DNA from: a virus
Length of the DNA: 42,170 nucleotides
IMG/VR virus record: IMGVR_UViG_3300013233_000409
Location: 1-42,170 of that record
Strand: one strand, 5' to 3'
Part shown: positions 1 to 42,170 of the stretch, piece after piece
Numbering within the stretch: the first letter of the stretch is position 1
Layout of the letters: the number at the start of each line of letters is the position of its first letter
Position numbers and translations under genes: made by a program
The notes under the pieces: model-generated
Seen by the model: only the letters and a program-made list of their open reading frames with translations
Databases searched by the model: none
Told to the model about the DNA's origin: nothing

Positions 1-239
1 AGGAGTCTACAGCTAATATTTTCCTTTCTACAAATGCAGTCAAGAAGTCTTCACATTCTGAGGGAAGATCAGATACATCGGATACGTCCGTAAAATCAGG
101 CAATCTCCTAGTATAACTAACTCTTATTTGAGATATGCTTTCTCCTATAGCTCCAGAAGATATGTATATAGTATTATCCTTAGTATAATATCCAGCCTTA
201 GTTATCTGCTCTCTTTCTGATATTCTGTTTATAGGCTCA
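1..239. repeat. Left copy of an exact 239-bp direct terminal repeat (same as 41932..42170); the contig closes into a 41,931-bp circle
   Basis: Base-by-base reading shows 1..239 identical to 41932..42170. The repeat is internal to an ORF. Confidence 0.95.
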
Positions 240-517
240 GCATCTCTACCTGTAGATCTTACAGGATATACTGAGTTGATAGCCCCCCTAGCATAAACGT
301 CGTTAGGTAATTTATAACTAGCTATCCCTGTTGTATAAGGGAATATATAATCTTTTGAAAATATAGCTGTTGAAGGATTTGCAGTGAAGATAACTCTTTG
401 TATCTGCCTTTGAGCAGTATTAAAAAACCTTATTAAATCTATATCTTTATGTCTTGAGTCTATGACATTATTTGTATTATGTCTGACTTCATCCATCAAT
501 TCTTGTAGAGACCTCAT
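1..517 (-). CDS. Head-to-tail adaptor, T7 gp11-like; 5' part of a 214-aa ORF that crosses the contig junction and ends at 41804
   Basis: The ATG at 515-517 shares one base with the stop of 517..966. The frame stays open to base 1 and, via the repeat, matches track ORF 41804..42034, whose 'M' is an internal TTG. The joined product reads MRSLQELMDEVRHN..FNTAQRQIQ..LPSECEDFLTAFVERKI, recalling T7 gp11 (INRQIQ..MPECFRYW) from memory. Confidence 0.7.
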   Translation of the reverse strand, partial: MRSLQELMDEVRHNTNNVIDSRHKDIDLIRFFNTAQRQIQRVIFTANPSTAIFSKDYIFPYTTGIASYKLPNDVYARGAINSVYPVRSTGRDAEPINRISEREQITKAGYYTKDNTIYISSGAIGESISQIRVSYTRRLPDFTDVSDVSDLPSECEDFLTAFVERKILAVDS

Positions 518-966
518 TATGCACCTAAACTCATACTAGCCATTCTGGCCAGAGCTTTATCTATTCTAGCCATCTTGTCTTGGGCTATAATATATTTTTG
601 ATCTTGATTTTTATTATACTCAGCTCTTCTTCTTTTTTCTATTCCACCTATTACAGATAAACCGCCTATCGCCGCTCCTACTATAGGAGATCCAGTCATT
701 AGTCCAGCTTGTATACCCTTAGCCACTCCGCCAGCAGCTCCATTCCCAGCCTGGCTAAAGTCCATTTTAGAATAGTCTATTTTCTTCGCTGGAGTATTAG
801 GTATTGGAGAACTTTGTACGCTGTCTGATGCTGGAGCTCTTTTAACAATTTTTGATTGCTCTAACATTCTTCTAGCCCTTAACTCTCTAGTGTAGTCATT
901 TCCGTTCAACTCAGCTTGTCTTCTAGAAAAGTATCCGTTTTGTGTGTGATCTTGATTTCCTGCCAT
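517..966 (-). CDS. Hypothetical virion or membrane protein with a glycine-zipper segment
   Basis: 149-aa ORF inside the late operon. It has a Gly/Ala-rich hydrophobic stretch (GAAGGVAKGIQAGLMTGSPIVGAAIGGLSVIGGI) and a stop/start overlap with the adaptor gene. Confidence 0.7.
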   Translation of the reverse strand: MAGNQDHTQNGYFSRRQAELNGNDYTRELRARRMLEQSKIVKRAPASDSVQSSPIPNTPAKKIDYSKMDFSQAGNGAAGGVAKGIQAGLMTGSPIVGAAIGGLSVIGGIEKRRRAEYNKNQDQKYIIAQDKMARIDKALARMASMSLGA

Positions 967-974
967 GCTATCTC

Positions 975-1667
975 CTAAAACCCATTATCCGTTAACTCTT
1001 CAAGTATATCATCTTTTAATGAATCAATCGAGCCATCATAAGGTATTAATTCTACTAATCTTCTAACTTTAGCTGGACGCCTTTCTTTTAAAGCGTCATA
1101 TATAGCTTTAAACGATAATATCATAGCATCTACTTCAGCTTCAGTCTTTGCTGCTTCATCATTTTCACCATTAATAAGATCTAATATTTCTTCACATACT
1201 CTTTTCTTCTTAGACCCTTTATCTTTACGTACTCTTTTAATTTCATCTTTTGCTTTTTTAGCTAGATGAGCTGGTAATACTGCCTCTAGTTTAGCTAGTG
1301 TAGCATCATCTCTATCATCTAAAATACGTTTAAGCTCTACTGCACTATTTGGAGTATTAGGCAGTCCAGCTAATTGCTGGATAGAGTGAAAGTCTTGAAG
1401 TTTAGCTATTCTAGCAGTCATATCTTTGACTTTAGCAATATCAGCTAATCTAGCGTCTTCTACTGCTTTAAGCTCAGCCTTATATTTTTTAAACTCAGCC
1501 TTATACTTAGCTAGTGTAGGTTTAGTAAAGCTTCTATGCAGGAATAACTTATCATATCCTACACCTTCCATAGTCATTTGGTCATAGGTTATAGTAGGCA
1601 ACAATCTTTCAGTTAAGAATAAAAAGTAGTTATCTATTTTTAACCCTGCTATTTCTTGTAGTGTCAT
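975..1667 (-). CDS. Hypothetical protein, charged and helical
   Basis: 230-aa ORF tightly packed in the late operon. No motif recognised. Confidence 0.75.
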   Translation of the reverse strand: MTLQEIAGLKIDNYFLFLTERLLPTITYDQMTMEGVGYDKLFLHRSFTKPTLAKYKAEFKKYKAELKAVEDARLADIAKVKDMTARIAKLQDFHSIQQLAGLPNTPNSAVELKRILDDRDDATLAKLEAVLPAHLAKKAKDEIKRVRKDKGSKKKRVCEEILDLINGENDEAAKTEAEVDAMILSFKAIYDALKERRPAKVRRLVELIPYDGSIDSLKDDILEELTDNGF

Positions 1668-1678
1668 ATCTTTATTCC

Positions 1679-1753
1679 TTATTTAACTTCTGTACTTTGA
1701 CCACAAAATACGTAAGCATTAAATGTGAAAAGTAAAACTAATAAATATCTCAT
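1679..1753 (-). CDS. 24-aa signal-peptide or lipoprotein-like mini-ORF (MRYLLVLLFTFNAYVFCGQSTEVK)
   Basis: Below the track cutoff. It has a strong SD (TAGGAGAAACA-ATG) overlapping the fibre gene stop and exactly fills the 1668-1761 gap. The hydrophobic core is followed by Cys. Confidence 0.4.
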   Translation of the reverse strand: MRYLLVLLFTFNAYVFCGQSTEVK

Positions 1754-1761
1754 TGTTTCTC

Positions 1762-4700
1762 CTATTTAATTTTTTCTAATTTGAACAAAAGGTTTACATT
1801 GAATTTTAATGTAGTAGAGAAATTATCTCCCATGTATAACGTGCCACCAGTTGTATTTCTAACACCCCTAAGTTCTATTGTTGTACGTTTAGAAAGTGTT
1901 ATGACTGACTCACCTTTTGATCTCATGCTAGCATTATTAACTCCATCTCCTGCCAAAAAGGGAGAATATGTATCAACCATATCTAAGCTGTCTGTTACAT
2001 TATAAATATATGTTATAAAAGACCCTAACGATGCCACCGAAAAAGTTGATAGAACCCAGCTTACGTTATACGTACCTTTTTCTAAAGTTATCTGATTAGT
2101 ATTTAAACTTAAAAAAGATGTATCCCCAAATAAACTATCAATACTTATCGTTAATGGCGTAGTTCCAACTGCTATCCTTCCAGTTGCTGGTGGATTCCAT
2201 TTAGCTACTGCCACCCTCTTAACAGGTAAAGCACCCATAGCGATAGCGTCTGACGTCCATCCTACGATGGGGATTGACGCAGTAAAAGAATATCTAACGT
2301 CTGCGCCGCTATTCATTCCTAAAAACGCACTTGAAATATCATCCCTTGTCCCTGCTGCATTCTCTACTGAAATATATACACCAGTATTATGTATTGAACT
2401 TACTCTAACTATTCCTAAACTATATCCGTCAGTAGATGAATATATTGATGCTGAACCAACTGCCCCAGCACCCCAATTATCATTAGTTGTATTTAGTTTT
2501 GAAGTATCAATTACTAGTCCTGTAGGTAAATCAAAACTATATATTCCAGCGCCTGATGTACCTATAGTCGTTTGTCTAAAACCATACTGTAACTCCATGT
2601 TTTGACCAACTCTTCTGTATCTTGCAATAGCGTAGTCTACTGTTCCTGTAGTTGGGTTTGTAGTTGCTCCGGTTATGGAAAAGGGAAAGTCAATCCAGTC
2701 AGTCATATTACTTTTAATCGGAGTTATAACGTGTGCGGATTCAGCTTGGGCGGTTACGACTACATATACTGTACCTAATAATGTGCCTGCAACATTAAAC
2801 TTTACATATTCTCCAGATACCAAATTAAGTGTTATTGATGTAGTGGTATCATAGTTTAAACCTGCTTGCTGGCTAGACGCAATTAAACCAGTGCCTCTGA
2901 AAATCCTTAAAGACCTGCCGACTGCTTCCATGTATCCAGATATAGAAAGTGACACTTTACAGTCTTTAGTTGCTGTAAATCGCCCATCGGAGTCTGTGTA
3001 AACCAGAATATTGTCGCCTGTTTCTACTAGATTCGCAGGAGTGCCTAGTCTTATATCTCCTGTTACTGTTGTTAAGTTAGCTACAGACGTAGCTAGTCTG
3101 AACATTTGGCCGTTTACTAAATTCTTATAAACAAAAGGATCATCGCTAAACTCCACATTATCGAATGTAACTGTAGGATGATTAATAGCATCGCTATTCT
3201 CGATATAAAATTGAACCTGATTCATTGTCGATTTAACAAAGAATGGAATATTTACTTTCTCGATTTGAGTAGTGGCAGGTAGAGGTAATCTCTCTAGCTC
3301 TATTGAATTGGTAGAGTCATAAACCACCGCATCACATCCTATACCAGTTGCTTCGTAAGTTAGGGAGACTGAGTTCTCTCGTCCCTTATTTCTATTCTCT
3401 AATTGTACTGTAGCTGTAACCTTGTCTAGTTGTGCTACTGGTATGAATTTGTAGGATTGAGTTCCCTTATGAGGGTTAGCCGCCTCTAGGGCTATTGAGC
3501 CTGAGCCAGAGTTGATAAAATCGCTTGTACCTGATTCAGCGTCTAGCACCTTATATATTGCTGAGCTACCTACTCCACTTGCTTTTGTTAGTGATGTAGG
3601 GATTGCCGTTAATAAAGCACCACTGTTTTGAAAACGTATATAGTATCGGACATAGACGTTCTTTGGACGTGCTTCATTACCCCCAGAAAAAGATGTTGAG
3701 TGTCCATCATATCTACCACCAACTCCCTCTAAGGCTGTTTGTCCTGCCGCAGGAGTGCCTCGGGTAAACAATGCGCCCATAAAGTGATTGTGTGTTTTGT
3801 TTCCGTCAGCTTGACTAGAACCTACTAAGTCTCCAGTATTGCCGCCAACATTTAAAGCTGTTCTAGATAGAGCATCAGGATCAACACCTGATCCATCATT
3901 CTGACCACGAAGAAACATACCTCTTAAATCTGGTACATTAAAATGTGTGGCATCCGCTGATCCGTAAGCAGTACCTATGGCTGCGAATAGCTCTGTATAA
4001 TCAGATCGTAGGTAGCTTGTACCGTCACAATATAGGAAACCTTTAGGGGTTGTTATGTTTGCAAATGGGATTATAGCACCTACCGAGTCTGCTGTTTTAA
4101 CAGGGGTTAATAGGTGTTCGGCTTCGGCTTGGGCTTTTACTGACAACGAAAAGCTGGTATTGTCAGATATAGTTTTGTTTGTAAAAACTTTTAAATAGTC
4201 CCCAACGTTAGCTTTCCACGTAAAGGAACCAAAATTATGAGAGGACGTAGTATTATTATGTATTCTTATTATTGAATCAAGATTATTTAACACGTCTATC
4301 TCGAAATAAGAGCCGCCGCTCGAAGTATACTCGTTTCCTGTAACTATATAATTACCTGCCTTAACAGCAGTTATTTTAGTAAAAGATCCTGTATTATCTA
4401 AAGATATTAAATTACCGCCAGTGTTTTGCTCTATAGTTTTATACTTAACACCCCCAGTAGTACCAGATAGCCAACCAGATAAATATATATTTTCTTCAAT
4501 TAACAAATTCTTATAGACAAAAGGATCGTCATTAAACTCAAGATCATCAAACTTAATTACTGGAATATTACTAGCGTGAGTATTCTCTATTCTAACCTCA
4601 ATATCAGTGGCTGTTGAAGGCACTTGATAAGGTAGATTTAATTTGCTTACAGTTGACGTAACATCAAGTTTAAGTCGTGCTAATTCCGCTGAGTTTGCAA

Positions 4701-5097
4701 CATCAAATATTGCTACCTCTCCACCAATAACGTCCATTTCATAGGTCATTGATAGTGAATTTTCTCTAGATTTTGATCTGTTTGGTAAAGTTATTGTTCT
4801 CTTTACTGAGCCACCTACTGCACTGGCAAAGCTATAACTAGCTGTACCGCTGTGAGGGGCTACTGTTGGGAGAGTAAGTGTACCATTAACTACTGTCCAG
4901 TTAGATACTTGGTCACTGTCGGCGTTGAATAACTTATAGACTGAGCTAGTCTTACTGTTGTTTATTTCAGTAGGAGTCCCATCTATTTCAGTTACCTTTA
5001 ACCCGTTAGGTGTATGTTCTACGGTTTGACCGCCTTTAAATTTAAGTTTAGATTTGAGGATCTTTACAGAATCCCCATTGAATATTGAAGCTGACAT
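1762..5097 (-). CDS. Large tail fibre with a central MdpB/phage tail-collar domain and duplicated flanking modules
   Basis: 1111 aa. The collar signature is TAYGSADATHFNVPDLRGMFLRG...HNH...GGNEARPKNVYVRYYI (about 3631-4086). Two homologous modules of about 150 aa both end in F(D/N)(D/N)(L/V)EF(N/S)DDPFVYKNL. Confidence 0.85.
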   Translation of the reverse strand: MSASIFNGDSVKILKSKLKFKGGQTVEHTPNGLKVTEIDGTPTEINNSKTSSVYKLFNADSDQVSNWTVVNGTLTLPTVAPHSGTASYSFASAVGGSVKRTITLPNRSKSRENSLSMTYEMDVIGGEVAIFDVANSAELARLKLDVTSTVSKLNLPYQVPSTATDIEVRIENTHASNIPVIKFDDLEFNDDPFVYKNLLIEENIYLSGWLSGTTGGVKYKTIEQNTGGNLISLDNTGSFTKITAVKAGNYIVTGNEYTSSGGSYFEIDVLNNLDSIIRIHNNTTSSHNFGSFTWKANVGDYLKVFTNKTISDNTSFSLSVKAQAEAEHLLTPVKTADSVGAIIPFANITTPKGFLYCDGTSYLRSDYTELFAAIGTAYGSADATHFNVPDLRGMFLRGQNDGSGVDPDALSRTALNVGGNTGDLVGSSQADGNKTHNHFMGALFTRGTPAAGQTALEGVGGRYDGHSTSFSGGNEARPKNVYVRYYIRFQNSGALLTAIPTSLTKASGVGSSAIYKVLDAESGTSDFINSGSGSIALEAANPHKGTQSYKFIPVAQLDKVTATVQLENRNKGRENSVSLTYEATGIGCDAVVYDSTNSIELERLPLPATTQIEKVNIPFFVKSTMNQVQFYIENSDAINHPTVTFDNVEFSDDPFVYKNLVNGQMFRLATSVANLTTVTGDIRLGTPANLVETGDNILVYTDSDGRFTATKDCKVSLSISGYMEAVGRSLRIFRGTGLIASSQQAGLNYDTTTSITLNLVSGEYVKFNVAGTLLGTVYVVVTAQAESAHVITPIKSNMTDWIDFPFSITGATTNPTTGTVDYAIARYRRVGQNMELQYGFRQTTIGTSGAGIYSFDLPTGLVIDTSKLNTTNDNWGAGAVGSASIYSSTDGYSLGIVRVSSIHNTGVYISVENAAGTRDDISSAFLGMNSGADVRYSFTASIPIVGWTSDAIAMGALPVKRVAVAKWNPPATGRIAVGTTPLTISIDSLFGDTSFLSLNTNQITLEKGTYNVSWVLSTFSVASLGSFITYIYNVTDSLDMVDTYSPFLAGDGVNNASMRSKGESVITLSKRTTIELRGVRNTTGGTLYMGDNFSTTLKFNVNLLFKLEKIK

Positions 5098-5106
5098 ACG
5101 TTATCC

Positions 5107-6681
5107 TTAGTTTAGGTAATTCATGGCAATTGAGCCAGAGATTATGTTAGCACCTGTTAATGATTTTAATGATACCCTAGTTCCAGCAGGCAAGTCAATC
5201 TCAACAATTCCCCCACCTAGAGGTAGTACCATTTGTAATATTTCTGAACCAATCGCCCCAATATAAAGTCCCATATACTGGCCGATATCTTCAACGATAT
5301 GTATTTTACTGGCTGCTCCAGGAGTAGATGCTATAACTTGTAGAAAAGTAGCTGTTGGAATAGGAGTTACAGCTGTATCAATTAATGGAGTAGTATTTAA
5401 AAATACAGGGCTTAAATTCTTTTGTTTTATAGGGGCTTGATCAGACGCCATTGTTACTGATAAAGAACCTGCCATTAGTCCTTGACCTAAAGTCGAAGGA
5501 AGTTTAGCACTTTGAGCAGCTAAAGTAGTTTCAGTAGCTGCTCCTGTAGGTAAAGGTAAACTAGCTGCACTTACAGGTTGAGTATCTGTTAATTTGGCTA
5601 ATAATCCTAACTTGGTGTCAGCAGCGGCCAATGTAGTTTCAGTAGCTGCTCCTGTAGGTAAAGGTAAACTCGCTGCACTTACAGGTTGAGTATCTGTTAA
5701 TTTAGCTAGTAAAGCTATAGCGGATTGAACCGCAGCTAAAGTAGTTTCAGTTGCTGCTCCTGTAGGTAATGGGCTTGAAGCCATACTTACAGGTTGAGTA
5801 TCAGTCAATTTAGCTAGTAATCCTAACTTAGTGTCGGCAGCGGATAAAGTTGCCTCTGTTGCAGCACCAGTTGGTAGAGGTAAACTAACTGCACTTACAG
5901 GTTGAGTATCGGTTAAATTTGCTTTTAATTGTAATTCTGTCAATAAACTACTTACAGCAGTTAAAACTCCTGCATCATGGGTTAAAGCTTCAAGTGAAGC
6001 ATTTACACCCATCTCATTTACACCATCACCAATTCTAGTTGAGTCGGCTGTAGCCCCTAAATGGCTTAACTGGACATTAATATTTCCTGCGGTGATACTT
6101 ATTGTAGTTCCACCTGCACCAACTATCTCTACTGGCATAGCAGCATTATTAGAAGGAGTGACAGTATCCCTAGTTAGTTCTACCATTGCTCCATCTTTCT
6201 TAAAGTATAATTTACTAGGTAAAGCTAAGGTATTAGCTGGAATAGCTGTATCCTCACTAACATTAGTATCAATCGTATCTCGAAGGAAAGATTGTCTAGC
6301 TGTAGTTATCATTCCACCACTAGCATCTACTGTAGGACTTAAAGCCCTCATCAAATTAAATGTATCTGTTATTGTGGGGGTATTAGGTAAATCTGAACCT
6401 AGTTTAAAAGAGTTTGGATCTATTATTTTAAGGATCGTAGCCTCAATACCAGAATTTAAACCCGTAACAAATCTAATAATATCTCCAACTACTGCTCCAT
6501 GAGCTGTTAGATTGATTATATTTTTATCTGAACCTGCTTCTATTGTTCTTACAAGAGCTACCTTATAAAAACTTTTAGGGAGTACGTCTAAACCTACCTT
6601 ATCCCCTGCTATTTCTGAAACTGTTACATGTTTTCTGTTTGATATCCGTTTACTTGACGGCATCCCTTGTATTGATGACAT
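5107..6681 (-). CDS. Fibre or receptor-binding-type structural protein with four 36-aa tandem repeats
   Basis: 524 aa. The repeat AKLTDTQPVSAASLPLPTGAATETTLAA(A/V)(D/Q).K.GLL occurs four times. The gene lies in the fibre gene block. Confidence 0.75.
   Translation of the reverse strand: MSSIQGMPSSKRISNRKHVTVSEIAGDKVGLDVLPKSFYKVALVRTIEAGSDKNIINLTAHGAVVGDIIRFVTGLNSGIEATILKIIDPNSFKLGSDLPNTPTITDTFNLMRALSPTVDASGGMITTARQSFLRDTIDTNVSEDTAIPANTLALPSKLYFKKDGAMVELTRDTVTPSNNAAMPVEIVGAGGTTISITAGNINVQLSHLGATADSTRIGDGVNEMGVNASLEALTHDAGVLTAVSSLLTELQLKANLTDTQPVSAVSLPLPTGAATEATLSAADTKLGLLAKLTDTQPVSMASSPLPTGAATETTLAAVQSAIALLAKLTDTQPVSAASLPLPTGAATETTLAAADTKLGLLAKLTDTQPVSAASLPLPTGAATETTLAAQSAKLPSTLGQGLMAGSLSVTMASDQAPIKQKNLSPVFLNTTPLIDTAVTPIPTATFLQVIASTPGAASKIHIVEDIGQYMGLYIGAIGSEILQMVLPLGGGIVEIDLPAGTRVSLKSLTGANIISGSIAMNYLN
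5491..5922 (-). repeat. Four tandem 108-bp (36-codon) in-frame repeats inside CDS 5107..6681
   Basis: The nucleotide units are nearly identical, e.g. gtagtttcagtagctgctcctgtaggtaaaggtaaact.gctgcacttacaggttgagtatctgttaattt. Repeats start at residues 254, 290, 326 and 362. Confidence 0.9.
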
Positions 6682-6713
6682 AAATCCTCCACTCCTTTAG
6701 GGTTTCTTTGTGA

Positions 6714-7034
6714 TTAAACTATTCTTTCTTTTACTACAATAGAGCTAGGGAATTGAACTATTCTTCTATCTGCCCCTACGTCTATTAATATTTCCATGCC
6801 TACCGTTCCTGCGGCTAATAATGATGTCTCTACATCAGATATAGTAAACGTACATTTACCTGAAGTAGCTGGAGCAGTTACTGTTCCTACTTTACTAAAT
6901 CTAGATCCATCAGTGTTATCCATTTCTAAGGTTACAGTAGCTCCAGTTAGATCATAAGGATCTGCTGTTGCTGCGTCATCTAATCGGACAGTTATAGTAG
7001 TGTCCTCACCTTTAACTATGTTTACTTTTGCCAT
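6714..7034 (-). CDS. Small beta-rich, Ig-like structural protein (BppU-N-like pattern)
   Basis: 106 aa. The pattern D..DLTGATVTLEM......G.VT....GKCTFTIS......AG is typical of phage Ig-like modules (recalled from memory). The stop overlaps the next gene's start. Confidence 0.6.
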   Translation of the reverse strand: MAKVNIVKGEDTTITVRLDDAATADPYDLTGATVTLEMDNTDGSRFSKVGTVTAPATSGKCTFTISDVETSLLAAGTVGMEILIDVGADRRIVQFPSSIVVKERIV

Positions 7035-7489
7035 TATGCTACTACTCCTGTTATTTCTATATTTGGCTCTATTGTACCAACTATTTCTTTATTTACAATA
7101 GTCCCACTAATGTCTAGAGTTTCTACCGTTCCGAATATATCTGATCTTAGTATATTTAAAGAAGAAACCGCTATATCTAGATTAGCACTTATGATTTCTC
7201 CTATCAAGTCTCTCATATAAATCTCCTGTGAAATTGAATGTATTGAAGATAAAGTTATCCCATCTGATTCCATTACTAGTAATGAAGCTAAAACTATATT
7301 ATTAGTAGGCATGGTTTTAGTGCTTTCAGCATATAGACCGTCCCCTTTATGAAATATTTCAAATCTAGATCCTATTAAAGTTCCAGTTATTGATTTTAGA
7401 TCTACAAATACTCTCTTAGGCTGACTAGCAGCCCCATCCCACAATTGTAGGTTTATATTTAATGTATCTCCTAGCTTTCTAAGTATCAC
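7034..7489 (-). CDS. Hypothetical structural protein
   Basis: 151-aa ORF translationally coupled on both sides. Confidence 0.7.
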   Translation of the reverse strand: MILRKLGDTLNINLQLWDGAASQPKRVFVDLKSITGTLIGSRFEIFHKGDGLYAESTKTMPTNNIVLASLLVMESDGITLSSIHSISQEIYMRDLIGEIISANLDIAVSSLNILRSDIFGTVETLDISGTIVNKEIVGTIEPNIEITGVVA

Positions 7490-7704
7490 TTATCTAACCT
7501 TTCACCCTCATCAAGCTCTATGCTTTTCTCACAATGATCTTTCTCAAATATATCAAGAAACCTACACAATAGGCAACCCCATCGCTTATTCTTTCTCTTA
7601 GCTTTAGCAGCTCGGGAGCTTATCGTTTCATCAGGATAGCCGTTGAATATAGTATTAACTAACTGGTCAATAGATATTAATATCCTCCAGAAATACTTTG
7701 TCAT
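7486..7704 (-). CDS. Small conserved Cys/His protein
   Basis: 72 aa with IDQLVNTIFNGYPDETISSR...WGCLLCRFLD....HC, a pattern I recall as recurrent in phages with unknown function. 4-nt overlaps on both sides. Confidence 0.7.
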   Translation of the reverse strand: MTKYFWRILISIDQLVNTIFNGYPDETISSRAAKAKRKNKRWGCLLCRFLDIFEKDHCEKSIELDEGERLDK

Positions 7705-8186
7705 AATGTCGCTAAAAAGTTTGAAATATCGGTTATAAATTCATCTAAATCTGATTGCGGTATTTCAAGGGTAGGTGTGAATGTTTGGAGGATTGATAGT
7801 ACTGTCGGTAATGCTCTTGCTTTCATTAATTGAACAATCTCAACTAGTGAAGTGTTTACAGCTCTAATCTGAGCCTCGGTGTACCCTCTTTTAATATTCT
7901 TCTTTCCATATTCATCAATTAGCTTGTCAGCGAATTTAGCTATCTTTTTCATATTAATGTCAATTAAAGGGTCAGGGTCGACTATAGGAAGATTACTTAT
8001 CATAGTATCTAGACGTAGAGCTTCGCTGCCTGTTAGAGCATTGTTAAACTCGATTGTTATTTTATCCGCTCCCTCAAGGGAAACTAGTTTTAAATTATTG
8101 CTAAATGGTATGTCCGCGAGCATAGCGTTCTTGATCGTTTTATGATGAAGTGCCTTCGTGTAATTATAAATCATTTCACTCTCCAT
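7701..8186 (-). CDS. Hypothetical protein
   Basis: 161-aa ORF coupled to its neighbours. Confidence 0.7.
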   Translation of the reverse strand: MESEMIYNYTKALHHKTIKNAMLADIPFSNNLKLVSLEGADKITIEFNNALTGSEALRLDTMISNLPIVDPDPLIDINMKKIAKFADKLIDEYGKKNIKRGYTEAQIRAVNTSLVEIVQLMKARALPTVLSILQTFTPTLEIPQSDLDEFITDISNFLATL

Positions 8187-8686
8187 ATCTCAAAGTAAGC
8201 ATTATGTATTGTTACAGTATCAGCTATATCATCGCAATTAGCTTTTAGTTCTAATGTATGTACCCCTTGAATATTATCAAGATAAAGGAATGAGCCAATA
8301 TGGGCAATGTCAAATACATTCTTTGTTTCCATAGTTATATCTGTTGTGTTATGCCTGATAGCGTTGTCATATACTGCAAAATGAGCAGCGTTACCATTAA
8401 CATCGTCATAGCTCCATGAAAAATTGTAACCTACTCTATAAGTTCCAATCGGTAAGTTTGGAGTGACCAAAGTTATGTAGGTAGTCGGAGTCAATGTAGA
8501 TAGCTGCATCTGAACAACGTTTTCGGTGTCCTGTTGTTGGCTTCCAAAAATACTTTGGCCGCCTATTTTAGACTCTAGACCATTTTCGTCTAGCATGTAA
8601 AATCCGTCTGCCTTAGGATAGAATTTGTAGTATCCTACCGCTGGAGATGTCGGCTTTGTTTGCACCGGCTGATTAATCGCTGCCAT
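8171..8686 (-). CDS. Short fibre or receptor-binding tip protein
   Basis: 171 aa. The N-terminal GYYKFYPKADGFYMLDENGLESKIGG motif is common in short phage fibres (from memory), and the C-terminal half is beta-rich. Confidence 0.55.
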   Translation of the reverse strand: MAAINQPVQTKPTSPAVGYYKFYPKADGFYMLDENGLESKIGGQSIFGSQQQDTENVVQMQLSTLTPTTYITLVTPNLPIGTYRVGYNFSWSYDDVNGNAAHFAVYDNAIRHNTTDITMETKNVFDIAHIGSFLYLDNIQGVHTLELKANCDDIADTVTIHNAYFEIWRVK

Positions 8687-8961
8687 TAAATAACTCCTAA
8701 GTTTCCGTTAATTGTTAGTTCTGCGTTTATGTGTAGTTCACCTGTCACTACATAACTCTTGTCAGTAGCTATTATCTTAGATGAACTTATTATATTGTCA
8801 GGTAAAGGATCTCCACCTGTCGAGGCTTCAACAATAGCAGACTGAACGTCATTAGAAGTCCAGCCTGCCACATTAAATTTTACTTCATTTGCAAGTAATT
8901 CCCTAAGTTTATTGAAAACTTTAACACCGTTAACTTCTCCGAATATTATCTTAGGGAACAT
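8686..8961 (-). CDS. Hypothetical small beta-rich structural protein
   Basis: 91-aa ORF whose start abuts the stop of the upstream gene. Confidence 0.65.
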   Translation of the reverse strand: MFPKIIFGEVNGVKVFNKLRELLANEVKFNVAGWTSNDVQSAIVEASTGGDPLPDNIISSSKIIATDKSYVVTGELHINAELTINGNLGVI

Positions 8962-8969
8962 TGTTTACC

Positions 8970-10433
8970 TTACAGCTTGTATTTATGAGCAATTTCTACG
9001 TGAATTTGTCCTGCACCTGTGTACTCTCCAACTTCCCAAACATTAGCTCCTGCTCCTGTTGGCTCGATAGTTGAAAGACCAGTTCCTGTCCAAAATACTA
9101 CGTCGTTAACAAGAGGAGTTCCTGCAATTGTTAATCCTGCAAGCTTAGTATCGTTTGAAAGAACATGAACATTAGCTCCTGCAATTGCTGTATTAAGAGC
9201 AATTCCAAGAATTCTAAAATCACTTGTTAAAGAACTAAGTGGAGAAACCTTACCTGCACTTGAGATATAAACAAGATCGCCTTTTGTAACACCTGCTGTA
9301 TCGGCAAGATAATCAGAACCAACCTCATTAAACTTTTGACCAATCTCTTGAAGAGCTGCTTCCATGTTTGATCCAACATAATAACCACCAGCATCCTCGA
9401 TACCTAAAATAGAAGCACCTTTACCAGTTAAGTTAGAAGCCAAGTCACTTGCTTTGATTGCTTTTGCATCATTAAAAAGAGTTGAAAAATCAAGATCAAT
9501 GTTTCCAGCATTATTAATAACACCAAGACCAACAAAGTCAGCAACGTTAACATGCATTGAATTTCCAGTAAGAGCCAAACCTCCAGCTGCTAAAATATCA
9601 GCTTGAATATCAACACCAACTTTCTTAGCACCTAAAGACGCTGTTGTGCTTTCAAAGTTCTTGATTGACCAAGAAGCACCCCCATACTGATAAACACCAG
9701 TTGAGTTTGCTACTGAACCAACTTTCATTCCAGTAGAAGGAATCGTATAAGTCCATCCTGTTCCGTTCCACTCTGCAATTTGGTTATCTTTACCAGCCCA
9801 AACACCTGCACCAACGCCATTAATTAAATAACGATCTCCTGTGGCTGGAGTTAAAGCACTAGGATTAAGAATCGTTGTGTCGATTACTTCGTTTTGCCAA
9901 GAGTTACCAAGGGCTAAATCGTCAACATACTTCTTATCAACTAATTCAAAAGGAGCTGAAAAAATAGGATGTGAAGAGTAAGCAACTTTAGCTGAATAAG
10001 CTCTTGAACCATCTACTAATGAATATTGAGTATGATCATCATTTAAAAGACCAGTAATATTTGCGTGAGCAATATCAGCGTCATTAATCATAGAAGCATC
10101 AATGTTTCCAGCTGCATCCAATAAAACAGGGAGCCCTGCTGAACCAACACCTGCACTTAATGCAATAAATTGTGATTGTTGAAAATACCGAGCGTCACCA
10201 CGAGCATTGTCATGATACTGAGGGTGAGAGTCAACACCTAAGTTTAATAACTGACTGTGATCAATTACCGTTTGGTCAATCAGACTACCGCCTAATTTAC
10301 CTGAAGCATCTAACTTTACAGGTTTACCTGCATCAGCTGCTCCTGCTGAGACGCTGATTAGATCAGCACTCTCTACTGCTAAAGACTTGCTTTTAAGTCC
10401 TGTCGCTGTGTAATAAAGAAATTCCTTAGCCAT
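8970..10433 (-). CDS. Fibre protein with a C-terminal decoration-like (DUF2190-like) domain
   Basis: 487 aa. The N-terminal fibre motifs LDASGKLGGSLID and H(P/T)QY occur twice. The last ~100 aa (GDLVYISSAGKV..LGIALNTAIAGANVHVL..VNDVVFW..VWEVGEYTGAGQIHVEI) are paralogous to ORFs 10811..11242 and 11242..11634. Confidence 0.75.
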   Translation of the reverse strand: MAKEFLYYTATGLKSKSLAVESADLISVSAGAADAGKPVKLDASGKLGGSLIDQTVIDHSQLLNLGVDSHPQYHDNARGDARYFQQSQFIALSAGVGSAGLPVLLDAAGNIDASMINDADIAHANITGLLNDDHTQYSLVDGSRAYSAKVAYSSHPIFSAPFELVDKKYVDDLALGNSWQNEVIDTTILNPSALTPATGDRYLINGVGAGVWAGKDNQIAEWNGTGWTYTIPSTGMKVGSVANSTGVYQYGGASWSIKNFESTTASLGAKKVGVDIQADILAAGGLALTGNSMHVNVADFVGLGVINNAGNIDLDFSTLFNDAKAIKASDLASNLTGKGASILGIEDAGGYYVGSNMEAALQEIGQKFNEVGSDYLADTAGVTKGDLVYISSAGKVSPLSSLTSDFRILGIALNTAIAGANVHVLSNDTKLAGLTIAGTPLVNDVVFWTGTGLSTIEPTGAGANVWEVGEYTGAGQIHVEIAHKYKL

Positions 10434-10802
10434 TTAATCCTCCTTGATTAAACCTGTCTTAGGGTCAAATCCCCAAAGTCCAGAAATATTATGTCTACTC
10501 TTAATTGAGTCCACAAATTCGCTTCTAGCCGTAGCCATAGTTTCTAAGTCAGAGCTTTTAGCCATAACAACATCACCTATTTTATCTACCTGACTTGCTT
10601 TTAGTTTACACTCTAACTCTAATAATTTCAACTCTAACTGAGTATAAGCACTTTGTAGATTTAAGAATTTTAGCTCTAAACTAGCGTATTTTCTCTTTTC
10701 ATCATCAACCCTAATCTTTAATAGCTCAGGAGGTGTCAATTTTTTGACACTAACCTTTTTTGTTGATTTTTTCTCTACTTTTTTTGTTTGTTTTTTAGCC
10801 AT
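10434..10802 (-). CDS. Coiled-coil protein with a Lys-rich N-terminus (possible assembly factor)
   Basis: 122 aa with a heptad-like stretch LELKFLNLQSAYTQLELKLLELECKL. Confidence 0.65.
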   Translation of the reverse strand: MAKKQTKKVEKKSTKKVSVKKLTPPELLKIRVDDEKRKYASLELKFLNLQSAYTQLELKLLELECKLKASQVDKIGDVVMAKSSDLETMATARSEFVDSIKSRHNISGLWGFDPKTGLIKED

Positions 10803-10810
10803 TTTGCCCC

Positions 10811-11242
10811 CTAATTTTGTGTAGGATCTGAACCTACTATTACTAATAATTTATCCGCTGAAAACGGTTTACCTATATATTGTCTAATTGTCCCAGGTGA
10901 GGTAGGAGGAATATCAGTTATCTCTCCTGCTATTGTATCACTTAGGAAATATTGTTTTGTTACATTCAACCCTGCAAATATTGCCGACGTATGGCCGTTT
11001 ACTCGTATATTACAAGTTGTGGTAGTAGGCTTTGACTCTACTATACCTATTACATTTGAGTTTAAAGCATTATCCGCTTTAGCATTAAAAGCTGTACCGC
11101 CAGAGGTCATTCTTACGGCAGCTTTTACAAATACTGAAACATCACAAGGTACATTCTTTAATACTACATTAGCAGGAGCTAGTAGATCTATGTCTACCAG
11201 TTGAGGTATACCGTCTGTTAGAACCCTAACTTTTGTTACCAT
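10811..11242 (-). CDS. Decoration-like protein, paralog 2 (DUF2190-like)
   Basis: 143 aa. VIGIVESKP..CNIRVNG...QYFLSD..AGEIT....IRQYIGKPFSADKLLVIV aligns by eye with 11242..11634 and the C-terminus of 8970..10433. Confidence 0.65.
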   Translation of the reverse strand: MVTKVRVLTDGIPQLVDIDLLAPANVVLKNVPCDVSVFVKAAVRMTSGGTAFNAKADNALNSNVIGIVESKPTTTTCNIRVNGHTSAIFAGLNVTKQYFLSDTIAGEITDIPPTSPGTIRQYIGKPFSADKLLVIVGSDPTQN

Positions 11243-11634
11243 TATATAATTTCCTGTGGAGTTGTAAAACTTACAAACATTGACCCTGCCCCCAGAGATT
11301 TACCTACTTCTACGTGGAATTGTCCTGATACAGAAGTAGCTATATTTGTAATTGTAGAACTTGATGATAGGAATAGCAAGTCGTTTAAAGGGAAGTTTAA
11401 CCCTGGATCGTCTAGAACTCCAAATAAAAGAATATCTACTTTGTTACCAGCTACCGCTTGATTCAAAGCTATACCTATAGATGTAGCATTAGCATAACTA
11501 CTAAAATCAGCTCTTGAGCAATGAGTATTCGAGTCTAGCTTTATAACATCTAGTTTAGATATAGTAGATGAGGCAGTTAAGCTAAGTTGAAGCTTAACTG
11601 CACCAGATTGAGGTACTGGAAAATTGACTGCCAT
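11242..11634 (-). CDS. Decoration-like protein, paralog 1 (DUF2190-like)
   Basis: 130 aa. LDVIKLDS...SIGIALNQAVAGNKVDILLFG...LNDLLFLSS...FHVEVGKSLGAGSMFVSF. It lies close downstream of the capsid gene. Confidence 0.65.
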   Translation of the reverse strand: MAVNFPVPQSGAVKLQLSLTASSTISKLDVIKLDSNTHCSRADFSSYANATSIGIALNQAVAGNKVDILLFGVLDDPGLNFPLNDLLFLSSSSTITNIATSVSGQFHVEVGKSLGAGSMFVSFTTPQEII

Positions 11635-11641
11635 ACGTACC

Positions 11642-11794
11642 TCACTTTAGAAATTTATTAATAAAAATTACTCCTAGAGACACTAATCCACTAATGAATA
11701 TAGATATTCCCGCACTTTTAATCTCTAATTTACGTACTCTGTCATCAATCTTATCTACTTTTTTAATTATGTAGTTTAGTTTAAAATCTGACAT
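11642..11794 (-). CDS. 50-aa protein with a C-terminal transmembrane helix (MSDFKLNYIIKKVDKIDDRVRKLEIKSAGISIFISGLVSLGVIFINKFLK)
   Basis: Below the track cutoff. It exactly fills the 11635-11802 gap, and its stop overlaps a GAGGT SD for the next gene. Confidence 0.5.
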   Translation of the reverse strand: MSDFKLNYIIKKVDKIDDRVRKLEIKSAGISIFISGLVSLGVIFINKFLK

Positions 11795-11802
11795 GTCGAT
11801 AC

Positions 11803-12153
11803 CTAAATATCGTATCTAGCGTCAGAACCTTTTACACATAATGAAAAAATTGCATCAGTTGCAATAGCAGCTAAATCAGTACATTGCACTGTAATTCTAT
11901 CATAAGCTACCGCTACTACTGATAATGCAGTACTTGCTGTTAGCATACCGTGTCCACCTAATTGACAAGATCTGCTAAACGGTCGTTTAAAGATAATTGT
12001 GTAATGTCCTACACCTAGGTCAATTATTTGTTTAATTTGAAATCTATCAAATCCTGAAACTACTGGAGTTACAGAAACTCCATCAATAACAAAATTTAAT
12101 TCTCTCATTTTGATCTGTGCTGTTTTAATAGATCTTTTTGCTTCTAAAGACAT
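11803..12153 (-). CDS. Hypothetical head-associated protein
   Basis: 116-aa ORF, the first gene after the capsid terminator. The function is inferred from position only. Confidence 0.6.
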   Translation of the reverse strand: MSLEAKRSIKTAQIKMRELNFVIDGVSVTPVVSGFDRFQIKQIIDLGVGHYTIIFKRPFSRSCQLGGHGMLTASTALSVVAVAYDRITVQCTDLAAIATDAIFSLCVKGSDARYDI

Positions 12154-12195
12154 TATGTCCTCCTGTTATAACCCTTTCGAGGGGTATTAATATAC

Positions 12196-12226
12196 TAAAA
12201 AGAGGGAAGCGTCCTTGCTTCCCTCT
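12196..12226 (-). terminator. Rho-independent terminator downstream of the major capsid gene
   Basis: On the minus strand there is a perfect 10-bp stem (AGAGGGAAGC, loop AAGGAC, GCTTCCCTCT) followed by TTTTT, 9 nt after the capsid stop. Confidence 0.85.
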
Positions 12227-12234
12227 TAGAAATC

Positions 12235-13455
12235 TTAGACTGCTAGTCCAGATAAAACTCCATGGGCAGTTGGAGTAATAAAGTTTTCAAAATACCCACC
12301 ATATCTTGCTTCATAAGAATCAAGTTTATCTTTTCTTAAGAATACAGTTCCATCATCATCAAACCAACCAAAGTCAGGTCTCATGTGACACTCAATATAG
12401 TTATCATTTAAGAAATAAATTCTATCTTTAGGACAAAATCTATCAGTAAAGATACCAATTGGGCCTCTTGTGGACATGAACTCAATACCTTGAAAACTAA
12501 GGTTTTCTTTGATATTTCTGTTTGGTAATGGATAACGTTTATGGTCTTCCATAAGAGCAAGAATATTTCTAAATTGCTCATAAGAAACCATAATCATATT
12601 AGGTGCTTTACCGAATTTCTTCTCAACATCTAACATTACTTGATTCATAAGATCTACAGTGATACCTGCTCCTGCTGCATTTACTTGATGAGCTTGCCAT
12701 CGTCTTTGAACAGGGATTCCATAAAGACTACCAGTAGTAGCATCTAAAACACCTTTAAGACCTTGAGGATCATTATTATAAGAATTTTGCATTGCAAGTT
12801 GATCAGTTGCAATAGCAGGCCCAACACCAGCTAAAGCTGCAAGTCGTGCGGAAGTACCAACTAATCCAATTTGTTTTAATGCAACATTAACAGAAACAAT
12901 CTCTAAAAGAGTTGTTTCTACAGCTCCAGCAACTACCATATTAACATAATCTTTTTCTTCAAAATTAGCTTCGTTAAAAGTAGCATCCATAGTCATAAGA
13001 TATGGAGAAGCAATAGTTCCTAATCCTGTTACATTTGTAGCAGCATCACCTGAACCAAGAATACCTGAACCATCTCCAAAAAGGATACGAGAGTTATTTC
13101 TCATAAATGACTCTACTGTTTTCTTAACAGTTTCTTTTGTAGCTTGAACAAATGCTCCTGCATTGTTAGCAGACGCTTTGATTGACTCACGCTCAATTTG
13201 ACAAGTAGCATATACTCGTTTTGATGTGATTACAGCTCCTTCATAACGTCCAGAGTTGGAAGTTGGTAAAATACCAGAACCAACACCACCACTAAAAGAT
13301 AGCGGAGTACTTACAAAACGTTGTTTACCAGTAAAATCATATCGTTTCTTGATACGTCCTGCTAATACGTTTGCACTGTTGAACATGTTTTCAGACTTTT
13401 TATAGTAGTTAATCTTAAAAAGATTCGTCTGATCTACTAGATTAAATTCAGCCAT
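12235..13455 (-). CDS. Major capsid protein
   Basis: 406 aa, directly after the scaffold gene and followed by a strong terminator. The size and portal-scaffold-capsid order are typical. Confidence 0.8.
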   Translation of the reverse strand: MAEFNLVDQTNLFKINYYKKSENMFNSANVLAGRIKKRYDFTGKQRFVSTPLSFSGGVGSGILPTSNSGRYEGAVITSKRVYATCQIERESIKASANNAGAFVQATKETVKKTVESFMRNNSRILFGDGSGILGSGDAATNVTGLGTIASPYLMTMDATFNEANFEEKDYVNMVVAGAVETTLLEIVSVNVALKQIGLVGTSARLAALAGVGPAIATDQLAMQNSYNNDPQGLKGVLDATTGSLYGIPVQRRWQAHQVNAAGAGITVDLMNQVMLDVEKKFGKAPNMIMVSYEQFRNILALMEDHKRYPLPNRNIKENLSFQGIEFMSTRGPIGIFTDRFCPKDRIYFLNDNYIECHMRPDFGWFDDDGTVFLRKDKLDSYEARYGGYFENFITPTAHGVLSGLAV

Positions 13456-13471
13456 TTTAAAACTCCTTTAT

Positions 13472-14737
13472 TTAGCTTGCATAATATTCATCAAAATCAT
13501 CAAAGCTCTCTACGCGACCTTCGCCACGATCTTTGTATTTTGATGGGCTTTTCTTTACCTCTACTTTCTTAGAGGTCTTTTTTGTTAAAGATTCTAATTC
13601 CTTAGTATCTCCAAACTCTTCTTCTAATATTGCTTTTGCTTCTTCGATGGATAAGTCCCCACTTCTCATAGCTACAGCAATTTCAGATACAACATCGTCG
13701 ATCTCATTTTCATCTATAGAGTCGGTATATTGATCAATTAATCCTTCAGCAGCTTCTAGATGTGGACGTATAGTCGCATAATCTATAACTTTTTCAGGAG
13801 TTAGATTGTCATAACCTAATCTCTCTAGTTCTTCATGAGCTTCAACAAAACTATCTTCACTGACACCTTGAGCTTCCCTCAAACTATCTACTTTATCTCG
13901 GAGCTGAATTTCTTCTTGCTCTTGCCGAGACTTAGCCGATGAGGACTCGGAACGTCTTTTTAGATATTCAAGTTCTTGATTCTTCCAGTAAAGCTCTCTT
14001 TCAACCTCATCCATTCCCTGAAGGGCTTCTAATTGCTCTAGCTGAGTATCAATAACTCGTTTCTTAAATTGTAACGTATCTCTCCCAGTCGTGTCAAGTA
14101 GATACTCTAGAGCATCCATAGGATTAGCATCTTTATCCTCTAAAATCCCTACTATCTTTTGGATATGCCCCTTTAAAAAATCTACTTCTCCAGTTAACTG
14201 GTTATTTTTAGCTTCAAATTCTTTCTTTTCTTCGCCAAGTTTAGAGTATTCTTGATCCCAATTCTTTTGACCTGAGTAGTTATTTATTAAGTCTTGGACT
14301 TTAACAATCTCATTCTTACCTTTAACTCGTACTTTAATCTCTGCTTCAACAGGGATACCGAACTCATCTTCTCCGAGCTTTCCTTTAATTTCTTTACTTT
14401 TTTTAACTTCAGGTTTCTCTTCTCTGCTTTCTTCCTTCTCTTCTTCCTTTCCTTCTTCTTCTTTTCCCTTATCTCCGTCAGTTCCTTCTTCGTCTTTCTT
14501 CTCTTCCTTGTCCTTCTCGTCGGATTTACTCTTAGCATCTTCATCATCCTGATCATCTAAAAGGTTAACTTGACTATCGTCATCTAATTTAGTGTCTTTT
14601 TTCTCTTCCTCTTCAGGTGTTTCAGATTTAGGATTATCAAAAGTATCCATGCCTGAAGCATCTCCCGTTTGGTCGTCTCCACTTGTAGGTACTTCTAGTA
14701 CCTCTTTACTATCAAAAGTTTCTAACTCATCATCCAT
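13472..14737 (-). CDS. Scaffolding protein
   Basis: 421 aa. It is extremely acidic, with an E/K/D low-complexity N-terminal third and a helical remainder. It sits between portal and capsid. Confidence 0.75.
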   Translation of the reverse strand: MDDELETFDSKEVLEVPTSGDDQTGDASGMDTFDNPKSETPEEEEKKDTKLDDDSQVNLLDDQDDEDAKSKSDEKDKEEKKDEEGTDGDKGKEEEGKEEEKEESREEKPEVKKSKEIKGKLGEDEFGIPVEAEIKVRVKGKNEIVKVQDLINNYSGQKNWDQEYSKLGEEKKEFEAKNNQLTGEVDFLKGHIQKIVGILEDKDANPMDALEYLLDTTGRDTLQFKKRVIDTQLEQLEALQGMDEVERELYWKNQELEYLKRRSESSSAKSRQEQEEIQLRDKVDSLREAQGVSEDSFVEAHEELERLGYDNLTPEKVIDYATIRPHLEAAEGLIDQYTDSIDENEIDDVVSEIAVAMRSGDLSIEEAKAILEEEFGDTKELESLTKKTSKKVEVKKSPSKYKDRGEGRVESFDDFDEYYAS

Positions 14738-14754
14738 ACTGCCCTCCTATGGTG

Positions 14755-16869
14755 TTATTTAGTTTCTGTATTATTTTTTACAATATTTTCTGCTTTAGAT
14801 AAATCTATGGGAGAACCCCCAGATTGTTGTGGTGCTCCTCCTCCTTGTGCCCCCATAGCTGGTAGTTGAGGCGGCATTGGCGGAACTTCAAAGAATACTG
14901 GATAGTTTTCTAGCTGAGCTAGTTTCATAGCAAAATTCATATTCTTTTTACTTCTAGCAAACATTAAAAACTCTATTTGCTTGATATGTTCTTCCATTCT
15001 AGATTGAATTTCTTTAGGAACTTTATTCTTGAAGCTAAATTCCTGAATAGCCCTCATAAATATTCTATAATGAACTAAAAGATTGTCATATGGTTTCGGC
15101 TCTTCTACTTCTTTCCCTTCTAATAGTCTTTGAAGAGTAGTTTTAGCTGCTGTTACAGCTACAGTAGCTTCATCCTTAAATGAGTCTTCCATTCCTAGGT
15201 CTAATAGTTGGATTATCTCTTCTTTTCTAAAAATAGGATCTGTTTGAGTCGCCGTATTTAAATCAATAATCGCGGAGATCTTACCTGTCTTAGTATCGGG
15301 TAAAGCTGGCGAGTTTTGAAGCTGAACATCATAAATTTCAGCAAAATTAGCATCTTCTATTGAGTCTATAAGATATTCGTTGTTCTTACCTAGTATTCTA
15401 GCTGTTCTTCCATCACCTTCTTCATAGTACTGGCCCATCAATGACAACATTTGCTTATAAACCTTAAGTATTCCCTTTTTTCTCTTCCTTTCCTGGACGA
15501 TAGTACGTTGATACTCTTGTTCATCTAAGAAACGTAGAGCGGAATTAGCTGTTACACCTTGAGGAACTTCTCCTCTACTAATATCATATACTCCAGATAA
15601 TTGATTCATATGTTTCTGAAGTCTATCTTGAACTTCAAACGCTTGGTTTGATGTTGGTTTAGATGAAACTAGTTGTGGGGCTACCGGCCCTTTAAATTCT
15701 ACAATAGTGAACTCATTGCTTAGGTCATGTATATCACAAGCCCCTTTTGGCATCATCCATTTAGGTGCTGAGCCTATAGAATAGTCTCTAGCAATAGCCG
15801 ATTGAACATTATTATACATTCTTTGCATCTGTTCTATTAGATAATAGAAAGATCTACCCCAAAACTCACCGTATACATCAATATCTGTGTCTGGTACTAC
15901 TGGTAATTCACCATGATCATAAGGAAGGTTATCCCATTCAAGAATAACATCATCAGTATGTATAATTTTTGCTCCCTCAGGGAGATATTTAGTCTTTCTA
16001 TGGTATAAAGTACGCACAAGGATAAGATCGGCAGGGCGAGTAAGGTCAGTCGATTCGAAATTATAATACTCCCTCCTATTTTGTTTGATATCCTCAGCTT
16101 TATCGGGATAATCCGCTTTTAGTTTATCTATATGAACCCAGTCCGTACGGATAATAAAGTCCATATCCTCCCATTTAGTTTTCCCTAGTTCCACGAAAAC
16201 TCTGTCAGGGCCTAATACGTCAATACAAACATCTCCTATTCTTACCTCAGAGTCAACATATTTACCCTTAACCTTCTTCCCTTCCTTAACTACAGGGATT
16301 TTACCCTTATACTTCTTCTTCATCTTTTCATAAGCTGGAGAAAGAGGGCCCTCATTCTTATCCCATTCTATAAACCTAAAAGAATGACCAAAGATTAACT
16401 TAATTCTATCAGATTTTTGCTGTAATTGCTCAAAATCTATCTTTTCTTTACGTGTATCAAGCAATTTCTTGCAAGCTTTTGCGTTATTTATGTCAGATTG
16501 CTCATCATTATTAGGCATTAATGTTACACTAACTCCTAATCTAGCCATCTGTGCTACTTTTGCTTCAGTTAGATCGTGTGCAAAGTTTACTACCATTCTA
16601 GGCTTTCTTTGAGTATAGTTAGTTTGTCTATCTATATCTCTAGTATCGTAATATCTCCAGTGAATACCCTTAAATATAGCTTGGTAACGTCTATAGGTAT
16701 TTAATCTAGAGTAGGACGTCTGCTCAATTGTATCAAAATACTGAGATAACCATTTTAATGTTTCCTTATCATCCTTAGGATTCTCCCTAAACTGAAAAGG
16801 CTTCATTTCTAAGGCATTAGCCTGGTGTTCTGTGGAATAAAAATCGTCAAAACTTTCTATAGTACTCAT
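14755..16869 (-). CDS. Portal protein
   Basis: 704 aa. Its position (terL side, upstream of scaffold and capsid) and size fit a portal. The C-terminal tail is Gly/Pro/Gln-rich. Confidence 0.75.
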   Translation of the reverse strand: MSTIESFDDFYSTEHQANALEMKPFQFRENPKDDKETLKWLSQYFDTIEQTSYSRLNTYRRYQAIFKGIHWRYYDTRDIDRQTNYTQRKPRMVVNFAHDLTEAKVAQMARLGVSVTLMPNNDEQSDINNAKACKKLLDTRKEKIDFEQLQQKSDRIKLIFGHSFRFIEWDKNEGPLSPAYEKMKKKYKGKIPVVKEGKKVKGKYVDSEVRIGDVCIDVLGPDRVFVELGKTKWEDMDFIIRTDWVHIDKLKADYPDKAEDIKQNRREYYNFESTDLTRPADLILVRTLYHRKTKYLPEGAKIIHTDDVILEWDNLPYDHGELPVVPDTDIDVYGEFWGRSFYYLIEQMQRMYNNVQSAIARDYSIGSAPKWMMPKGACDIHDLSNEFTIVEFKGPVAPQLVSSKPTSNQAFEVQDRLQKHMNQLSGVYDISRGEVPQGVTANSALRFLDEQEYQRTIVQERKRKKGILKVYKQMLSLMGQYYEEGDGRTARILGKNNEYLIDSIEDANFAEIYDVQLQNSPALPDTKTGKISAIIDLNTATQTDPIFRKEEIIQLLDLGMEDSFKDEATVAVTAAKTTLQRLLEGKEVEEPKPYDNLLVHYRIFMRAIQEFSFKNKVPKEIQSRMEEHIKQIEFLMFARSKKNMNFAMKLAQLENYPVFFEVPPMPPQLPAMGAQGGGAPQQSGGSPIDLSKAENIVKNNTETK

Positions 16870-16880
16870 ATTTACCCTTT

Positions 16881-16910
16881 CTCTATTTTTCTCTATTTTT
16901 CTCTATTTTT
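16881..16910. repeat. Three 10-bp tandem repeats (minus-strand AAAAATAGAG) between ORF 16903..17097 and the portal start
   Basis: ctctattttt occurs three times back to back. The UAG triplets fall at 16883, 16893 and 16903, one in each reading frame. Confidence 0.9.
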
Positions 16911-17097
16911 TTGCTTTTTGCAATCTAGCTCTTAATTTAGATAGTTGTAGCTTCCTTTTAGCAGCTTCTACTTTAGTCAATCCAGACTCAATATTATTTA
17001 TAATGGCCGACTCTACATACTTCTTCCCTAAACCACCACTCTTTCTATACTTTAAAAGTCTAGCTAATCTTTTATCTGATTCAGTTCTAATATCCAC
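16903..17097 (-). CDS. Small basic helical protein
   Basis: 64 aa with a GTG start 7 nt after an AGGAG SD. Confidence 0.65.
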   Translation of the reverse strand: MDIRTESDKRLARLLKYRKSGGLGKKYVESAIINNIESGLTKVEAAKRKLQLSKLRARLQKAKK

Positions 17098-17111
17098 TTA
17101 ATTCTCCTAAG

Positions 17112-17336
17112 TTACACAAATTCATGTTCAATATCAGGATACATTGTTTTCTTCATTTTCTCAACTAAGTCCTTACCAGTCAAACCTTCCTCAGCTTCAG
17201 GAATAGGCTGCCATTGTATTTGATGGGTTGATTTTTCCATTCCAACTACCTTAGCATAGGCTAAAATAGAGAAAATTGCTGTGATTGAGGTTAGTATAAT
17301 ACTAACTAAACTTAAAATAACTGCCCAATTATTCAT
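17112..17336 (-). CDS. Small membrane protein with an N-terminal TM helix
   Basis: 74 aa. The hydrophobic segment is WAVILSLVSIILTSITAIFSILAYA. Confidence 0.65.
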   Translation of the reverse strand: MNNWAVILSLVSIILTSITAIFSILAYAKVVGMEKSTHQIQWQPIPEAEEGLTGKDLVEKMKKTMYPDIEHEFV

Positions 17337-17351
17337 AAAATTCTCCTAATA

Positions 17352-17427
17352 TGGCACTCGCTCCGAGGATCGAACTCGGCTCTCCTGCGTGACAGGCAGG
17401 TATCTTCACCCTGTAGACCTAGCGAGT
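17352..17427 (-). tRNA. tRNA-Asp (anticodon GTC), with CCA encoded
   Basis: Hand-folded cloverleaf. Acceptor stem ACTCGCT/AGCGAGT, anticodon stem CCTGC/GCAGG, loop CT-GTC-AC. T-stem CCGAG/CTCGG, T-loop TTCGATC, discriminator G followed by CCA. Confidence 0.9.
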
Positions 17428-17452
17428 ATTATTCGTAATATCCATTTTTTAT

Positions 17453-17839
17453 TTATTCTTGGTTTTTACCTTCTACATTTCTTTTAATTCTGTCTTGTGT
17501 TCTTTTTTCCTGCCACATTAATGCTTCCTCTAATTTAGTAATAGTTATAGCATTTTCTCTGCAAGGTAATTTAGCATTAAGGTATTTCAGTATTTGTAAT
17601 CCAGCACCAACCAATTCTGTAAATTGTGCATTTCTTAGATCACCCCCTTCTGAAACAGATTTTGTCATCATCTTAAAGGAAATCATATCCTTTTCGTGGT
17701 CAATACAGATAGGAAACTCGTCCCTCATAGAGTCAAAACTTTCCCAGTCTACCTCTCCAGAAAAGGGAGTAGGTCTTTCCTCATCAGTTATTACTTTTTT
17801 TCCATTAATTTCTTTTACATCTTTTAAACTGTTAATCAT
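17453..17839 (-). CDS. Accessory protein with an ITKLEEALMW helical-hairpin motif
   Basis: 128 aa located between terL and the tRNA. The C-terminal motif is NAITITKLEEALMWQEKRTQDRIKRNVEG. Confidence 0.7.
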   Translation of the reverse strand: MINSLKDVKEINGKKVITDEERPTPFSGEVDWESFDSMRDEFPICIDHEKDMISFKMMTKSVSEGGDLRNAQFTELVGAGLQILKYLNAKLPCRENAITITKLEEALMWQEKRTQDRIKRNVEGKNQE

Positions 17840-19319
17840 AATAATCCCTTATCTGTTCATAGAAGGGGTCCTTTTCCCTTCTAAATTTAGTAATATCTCC
17901 TTCAATAGTATGAAACCTCCTGCTATCATCAGTCAACTTAATTCTTTGAGGTACATGGGTATAGAAAGCAGCGGCTAACATATACCTCAGACAGTCAATA
18001 AGGTGGTCATTCTCCTTAGGAATATTACCTTTCTCATCAGTACGATAGTACTTCATTTCCCAAATTACCTTGGGGCAGTTATCAGATATAACAATAAAAT
18101 TGTAAAGAAGCATATCTTTAATACAGTTAAGACGACTCTCCTTTCCATGTTCACCTTTCTTCTTAACGTCCTTCATACAAGGCTCTAAGTTATAGTCAAA
18201 CTGAAACTGAACTTCATTTTGAAACCAAGTTGCTGCATTATCATACACCATCCTTATATCTTCAGTTAACACGCCATATCCTTGAACCATATCCAATGCT
18301 CTTTGAAAGATAACTGAAGTAGACATTAGAGCTTTTTTAGTCTCATATATCTCCTCCAATAACACCGTTTGTTTAGTTAACCTATTTATAGCTCCAAATA
18401 ATACACCAAAACAGCTGACGGAAGCAGGGTCAAATACAAGATAAAAATCCCAAGATTTGTGATGTTTAAGAACTATCTCCTTTAACTCACAATGAGGTCT
18501 AACATGTTCAGTGAAAGTTAATCCTCGTTCAGGCTCAGGGAATTTTAACATAGGAAAAATAGCTCTACTCCCACTAAGCACTCTTTGAGCCATATACTCT
18601 CTAAGCCAAACGTCCTCTCTACCCCTATCAATTAGTTCCTGCCTCTTCTTATCTAGCCAAGCCTTAGAAATATGAGGATTACAATAAGAACTCATATTAA
18701 AATAAGAACTATTCTTATCCTTAAAACAATAATCAGCTAGTTCAATAAACTGAGGGGCATTGTCCTCGTCTCCCTCTGGAGGAGTCCCGACAATAACTAA
18801 AGGCGCATTGAAAGTAGCTAGATTGGGATCCATTGCATCATGAAACTTAGGATGATGATCTTTCCACTCATCATAAACAATAATATGAGGATTCACACCT
18901 CTATAAGCTTCATATTGATCAGCCCCATCTAACTTTATAAAGCTTCCATTTCCGAAACGTATCCTCATTTCGGTATTATTAATGGAAACACCATACTTTT
19001 CCTTCATTTCCTCATATATTTTAGCCGAATCTTCCCTATTAAACCCAGTTGGGCTTACTCCTGTTACAGGATCAATATTAGGAAAGAAGAAGTTTTGTAA
19101 CCTATTGTTAGCCCACACTAATTCCTTAGCCTGCTTTTGATATGGGGCTATATAGTAACAAGCACTATTAGGGTGTAATAGTGCAAACCTATAAAGTATA
19201 TAAGTCAAGAAATCTGTTTTGCCAAACTTACGACCACACTCTAAGAATATTTTCTCAGAACCCTTAGAAAAAAGTCCATTCTTAACCTTAGCTTGAGAAT
19301 CGTGCGGTTTCCAGCACAT
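17832..19319 (-). CDS. terL: Terminase large subunit
   Basis: 495 aa. Walker A is ECGRKFGKT and Walker B is HIIVYDEW, with a C-terminal nuclease-type acidic region. Confidence 0.9.
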   Translation of the reverse strand: MCWKPHDSQAKVKNGLFSKGSEKIFLECGRKFGKTDFLTYILYRFALLHPNSACYYIAPYQKQAKELVWANNRLQNFFFPNIDPVTGVSPTGFNREDSAKIYEEMKEKYGVSINNTEMRIRFGNGSFIKLDGADQYEAYRGVNPHIIVYDEWKDHHPKFHDAMDPNLATFNAPLVIVGTPPEGDEDNAPQFIELADYCFKDKNSSYFNMSSYCNPHISKAWLDKKRQELIDRGREDVWLREYMAQRVLSGSRAIFPMLKFPEPERGLTFTEHVRPHCELKEIVLKHHKSWDFYLVFDPASVSCFGVLFGAINRLTKQTVLLEEIYETKKALMSTSVIFQRALDMVQGYGVLTEDIRMVYDNAATWFQNEVQFQFDYNLEPCMKDVKKKGEHGKESRLNCIKDMLLYNFIVISDNCPKVIWEMKYYRTDEKGNIPKENDHLIDCLRYMLAAAFYTHVPQRIKLTDDSRRFHTIEGDITKFRREKDPFYEQIRDYYD

Positions 19320-19381
19320 TTCTAAATCTAAGATAAGATCTGACTCATATATAAGAGCCTTTTCTTGGTCACTAGTTAAGT

Positions 19382-19516
19382 TTAGATTTCCTTGTATAGC
19401 TTTTCTCCAGTTTTAACGCAAAACCCTAAAAATACCTTTTCCTTTTTAGCTGGTTTTTTGTCAATCTTTTCTTTTGGCTTACTTTTCTTAACTGGTTGTT
19501 TCTTCTCTTCACTCAT
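19382..19516 (-). CDS. 44-aa Lys-rich protein (MSEEKKQPVKKSKPKEKIDKKPAKKEKVFLGFCVKTGEKLYKEI)
   Basis: The track ORF extends to 19573, but the strong SD (TAAGGAGAAAATT-ATG) precedes the internal ATG at 19514-19516. Confidence 0.55.
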   Translation of the reverse strand: MSEEKKQPVKKSKPKEKIDKKPAKKEKVFLGFCVKTGEKLYKEI

Positions 19517-19555
19517 AATTTTCTCCTTATTACTGTTATACAAAATTATTAAACT

Positions 19556-19669
19556 GTGTTTCCCATTTGTCAACTAAGATCTCCTACGGTAAAAAATAGC
19601 AAAAATTCGTATGTGTTTCCCATTTGTCAACTAAGATCTCCCATGGTAAAAAATAGCAAAAATTCGTAT
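19556..19669. repeat. Two 57-bp tandem direct repeats, each carrying a minus-strand TTGACA
   Basis: The unit gtgtttcccatttgtcaactaagatctcc.a.ggtaaaaaatagcaaaaattcgtat occurs at 19556-19612 and 19613-19669, with 2 mismatches. Confidence 0.9.
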
Positions 19670-19739
19670 GAGGGACATGTAAACATAAATCCCTTTTTCA
19701 CTCCTTGTAGGGGGGTATCTACAGCATCAACCTATCAAC

Positions 19740-19793
19740 ACACTACGTCAACCTATAGCCCATCAATACACTACGTCAACACACTACGTCAAC
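19740..19793. repeat. Three exact copies of ACACTACGTCAAC (19740, 19768, 19781), with degenerate TCAACCTA copies around them
   Basis: Read directly from the sequence. Copies 2 and 3 are contiguous. The block lies just 3' of the terS stop. Confidence 0.9.
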
Positions 19794-19801
19794 CTACACT
19801 C

Positions 19802-20353
19802 TTACTCTCCTAACTCCTTGTAATCATTAGAGTCTAGCTCTATGTCTTCACCTTCACTTGCATCCTTACTAAGGATAGCTAGGCGTTCACTTATGCTTAG
19901 TGCCCTATCTCTTTGAGTTATAGTTATATTCACCTCTTTAGTATCAGTATCTTTATATGTATTCGGCTCATACTTAGATGCTAACATTTGTAAAGCTTTG
20001 ATTGATGGTAGAACTTGCTTCTTTATAATACTCTTCTTTATATACTCTCCTGTCTCTTCATTCTTAGTAAGAGTTTCTATCTTTTCTTCTAAAGTCTCTG
20101 AACCTTTAGCCAATTTATCAAGACTTTTACTAATAAGATTCTTATAATGTAACGACTTAGCAGCGCAATACTTTCTATTAAAAGTAGGATCTAACTTTGC
20201 CCATCGGCTAACGCTGCTACTATTAACACCAACAAGAGCAGCTGCTTCAGTAACAGTATACCCTTCAATAATATACTTCAAAACAAGAGCTTGATTCTTC
20301 AACTTATTATAAGTCTGTCTACTCATTGTTGATAATTTGCCTTTTTTGCCCAT
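19802..20353 (-). CDS. terS: Terminase small subunit with an HTH
   Basis: 183 aa. The N-terminal HTH is YTVTEAAALVGVNSSSVSRW, followed by a coiled middle and an acidic tail. It is the first gene of the late arm, upstream of terL. Confidence 0.7.
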   Translation of the reverse strand: MGKKGKLSTMSRQTYNKLKNQALVLKYIIEGYTVTEAAALVGVNSSSVSRWAKLDPTFNRKYCAAKSLHYKNLISKSLDKLAKGSETLEEKIETLTKNEETGEYIKKSIIKKQVLPSIKALQMLASKYEPNTYKDTDTKEVNITITQRDRALSISERLAILSKDASEGEDIELDSNDYKELGE

Positions 20354-20393
20354 ATATTAACCCGCTCTAATGATATTCCTTAAAATTTCCTCG

Positions 20394-20483
20394 TGTCAAA
20401 ATCCCGACACCTTCAAACCTCATAATATCCTAATATCCTTAGACATGTCAAACTATTGACAACGCCATGTCAAAACTATGACC
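20394..20483. promoter_or_regulatory. Three TGTC-N8-GACA operator-like palindromes in the divergent control region, overlapping leftward sigma70-like promoters
   Basis: O1 is 20394-20409 TGTCAAAATCCCGACA, O2 is 20446-20461 TGTCAAACTATTGACA, and O3 is 20468-20483 TGTCAAAACTATGACC. On the minus strand, TTGACA-N18-TATTAT starts in O2 and TTGACA-N18-TATCAT starts in O1. Confidence 0.6.
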
Positions 20484-20590
20484 CCTCATCTACCTAACTA
20501 CCTAAAATCTCACTGTATATCCTCAATAAAACTTGGCATAGAGAGTGCATATAGATTAGTAAGATTAATATCAACTAATAGGAGAACAAA

Positions 20591-20824
20591 ATGAAAGACG
20601 AAACGTATGAGGGGTATGCTAACTATCAAACTTGGAACGTATCACTATGGGTTAAGAACGATGAAATGCTTAACTCGGTAGCTCGGGAAGCTAAAGACTA
20701 CAACGACTTCACTGATATAGCTAAGTATCTAGGTATAACTAAAACACCAGATGATATTTCTTTCACTTCATTTAAGCTAGATACCTCAGCACTTGATGAA
20801 CTAATACGAGATACAAATGAGTAA
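20591..20824 (+). CDS. Early acidic protein with a YANYQTWNVSLWVKNDE motif
   Basis: 77 aa with the SD AGGAG. It is the first gene of the rightward arm. Confidence 0.75.
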   Translation: MKDETYEGYANYQTWNVSLWVKNDEMLNSVAREAKDYNDFTDIAKYLGITKTPDDISFTSFKLDTSALDELIRDTNE

Positions 20825-21161
20825 ATATAAATACCTATCACTACCTAAACTCATAGAAATACGAGACAATCCGACTCAAATGATCTATGAAGATAAGTAT
20901 TGTGATGTCCAGGACGAAATAAACCAAGAGATAGAAATCAAGCTTGAAAAGCTACTAGATAAAGAAGTTAAAGCTAAAGAGCTGTTCTCCCTGGAATATC
21001 CTTACCTTCTTCGATCAGGTAAAGAAATAGAATACATTAAAGAATATAAATATGAATACTATCTTGGAGAGCAATGCTTAGGAGATATTTTCTCTATGCA
21101 CGTATTAATAAATAAACTTAACGACATATATAATATGTCCGTAACAATAGAGGAGAATTAA
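20817..21161 (+). CDS. Hypothetical early protein
   Basis: 114-aa ORF that overlaps the previous gene by 8 nt. Confidence 0.7.
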   Translation: MSKYKYLSLPKLIEIRDNPTQMIYEDKYCDVQDEINQEIEIKLEKLLDKEVKAKELFSLEYPYLLRSGKEIEYIKEYKYEYYLGEQCLGDIFSMHVLINKLNDIYNMSVTIEEN

Positions 21162-21162
21162 A

Positions 21163-21426
21163 ATGAAAGATAAAACAGAAATATTAATACTAGACTGGAC
21201 AGGTGCAACTCTCTATGAAGGCAGCTATAAAAATGAATCTGAAATAAACAAGGTTTTGGATGCAAATAGATGCAATTGTGAAAACGATATGACTGCACTT
21301 GAGCATGAAATAATGATTTGTCCAAATTGCAACGATACTGGATATTTAGGAGATATTGAAATTTACTGGAAATATCCAGAGCTACAAGATAAAGAAAGTA
21401 ATGTATTTGACTATATCAACTATTAA
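21163..21426 (+). CDS. Small zinc-ribbon-like early protein
   Basis: 87 aa with CNC...CPNC cysteine pairs and a GGAG SD. Confidence 0.7.
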   Translation: MKDKTEILILDWTGATLYEGSYKNESEINKVLDANRCNCENDMTALEHEIMICPNCNDTGYLGDIEIYWKYPELQDKESNVFDYINY

Positions 21427-21444
21427 AAAAAAAGGAGAATTAAA

Positions 21445-21729
21445 ATGAAAGATAATAGCACTATATACATAGCCCTTGACGATAACAATAAAGTACCTTT
21501 TACCGCTTACTCAAACCCTATAGCTCTTCTTCACTCACTGCTTGAAGAAATACAAGAAAACGATATGTCCTTACTAAAAATAGAACATCAGGACAATATA
21601 CTAGAAGAGTTGTGTAAGCTTGGAGAATATCACTTAATAACAGATGACTATATTTACCACATCTATAAGCTTAAACTAGAAGACTCAAACATGATAACCT
21701 CATCATCCTACTGTAATGGTAGATGGTAA
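21445..21729 (+). CDS. Hypothetical early protein
   Basis: 94 aa with an AAGGAG SD. Confidence 0.7.
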   Translation: MKDNSTIYIALDDNNKVPFTAYSNPIALLHSLLEEIQENDMSLLKIEHQDNILEELCKLGEYHLITDDYIYHIYKLKLEDSNMITSSSYCNGRW

Positions 21730-21734
21730 CACTC

Positions 21735-21752
21735 TCTATTAATATTAATAGA
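21735..21752. terminator. AT-rich perfect palindrome between convergent genes (possible weak bidirectional terminator)
   Basis: TCTATTAATATTAATAGA lies between the stop at 21729 (+) and the stop at 21755 (-). Confidence 0.3.
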
Positions 21753-21754
21753 AA

Positions 21755-22159
21755 CTAACCTAGGGACAAATAACCATCATCCAGCATCCTAATAAGATCC
21801 TCGGCAAGTATTGTGACCTTCCACTGCTCGCCGTTTCTTCTATGCCAAACGCTAGCTATTTGTCCCTTATTCATATCCTCAACACATTTCATCAAAGCTT
21901 TATCAATATTCAACGCCTGGACTCTTTTACACTCAATAGATAACCTACTAAGTTTCTCACAAATAACGTCTTGGTCGCCATTGGCCCCACAAAACTGTTG
22001 ACCTCTCCTAGCCTCATAACCTCTCTCACTTAAGAACTTTGCTAGCTCCCTCTCTCCACTAGCTCCCTTAGCTCTACTATTTATTCTCTTAACCTTAGAC
22101 TTAACCTTAGATTTAATTTTTTTTTTATCCATAATATTAATCCTTTGCATAGTTGACAT
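21755..22159 (-). CDS. Hjc/PD-(D/E)XK-type Holliday junction resolvase-like nuclease; the only inverted gene in the plus arm
   Basis: The motif string is KGASGERELAKFL..GY.A.R...G..GDQDVI......SIECKR. The probable true start is the ATG at 22130-22132 (MDKKKIKSK), which has an AAGGA SD. An A10 run lies at codons 3-6. Confidence 0.7.
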   Translation of the reverse strand: MSTMQRINIMDKKKIKSKVKSKVKRINSRAKGASGERELAKFLSERGYEARRGQQFCGANGDQDVICEKLSRLSIECKRVQALNIDKALMKCVEDMNKGQIASVWHRRNGEQWKVTILAEDLIRMLDDGYLSLG

Positions 22160-22233
22160 AGTTACAAGATTAGATTAGTATTTATCTTATGAGTATGTCT
22201 AATACAAATACATTTCACAACAATTCTAATAGC

Positions 22234-22509
22234 AATACTGCTATACTTAACACTACTAAAAGTGTAAATCAAAGTATAGCGCGAATTGCATTTTTGCCTA
22301 AATATAGCAGTATTGAAATCAAAGAAGGCTTCTTTCTACTTTCCCTGCAATGTAGGTAAAAGTTCAAAATATCGCTATACTTTAAGCGTATACTATGCCC
22401 AAAATTCTAACAAGTATAGCACTATTATCATCTAACCTATCGTAATTATTCTATTTATCACTTTTATTTAAGTATAGCACTATTTTAGTGTTGACCTATG
22501 GTATACTTA
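22234..22509. promoter_or_regulatory. Iteron-like array of at least six 15-mers AAGTATAGC(A/G)(C/G)TATT in both orientations (candidate origin or operator cluster)
   Basis: Copies at 22234-22248(-), 22272-22286(+), 22300-22314(+), 22368-22382(-), 22412-22426(+) and 22470-22484(+). Partial copies at 22384-22397 and 22500-22509, and one more inside the next ORF at 22619-22629. Confidence 0.7.
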
Positions 22510-22525
22510 GGAATAGGGTAAATAC

Positions 22526-22840
22526 ATGAAAAACATCAAAAAGCCAGCTACAAACGAGATTTATTTAAGAGCCAAAAACGAACGTTTTTACGAAGTGTCA
22601 AATCTGGGTAATATTCGCAAGTATAGCACAAAAACACCTGTAAAAACTCACCTAGATTCTAAGGGATTTATCAAGTTCCATTGTAAAACAGGTAACTATT
22701 ATAATAGTAAATTTACTACTAAGTATGTCCATAGATTAGTAGCTGAATTGTTTTGTCCTAATCCTATGGAGTTTAAAAGAGTTATTTTCCTTGATGGGAA
22801 TAAACATAACATAACATCAACTAATTTAGAATGGAGGTAA
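22526..22840 (+). CDS. NUMOD4 + HNH_3-like protein lacking catalytic residues (degenerate homing endonuclease)
   Basis: 104 aa. It carries YEVSNLGNIRK (NUMOD4) and VHRLVAELFCPNP....VIFLDGNKHNITSTNLEWR. The usual (D/N)H before (I/V)DGN is IF here, and the ORF stops right after NLEW. Confidence 0.75.
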   Translation: MKNIKKPATNEIYLRAKNERFYEVSNLGNIRKYSTKTPVKTHLDSKGFIKFHCKTGNYYNSKFTTKYVHRLVAELFCPNPMEFKRVIFLDGNKHNITSTNLEWR

Positions 22841-22843
22841 GTA

Positions 22844-23116
22844 ATGAGTAAAAGTAACGCACAAATACTAGGATTTAGTTTTAGTTTATTGACTGGCTTA
22901 ATGTTTTCAGTAATAGCTACTACTAAAAAGATTGACCGATTAGAGAAAACAGTAATAATAAGAGAAAATCAAGCTATGTTAATCCAGGCGGATCTGAGAG
23001 ATGTTCAGTTAAAACTAGACAGACTATTTCATTGTGACGCTAACGACGATTGTAAACTTGTTAGGGAAGGTGTTTTTAATTATTTAGATATGAACTTGTG
23101 GGAGAAAGAGAGATGA
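22844..23116 (+). CDS. Small membrane protein with one N-terminal TM helix
   Basis: 90 aa. The hydrophobic segment is ILGFSFSLLTGLMFSVIATT. Confidence 0.7.
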   Translation: MSKSNAQILGFSFSLLTGLMFSVIATTKKIDRLEKTVIIRENQAMLIQADLRDVQLKLDRLFHCDANDDCKLVREGVFNYLDMNLWEKER

Positions 23117-23397
23117 GAACACGAGAAGAGATTGAAAAGATAAAAGAGAAAGGACTATATCACTTAGAAACATCATCGGGGCTTTGTAGTGTTATAGCAA
23201 GTTTAGGATGGGGTGGATATATCTCTAGATCAGAAAAAACCCTGTTAATGGTTGAAATCAAAAAAATGTCTAAGATACAAGAAAACAAAAACAGAAAAGA
23301 ATCTTTCTTTTTAGGCAAGGCATATGGAAAAAAAGAAATTAGGTCATACATATTTTTATTAGCAATTGAGAAACTATATTCAGAGAGGGAATTATGA
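23113..23397 (+). CDS. Hypothetical protein
   Basis: The track starts at GTG 23098. The ATG at 23113 has a GGAG SD and forms an ATGA overlap with the upstream stop. Confidence 0.65.
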   Translation: MRTREEIEKIKEKGLYHLETSSGLCSVIASLGWGGYISRSEKTLLMVEIKKMSKIQENKNRKESFFLGKAYGKKEIRSYIFLLAIEKLYSEREL

Positions 23398-23591
23398 AAG
23401 CTTATTATAGACTGACCTTATTAAACCTAAGTGATGAAAGCACAGAGTTTAATCAAGTTTTTAGTTGTGCGGCTTCAAAAGACACAGGGCTAAAGGTTGG
23501 TGACATAATAAAAGTGAAAGCTTTTAATGATAAATATAAAATATTAAATATAGAGAAAGTACCTAATCCTGCTTTAATAACTTTAGAGTAA
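23394..23591 (+). CDS. Hypothetical small protein
   Basis: 65 aa with an ATGA overlap to the upstream gene. Confidence 0.65.
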   Translation: MKAYYRLTLLNLSDESTEFNQVFSCAASKDTGLKVGDIIKVKAFNDKYKILNIEKVPNPALITLE

Positions 23592-23639
23592 GTAGGTGCA
23601 TATAAACCAGAAGGTTACAACTAGTGGAAGGAGTAAATT

Positions 23640-24041
23640 ATGAGCAAGATATTAAACAACAAAGAGGCGTTACTAGCTATACTAGACAGAAAAACTATTA
23701 AGACCCCTGATAATATATATTTTAAATACTCAGATAATGAAGTTTTAGCTAAATATACTGGCAGAATGACTCGGGAGAGAGCTTTTTCAATGAATAGTTT
23801 TGGTGAGTTTGTGGTAGTAGAGCCAGAACGTGAAACCATTACATTTTACGAGCATATTTGTGATCGTGGGCACATAATATTTTTAACAGAAGATAATGAA
23901 TATTTATCTTTTTATAGGCCAAATAATGTTTTAAATGAAATTTCTTATTCTGAAAAATGCCGCAAACTCTATCGCAATGGTATATGTCAAGAGGTTAAGG
24001 TTTACGCTGACACTTTAGAATATGTACAGGAGGGAGAATGA
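23640..24041 (+). CDS. Hypothetical protein
   Basis: 133 aa with a GGAAGGAG SD. Confidence 0.7.
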   Translation: MSKILNNKEALLAILDRKTIKTPDNIYFKYSDNEVLAKYTGRMTRERAFSMNSFGEFVVVEPERETITFYEHICDRGHIIFLTEDNEYLSFYRPNNVLNEISYSEKCRKLYRNGICQEVKVYADTLEYVQEGE

Positions 24042-24526
24042 AAGAAAAAAAAGAACTTCTAAAGCATATACATGAGCTTATTTATCTATGTAATAAAGGA
24101 GAGTTTGGTTGGGAGAATAGAGAGTTTAAAACTTTTAATAACCTAGTTTTAAAATACGATTACGATAAAGATATAGATATATATTGTTTGTACGATATTT
24201 ATAAAAAACAAAAAGATGAAATTAAACAACTAAAAATAGAGGTTTCGGCAGAAAAGGAAATAAGCTTTAAGAATAGCGAAGCAATAGGAGTTTATTATAA
24301 GAAGTGTGAAAAGCTCGAAGCCGACCTAAAACGTGAACAATCTTGTGTTGATTATTATGCAGATACAAATCATTGGGATAAGAATATTGGTTATAGATGT
24401 CTAAATTACACTGACTATAATGTTATACTAGGTGAAGATTTAAGCAGTTATAATAGTAATGATGAGGGTTATGGCGGTGAAAAGGCAAGAAAAACACAAC
24501 AACAAAGGGTAAAGGAAGAGGAATAA
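24038..24526 (+). CDS. Hypothetical protein with a C-terminal YYAD..NW......GGEKAR motif
   Basis: 162 aa with an ATGA overlap. I recall the motif as recurrent in phage replication regions. Confidence 0.7.
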   Translation: MKEKKELLKHIHELIYLCNKGEFGWENREFKTFNNLVLKYDYDKDIDIYCLYDIYKKQKDEIKQLKIEVSAEKEISFKNSEAIGVYYKKCEKLEADLKREQSCVDYYADTNHWDKNIGYRCLNYTDYNVILGEDLSSYNSNDEGYGGEKARKTQQQRVKEEE

Positions 24527-24528
24527 AT

Positions 24529-26025
24529 ATGACTAAAAAAGAACTAATAGATAAACTATCAAAAGAAATAACTAAAACATCTTCTTTCTATGTGTATAAG
24601 GGTACTAAGAAAGCTATAAAACAAGATTTTAACATATTTAAAGTGTTTAATATAACATTTGAAGGTATAGGAAAGTTATCTAAGGGAGCCCTTCTAGACT
24701 TATCGGATGAGATCCTGGAGAAGGTTAATAGTACCGATGGCGTGGAGGTAACTAGTTACACCGAGCAATTGAACGCTGGGAGTAAGGAAAATACTATAAT
24801 TTATCAACTACACTCAGATATAAACGTTAAACTTATGTTTGATTTAGTTAATAGGGAGATAATGGATACCGACCCTAGAGTTATACTATATAAAAAGCCA
24901 GTGAAAGAGAGAGAGTTTATTTTAAAAAACATGCTCCTGGCAGACACTACTTTTAACCCTTATGATCCTTCTCCAGTTATAAAAGTTATGAGTGAGGCAC
25001 TTACCGTACCTATTTATAACCTAAACACCTACAGACCTCCTAAATGGCAACTAGCGTACCCAAAAGGAATAGAGGGAGGAATACCTAAACTACTAACTAG
25101 ATTAATAGAGTTTTTAATACCTATACCACAAGAAAGAGAATATTTGTATAGCTGGATAGGTCATTCAATAGTAAATAGGCATCAATCTTATTTACACCTA
25201 AGAGGAGCTAGAGGAGATGGGAAGACAATACTAGCTAAAGTAATAGGAGCTATAACTGGATACGCCTACCTAGCTAGAGATGGGGTATGTTCTGATGGAT
25301 TTAATGCTGATATTAGAGGAAAGAGATTAGTTATTATAGATGATGACTCCTTTATAGGAACTAGAGAGGGTAATATATTCAGGAAGAGCTTAAATAATAA
25401 TATTGTAACCTTAAATGAAAAGCACTTTCAGACTAAAAACTCAGAGAAACAATATGCATCTTATATTATATGCTCAAACCCATCAGATCCTTTTTACTCG
25501 ACTCATGATGAGAGAAAAATGGTAGTTCTAACGCTTAATGAAGAAAATGCAAATACTGCTTTTAGTACAAAAGAACTAAATTTCTTAGATAGTTTGATGA
25601 AAGTAGATGAGTCAGAACATTCAGAAAAGGAAATAGAGTTCTTAGCTAGATCTGGCCATTTCTTTTTAGAGTACCATAAACAAGATGATCTACCAGCTAC
25701 ATTTAATTACCTAGGAGGAGAGTTCTGGGATGACGTACTTAAGTCATTAGGAGCTTTCAAAAAGCTAACAGTTGAAACGCTTATAAGCGGAGATAAAAAT
25801 GAATATACTTATGACTCAATAAGCTATGAGTTTGATAATATTAAGGACTCTAGGCAAAAGACTGTTAAATTTACTAATCTAGTTAAATTCTTATCTAATG
25901 ATTTTACTTATAAGGGAGATAAATTATTAGAATCCTTCAGTAAGGAAGAAAAAAAATTATTTCCAATAGACAAATATAAGTCAGTTAACTTAGCATTTAG
26001 TGAGGAAGAGGAGTTTAATTTATGA
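24529..26025 (+). CDS. SF3/D5-VirE-type replicative helicase (P-loop NTPase); a primase function is not evident
   Basis: 498 aa. Walker A is LRGARGDGKT and Walker B is RLVIIDDDS. The acidic C-terminus ends SEEEEFNL. Confidence 0.7.
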   Translation: MTKKELIDKLSKEITKTSSFYVYKGTKKAIKQDFNIFKVFNITFEGIGKLSKGALLDLSDEILEKVNSTDGVEVTSYTEQLNAGSKENTIIYQLHSDINVKLMFDLVNREIMDTDPRVILYKKPVKEREFILKNMLLADTTFNPYDPSPVIKVMSEALTVPIYNLNTYRPPKWQLAYPKGIEGGIPKLLTRLIEFLIPIPQEREYLYSWIGHSIVNRHQSYLHLRGARGDGKTILAKVIGAITGYAYLARDGVCSDGFNADIRGKRLVIIDDDSFIGTREGNIFRKSLNNNIVTLNEKHFQTKNSEKQYASYIICSNPSDPFYSTHDERKMVVLTLNEENANTAFSTKELNFLDSLMKVDESEHSEKEIEFLARSGHFFLEYHKQDDLPATFNYLGGEFWDDVLKSLGAFKKLTVETLISGDKNEYTYDSISYEFDNIKDSRQKTVKFTNLVKFLSNDFTYKGDKLLESFSKEEKKLFPIDKYKSVNLAFSEEEEFNL

Positions 26026-26216
26026 AAAGTATATACAGATCAAACTTAGCTGATGTTATTATAGAAGAAGATAATGACTATAAGGTTAAAGGAAATATCA
26101 ATAGAGTTTTAGAAGGGCTTACTATGGAGGAACTACTCCAGGAAGTGGATAAAGAGATACATGCTCTAAAGGGATTTAAAGCTGCTTTATTGAAGAAAGT
26201 AACAAGGGACTTGTAG
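26022..26216 (+). CDS. Hypothetical small protein
   Basis: 64 aa with an ATGA overlap. Confidence 0.65.
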   Translation: MKSIYRSNLADVIIEEDNDYKVKGNINRVLEGLTMEELLQEVDKEIHALKGFKAALLKKVTRDL

Positions 26217-26480
26217 ATGATTGATATTTATAAATTTTTATTTAAACTAGGAGCTATCAAGGAGGCTACTTTGAACAAAAAACTATATTTAAAAAGGATT
26301 AATACAGCCTTAGCTAGGATAGCAGATCTTGAAGAGAAGATTAGACTAGTTAAATTAAATAAACGCCCTAGAGCATTAAAGGTAAGTAATATTGATGATG
26401 AGATTAAATTTATAAGAGGTTTAGTTGAAGCAAATAGGGCTATGGTAAAGATCTTGATGTATAAAACGGAAGGTTTATGA
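26217..26480 (+). CDS. Hypothetical small helical protein
   Basis: 87 aa whose start abuts the previous stop. Confidence 0.65.
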   Translation: MIDIYKFLFKLGAIKEATLNKKLYLKRINTALARIADLEEKIRLVKLNKRPRALKVSNIDDEIKFIRGLVEANRAMVKILMYKTEGL

Positions 26481-26563
26481 GAGAAGTAGTATTCCAGGTA
26501 CTTGTATCACTAATAGCATTACTAATATTAATAACATTTAAAGAACTACGAGGAAAGAAATGA
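26477..26563 (+). CDS. 28-aa hydrophobic peptide (MREVVFQVLVSLIALLILITFKELRGKK)
   Basis: Below the track cutoff. ATGA overlaps at both its start (26477-26480) and its stop (26560-26563) bridge the only gap in this operon. Confidence 0.45.
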   Translation: MREVVFQVLVSLIALLILITFKELRGKK

Positions 26564-26787
26564 CTAGTGCAGTATATAATAGATTAAGCAGATTAAGAAG
26601 AAAAGGTGAAAAAATAACTCTACACAGAATTGTAACAGAGTTTGAAGATGTTTATGGTGAAGAGATAAAGCTTAGAGATAATAAAATAAAAATGATTTTA
26701 AAGGATAAAAATCTAGAAATAGAGAAACTTAATAATAAGATAGATTTTATAAATAAAACAGGTAGGCTAATCCTACCATGGAGCTAA
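26560..26787 (+). CDS. Hypothetical small protein
   Basis: 75-aa ORF with an AGGAAAG SD-like purine run. Confidence 0.65.
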   Translation: MTSAVYNRLSRLRRKGEKITLHRIVTEFEDVYGEEIKLRDNKIKMILKDKNLEIEKLNNKIDFINKTGRLILPWS

Positions 26788-26788
26788 A

Positions 26789-27409
26789 ATGTTTGGTTGT
26801 GTAAAGAAGTTATTTAGAAAGAAAAGAAAGTATCCAGTAGAAAAAGCTCTAAGTTATTCTACAAGTTATCAGATAATGTATAATAATTTCACTTATAACT
26901 CTAAATCAATAGAGGACTATAGTGAAAAACTAGCAAATAAGATATCTAAGGAAGATAGGTACGCTTTAGTAGAGAAAGCCACTGGTATGCCAAGAGAGTT
27001 AGTAGGTTGTATCCATCATCTAGAAGGTGAAGGAGATTTTACTAGAGTGCTTCACAATGGTGAAAGTTTAGTTAATGTTAATAAACATGGAACTAGACTA
27101 GAGCCTAAGCACAGAGGTAAAGGATTAAATTGGAGTTGGGAACAAGCTGCAATAGACGCTATTAATCTAGAGAAAAGAAAGTTCCCTTTGCTATGGTCAG
27201 CAGGAAGCTCATTAGACTTTTTAGAGAAATATAATGGTACAGGATATAGAAAAAGAGGAATAAACTCTCCATACTTATGGTCGTACACCAATTATTATAC
27301 AAAAGGTAAATACGTTTCAGACGGTAAATTCTCAGCTACAGCAGTCTCTAAACAACTAGGTGCAGCCTGTATTTTAAGGAAACTGAACTATTTAATAATC
27401 GTTGACTAA
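26789..27409 (+). CDS. Lysozyme-family (COG5526-like) protein, a candidate endolysin or murein-binding protein
   Basis: 206 aa. The motif EKYNGTGYRKRGINSPYLWSYTNYYTKGKYVSDGKF...AVSKQLGA matches a family I recall as annotated 'lysozyme family protein'. Confidence 0.5.
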   Translation: MFGCVKKLFRKKRKYPVEKALSYSTSYQIMYNNFTYNSKSIEDYSEKLANKISKEDRYALVEKATGMPRELVGCIHHLEGEGDFTRVLHNGESLVNVNKHGTRLEPKHRGKGLNWSWEQAAIDAINLEKRKFPLLWSAGSSLDFLEKYNGTGYRKRGINSPYLWSYTNYYTKGKYVSDGKFSATAVSKQLGAACILRKLNYLIIVD

Positions 27410-27446
27410 TAAGATACAAACTAATAGAATACTAATAGAGGCTAAC

Positions 27447-29423
27447 ATGAAATTTTTATATTTTGATACTGAATACAATAACACTACTGAAAAACATTTA
27501 AATGTAATATGCTTTTCATTTTTAGTTGATAATAAAGTTACAAATTTTTGGTTAAATGGAGTTGACGACTATCAAGAAATTCATACATTCATAAATCATT
27601 ACAAGGATAGGATCTTTGTATCTTTTAATGTTGAAGCAGAAGCCCAGGCATTAATCTCTATAGGAGTAGACCCTCTATCGTTTAAGTGGGTAGACCTATA
27701 TCTAGAGTACCGTCAGCTCCTTAACCATAATCATAAATTACAGTATGGAAAACAACTTTTAAAGGGAAGGAAAGTAACAACAAAAGCCCCTGATGGCAAG
27801 TGGAATAATAGAGAAACTTCTACTAATGATGAGAATAGATCTAAGCCTTCATACTCCCTAGCTTCAGCTTGTTACAAGCTTCTAGGGATACTTATTGATT
27901 GTGAAAGAAAAGATCTAATGAGAGATATTATAATATTTGATAGGGATATAGAAGGTAATAAAAAGGAAATTCTTGAGTATTGTGATAGTGATGTAGAGCA
28001 TCTACCTAACTTATTTAAGAGAATAAAGGAAGAGTACGAAGCCCTACCATACAAGCCTAATTTGGAAATATTAATCAAGAGGGCAGAATATTCCGCTAGG
28101 ACTGCTAAGATGGTAAGCTTGGGATATCCTGTAAATACAAAAGCTGTAACCAATTTCTCTGAGTCAGTAGCCGATATCTTGTGGAAAGTACAGAATGAGA
28201 TAAATACCTTATTCCCTGATATAAAACCATTTACAAAAAAGAAAGATAGGACTTACTCCTGGAACCAAAACGCTACTAGGTTATGGATATCTTCTCAAGG
28301 TCATACAAGTTGGTTATTGACGGATACAGGTAAATTATCCTTATCTCTAGAAGCCTTTCAAAAGAAATATCCTACAAGACACTCATACTCTAAGACTTGT
28401 CTAGGAGAGCAATTTGTTAGATATTTAAAACTAAAACAACAATTAAATGGATTTTCTCCGTCGTCTAAAAACAAGTTTACCGATTATTTAGGCACTGATG
28501 GGAGAGTTAGGCCGTATTTTAATATATTTGGTAGTCAGTCAGGGAGATCCCAGCCTAAAGCTACTGGATTTTTATTCTTAAAGTCAGCTTGGATGAGGGC
28601 GTTATGTCAGCCAGTTAAAGGGAGAGTAATAGGATCTATAGATTATAAATCCCAGGAGTTTATTTTAGCCGCTATGATGTCGGGAGACAGGGTAATGGTA
28701 GATGCATATTTATCAGGAGATCCATATCTATTCTTCGCTAAGCAAGCTAGGGCAGTTCCTCCTTCAGGCACTAAAAAAGAATATAAGAAGGAGAGGGATT
28801 TATTTAAAAGTACAACTTTAGGTTTGTCTTACGATATGTCTAAGTATGGACTAGCTGCCAAACTAACTAAGGATTTAGGTCATAGAGTTAGCGAGGAGGA
28901 CGCCCAGAAGATGATAGATAGGTTTTATAGATTATATAAAAGGTATAAATTTTGGAAGAAAACTATACTAAATGAATATAATGAGAAAGGCTATCTTGTT
29001 CTTAAGGATGGGTGGTGTATGTATGGAGATAATAAAAACTTAAGGTCAGTAGGAAACTTTCCAGTACAGGGCATGGGTGCTGTTGTTATGAGAAAAGCCG
29101 TAGCACTAAGTCAAGATAGAGGGCTAGATATAATACTAACATTACATGACGCCTTATATTGTGAGTTTGATTTAGGCGACTATAAGGAAGGGATGATAAC
29201 TCTAGGCAAATGTATGCAAGAGGCATTTAAATTTTACAGTGAAGATCAAAGTATAAATATAGGTCTAGATGCTAACGTTTGGGGCCCAGATCTACAAAAC
29301 GGATACTACGATTGTGATTACTTAGGTCAAGTTAAACAACAAGATATTTACGTAGACGATAGATCTATTGAAGAGTACCAAACTTTTAAAGAGTATTTTA
29401 CTGACAGGGAGTTTGATTTATGA
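27447..29423 (+). CDS. Family A DNA polymerase with a 3'-5' exonuclease domain
   Basis: Exo I is LYFDTEY. Motif A is GSIDYKSQEFILAA, motif B is RDLFKSTTLGLSYDMS, and motif C is ILTLHDALYCEF. The track start at 27402 is a TTG; the ATG at 27447 follows an AGAGG SD. Confidence 0.9.
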   Translation: MKFLYFDTEYNNTTEKHLNVICFSFLVDNKVTNFWLNGVDDYQEIHTFINHYKDRIFVSFNVEAEAQALISIGVDPLSFKWVDLYLEYRQLLNHNHKLQYGKQLLKGRKVTTKAPDGKWNNRETSTNDENRSKPSYSLASACYKLLGILIDCERKDLMRDIIIFDRDIEGNKKEILEYCDSDVEHLPNLFKRIKEEYEALPYKPNLEILIKRAEYSARTAKMVSLGYPVNTKAVTNFSESVADILWKVQNEINTLFPDIKPFTKKKDRTYSWNQNATRLWISSQGHTSWLLTDTGKLSLSLEAFQKKYPTRHSYSKTCLGEQFVRYLKLKQQLNGFSPSSKNKFTDYLGTDGRVRPYFNIFGSQSGRSQPKATGFLFLKSAWMRALCQPVKGRVIGSIDYKSQEFILAAMMSGDRVMVDAYLSGDPYLFFAKQARAVPPSGTKKEYKKERDLFKSTTLGLSYDMSKYGLAAKLTKDLGHRVSEEDAQKMIDRFYRLYKRYKFWKKTILNEYNEKGYLVLKDGWCMYGDNKNLRSVGNFPVQGMGAVVMRKAVALSQDRGLDIILTLHDALYCEFDLGDYKEGMITLGKCMQEAFKFYSEDQSINIGLDANVWGPDLQNGYYDCDYLGQVKQQDIYVDDRSIEEYQTFKEYFTDREFDL

Positions 29424-30721
29424 AAACGCTAGAAGAAGTTCTAACTGTAACACCTTATGAGTATCAAAATAAGGGAATATATCAATGTATAAAGCACAAT
29501 TATATGATAATTGGAGATGAGATGGGCTTAGGTAAGTCATTACAAGCCTTAGCAATATCCGCTTTATATGAGGAAAAGACATTAGTAGTATGCCCAGCTT
29601 ATCTAAGATTAAATTGGGCCAATGAATTTAATAAGTTTTGTAAGATAAAGAAGGATATAAAAATAATGAAAACCGCTAGGGACTTCAAAGACCTTGACCA
29701 TGATGTTTTTATTATGAGTTACTCTATGCTTAAACATGCTAGAGAAATGTTCTTTGAGTGCCCAATAGTAATAGCCGATGAAGCACACTACCTCAAATCA
29801 GTTAAAGCAAAGAGAACTAAAATGTTTACCTCCTACACCATGGACTTCAAACCAGATAGGATGATACTATTAACAGGGACTCCAATAGATAAAAATGTGT
29901 ATGAGTTCTACTCACTGTTAAGTTTATGCTCTTATAATCCGATGGAAAATAGTGGGGTAGATGTAAACTCGATATTTAGCAATACAGAAAAGTTTAATGA
30001 CTACTTCTCCTACAGAGTAGAAAGAGACATTAAATCTAAATATGGAAGAAGAGTGAAGCTTGTATCCTGGAGAGGAGTTAGAAGATTGGAGGAGCTTAAA
30101 AACCTACTTAAAGGTAAATTTATACGTAGAAAAGCTTGCAATGTGCTAGAACTACCTCCGCTTATCCACAAAGAAATACTTATGGGAACATCTATGGAGA
30201 CCGATGATACTCTATTAAGGGAATTTAATGACAATGTGGATAAGTTATCAAGTAAAACTAAGTCAGACTCAGCATATATAAAAGCACCAATGACAGCTAA
30301 GTATGTATCTGAACTGTTAGAGGAGGGGCTAGATAGTGTGATAGTATTCACAGACCATTTAAATCCTATACCAATTATCTATAATACACTTAATAAGAAA
30401 TATAAATGCAAAGTTATAACAGGGTCAATAAGCCCAGACATTAGAGATGAGATAGTAACATCATTACAAAATGGAGATATTCAAGTATTGATAGCTACTT
30501 TAGGAGCCGCATCAGTAGGATTTAATATGACTAAATCTAGTAATATAGTCATAAATGATTTGTCCTGGAGACCAGCGGTAAATAATCAAGCAATCAAAAG
30601 AATACACAGAATAGGTCAAAAAAATAAATGTATTATTCACTATATTTTAGGATCTACTGTTGACAAGAGGATAACAAACTTGCTACAAGAAAAAGCAAGA
30701 AACATTAACCATATTCTATAA
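29420..30721 (+). CDS. SNF2-family helicase/translocase
   Basis: The motifs are GDEMGLGKSLQ (I), IADEAHYLKS (II), LLTGTP (III) and QAIKRIHRIGQ (VI). Confidence 0.85.
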   Translation: MKTLEEVLTVTPYEYQNKGIYQCIKHNYMIIGDEMGLGKSLQALAISALYEEKTLVVCPAYLRLNWANEFNKFCKIKKDIKIMKTARDFKDLDHDVFIMSYSMLKHAREMFFECPIVIADEAHYLKSVKAKRTKMFTSYTMDFKPDRMILLTGTPIDKNVYEFYSLLSLCSYNPMENSGVDVNSIFSNTEKFNDYFSYRVERDIKSKYGRRVKLVSWRGVRRLEELKNLLKGKFIRRKACNVLELPPLIHKEILMGTSMETDDTLLREFNDNVDKLSSKTKSDSAYIKAPMTAKYVSELLEEGLDSVIVFTDHLNPIPIIYNTLNKKYKCKVITGSISPDIRDEIVTSLQNGDIQVLIATLGAASVGFNMTKSSNIVINDLSWRPAVNNQAIKRIHRIGQKNKCIIHYILGSTVDKRITNLLQEKARNINHIL

Positions 30722-30733
30722 GGAGAAACTATT

Positions 30734-31219
30734 ATGGGCAACATTTTTGAGATTAGAGTAAAGAAAACCAAAAACCTAGGAAATTACGAAAGTAAAACCG
30801 TAGAAGCTGCTATGCAGTTAGAGGACAATGAAGACGTAGATTTAGCTATGATGGAGTTATCAGCTTACGTTAGAAGTGCTTTAAATGGTGTAAAGCCTGA
30901 GCATATTAAAGAAGTTACTGATGGCGGAAAGGTGCTGACTCTGAATAATAAGATTAAAAACGCATATACTGGAGATGAAGTTAAGAAAAAAGAACCAGTT
31001 AAGAAGAAATCAGCTTCTAAAAAGAAGAAAGCAGTTAAGGAAGAAGCTAAGAATTATACTGACTCCGAGGTTAGAGAAGGCTTACAAAAAGTATGGAAAA
31101 CTAAAGGAAGCTCAATAGCTAAGGATATACTTAGATCTTTTAAAGCTGAGAAAATCTCTGATTTAGATAAAAGCCAATATACCAAAGTTATGGTAGAGGT
31201 GGAAAAATGTCTGAAATAG
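30734..31219 (+). CDS. Hypothetical protein with a Lys-rich linker
   Basis: 161 aa with a GGAGAAAC SD. It sits upstream of the DUF2800-type nuclease, as in related replication modules. Confidence 0.7.
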   Translation: MGNIFEIRVKKTKNLGNYESKTVEAAMQLEDNEDVDLAMMELSAYVRSALNGVKPEHIKEVTDGGKVLTLNNKIKNAYTGDEVKKKEPVKKKSASKKKKAVKEEAKNYTDSEVREGLQKVWKTKGSSIAKDILRSFKAEKISDLDKSQYTKVMVEVEKCLK

Positions 31220-32358
31220 ATCATGGTGAAAGAGGGCACTCCCCAATAGGAGCAAGTTCAGCTTATCGGTGGATGAGCTGCCCTGCTTCAGTTAGGCTTT
31301 CAAAAGGCTTGGAAAGTAAATCTTCTAGTTACGCTGAAGATGGGACTATATCTCATGAATTATGTGAGTATTGTATTGAAGAAGGTCTAGATCCTATTAA
31401 ACTAATAGGCGATGAGTTCAAAGGAATAATCATAGATAGAGAAAGAGCTGAAGCAGTTAAGGTTTACGTAGATTATATAAGGAAAGAATCGGAAGGAAAA
31501 GAGCTAGAGATAGAGAGTCAAATCTGTATAAGTAGAATAGACTCTATGCTATATGGCTCAGTAGATGCTGTAATAATAGATCCTTTTGTATCTATCGAGG
31601 TAATAGACTTTAAGTACGGAGCAGGTTTAAAAGTAAGCCCAGATAATAATAAGCAGTTGATGTTTTACGCCTTAGGATGTTGGGATGGAGAGTGTGAAGA
31701 AGTAAAGTTAACAATAGTGCAGCCGAGAAGAGTTGACGAGGATGGGTCATCTATAAGAACTTGGAAGACTACTGGAGATAGGTTAAGAAAGTTTGAGGAA
31801 GAGTTGAAAGCAGCAGTAGCAGCAACAAGGAATCCAAAAGCTAAAACTTGTGCTGGAGAACATTGTAGATTTTGCTTAGCAGCTCCACATTGTCCAGGGC
31901 TTAGAGACCAAGCTCTAGAAGTAGCTCAAACTGTATTTGATGATGTGACTGAAGTTGAGCTACCAAGCCCAGAAAAACTATCAAATAAACAGTTGACTAA
32001 AGCACTACAAGGAGCTAAATTATTATCAACTTGGATTAAGTCTGTTGAAGCTTATGCAGAACAACAACTTAATAAAGGTGTAGAAGTTGAAGGCTATAAG
32101 CTTGTGAAGAAAAGGGCTATTCGCAAGTGGAAAGATGAAATAAATGGGCAGTTGGGTGATTTAGAAGAAATGTTCGGAGAAGATATCTACGAGCCTAAGA
32201 AACTAAAATCCCCAGCAAAATTAGAAAAGCTTATAGGAAAGCAGAACGTATCTGAATATACCTATAAGCCAGAAACAGGGACTACCGTTGTTCCAGCTAG
32301 TGATAAAAGACCAGCTGTAACAGCAGAAGTTATATCAGTTTTTACCAACATTGACTAA
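31207..32358 (+). CDS. DUF2800/Cas4-like PD-(D/E)XK nuclease with an Fe-S cysteine cluster
   Basis: The N-terminus is SPIGASSAYRWMSCPASV..YAEDGTISHEL. The nuclease core is VDAVIID...IEVIDFKYG. The Cys cluster is C(25)...CAGEHCRFCLAAPHC. Confidence 0.85.
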   Translation: MSEIDHGERGHSPIGASSAYRWMSCPASVRLSKGLESKSSSYAEDGTISHELCEYCIEEGLDPIKLIGDEFKGIIIDRERAEAVKVYVDYIRKESEGKELEIESQICISRIDSMLYGSVDAVIIDPFVSIEVIDFKYGAGLKVSPDNNKQLMFYALGCWDGECEEVKLTIVQPRRVDEDGSSIRTWKTTGDRLRKFEEELKAAVAATRNPKAKTCAGEHCRFCLAAPHCPGLRDQALEVAQTVFDDVTEVELPSPEKLSNKQLTKALQGAKLLSTWIKSVEAYAEQQLNKGVEVEGYKLVKKRAIRKWKDEINGQLGDLEEMFGEDIYEPKKLKSPAKLEKLIGKQNVSEYTYKPETGTTVVPASDKRPAVTAEVISVFTNID

Positions 32359-32372
32359 CAAGGAGAACTATT

Positions 32373-32912
32373 ATGTCAAACAAAAACGAAAATGCAGTAG
32401 TAACACCAGAATTCACAGTATGTTTCCCAGCAGTATTTAGACCAAAAGAGTTTAATGGGAAAGAGAAGTACCAAATTACAATGGTATTCGACAAGAGTTC
32501 AGATTTAAAGAACTTGAAGAAATTAGTTAAAAAAGTAGCTGAAGATAGTTTCGGCGGCATGGAAGGAGTAGTTTCTCCTTTCAAAGATGGGAACGATAAG
32601 GATATTGAAGCTTACCCTGTATTTAAGGATAAGATTTATATTCAAGCTTCAACTCAATTTAGTGTAGGACTAGTAGACCAAAAGAGACAGCCTATATTAA
32701 ATGAGGAAGACTTCTATGCAGGTTGTACTGCTAGAGCTCAAGTATCAGCGTTTTCATGGACATACCTTAAAAAGAAAGGAATATCTTTGAACCTATTAAA
32801 CGTTCAAAAAATGTCAGATGGAGAAAAATTAGGTGGAAGTAAGCCTATAACATCTATTTTTGATGAAGTAGAGGTAGAAGAGTCAAAAGACGATTTTGAC
32901 TTTGACTTATAG
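32373..32912 (+). CDS. DUF2815-type single-stranded DNA-binding protein
   Basis: 179 aa. The N-terminus VVTPEFTVCFPAVFRPKEF.GKEKYQITMVFDK fits the DUF2815 pattern. The acidic C-terminal tail ends DDFDFDL. Confidence 0.75.
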   Translation: MSNKNENAVVTPEFTVCFPAVFRPKEFNGKEKYQITMVFDKSSDLKNLKKLVKKVAEDSFGGMEGVVSPFKDGNDKDIEAYPVFKDKIYIQASTQFSVGLVDQKRQPILNEEDFYAGCTARAQVSAFSWTYLKKKGISLNLLNVQKMSDGEKLGGSKPITSIFDEVEVEESKDDFDFDL

Positions 32913-32930
32913 TTAATATAGGGAGTAGAA

Positions 32931-33119
32931 ATGGACTTAGAGAAGTATATAAAAAGCAGAAAGATCTCCTATAGAAAATTCGCTAAATTAGTGGGTATTA
33001 ATCACGCTGCGATATTTAGGTACGCTAAGAAAACTTCTACTCCTTCTTTAAAAATAGCAATAAAGATTAATGAAGTTACAAAGGGAGTAGTTCCTATGGC
33101 GAGTTTAATATGCGATTAG
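32931..33119 (+). CDS. Cro/XRE-type HTH DNA-binding protein
   Basis: 62 aa. The HTH is ISYRKFAKLVGINHAAIFRYAKK. Confidence 0.75.
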   Translation: MDLEKYIKSRKISYRKFAKLVGINHAAIFRYAKKTSTPSLKIAIKINEVTKGVVPMASLICD

Positions 33120-33499
33120 AAATAGCCCCTATAACTAAATATGAAGTTCAGGCAATAGATTTTTGTTTAAAGAAAGTAGTTAATCTAGATGTTCCTGCCA
33201 CACCTGAAGAGGTTGGCTATCTTATGGAGCTTATGCTAAAAGTAGCTTCTCAATACGATACTACTAATTGGGTAAAGCCAGGAGTAGCTATGTTAGATTT
33301 AGATCTAAATGAAGCTGATGCCTGTTGGAAATGCTTAACCTTTTGTTTAAAGAATAAACTAGTAAGGAATGAAGAGAAGAAGATCCTAGTAGCTAGGGCC
33401 TCCTTCCTTCTTGCTCAATTTATAGACGCTGCTATTGAAGAAGCTAATGCTATTGACGACGAGGAAAAGTCGAATCCAAAGCTAGAAGAGAAAACCTAG
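33110..33499 (+). CDS. Hypothetical protein, the last gene of the plus arm
   Basis: 129-aa ORF. Its 3' end overlaps the convergent gene 33450..34193 by 50 nt. Confidence 0.65.
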   Translation: MRLEIAPITKYEVQAIDFCLKKVVNLDVPATPEEVGYLMELMLKVASQYDTTNWVKPGVAMLDLDLNEADACWKCLTFCLKNKLVRNEEKKILVARASFLLAQFIDAAIEEANAIDDEEKSNPKLEEKT

Positions 33500-34193
33500 C
33501 AAAGTCAAACATACCCTCCCTAACATTAGTAAGTAACACAGTTCCTCTCCAATGATGGTTGTTATGGTTTTTATACTTTTCATCATGGAAATAACAAGAT
33601 CCAGCTATTAAGCACTGGACTATTTTTCCTTCTTGAGCAGTTTGTTCATGGTAATCAAACCCTTGTTTATGTCCTGCAACACAGCTACAAAGTTTTTTAG
33701 CTATAAGAGCCTTAGCTGTTCCAATGGCATAAGCATTGTTAAGGTTTGAGAAGTAGTGTGTGAAGTGAATACCTTCAATAACTTTAATTTTAAGAAAAGG
33801 AATAACTTCATCCCATCCGTTTACATCCATAGGAAATTCTTCTATTAGTTCTATTAATTCATCAGGGCCGTATTCTAGGGCTCGATTTCTACGCTCTTCA
33901 TGATTTCCCTGGAATAGGAAAAATTTGCACTCGTCTTTACACTCCGGCCAGTTGAGTAGCAAGATCTCCCAAAACTCCTCCATCGTCTTATTCCCAGATC
34001 TAATATCCTTTAAATAAGAGTGTACTCTATGGGACTTTTTACCCTTATCATATCTACTCAAAGAGGGAAAATCCCAATGGTCTCCGAGATGAACAACATA
34101 CTTAGGTTTTAATTCACAAATGTGATAGGCGATAGGAATTAAAGGATTTTTAACTCCTGATTTAGACTGAGTGTCTGGAATAATGTAGATCAA
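33450..34193 (-). CDS. Calcineurin-like metallophosphoesterase
   Basis: The motifs are IIPDTQ, HLGDHWDF, FQGNHE and AGHKQG, in canonical order. Confidence 0.8.
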   Translation of the reverse strand: MIYIIPDTQSKSGVKNPLIPIAYHICELKPKYVVHLGDHWDFPSLSRYDKGKKSHRVHSYLKDIRSGNKTMEEFWEILLLNWPECKDECKFFLFQGNHEERRNRALEYGPDELIELIEEFPMDVNGWDEVIPFLKIKVIEGIHFTHYFSNLNNAYAIGTAKALIAKKLCSCVAGHKQGFDYHEQTAQEGKIVQCLIAGSCYFHDEKYKNHNNHHWRGTVLLTNVREGMFDFARFSLLALDSTFPRRQ

Positions 34194-34206
34194 AGAAAGC
34201 TCCTGG

Positions 34207-34488
34207 TTAAGGTTTTTTTCTTACTCTCAACACGAAGCCCATGTTTATCAGTTTAAGTCTAACATTAATATCATTAATATTGTACTTATCAGTTACCCAC
34301 TCTTTACACTTTGTACCCCAGAAGTTCTTTTTCTTGCAATAATGATACTCAAACCCAGGGAATAATTTACTTAGACGAAGAGTTCTTAACTCCAGCCTGG
34401 TCAACGAAAGCTTGGCTAATGATTGACAATTCACTGTCAATAGAATCAAGAACATTATCGTCAGGACTTTCTCTATTAAACTCTTCAT
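34207..34488 (-). CDS. Lipoprotein-like protein, an o-spanin candidate
   Basis: 93 aa. The signal peptide is MKSLIEKVLTIMFLILLTVNC, with Cys after the hydrophobic core. There is an AAGGA SD. The start lies inside ORF 34367..34594 in another frame (122-nt overlap). Confidence 0.5.
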   Translation of the reverse strand: MKSLIEKVLTIMFLILLTVNCQSLAKLSLTRLELRTLRLSKLFPGFEYHYCKKKNFWGTKCKEWVTDKYNINDINVRLKLINMGFVLRVRKKP

Positions 34489-34594
34489 ACCAATCCTTTT
34501 TAAGCTTTATTATTCTATCAACATACTTCCGAGCTTCCTTAGATTTCCATAAGGATAGCCCGGCTAGTAATGTTTCAAATAAAATCTTAGTCAA
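34367..34594 (-). CDS. i-spanin candidate (weak N-terminal hydrophobic segment plus a helical region)
   Basis: 75 aa (ILFETLLAGLSLW, then charged helices). It overlaps the holin-like gene by 8 nt and contains the start of the lipoprotein gene. Confidence 0.4.
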   Translation of the reverse strand: MTKILFETLLAGLSLWKSKEARKYVDRIIKLKKDWYEEFNRESPDDNVLDSIDSELSIISQAFVDQAGVKNSSSK

Positions 34595-34769
34595 TTAAAA
34601 CTACCTTATCTTTAGTAACCATTCTAAGAACGATAGAAACCGCTCCCCAAACCATCCCAATAGATGCAGAGTTAGCCTTTAAAAAATCCCCTACTGAAGG
34701 AATTAATGGGGCTAGTGCTGTAGCTAAACCAAACCAAAAAGTCTTTGACTTTAAAATACTCTTTTTCAT
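34587..34769 (-). CDS. Class II-like holin candidate with two TM helices
   Basis: 60 aa. The two hydrophobic segments are FWFGLATALAPLIPSVGDFL and IGMVWGAVSIVLRMV, followed by a charged C-terminus. GGAGGG SD. Confidence 0.6.
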   Translation of the reverse strand: MKKSILKSKTFWFGLATALAPLIPSVGDFLKANSASIGMVWGAVSIVLRMVTKDKVVLID

Positions 34770-34778
34770 ATTGCCCTC

Positions 34779-34913
34779 CTAGACATACATAATTATATAT
34801 TTACCTTTTTCGTGAGATACTATAACACTATTAATGGTTTTAGCAGCCGCAATCAAGGCATCTAATCTAATCTTTAATTTCTCAGGACTTCCTGCAAAAA
34901 TCTCTATAATCAT
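34779..34913 (-). CDS. 44-aa protein (MIIEIFAGSPEKLKIRLDALIAAAKTINSVIVSHEKGKYIIMYV)
   Basis: Below the track cutoff. There is a GGAGG SD 5 nt upstream, and the ATG overlaps the TGA of 34910..36913. The ORF fills the 34770-34909 gap. Confidence 0.55.
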   Translation of the reverse strand: MIIEIFAGSPEKLKIRLDALIAAAKTINSVIVSHEKGKYIIMYV

Positions 34914-36913
34914 TTTTCCTCCCAGGGAAATACTAATCTACCAGTAGAGTTTAAGTCTGAAGCTATATTTGTGGCATCAGATAGCTTAAGTTTACCCGAC
35001 TTGTAGTAGTTCCACAAGTCTTGTTCCGCCATAGGTCTTAATTGGTGAGGTACAATCTCGTCAAAACGTCTATATTTATCATGGGCAAATAGCTCTGGAG
35101 CTTGTTGAGACAGCATTGGCAATATCTCTTTAAGTTGCCCAGGATGGTTTAAACCTTCTCTTAAAGTATCATATATTTCAGGAGTATCTGTACTTTGAGA
35201 TATCTTAGCGAGTACTCCTTCTTTATTATTAACTAAAGCTTCAGTGCTTCTAGGTAGTTTAAACCTTTGTATCTTTCCTGCTATATCATTTAATGAGTCG
35301 GGAGATCTTCCAGCCCCACCTGCTATTGCTCCAGCTGCTTGCATAGTATTTCTCCCTAAACTAGCGGCAGTAGACATGTAGGGAATACTCCCACTTCCTT
35401 TTCTAATGTAATCTAATCCTCTAGCTGAAGCACCTACAATACCTCTACCGAAGTCAGTACCTTGTCTAGCCATATGATATAGCCCTGTAGCGCTAGCAGC
35501 CATACCAGCACTTCCAGATAGTGAATACACTCCAGCAGCTAAACTAGACTCTATACCTAGATTTAGTAATGTAGCGAATTTTGTAGGAGCTGACATACCT
35601 TTACTTATACCTTGTCTAGCCATGCTAGACAGTACAATCATATTTTCTATAGAAGCATTATTAGCTTCGTATAAGTCTTTAGCAGATAGTTTACTCCCTT
35701 TAAGAGGAATATCACTAAGCTTACTTTTTATAGTGTCCTTAATCTCGTGAAACAAATCAGTAATTACTTCTTTTTGAAAAGATAATTTTTCACTAGTCTT
35801 AGCAGCATTAACAAAGTCTAAATCGCTCAATTGCATTGATATACTTTGCTTCAGCTTTTGTAGATGAGATAAGGATAGATCCTCTCCAAATACTTCAGGC
35901 TTCAAGATTGATTTAAGTGTATCAGCGTACTTTTCTAGCTTTATCGGATCGTTAGCTATAGGAGATATAGACATCATCTTTCCATTAAGCTTCTTCCGCA
36001 TATTGCTTATAATATCTGGAATTTTTATAGTAGATACACTCTTAGGTAGTTGATCTAACATATCTCCAGTTTCTTTAGATAAATCACCGATTAATCCATG
36101 ATCTAGTATAGTACTTTTGAAGTGATCAGCGTCTCTAGACAGTCTCACAACATCTAGCTTTCTACTCCCACTCATAGCTTTTAATAACTTCTCTGGATCA
36201 TTTATATGCTTAACTAAGTTCTTCTCTACAAGAGTAGCCCCTATTTCCTCAGGAAGTTTTCTTGATATAAGATTTAATATATCTTTATTCTTACCATATC
36301 CCGACATATATCTTATAGCATCTTTAGCTATTCTTGATTTTACTGCTATTCTCAAAGGCTCTATTGCTTGTATAGTTTTCTCTGCTGCCTTTAAAGTGCC
36401 ACCTACCATATTAAAAGGGTCTGCTGCTACATCTATACCTAGTCCAGTTATATCAGCAGGGCTAACATTAGCCCCATGAGACTTATACTCCACGCCTTTA
36501 CTAGAGAAGGTATCGTTATTACTATATGTGTCAGTTATTCCTAGATCTTTTGAAGCAATCTCTTTACCAGAAATAGCCCCCATATTGCCGAAGCCTTTAA
36601 GAGCCCCTTCTATAGGATTTTCACCATTTAAAGCACTATGTATAGCTTCTCTTACTGGAGCCCCTGTATAGCTATCAAACTTATTGGCCCCATAGGCAAT
36701 ACTATTTAGAGCTTTATCTGCTAGACTTGGATTTGCATTGTCAGCCTTATTCTTTTCAACAAGTGCAGTCATTTGAGCGTCAGTAAGCCCTCGTTGCTTA
36801 TGTTTAGGCTTAGGCTTAGGTTTCTTCTTAATCTGCTCTTTGCTTGGAGGATACTTCTTCATTAAGGCATTCATCTCAGCTTCAGTATAAGCTTTTATTC
36901 TACTGGATACCAT
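34910..36913 (-). CDS. Putative internal virion (ejection) protein, large
   Basis: 667 aa, Gly/Ala/Ser-rich. It is the last of the block following the nozzle gene, as with T7 gp14-16. The function is inferred from position only. Confidence 0.5.
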   Translation of the reverse strand: MVSSRIKAYTEAEMNALMKKYPPSKEQIKKKPKPKPKHKQRGLTDAQMTALVEKNKADNANPSLADKALNSIAYGANKFDSYTGAPVREAIHSALNGENPIEGALKGFGNMGAISGKEIASKDLGITDTYSNNDTFSSKGVEYKSHGANVSPADITGLGIDVAADPFNMVGGTLKAAEKTIQAIEPLRIAVKSRIAKDAIRYMSGYGKNKDILNLISRKLPEEIGATLVEKNLVKHINDPEKLLKAMSGSRKLDVVRLSRDADHFKSTILDHGLIGDLSKETGDMLDQLPKSVSTIKIPDIISNMRKKLNGKMMSISPIANDPIKLEKYADTLKSILKPEVFGEDLSLSHLQKLKQSISMQLSDLDFVNAAKTSEKLSFQKEVITDLFHEIKDTIKSKLSDIPLKGSKLSAKDLYEANNASIENMIVLSSMARQGISKGMSAPTKFATLLNLGIESSLAAGVYSLSGSAGMAASATGLYHMARQGTDFGRGIVGASARGLDYIRKGSGSIPYMSTAASLGRNTMQAAGAIAGGAGRSPDSLNDIAGKIQRFKLPRSTEALVNNKEGVLAKISQSTDTPEIYDTLREGLNHPGQLKEILPMLSQQAPELFAHDKYRRFDEIVPHQLRPMAEQDLWNYYKSGKLKLSDATNIASDLNSTGRLVFPWEEK

Positions 36914-38106
36914 AATCCGTCCTCCCTATTCTTCTTAAAGTTTTGAACTTCACCATGTGGTAAATGGAGAGTACGAGTATATCCTACGCTAGTCTCGGCA
37001 TGTTTCTTAGCTTTTTTTATAGCATCATCTATGTTAACGCCTTTAGGCATAAGTGTAGATAGTCCAGAAAATATTTTATTAGACTCTAATCCTGAAAAAC
37101 TTCCTTGCAGTTTAGCCACACCTTCTAGGTAGTTTTTTATTTTAGCTCTATTTATTTGTTTAAATACCTGACTAAGCATTATCAGAGAGTTTCTATCTTT
37201 TGCAGTCATAGTCTCACGGCTATTAAACCATTTATTTCTTAGAGTCCTAGCTAAGTTAACTATGTCTGGACTTATTGTATATAATGCTTGCTCTCTATCA
37301 GTCAAATTACCGACGTTTCCTAACATTCTAGGTATTACAGTATTCAAAGCTGAATCAGTGATTTTAGTATTACTTTGTAATAATCCTAATGCACTATCAG
37401 AAGCATCTAAACTATCAGCCAAGTGCATATATCTTTTACTACTTGCTGTATGTTGAGCTAAGGATAATAACTCTGACTTTTGCTCAGGTGTGTAGTCATA
37501 CCCAGCCAGTCTCTGTAGCCCTAAATCAGCAGGCTTAGTTATCTTACCACTAGCTTTATTTACTCTATTATAAATTCCTTCAGAATCCTTAATATATCCT
37601 GGAGCATACCCTGCTATTTTACCAGTATCTTCTAACTTTCCTGTTTCATAGTTATGTCTATATAGATCTATTACTCCATTAGGGTTTTCTACTTTTTGAT
37701 ATATAGGTTTATTACTAGAACTAGCAAGTTTTGCTCTTTGTTTACGAGCAGTCATTGCTATATCATATTCCTGTTTTTGCTGTTCGGCCAAACCTTTAGC
37801 AGCTACATCAGCCCCAGTACCAGTATCTCCCATCAACATACCTACTAATAAAGGAGTAGCTCCAACTGCAATATTTTCTATTGGGCTAAACTTATTAGGC
37901 TCAGGTCTAGTTTTAGCTGACTCCCATACTTTAGCTAGCCAAGAATCACCAGAAGTATCTTGAGATCCTTGCTCGGGCTGAAATTCCATTGGCGGAGGAG
38001 TAGCTTCTTGAGGAGCAATATCGCCCTGCGGCGCAACTTCTTGAGGAGAAGCAGGTTGTTTAGGTTTTAGTTTTTTTACTGTACTTGCGTAAGCCTTTTT
38101 AGCCAT
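36895..38106 (-). CDS. Putative internal virion protein
   Basis: 403 aa with a Pro/Gln-rich N-terminus and a hydrophobic GATPLLVGMLMG segment. Inferred from position. Confidence 0.5.
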   Translation of the reverse strand: MAKKAYASTVKKLKPKQPASPQEVAPQGDIAPQEATPPPMEFQPEQGSQDTSGDSWLAKVWESAKTRPEPNKFSPIENIAVGATPLLVGMLMGDTGTGADVAAKGLAEQQKQEYDIAMTARKQRAKLASSSNKPIYQKVENPNGVIDLYRHNYETGKLEDTGKIAGYAPGYIKDSEGIYNRVNKASGKITKPADLGLQRLAGYDYTPEQKSELLSLAQHTASSKRYMHLADSLDASDSALGLLQSNTKITDSALNTVIPRMLGNVGNLTDREQALYTISPDIVNLARTLRNKWFNSRETMTAKDRNSLIMLSQVFKQINRAKIKNYLEGVAKLQGSFSGLESNKIFSGLSTLMPKGVNIDDAIKKAKKHAETSVGYTRTLHLPHGEVQNFKKNREDGLWYPVE

Positions 38107-38114
38107 CTCTATTC

Positions 38115-38420
38115 CTAGTGTAGTCTTTTTAAACTCTTTTTATATGAGTCTAGCGTCTTCTTCAAATTATCTCTAAAAGGCTTAGCTGAAAAACTATCGC
38201 TTTCCATACCCTTCATTTTAATGTAGACATCTCTAGAATTTTTTAGTTTCTTTCTAAGTTTCTTAGCTCTAAGTCTATTTCTAATTCTCCCCTCAGTAGT
38301 ATAATCTTCCAAGTTATCAGCCCTAGACTTCATCAATGAAACTTTACCTTTTGGCTCTTCAGTTGAAGTAGGCTCAGTTATAGACTCTTTATTAAACTTT
38401 ATACTTTTCTTAATGTGCAT
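38115..38420 (-). CDS. Small basic protein
   Basis: 101 aa, Lys/Arg-rich. It overlaps the upstream gene by 22 nt. Confidence 0.6.
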   Translation of the reverse strand: MHIKKSIKFNKESITEPTSTEEPKGKVSLMKSRADNLEDYTTEGRIRNRLRAKKLRKKLKNSRDVYIKMKGMESDSFSAKPFRDNLKKTLDSYKKSLKRLH

Positions 38421-39346
38421 TTCTTACTCCATACATATAGATGCCCGATTGCATTGCAGATAGGCTCTCCAAAGGTTTTTAACATTTTACCAACAAAGTT
38501 ATGATCGTCAGCCATATTATCAGCCCATTTCAAAGCTGGATAAGATACTAGCTTAGTAACCAGTTTACTTTTTCTCATTAACTCTACTAGCTTAGAAGCC
38601 CATAGAGTATATCCTATTAAGATATAAATATTGTTATCCCATAAATATCTACCATATTCAGCATCTTTTACATAGGTTTCATCATCTAATATACCTTGTC
38701 TATTTAGCTCAGTACAAATAACACAGATACCGCCTGACTGATATTTAGGAGCTTGTATTGGTTGACTGGCATTTCCTAAACTAGCCATATTATATTCTAA
38801 CTGCTGCCCACCTGACATGAAGTTTCCTAAAAGTCTTCTATAATCGTTAAGTGCAGTACCTTGTCTGCTAAACGCTGCTGAAGAATAGTTAAGTGCGTTC
38901 TGTTGAGCTGCTTGGTTTATTTGACCTTGACTAGCTCCAGAAGCTTTCATTCTTCTAAGAGATCTGCTCATAGCGTTTTGTTGTTGGCCAGATATAGGGT
39001 CTGCCCCATAAGCTCTATTCTCTAATGCATTTAAATTTCTTTGATTTTTAGCTCCGAAGTCTTTTCTATTCATTCCATAATAGTCTTGGGCTCTTTGTAT
39101 ACCTACTTTTTGTCCTCTTGCTATATCAGCATTATGGTTAAATAATGTCCCATTAGCTGAAGAGTCAGTAGCACCTTTTCTAGCTATTCCCATACCTTCA
39201 GTTCTTCTAGAAGAAGCATATTCATTTAACTTTGCTAAGTAGGCTTGTTGAGCAGGCCCTGTATTACCAGCAGCCTTAGCTGCGTTCCAATAGCTTTTAC
39301 CTGAACCATTTATAAAATCTTGCCCTACTTGAGAACTAATTGCCAT
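38399..39346 (-). CDS. Putative internal virion protein with a Gln/Gly/Asn-rich N-terminal half and a Cys-containing hydrophobic C-terminal domain
   Basis: 315 aa. The C-terminal region includes GGICVICTELNRQGILDD...YILIGYTLWASKLVELM. Confidence 0.5.
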   Translation of the reverse strand: MAISSQVGQDFINGSGKSYWNAAKAAGNTGPAQQAYLAKLNEYASSRRTEGMGIARKGATDSSANGTLFNHNADIARGQKVGIQRAQDYYGMNRKDFGAKNQRNLNALENRAYGADPISGQQQNAMSRSLRRMKASGASQGQINQAAQQNALNYSSAAFSRQGTALNDYRRLLGNFMSGGQQLEYNMASLGNASQPIQAPKYQSGGICVICTELNRQGILDDETYVKDAEYGRYLWDNNIYILIGYTLWASKLVELMRKSKLVTKLVSYPALKWADNMADDHNFVGKMLKTFGEPICNAIGHLYVWSKKCTLRKV

Positions 39347-39355
39347 ATAAAACTC

Positions 39356-39664
39356 CTATATAACTAACATTGTAACTTTACTAGTTGATGCCCCAGTGTT
39401 TTTCAAATAAATTATTTGACTAGTCCAACTTTTTACACCGTCTATAATTTCACCTATTGCACTTTTCCTCAATATTATCCTATATTTTGGAACTCTTTTC
39501 AAGTTATGAGGTATAGCCATTTCTATTCCAGAAGGCATATCTAATGTTATTACTTTACCGTTCAAATTGTCTAGACCTAAGTTATTAAAAATTAAGTCTA
39601 ATTCATCGAGATTATTAGCATATCCATCACTAGTAAATTCTTTATCAAACCGTCTAACTTTCAT
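39356..39664 (-). CDS. Hypothetical small virion protein
   Basis: 102 aa whose start abuts the nozzle gene stop. Confidence 0.65.
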   Translation of the reverse strand: MKVRRFDKEFTSDGYANNLDELDLIFNNLGLDNLNGKVITLDMPSGIEMAIPHNLKRVPKYRIILRKSAIGEIIDGVKSWTSQIIYLKNTGASTSKVTMLVI

Positions 39665-41796
39665 TACTGAGTACCTTTTGAAGTAAGATCATTAACATAG
39701 TCAAGCTCAATCCCAGAAAGATTAAAATCTCCACCTTGCCCATCATCGCTCAAAATAACCCTAAAAGAAAAAGCTTTGTTGGCCAGGAGTTTTCTATCAT
39801 TAGATCTATTCAATGGCCCTAATGGAACATCTACAATAGTAAGCTCATCAGTGTTATTCCAGTTAATCTGCTCTTTTATAGTGAGATTGTAATCCTTAGC
39901 TCCTGTACTAATAGCAGTAAATTTAGTAAGTTTCTTCTTAATAGAAGGCATACCGAAGTTAAACCAATTAGTAGAGTAGCTAGATACGAAATTACTTTTA
40001 GTTGTAGTAGTACCGTTTATATCCCCAGGGACTTCATCATAGGAAATAGCGTTATTCAGTTTTGAAACATACCCAGAAGCAAATAGCTTTGACGCTGTAG
40101 CAGTATAAAAGTTTCCATTTAAATCTACCGATAAACCCCTATCTCCGCCTACCATATCCCACAGAAACCATTCCTTATAAAAATAGTTGTATACTAATAT
40201 AGCGTCTGTAGTCGGAGAAATTCCTTTCAAATAAAATAATACCCTCTCACTTATAGGGTCTATAGCTGATACGGTTTTAGTTAGATCATATACACCAGAA
40301 GAGAATAAATTCTGTATTTTGTCAGATACTTCTATTAAGCTAGATCCCCCATTAGATCCGTATACTCCTGCGATAGACATAAACATTACATTACCAGCAA
40401 AAGTTACTATTGATCTAGAGGAAGCTATACCTATCTTTTCAGATAATGAACTCCATACCCTAAAAGAATTATCTTGAAATACACCATTCAAATAGTATAT
40501 TTGTCTATCTTTACCTATTACTAAAGCATTACTAGTCCCTACTAATCCTGTAATAGTTCCATCAAACGTATTACCTACGTTTAGAGTATTATTAGGAGGA
40601 AAGTTTTCAACTGAAGTACCGCCTTGTAATAGTTGTATAGATGACCAATATATTGACTCATTTAAAGTAGAACTTTTTTGATTATATACTACATCCTTAC
40701 TAGTTCTATTACCTAGAACTAAAGACTCATTATATAAAGCTAAATGTTTACATATTGGAGGTAAGTCTCTTGCTATAGAAGTATCATAGATTTCTTCCAT
40801 AGGAATATCTTGGCTAGAAGTTCCAAGCAATCTAGGAATTTGACCTCTAAATTCTGAGAATACTGCTGCTGTACTACTAGAATCCTTATTATTCATTACC
40901 AGATTAAATACATTATCATCTCTAGTATAATATCCATAATCTTGATACTGAGAAGTAAATATCCTAACAAAAGCTCTTTGTTCTATAGGATCCCCATTAG
41001 CATAAGAAACCCCAATACCGTCAGGTATGTTTAAAGTAACCTGTCCAGAATTTAGTGCAATTATCTCTAATATATGGTTATTCCCATTAGTATCTAAAGC
41101 TCTAATAAAATCACCAACTACGTAATTAGTAGTAACGCAATTTATTACGTTATTTAATTTAGTGTAGGTTATTGTAGTAACCTCAGTCACCCTAGAGTAT
41201 TTATTGAAGAAGGTAAAGTTACCAGTACCGCCTACTGTATTATCCCAATATAAGTCAAAGGTAGTATCTGTAGTGTAAGTTAGACTAGTGTAATTGCTGA
41301 ATACAATATTTCCTCTTATATCCACTAAATAAGCTACTAACCTTATATAACCTGTTAATATAGGGACTCCAGTAACTATTCCAGTAGTAACTAGACTTAA
41401 TCCAGTATTTCCTACTCCTGCCTTTGTTACATTATACCCATCATACTTCATTAACGGATGCGTTCCATCGTTATCAATAAAATATAGAATATCGTTGTAT
41501 TCAACATAATCTACTGTAGTTCCTACTGCTGGAACGTAAGATCCGTTTATAGGTACTGCTTTGTTTAAAGTTAGATCAAATAGACCGCCATTATAGCTAA
41601 GCATTTTACTTGAAGTTGAGTAAAATACTAGATCAGTTCCATCAGTAACCTTTACGAATGATGATCCCTCACGTTTCTTCAGTACCCCATCTACGCTTAG
41701 ATCTACATTTCTACAATCAGTACATTTATTGTCTGGCTTAACTAGCGGATTTGACCTTAAATCTAAACCACCTAAGTTATATATTTGTTGCTTCAT
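39664..41796 (-). CDS. Tail nozzle (tubular protein B), T7 gp12-like
   Basis: 710 aa. The N-terminus IYNLGGLDLRSNP....CRNVDLSVDGVLKKREG parallels T7 gp12 NLKGGISQQP....VNGWSSETEGLQKRP (from memory). It lies directly downstream of the adaptor. Confidence 0.65.
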   Translation of the reverse strand: MKQQIYNLGGLDLRSNPLVKPDNKCTDCRNVDLSVDGVLKKREGSSFVKVTDGTDLVFYSTSSKMLSYNGGLFDLTLNKAVPINGSYVPAVGTTVDYVEYNDILYFIDNDGTHPLMKYDGYNVTKAGVGNTGLSLVTTGIVTGVPILTGYIRLVAYLVDIRGNIVFSNYTSLTYTTDTTFDLYWDNTVGGTGNFTFFNKYSRVTEVTTITYTKLNNVINCVTTNYVVGDFIRALDTNGNNHILEIIALNSGQVTLNIPDGIGVSYANGDPIEQRAFVRIFTSQYQDYGYYTRDDNVFNLVMNNKDSSSTAAVFSEFRGQIPRLLGTSSQDIPMEEIYDTSIARDLPPICKHLALYNESLVLGNRTSKDVVYNQKSSTLNESIYWSSIQLLQGGTSVENFPPNNTLNVGNTFDGTITGLVGTSNALVIGKDRQIYYLNGVFQDNSFRVWSSLSEKIGIASSRSIVTFAGNVMFMSIAGVYGSNGGSSLIEVSDKIQNLFSSGVYDLTKTVSAIDPISERVLFYLKGISPTTDAILVYNYFYKEWFLWDMVGGDRGLSVDLNGNFYTATASKLFASGYVSKLNNAISYDEVPGDINGTTTTKSNFVSSYSTNWFNFGMPSIKKKLTKFTAISTGAKDYNLTIKEQINWNNTDELTIVDVPLGPLNRSNDRKLLANKAFSFRVILSDDGQGGDFNLSGIELDYVNDLTSKGTQ

Positions 41797-41803
41797 ACTA
41801 TCC

Positions 41804-42170
41804 TTAGTAAGTAACGTAAGTCTCGTCCGATACGGTAGGGAATTTTATGTCATTTGAAGTATCAGAAAATAACTCTGATAATTCTGCTTTCTCTTCAGAA
41901 GAGAATATCCCAAAATTCCCTATATCCTGAGAGGAGTCTACAGCTAATATTTTCCTTTCTACAAATGCAGTCAAGAAGTCTTCACATTCTGAGGGAAGAT
42001 CAGATACATCGGATACGTCCGTAAAATCAGGCAATCTCCTAGTATAACTAACTCTTATTTGAGATATGCTTTCTCCTATAGCTCCAGAAGATATGTATAT
42101 AGTATTATCCTTAGTATAATATCCAGCCTTAGTTATCTGCTCTCTTTCTGATATTCTGTTTATAGGCTCA
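41804..42170 (-). CDS. 3' part of the junction-spanning adaptor gene (see 1..517); bases 41932..42170 duplicate 1..239
   Basis: Same frame as the ORF running 517 -> 1. The stop is at 41804-41806. The track's TTG 'start' at 42034 is internal. Confidence 0.7.
   Translation of the reverse strand, partial: EPINRISEREQITKAGYYTKDNTIYISSGAIGESISQIRVSYTRRLPDFTDVSDVSDLPSECEDFLTAFVERKILAVDSSQDIGNFGIFSSEEKAELSELFSDTSNDIKFPTVSDETYVTY
41932..42170. repeat. Right copy of the exact 239-bp direct terminal repeat
   Basis: Identical to 1..239. Confidence 0.95.

Follow-up and report, generated by a model that had tools for sequence, protein, structure and literature searches.

The DNA analysed here (the window) comprises the 42,170 nucleotides of IMG/VR virus record IMGVR_UViG_3300013233_000409. 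Searches revealed no DNA similarity between the window and known phages and no relatives in GTDB genomes. The locus of interest is a non-coding region that carries an array of short repeats and sits at the start of a replication block encoding a DUF5906 primase-helicase and PolA. To its left lies a resolvase-like gene, whose product matches the Pfam families PDDEXK_15 (3e-5) and Hjc (7e-4), both under the cut-off, and PHROG_244, 'RusA-like Holliday junction resolvase' (1.5e-18). To its right is an ORF for a protein of 104 amino acids (Table 1). The region was initially annotated as the largest non-coding stretch of the genome. This is true only if two ORF-free gaps of greater length (16870-17452 and 19320-19801) are credited with the small conserved ORFs and the tRNA that they contain; the tRNA-Asp at 17352-17427 is the only Rfam match in the window.

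Table 1. Features of the repeat array and its surroundings. Positions refer to the window, except in the last column and the last row, which refer to the relative L123.
Feature	Position	Strand	Description	L123 counterpart
Resolvase-like gene	21755-22159	-	PD-(D/E)XK (PDDEXK_15/Hjc-like); left neighbour, reads away from array	same position
Predicted promoter P1	22153-22181	+	TTGACA-17-TAGTAT, 10/12 match; reads rightward into array	TTGACA-17-TACTAT, 6453-6481 (homologous position)
Site c1	22234-22248	-	AAGTATAGCAGTATT, full	d1, 6532-6546(-)
Site c2	22272-22286	+	AAGTATAGCGCGAAT, 9-base core only (9/15)	d2, 6568-6582(+)
Site c3	22300-22314	+	AAATATAGCAGTATT, full, 1 mismatch	none
Central palindrome	22322-22336	.	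AAAGAAGGCTTCTTT, middle of nested dyad, read from sequence	
Site c4	22368-22382	-	AAGTATAGCGATATT, full, 1 mismatch	d4, 6657-6671(-)
Fragment TAGTATA	22389-22395	-	just after c4	
Site c5	22412-22426	+	AAGTATAGCACTATT, equal to consensus	d5, 6704-6718(+)
Site c6	22470-22484	+	AAGTATAGCACTATT, equal to consensus	d6, 6757-6771(+)
Predicted promoter P2	22491-22519	+	of the dead-HNH gene; TTGACC-17-TAGGGT, 6 bases, ATG 22526; read from sequence	TTGACA (6807-6812)-18-TACTTT (6831-6836), 6 bases, ATG 6843
Site c7	22495-22509	-	AAGTATACCATAGGT, degenerate inverted copy within predicted P2 spacer	d7 (last row)
Dead-HNH gene	22526-22840	+	nuclease-dead, shortened NUMOD4/HNH_3 (I-HmuI-like) protein, 104 aa; by homology, profiles and predicted fold	96-aa ORF
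Site c8	22619-22633	+	AAGTATAGCAC, 11-base copy (22619-22629) inside ORF, codons K32-Y-S-T; significance uncertain	
Site d7 (L123)	6818-6832	-	TAGTATATTAGTCAC, overlaps predicted P2 -10 of L123	

The repeat cluster described in the initial annotation, with at least six copies in both orientations plus partial copies, was readily recovered. There are six exact copies of AAGTATAGC in the 42-kb window, all inside 22240-22627, versus a chance expectation of 0.53 (order-0 model, whole 42 kb, both strands). A scan of the entire window with the query AAGTATAGCANTATT, allowing up to two mismatches, returned five full 15-base sites (c1, c3, c4, c5 and c6), all in the array. These are oriented - + - + +, and the array contains a nested dyad centred near 22329, in which the pairs c1/c5 and c2/c4 have their midpoints at 22330 and 22327, respectively. 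When partial copies are included the orientation becomes - + + - + + -, with a spacing of 28-68 bp. The further copy that had been noted inside the ORF (c8) is present in the window, but it is not conserved: a 99.3%-identical strain variant (L121) carries the changes A22620T and G22626T, and the syntenic relative described below has none there, its in-ORF 9-mer being different and located at 7053(-).

The 104-aa protein falls under the Pfam cut-offs for both HNH_3 (23.2 bits; cut-off 24.8) and NUMOD4 (20.0 bits; cut-off 23.4). It matches the PHROG 'HNH endonuclease' family at 8e-19, is 35-45% identical to many phage HNH genes, and aligns by sequence to I-HmuI (1U3E) over residues 19-103 (E = 1.5e-6). 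An AlphaFold model based on a 112-sequence alignment has a pLDDT of 87.8, for which the deep alignment was needed (a 3-sequence alignment gave 41), and reproduces the fold of the N-terminal half of I-HmuI (TM 0.77, rmsd 1.9 Å to 1U3E). The predicted protein shares with I-HmuI the N-terminal beta-sheet domain and the beta hairpin of the beta-beta-alpha-metal motif, but it does not have the helix bearing Asn96, the helices that follow or the C-terminal helix-turn-helix. These C-terminal helices and the helix-turn-helix supply much of the DNA contact of I-HmuI, and their absence speaks against the protein as the binder of the sites.

Judged by homology, the protein is catalytically dead, as had been proposed. 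Ile87-Phe88 replace Asp74-His75 of I-HmuI, at columns that are Asn or Asp and His, respectively, each in 106 of the 112 homologs. Moreover, the protein stops one residue past the NLEW sequence, at the equivalent of I-HmuI residue 91 and thus before the Asn96 helix, and the structural Asn is kept (N100, corresponding to N87 of I-HmuI). A profile of the missing C-terminal half found nothing above 3.5 bits in any downstream frame. The 90-aa ORF that begins in the same frame one codon past the stop was considered as this missing half and rejected on the same score.

A single syntenic relative, L123, was found. Its portal and large terminase proteins are 81% identical to those of the window, its small terminase 53% and its resolvase-like protein 84-85%. 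Both genomes have the same layout, consisting of the resolvase-like gene on the minus strand, about 390 bp of non-coding DNA, and the dead HNH gene on the plus strand. The L123 ORF (P0036) encodes 96 amino acids and is dead and truncated like the window protein. According to the initial annotation, close relatives with a full-length, active HNH gene at this site and without the repeats would point to a decaying selfish element. The reverse was observed, in that the protein encoded at this site in L123 is likewise truncated and dead, and an array accompanies it. The dead HNH gene also has the same position and truncated form in three strain variants of the window phage (L001, L002 and L121; 93-99% identical). 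The arrays of these strains are identical and are therefore uninformative on site conservation. The comparison covers two lineages only.

Between these two lineages the architecture of the array is kept and the sites have changed together. The L123 consensus is AAGTATATTACTTTT, and its strong sites have the same - + - + + order over 225 bp, compared with 236 bp in the window. At up to two mismatches, each consensus finds exactly five sites in its own genome and none in the other. Positions 8, 9 and 13 differ in every copy between the two genomes, and the spacers cannot be aligned; site c6 is the best conserved block in alignment A5. The proteins encoded by the dead HNH genes have diverged quickly, to 50-52% identity, yet remain constrained (dN/dS 0.23). 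Further downstream, the window and L123 have different genes, which are also mosaic between strains, indicating that only the resolvase-like gene and the dead HNH gene travel with the array. On these sequence comparisons, the concerted change fits the prediction of co-evolution with a phage-encoded reader rather than recognition by host RNA polymerase. Two small ORFs within the arrays (56 aa at 22189-22359 in the window and 57 aa at 6491-6664 in L123) were treated as spurious because they are unrelated in sequence and their frames with respect to the repeats differ.

Homologs of the resolvase-like gene in 79 other viral contigs are never accompanied by the dead HNH gene, and none of 34 such contigs checked has an upstream array. 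Two distant relatives found via the primase-helicase (L003 and L120) have neither an equivalent intergenic region, nor an array, nor a dead HNH gene, and hence the array and the dead HNH are not essential to this replication module. A scan of IMG/VR gave more than 116 loci with two copies of AAGTATAGC at 30-60 bases from each other. However, the multi-copy loci among them (TACTTTT..AAAAGTATAGCAAAA) lie on giant-virus contigs encoding NCLDV capsid, Rpb2 and poly(A) polymerase. They have no proteins in common with the window and were dismissed as 9-mer coincidence.

Homing endonucleases are usually regarded as selfish genes that decay once fixed, and the array could in principle be a functionless set of repeats that such a decaying gene adjoins by chance. 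The sub-threshold Pfam scores are compatible with this explanation, as are the changes in strain L121, where the first 34 codons contain four non-synonymous and no synonymous changes, including one at the conserved Gly28. However, the truncation and the His-to-Phe replacement are common to a family of three members (including P0029) that are 40-52% identical and score 172-185 bits, against 74 for the next match, and in all three the stop falls one residue past NLEW. Taken with the low dN/dS, the conserved position and array architecture, and the lack of any C-terminal relic, these observations leave decay with hardly any credibility, and we consider it largely refuted. Sequence evidence instead supports a maintained, domesticated gene with co-varying sites.

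Loss of the catalytic His to Phe is found in other NUMOD4 proteins as well. In a neighbour-joining tree for which the catalytic columns were masked, the three-member clade is the only grouping recovered, and the other Phe variants find no support as one lineage. One of these, P0159, is encoded between a DUF927/Cch-type helicase gene and a region composed of iterons, an AT-rich segment and further iterons, with repeats GGTGTAACC (contig L209). The dead Phe-variant genes P0180 and P0213 have no adjacent array.

Two further explanations were weighed. The first is that the repeats form a cluster of host sigma-70 promoters, in which the opposite-strand core TGCTATACTT serves as an extended -10 element firing both ways. 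Early-promoter clusters are common in phages, TATACT is the part of the repeat that is conserved between the two genomes, and TG precedes it in most window copies. However, just a single copy comes with a -35 element, which is weak, while clear TTGACA-17/18-TATnAT promoters are found elsewhere in the window. The TG is gone from every L123 copy (TAATATACT), host polymerase does not explain the concerted change at -14 to -21, and four to five of the copies would be aimed at a single 134-aa gene. We therefore regard this explanation as improbable.

The second, which we rate as still more remote, is that the inverted copies are stems of a structured leader RNA transcribed from P1 (or of a DNA cruciform), in which case the concerted changes would compensate one another within base pairs. 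Both leaders are indeed predicted to form the same nested hairpin, pairing c1 with c5 and c2 with c4 (z = -3.6 and -4.6). However, any set of inverted binding sites yields the same folding signal, and here all stems have one sequence, which also recurs in c6, a perfect copy left unpaired, and in a fifth strong site. Conservation of the AAGTATA core extends to its sequence, beyond what pairing would require, and there is no match to Rfam. Moreover, the central hairpin is not conserved, since the segment 22285-22370 folds with z = -2.97 and its L123 counterpart lacks such a fold.

Two putative promoters flank the array. P1 has an equivalent in L123, and TTGACATA, in the P1 region, is among the few conserved blocks of alignment A5; its function as a promoter is suggested by these features. 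P2, the predicted promoter of the dead HNH gene, has weak -10 hexamers and was not picked up by the promoter consensus scan. The distance from TTGAC to ATG is nearly constant (35 in the window and 36 in L123), and an mRNA starting from P2 is possibly leaderless. In both genomes a partial inverted copy of the repeat (c7 and d7) lies within this putative promoter of the candidate reader's own gene, and strain L121 carries the change G22500A, which takes c7 further from the consensus.

This arrangement raises the possibility that the array consists of operators alone, by which the dead HNH protein, as a repressor or switch of transcription, regulates the early rightward operon and the divergent resolvase-like gene from sites between P1 and P2, without a role in replication. 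The array occupies a divergent intergenic region with a conserved, strong predicted promoter, and the degenerate site over the gene's own putative promoter has the same implication. I-TevI likewise represses its own expression through an operator in its promoter. In addition, the Vibrio cholerae PLE satellite encodes CapR, a DNA-binding domain domesticated from homing endonucleases and proven to repress a helper-phage promoter (PMC8096241). However, seven to eight sites over about 300 bp, forming a nested dyad located mostly 50-300 bp downstream of P1, exceed what a simple operator needs, and the replication-gene links seen with P0159 and with the resolvase homologs are left unexplained. Operators alone thus seem to us a rather unlikely account, though the strongest of the alternatives.

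Several features lean instead towards a replication origin. These are the nested dyad, the position at the head of the replication block, a cumulative GC-skew minimum at 22.4-22.8 kb that is confounded by the orientation of the resolvase-like gene, and the contexts of P0159 and of resolvase homologs. In other phages, the homologous resolvase gene immediately precedes a replisome-organiser-like gene that has iterons within it. Of 914 kb of viral DNA, only some 5% is no further than 400 bases from any array of this kind. As in iteron origins, the repeat is present in multiple copies, five full and three partial in the window, and its consensus is lineage-specific in the window and in L123. Classical phased iterons are unlike these sites of mixed orientation and irregular spacing, where the 28-68 bp intervals are roughly conserved between the genomes and direct orientation and regular helical phasing are lacking. 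No sharp AT-rich island indicative of an unwinding element was seen; in 40-base windows the AT content reaches at most 80%, at 22440-22480, compared with about 65% for the window.

An origin, or another cis-acting site, might also be read by some other protein, such as the C-terminal region of the 498-aa DUF5906 primase-helicase, in the manner of P4 alpha and SaPI Rep, leaving the dead HNH protein with a different function. SF3 primase-helicases of the P4/SaPI type bind their own repeat-containing origins, and the helicase gene lies 2 kb from the array. The L208 helicase has its own HTH_56 domain, and there are further small early candidates, including a Cys-rich 87-aa ORF at 21163-21426. However, strains differ in a mosaic fashion in the genes that separate the dead HNH gene from the helicase, linkage to the array is observed to persist for the dead HNH and resolvase-like genes alone, and helicase relatives occur without an array (the L123 contig ends before its helicase). 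A different reader is accordingly, in our estimation, unlikely.

Our tentatively favoured reading, which we hold as plausible rather than probable, is that the array is an iteron-like origin with an autoregulated binder, most likely the adjacent 104-aa protein. Under this model, 22160-22525 would be a conserved site cluster for a phage-encoded, sequence-specific DNA binder derived from an I-HmuI-type nickase, whose N-terminal beta-sheet domain for reading DNA it retains without the catalytic centre. Monomers would occupy the asymmetric 15-bp sites, with the inverted pairs c1/c5 and c2/c4 flanking the central palindrome and the full site c6 lying further right. The resulting assembly would mark an origin where the replication genes begin and might assist in loading the SF3-type primase-helicase, whose gene lies 2 kb downstream, while binding at c7 could provide autoregulation. 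A bolder version, which we consider speculative and on balance unlikely, is that the truncated I-HmuI-like protein is itself an origin-recognition protein. It would represent a new, HNH-derived class of initiators or helicase loaders that recruits the SF3 primase-helicase through co-evolving dyad sites, and P0159-like proteins would act likewise in other mobile elements.

The initial annotation held that no example of such a pairing had been described. This is too strong, since CapR, Odn, WhiA and the autorepression of I-TevI are all partial precedents, but we found no HNH/NUMOD4 precedent for a domesticated binder in the literature. WhiA is a bacterial transcription factor derived from LAGLIDADG endonucleases that has lost the catalytic residues and functions as a DNA-binding regulator. 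It stems from a different endonuclease family, is cellular, and gained a helix-turn-helix, whereas the 104-aa protein lost one. Known NUMOD4/HNH_3 homing nickases have a single long homing site and are patchy and mobile, in contrast to a gene whose syntenic position is fixed across two diverged genomes and which adjoins multiple copies of a short site.

The rep promoter of iteron replicons carries partial iterons to which Rep binds as a dimer. Such systems (pPS10, F, R6K, P1, lambda O/ori, P4 alpha/ori and SaPI Rep/ori) resemble the present locus in having several sites of 15-22 bp beside the gene for the (here, candidate) binder and a lineage-specific site sequence, and the partial inverted copy within the predicted P2 may be a further parallel. 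They differ from the nested dyad of the window, with its irregular spacing and no clear AT-rich element or DnaA boxes, and the candidate binder is unrelated to known Rep, O or alpha families.

CapR offers a parallel on the protein side. Like it, the 104-aa protein is a small, stand-alone, nuclease-less portion of a phage homing endonuclease that is under selection, and DNA binding is predicted. CapR, however, originates from T5orf172 (GIY-YIG superfamily) and has a zinc finger, whereas the 104-aa protein is I-HmuI-like in both fold and sequence; CapR is also satellite-encoded and has no co-evolving repeat array beside its own gene. The ICP1/PLE nuclease Odn has an iteron-binding domain in common with the replication initiator RepA_N, which shows that DNA-binding domains are common to, and exchanged between, homing-endonuclease genes and iteron-binding initiators, with iterons and their readers diversifying together (PMC8263062). 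Odn is an active nuclease directed against a foreign origin, in contrast to the dead nuclease of the window, whose putative sites are in the phage's own genome.

The sequence comparisons suggest that a selfish nuclease has come to serve replication or early gene control as a DNA binder specific for its sites. They reveal a small HNH-derived family from which the catalytic residues and the C-terminal half are gone. Purifying selection nonetheless acts on it at an unchanging genomic position, next to an array of sites whose sequence shifts along with that of the protein. Should binding be confirmed, this would amount to the first domestication of an HNH/NUMOD4 protein into a DNA-binding factor, beside those of CapR (GIY-YIG-related) and WhiA (LAGLIDADG), and would provide a compact, monomeric reader of about 100 residues for asymmetric 15-bp sites. 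The two natural pairs of protein and site, with consensus AAGTATAGCACTATT in the window and AAGTATATTACTTTT in L123, could be swapped to study the recognition code. Confirmed binding would also define a candidate origin or early control region for this uncultured phage group.

The window is a 42-kb, phage-like metagenomic contig of 35% GC with no DNA match among deposited phages in a similarity search and no relatives among GTDB genomes. Its minus strand carries the structural and packaging genes, with a tRNA-Asp (GTC) gene between these two groups (17352-17427, minus strand). The plus-strand block at 20.6-33.5 kb includes small early genes, a DUF5906 primase-helicase, a family-A polymerase, and further replication genes. 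The genes use Shine-Dalgarno sites, and near-consensus sigma-70 promoters are present in other intergenic regions. The small terminase gene and the first plus-strand early gene diverge from a region (20354-20590) with three minus-strand copies of GTC-N4-5-TTTTGACA(T/C), two of which form 11-of-12 sigma-70 promoters aimed at the terminase gene (TTGACA-18-TATTAT and TTGACA-18-TATCAT). The stretch at 23000-24500, which spans small early genes, is mosaic among near-identical strains; identity to two of them (L001 and L002) falls from ~100% to roughly 60-85% and exceeds 99% again at the primase-helicase gene.

Exactly six copies of AAGTATAGC are present in the window (0.53 expected), all within 22240-22627, which bears out the initial annotation of a repeat array with copies in both orientations and one inside the adjacent ORF. 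Scanning the whole window with AAGTATAGCANTATT and allowing up to two mismatches gave five sites, all in the array. The strong sites make a nested dyad, with midpoints at 22330 (c1/c5) and 22327 (c2/c4), that is centred on a small palindrome, AAAGAAGGCTTCTTT (22322-22336). The pairing of this array with a gene for a dead HNH protein of 104 amino acids is a solid observation.

Features of the array locus in the window and in the diverged relative contig L123
Feature	Contig	Position (strand)	Remark
PD-(D/E)XK resolvase-like gene	window	21755-22159 (-)	left flank of array
Predicted promoter P1	window	22153-22181	TTGACA-17-TAGTAT; reads into array
Predicted promoter P1	L123		TTGACA-17-TACTAT
Full sites c1, c3, c4, c5, c6	window	22234 (-), 22300 (+), 22368 (-), 22412 (+), 22470 (+)	motif scan, AAGTATAGCANTATT, ≤2 mismatches
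Weaker copies	window	22272 (+; c2), 22389 (-), 22495-22509 (-; c7), 22619 (+; c8)	c8 inside dead-HNH ORF
Predicted promoter P2	window		TTGACC-17-TAGGGT, 6 bases, then dead-HNH ATG
Dead-HNH ORF, 104 aa	window	22526-22840 (+)	right flank of array
Full sites	L123	6532 (-), 6568 (+), 6657 (-), 6704 (+), 6757 (+)	AAGTATATTACTTTT scan, ≤2 mismatches
Partial copies	L123	6673, 6750, 6818-6832	
Predicted promoter P2	L123		TTGACA-18-TACTTT, 6 bases, then ATG

The 104-aa protein scores just below the Pfam cut-offs for HNH_3 and NUMOD4, matches the PHROG 'HNH endonuclease' family (8e-19), and is 35-45% identical to translated sequences from 1,310 phage records in a tblastn search. Its AlphaFold model has a pLDDT of 87.8 (from a 112-sequence alignment), and the sole significant PDB match is I-HmuI (1U3E; TM 0.77, rmsd 1.9 Å), to which the window protein also aligns in sequence over residues 19-103. 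Asp74, His75, and Asn96 of I-HmuI have catalytic roles. Asp74-His75 correspond to Ile87-Phe88 of the window protein, and the chain stops at the equivalent of 1U3E residue 91, ahead of the helix bearing Asn96. Among 112 homologs, 106 have His at the position of Phe88, and 106 have Asn or Asp at the position before it. A passage in PMC9410903 mentions a catalytic asparagine of I-HmuI as experimentally validated, citing Shen et al. 2004. Descent and fold place the protein among the I-HmuI-type nickases, although it lacks all catalytic and architectural hallmarks of an active member. Judged from its residues, it is a dead, truncated I-HmuI relative; the initial annotation had it as a catalytically dead NUMOD4/HNH_3 protein. 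A profile search of the downstream DNA in any frame revealed no relic of the missing C-terminal half. One codon past the stop and in the same frame (TAA GTA ATG, 22838-22846), a 90-aa ORF begins, with an N-terminal stretch that is hydrophobic and may span the membrane; considered as the missing half, it has no detectable homology.

An exhaustive profile-free search recovered two short homologs, P0036 (96 aa) and P0029 (124 aa), which both carry V-K-F-L-D-G-N-K and terminate one residue past NLEW. The three-member profile scores its own members at 172-185 bits versus 74 for the next protein, and the three remain a clade when catalytic columns are masked. P0036 is encoded on L123, a 7.9-kb JGI contig whose identity to the window is 81% for portal and large terminase, 53% for small terminase, and 85% for resolvase. 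Both contigs have the layout resolvase(-), ~390 bp of non-coding DNA, and dead HNH(+), and the initially proposed search for co-occurrence thus finds an array and the same truncated protein at the same position. The L123 array has five sites with the same - + - + + orientation of strong sites, a matching span, and nested dyad midpoints at 6625 and 6620. Consensus positions 8, 9, and 13 differ between the genomes in every copy, and motif scans found none of the other genome's motif in either array. In the pairwise alignment, the left promoter and repeat cores are conserved, whereas the spacers are essentially unalignable. Because all copies changed together while the architecture was kept and the spacers drifted freely, the comparison points to sites that would be read by a phage-encoded protein whose specificity has changed.

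The genes past the dead HNH differ between L123 and the window and are mosaic among strains, and the array has kept just two partners, the resolvase gene and the dead HNH. In another 79 viral contigs with a resolvase homolog, no dead HNH adjoins it, and in the 34 contigs checked no array lies upstream. Between the window and L123, the dead-HNH gene has pN 0.36, pS 0.71, and a dN/dS of ~0.23, similar to the small terminase (0.37). A decaying selfish gene that happens to lie beside the array is given little weight, since it is contradicted by the three-member clade, the shared Phe and stop, this dN/dS, and the array architecture kept in L123. The dead HNH is a kept family rather than debris, and the part of the initial annotation that proposed a repurposed HNH protein is well supported with regard to domestication, while the mechanism is only plausible. 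In the strain contig L121 (99.3% identical), codons 1-34 of the ORF carry four non-synonymous changes (R15I, G28S, K32M, and S34I) and no synonymous ones, versus six and 30 in the neighbouring genes. Within 22500-22626, L121 is also mutated in c7 (G22500A, which weakens it) and in c8, which is destroyed by two of the four substitutions. This excess could reflect diversifying selection or an assembly artefact, with strain mixing possible because all changes lie at the contig end.

The strongest candidate for the array binder is the dead HNH, because it is linked to the array, has diverged fast yet under constraint, and retains a DNA-reading domain; that another protein binds the array is improbable. 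P1 and P2 are predicted at positions conserved between the window and L123. From P2 the dead-HNH mRNA would be leaderless, and the L123 start has no Shine-Dalgarno sequence. A degenerate inverted repeat copy lies inside predicted P2 in both genomes; in classical iteron replicons, full sites lie upstream and a partial inverted site covers the binder's promoter. The 10-mer TAGATTAGTA occurs at 20552-20561, 22171-22180, and 22732-22741. Two copies cover predicted rightward -10 regions (TTGGCA...TAGATTAGTAAGAT upstream of 20591, and P1), which suggests a shared early-promoter type, and the third is within the dead-HNH ORF.

The repeats might instead be host sigma-70 promoters, but their apparent extended -10 TG is gone from every L123 copy, -35 boxes are missing, most copies would aim at a single small gene, and host RNA polymerase does not account for the concerted change; this reading receives small weight. 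The same holds for stems of a structured leader RNA. The leader RNAs do fold as nested hairpins (z -3.6 and -4.6), but such folding is expected from any inverted set of binding sites, all stems would carry one sequence, and one perfect copy is left unpaired. Rfam has no match to the leader.

That the array heads the replication block leans towards an origin. The cumulative GC-skew minimum falls at 22.4-22.8 kb, a value confounded by gene orientation. In gut-phage contigs, the gene next downstream of the resolvase homolog is replisome-organiser-like and contains iterons. The gene for P0159, a further dead NUMOD4 protein of the Phe variant, has a DUF927/Cch-type helicase on one side and a GGTGTAACC-repeat, AT-rich, and repeat region on the other; in 914 kb of viral DNA, only ~5% of positions have any such array within 400 bases. 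Counting against an origin are the mixed site orientation, the irregular spacing, the lack of a sharp AT-rich element at the array in an AT scan, the absence of the array/dead-HNH pair in more distant helicase relatives (L003 and L120), and two other Phe-variant dead HNH genes with no adjoining array. A purely transcriptional operator role is less likely than an origin with an autoregulated binder.

Similar features were observed at other loci. The 112-aa P0159 (L208, 2472-2999) starts 10 bases after a DUF927 + HTH_56 helicase gene and is followed (L209, 299-950) by ~9 copies of (A/G)GTGTAAC(C/T) in both orientations around an AT-rich stretch, an origin-like region. L206 (2626-3040, 5001-5492) has a 630-bp gap filled by ~10 copies of AATTACTCA, which form two clusters of opposite orientation. 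The gap is immediately upstream of a 342-aa gene that gives a weak I-HmuI_NUMOD-like match; the Phe-variant dead HNH P0180 (163 aa) is 2 kb downstream. At L155 (6001-6700) and ~30 similar loci (L154-L204), which belong to a large group of viral contigs, a homolog of the PDDEXK_15 gene immediately precedes a 272-aa replisome-organiser-like gene. The coding sequence of the latter holds five tandem AAGTGACAAGCA-type repeats, an arrangement resembling a lambda O-type origin. A 134-aa classical HNH (PF01844, 25.3 bits) overlaps the primase-helicase gene start in L003 (4421-4825) and L120 (9177-9581), again a small HNH protein beside this helicase type. Giant-virus (NCLDV) contigs unrelated to the window, which encode NCLDV capsid protein, intein-containing Rpb2, and poly(A) polymerase, share the motif TACTTTT-N3-5-AAAAGTATAGCAAAA, a 7-bp palindrome plus TAGCAAAA, arranged in tandem with 5-11 copies per array and a period of 26-46 bases. 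These arrays (IMG/VR loci L056, L051, L105, L071, L037, L101, L036, L013, L029, L034, L041, L108, L110, and L112) are often spread over several places of a contig, in either orientation, and the motif might serve as a promoter or terminator signal in this virus group.

In a search of the literature, NUMOD4 came up in routine genome annotations only, and the closest described functional cases for the dead HNH are CapR and the Odn/RepA_N pair, with WhiA and the autorepression of I-TevI as further parallels. CapR, a repressor, consists of a homing-endonuclease DNA-binding domain standing on its own and comes from the T5orf172/GIY-YIG lineage (PMC8096241), whereas the window protein is of the I-HmuI type. 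The Odn/RepA_N pair illustrates reading domains common to homing endonucleases and iteron-binding initiators (PMC8263062). We tentatively favour an arrangement in which the array would form an iteron-like origin, and the dead HNH would bind it and autoregulate its own gene.
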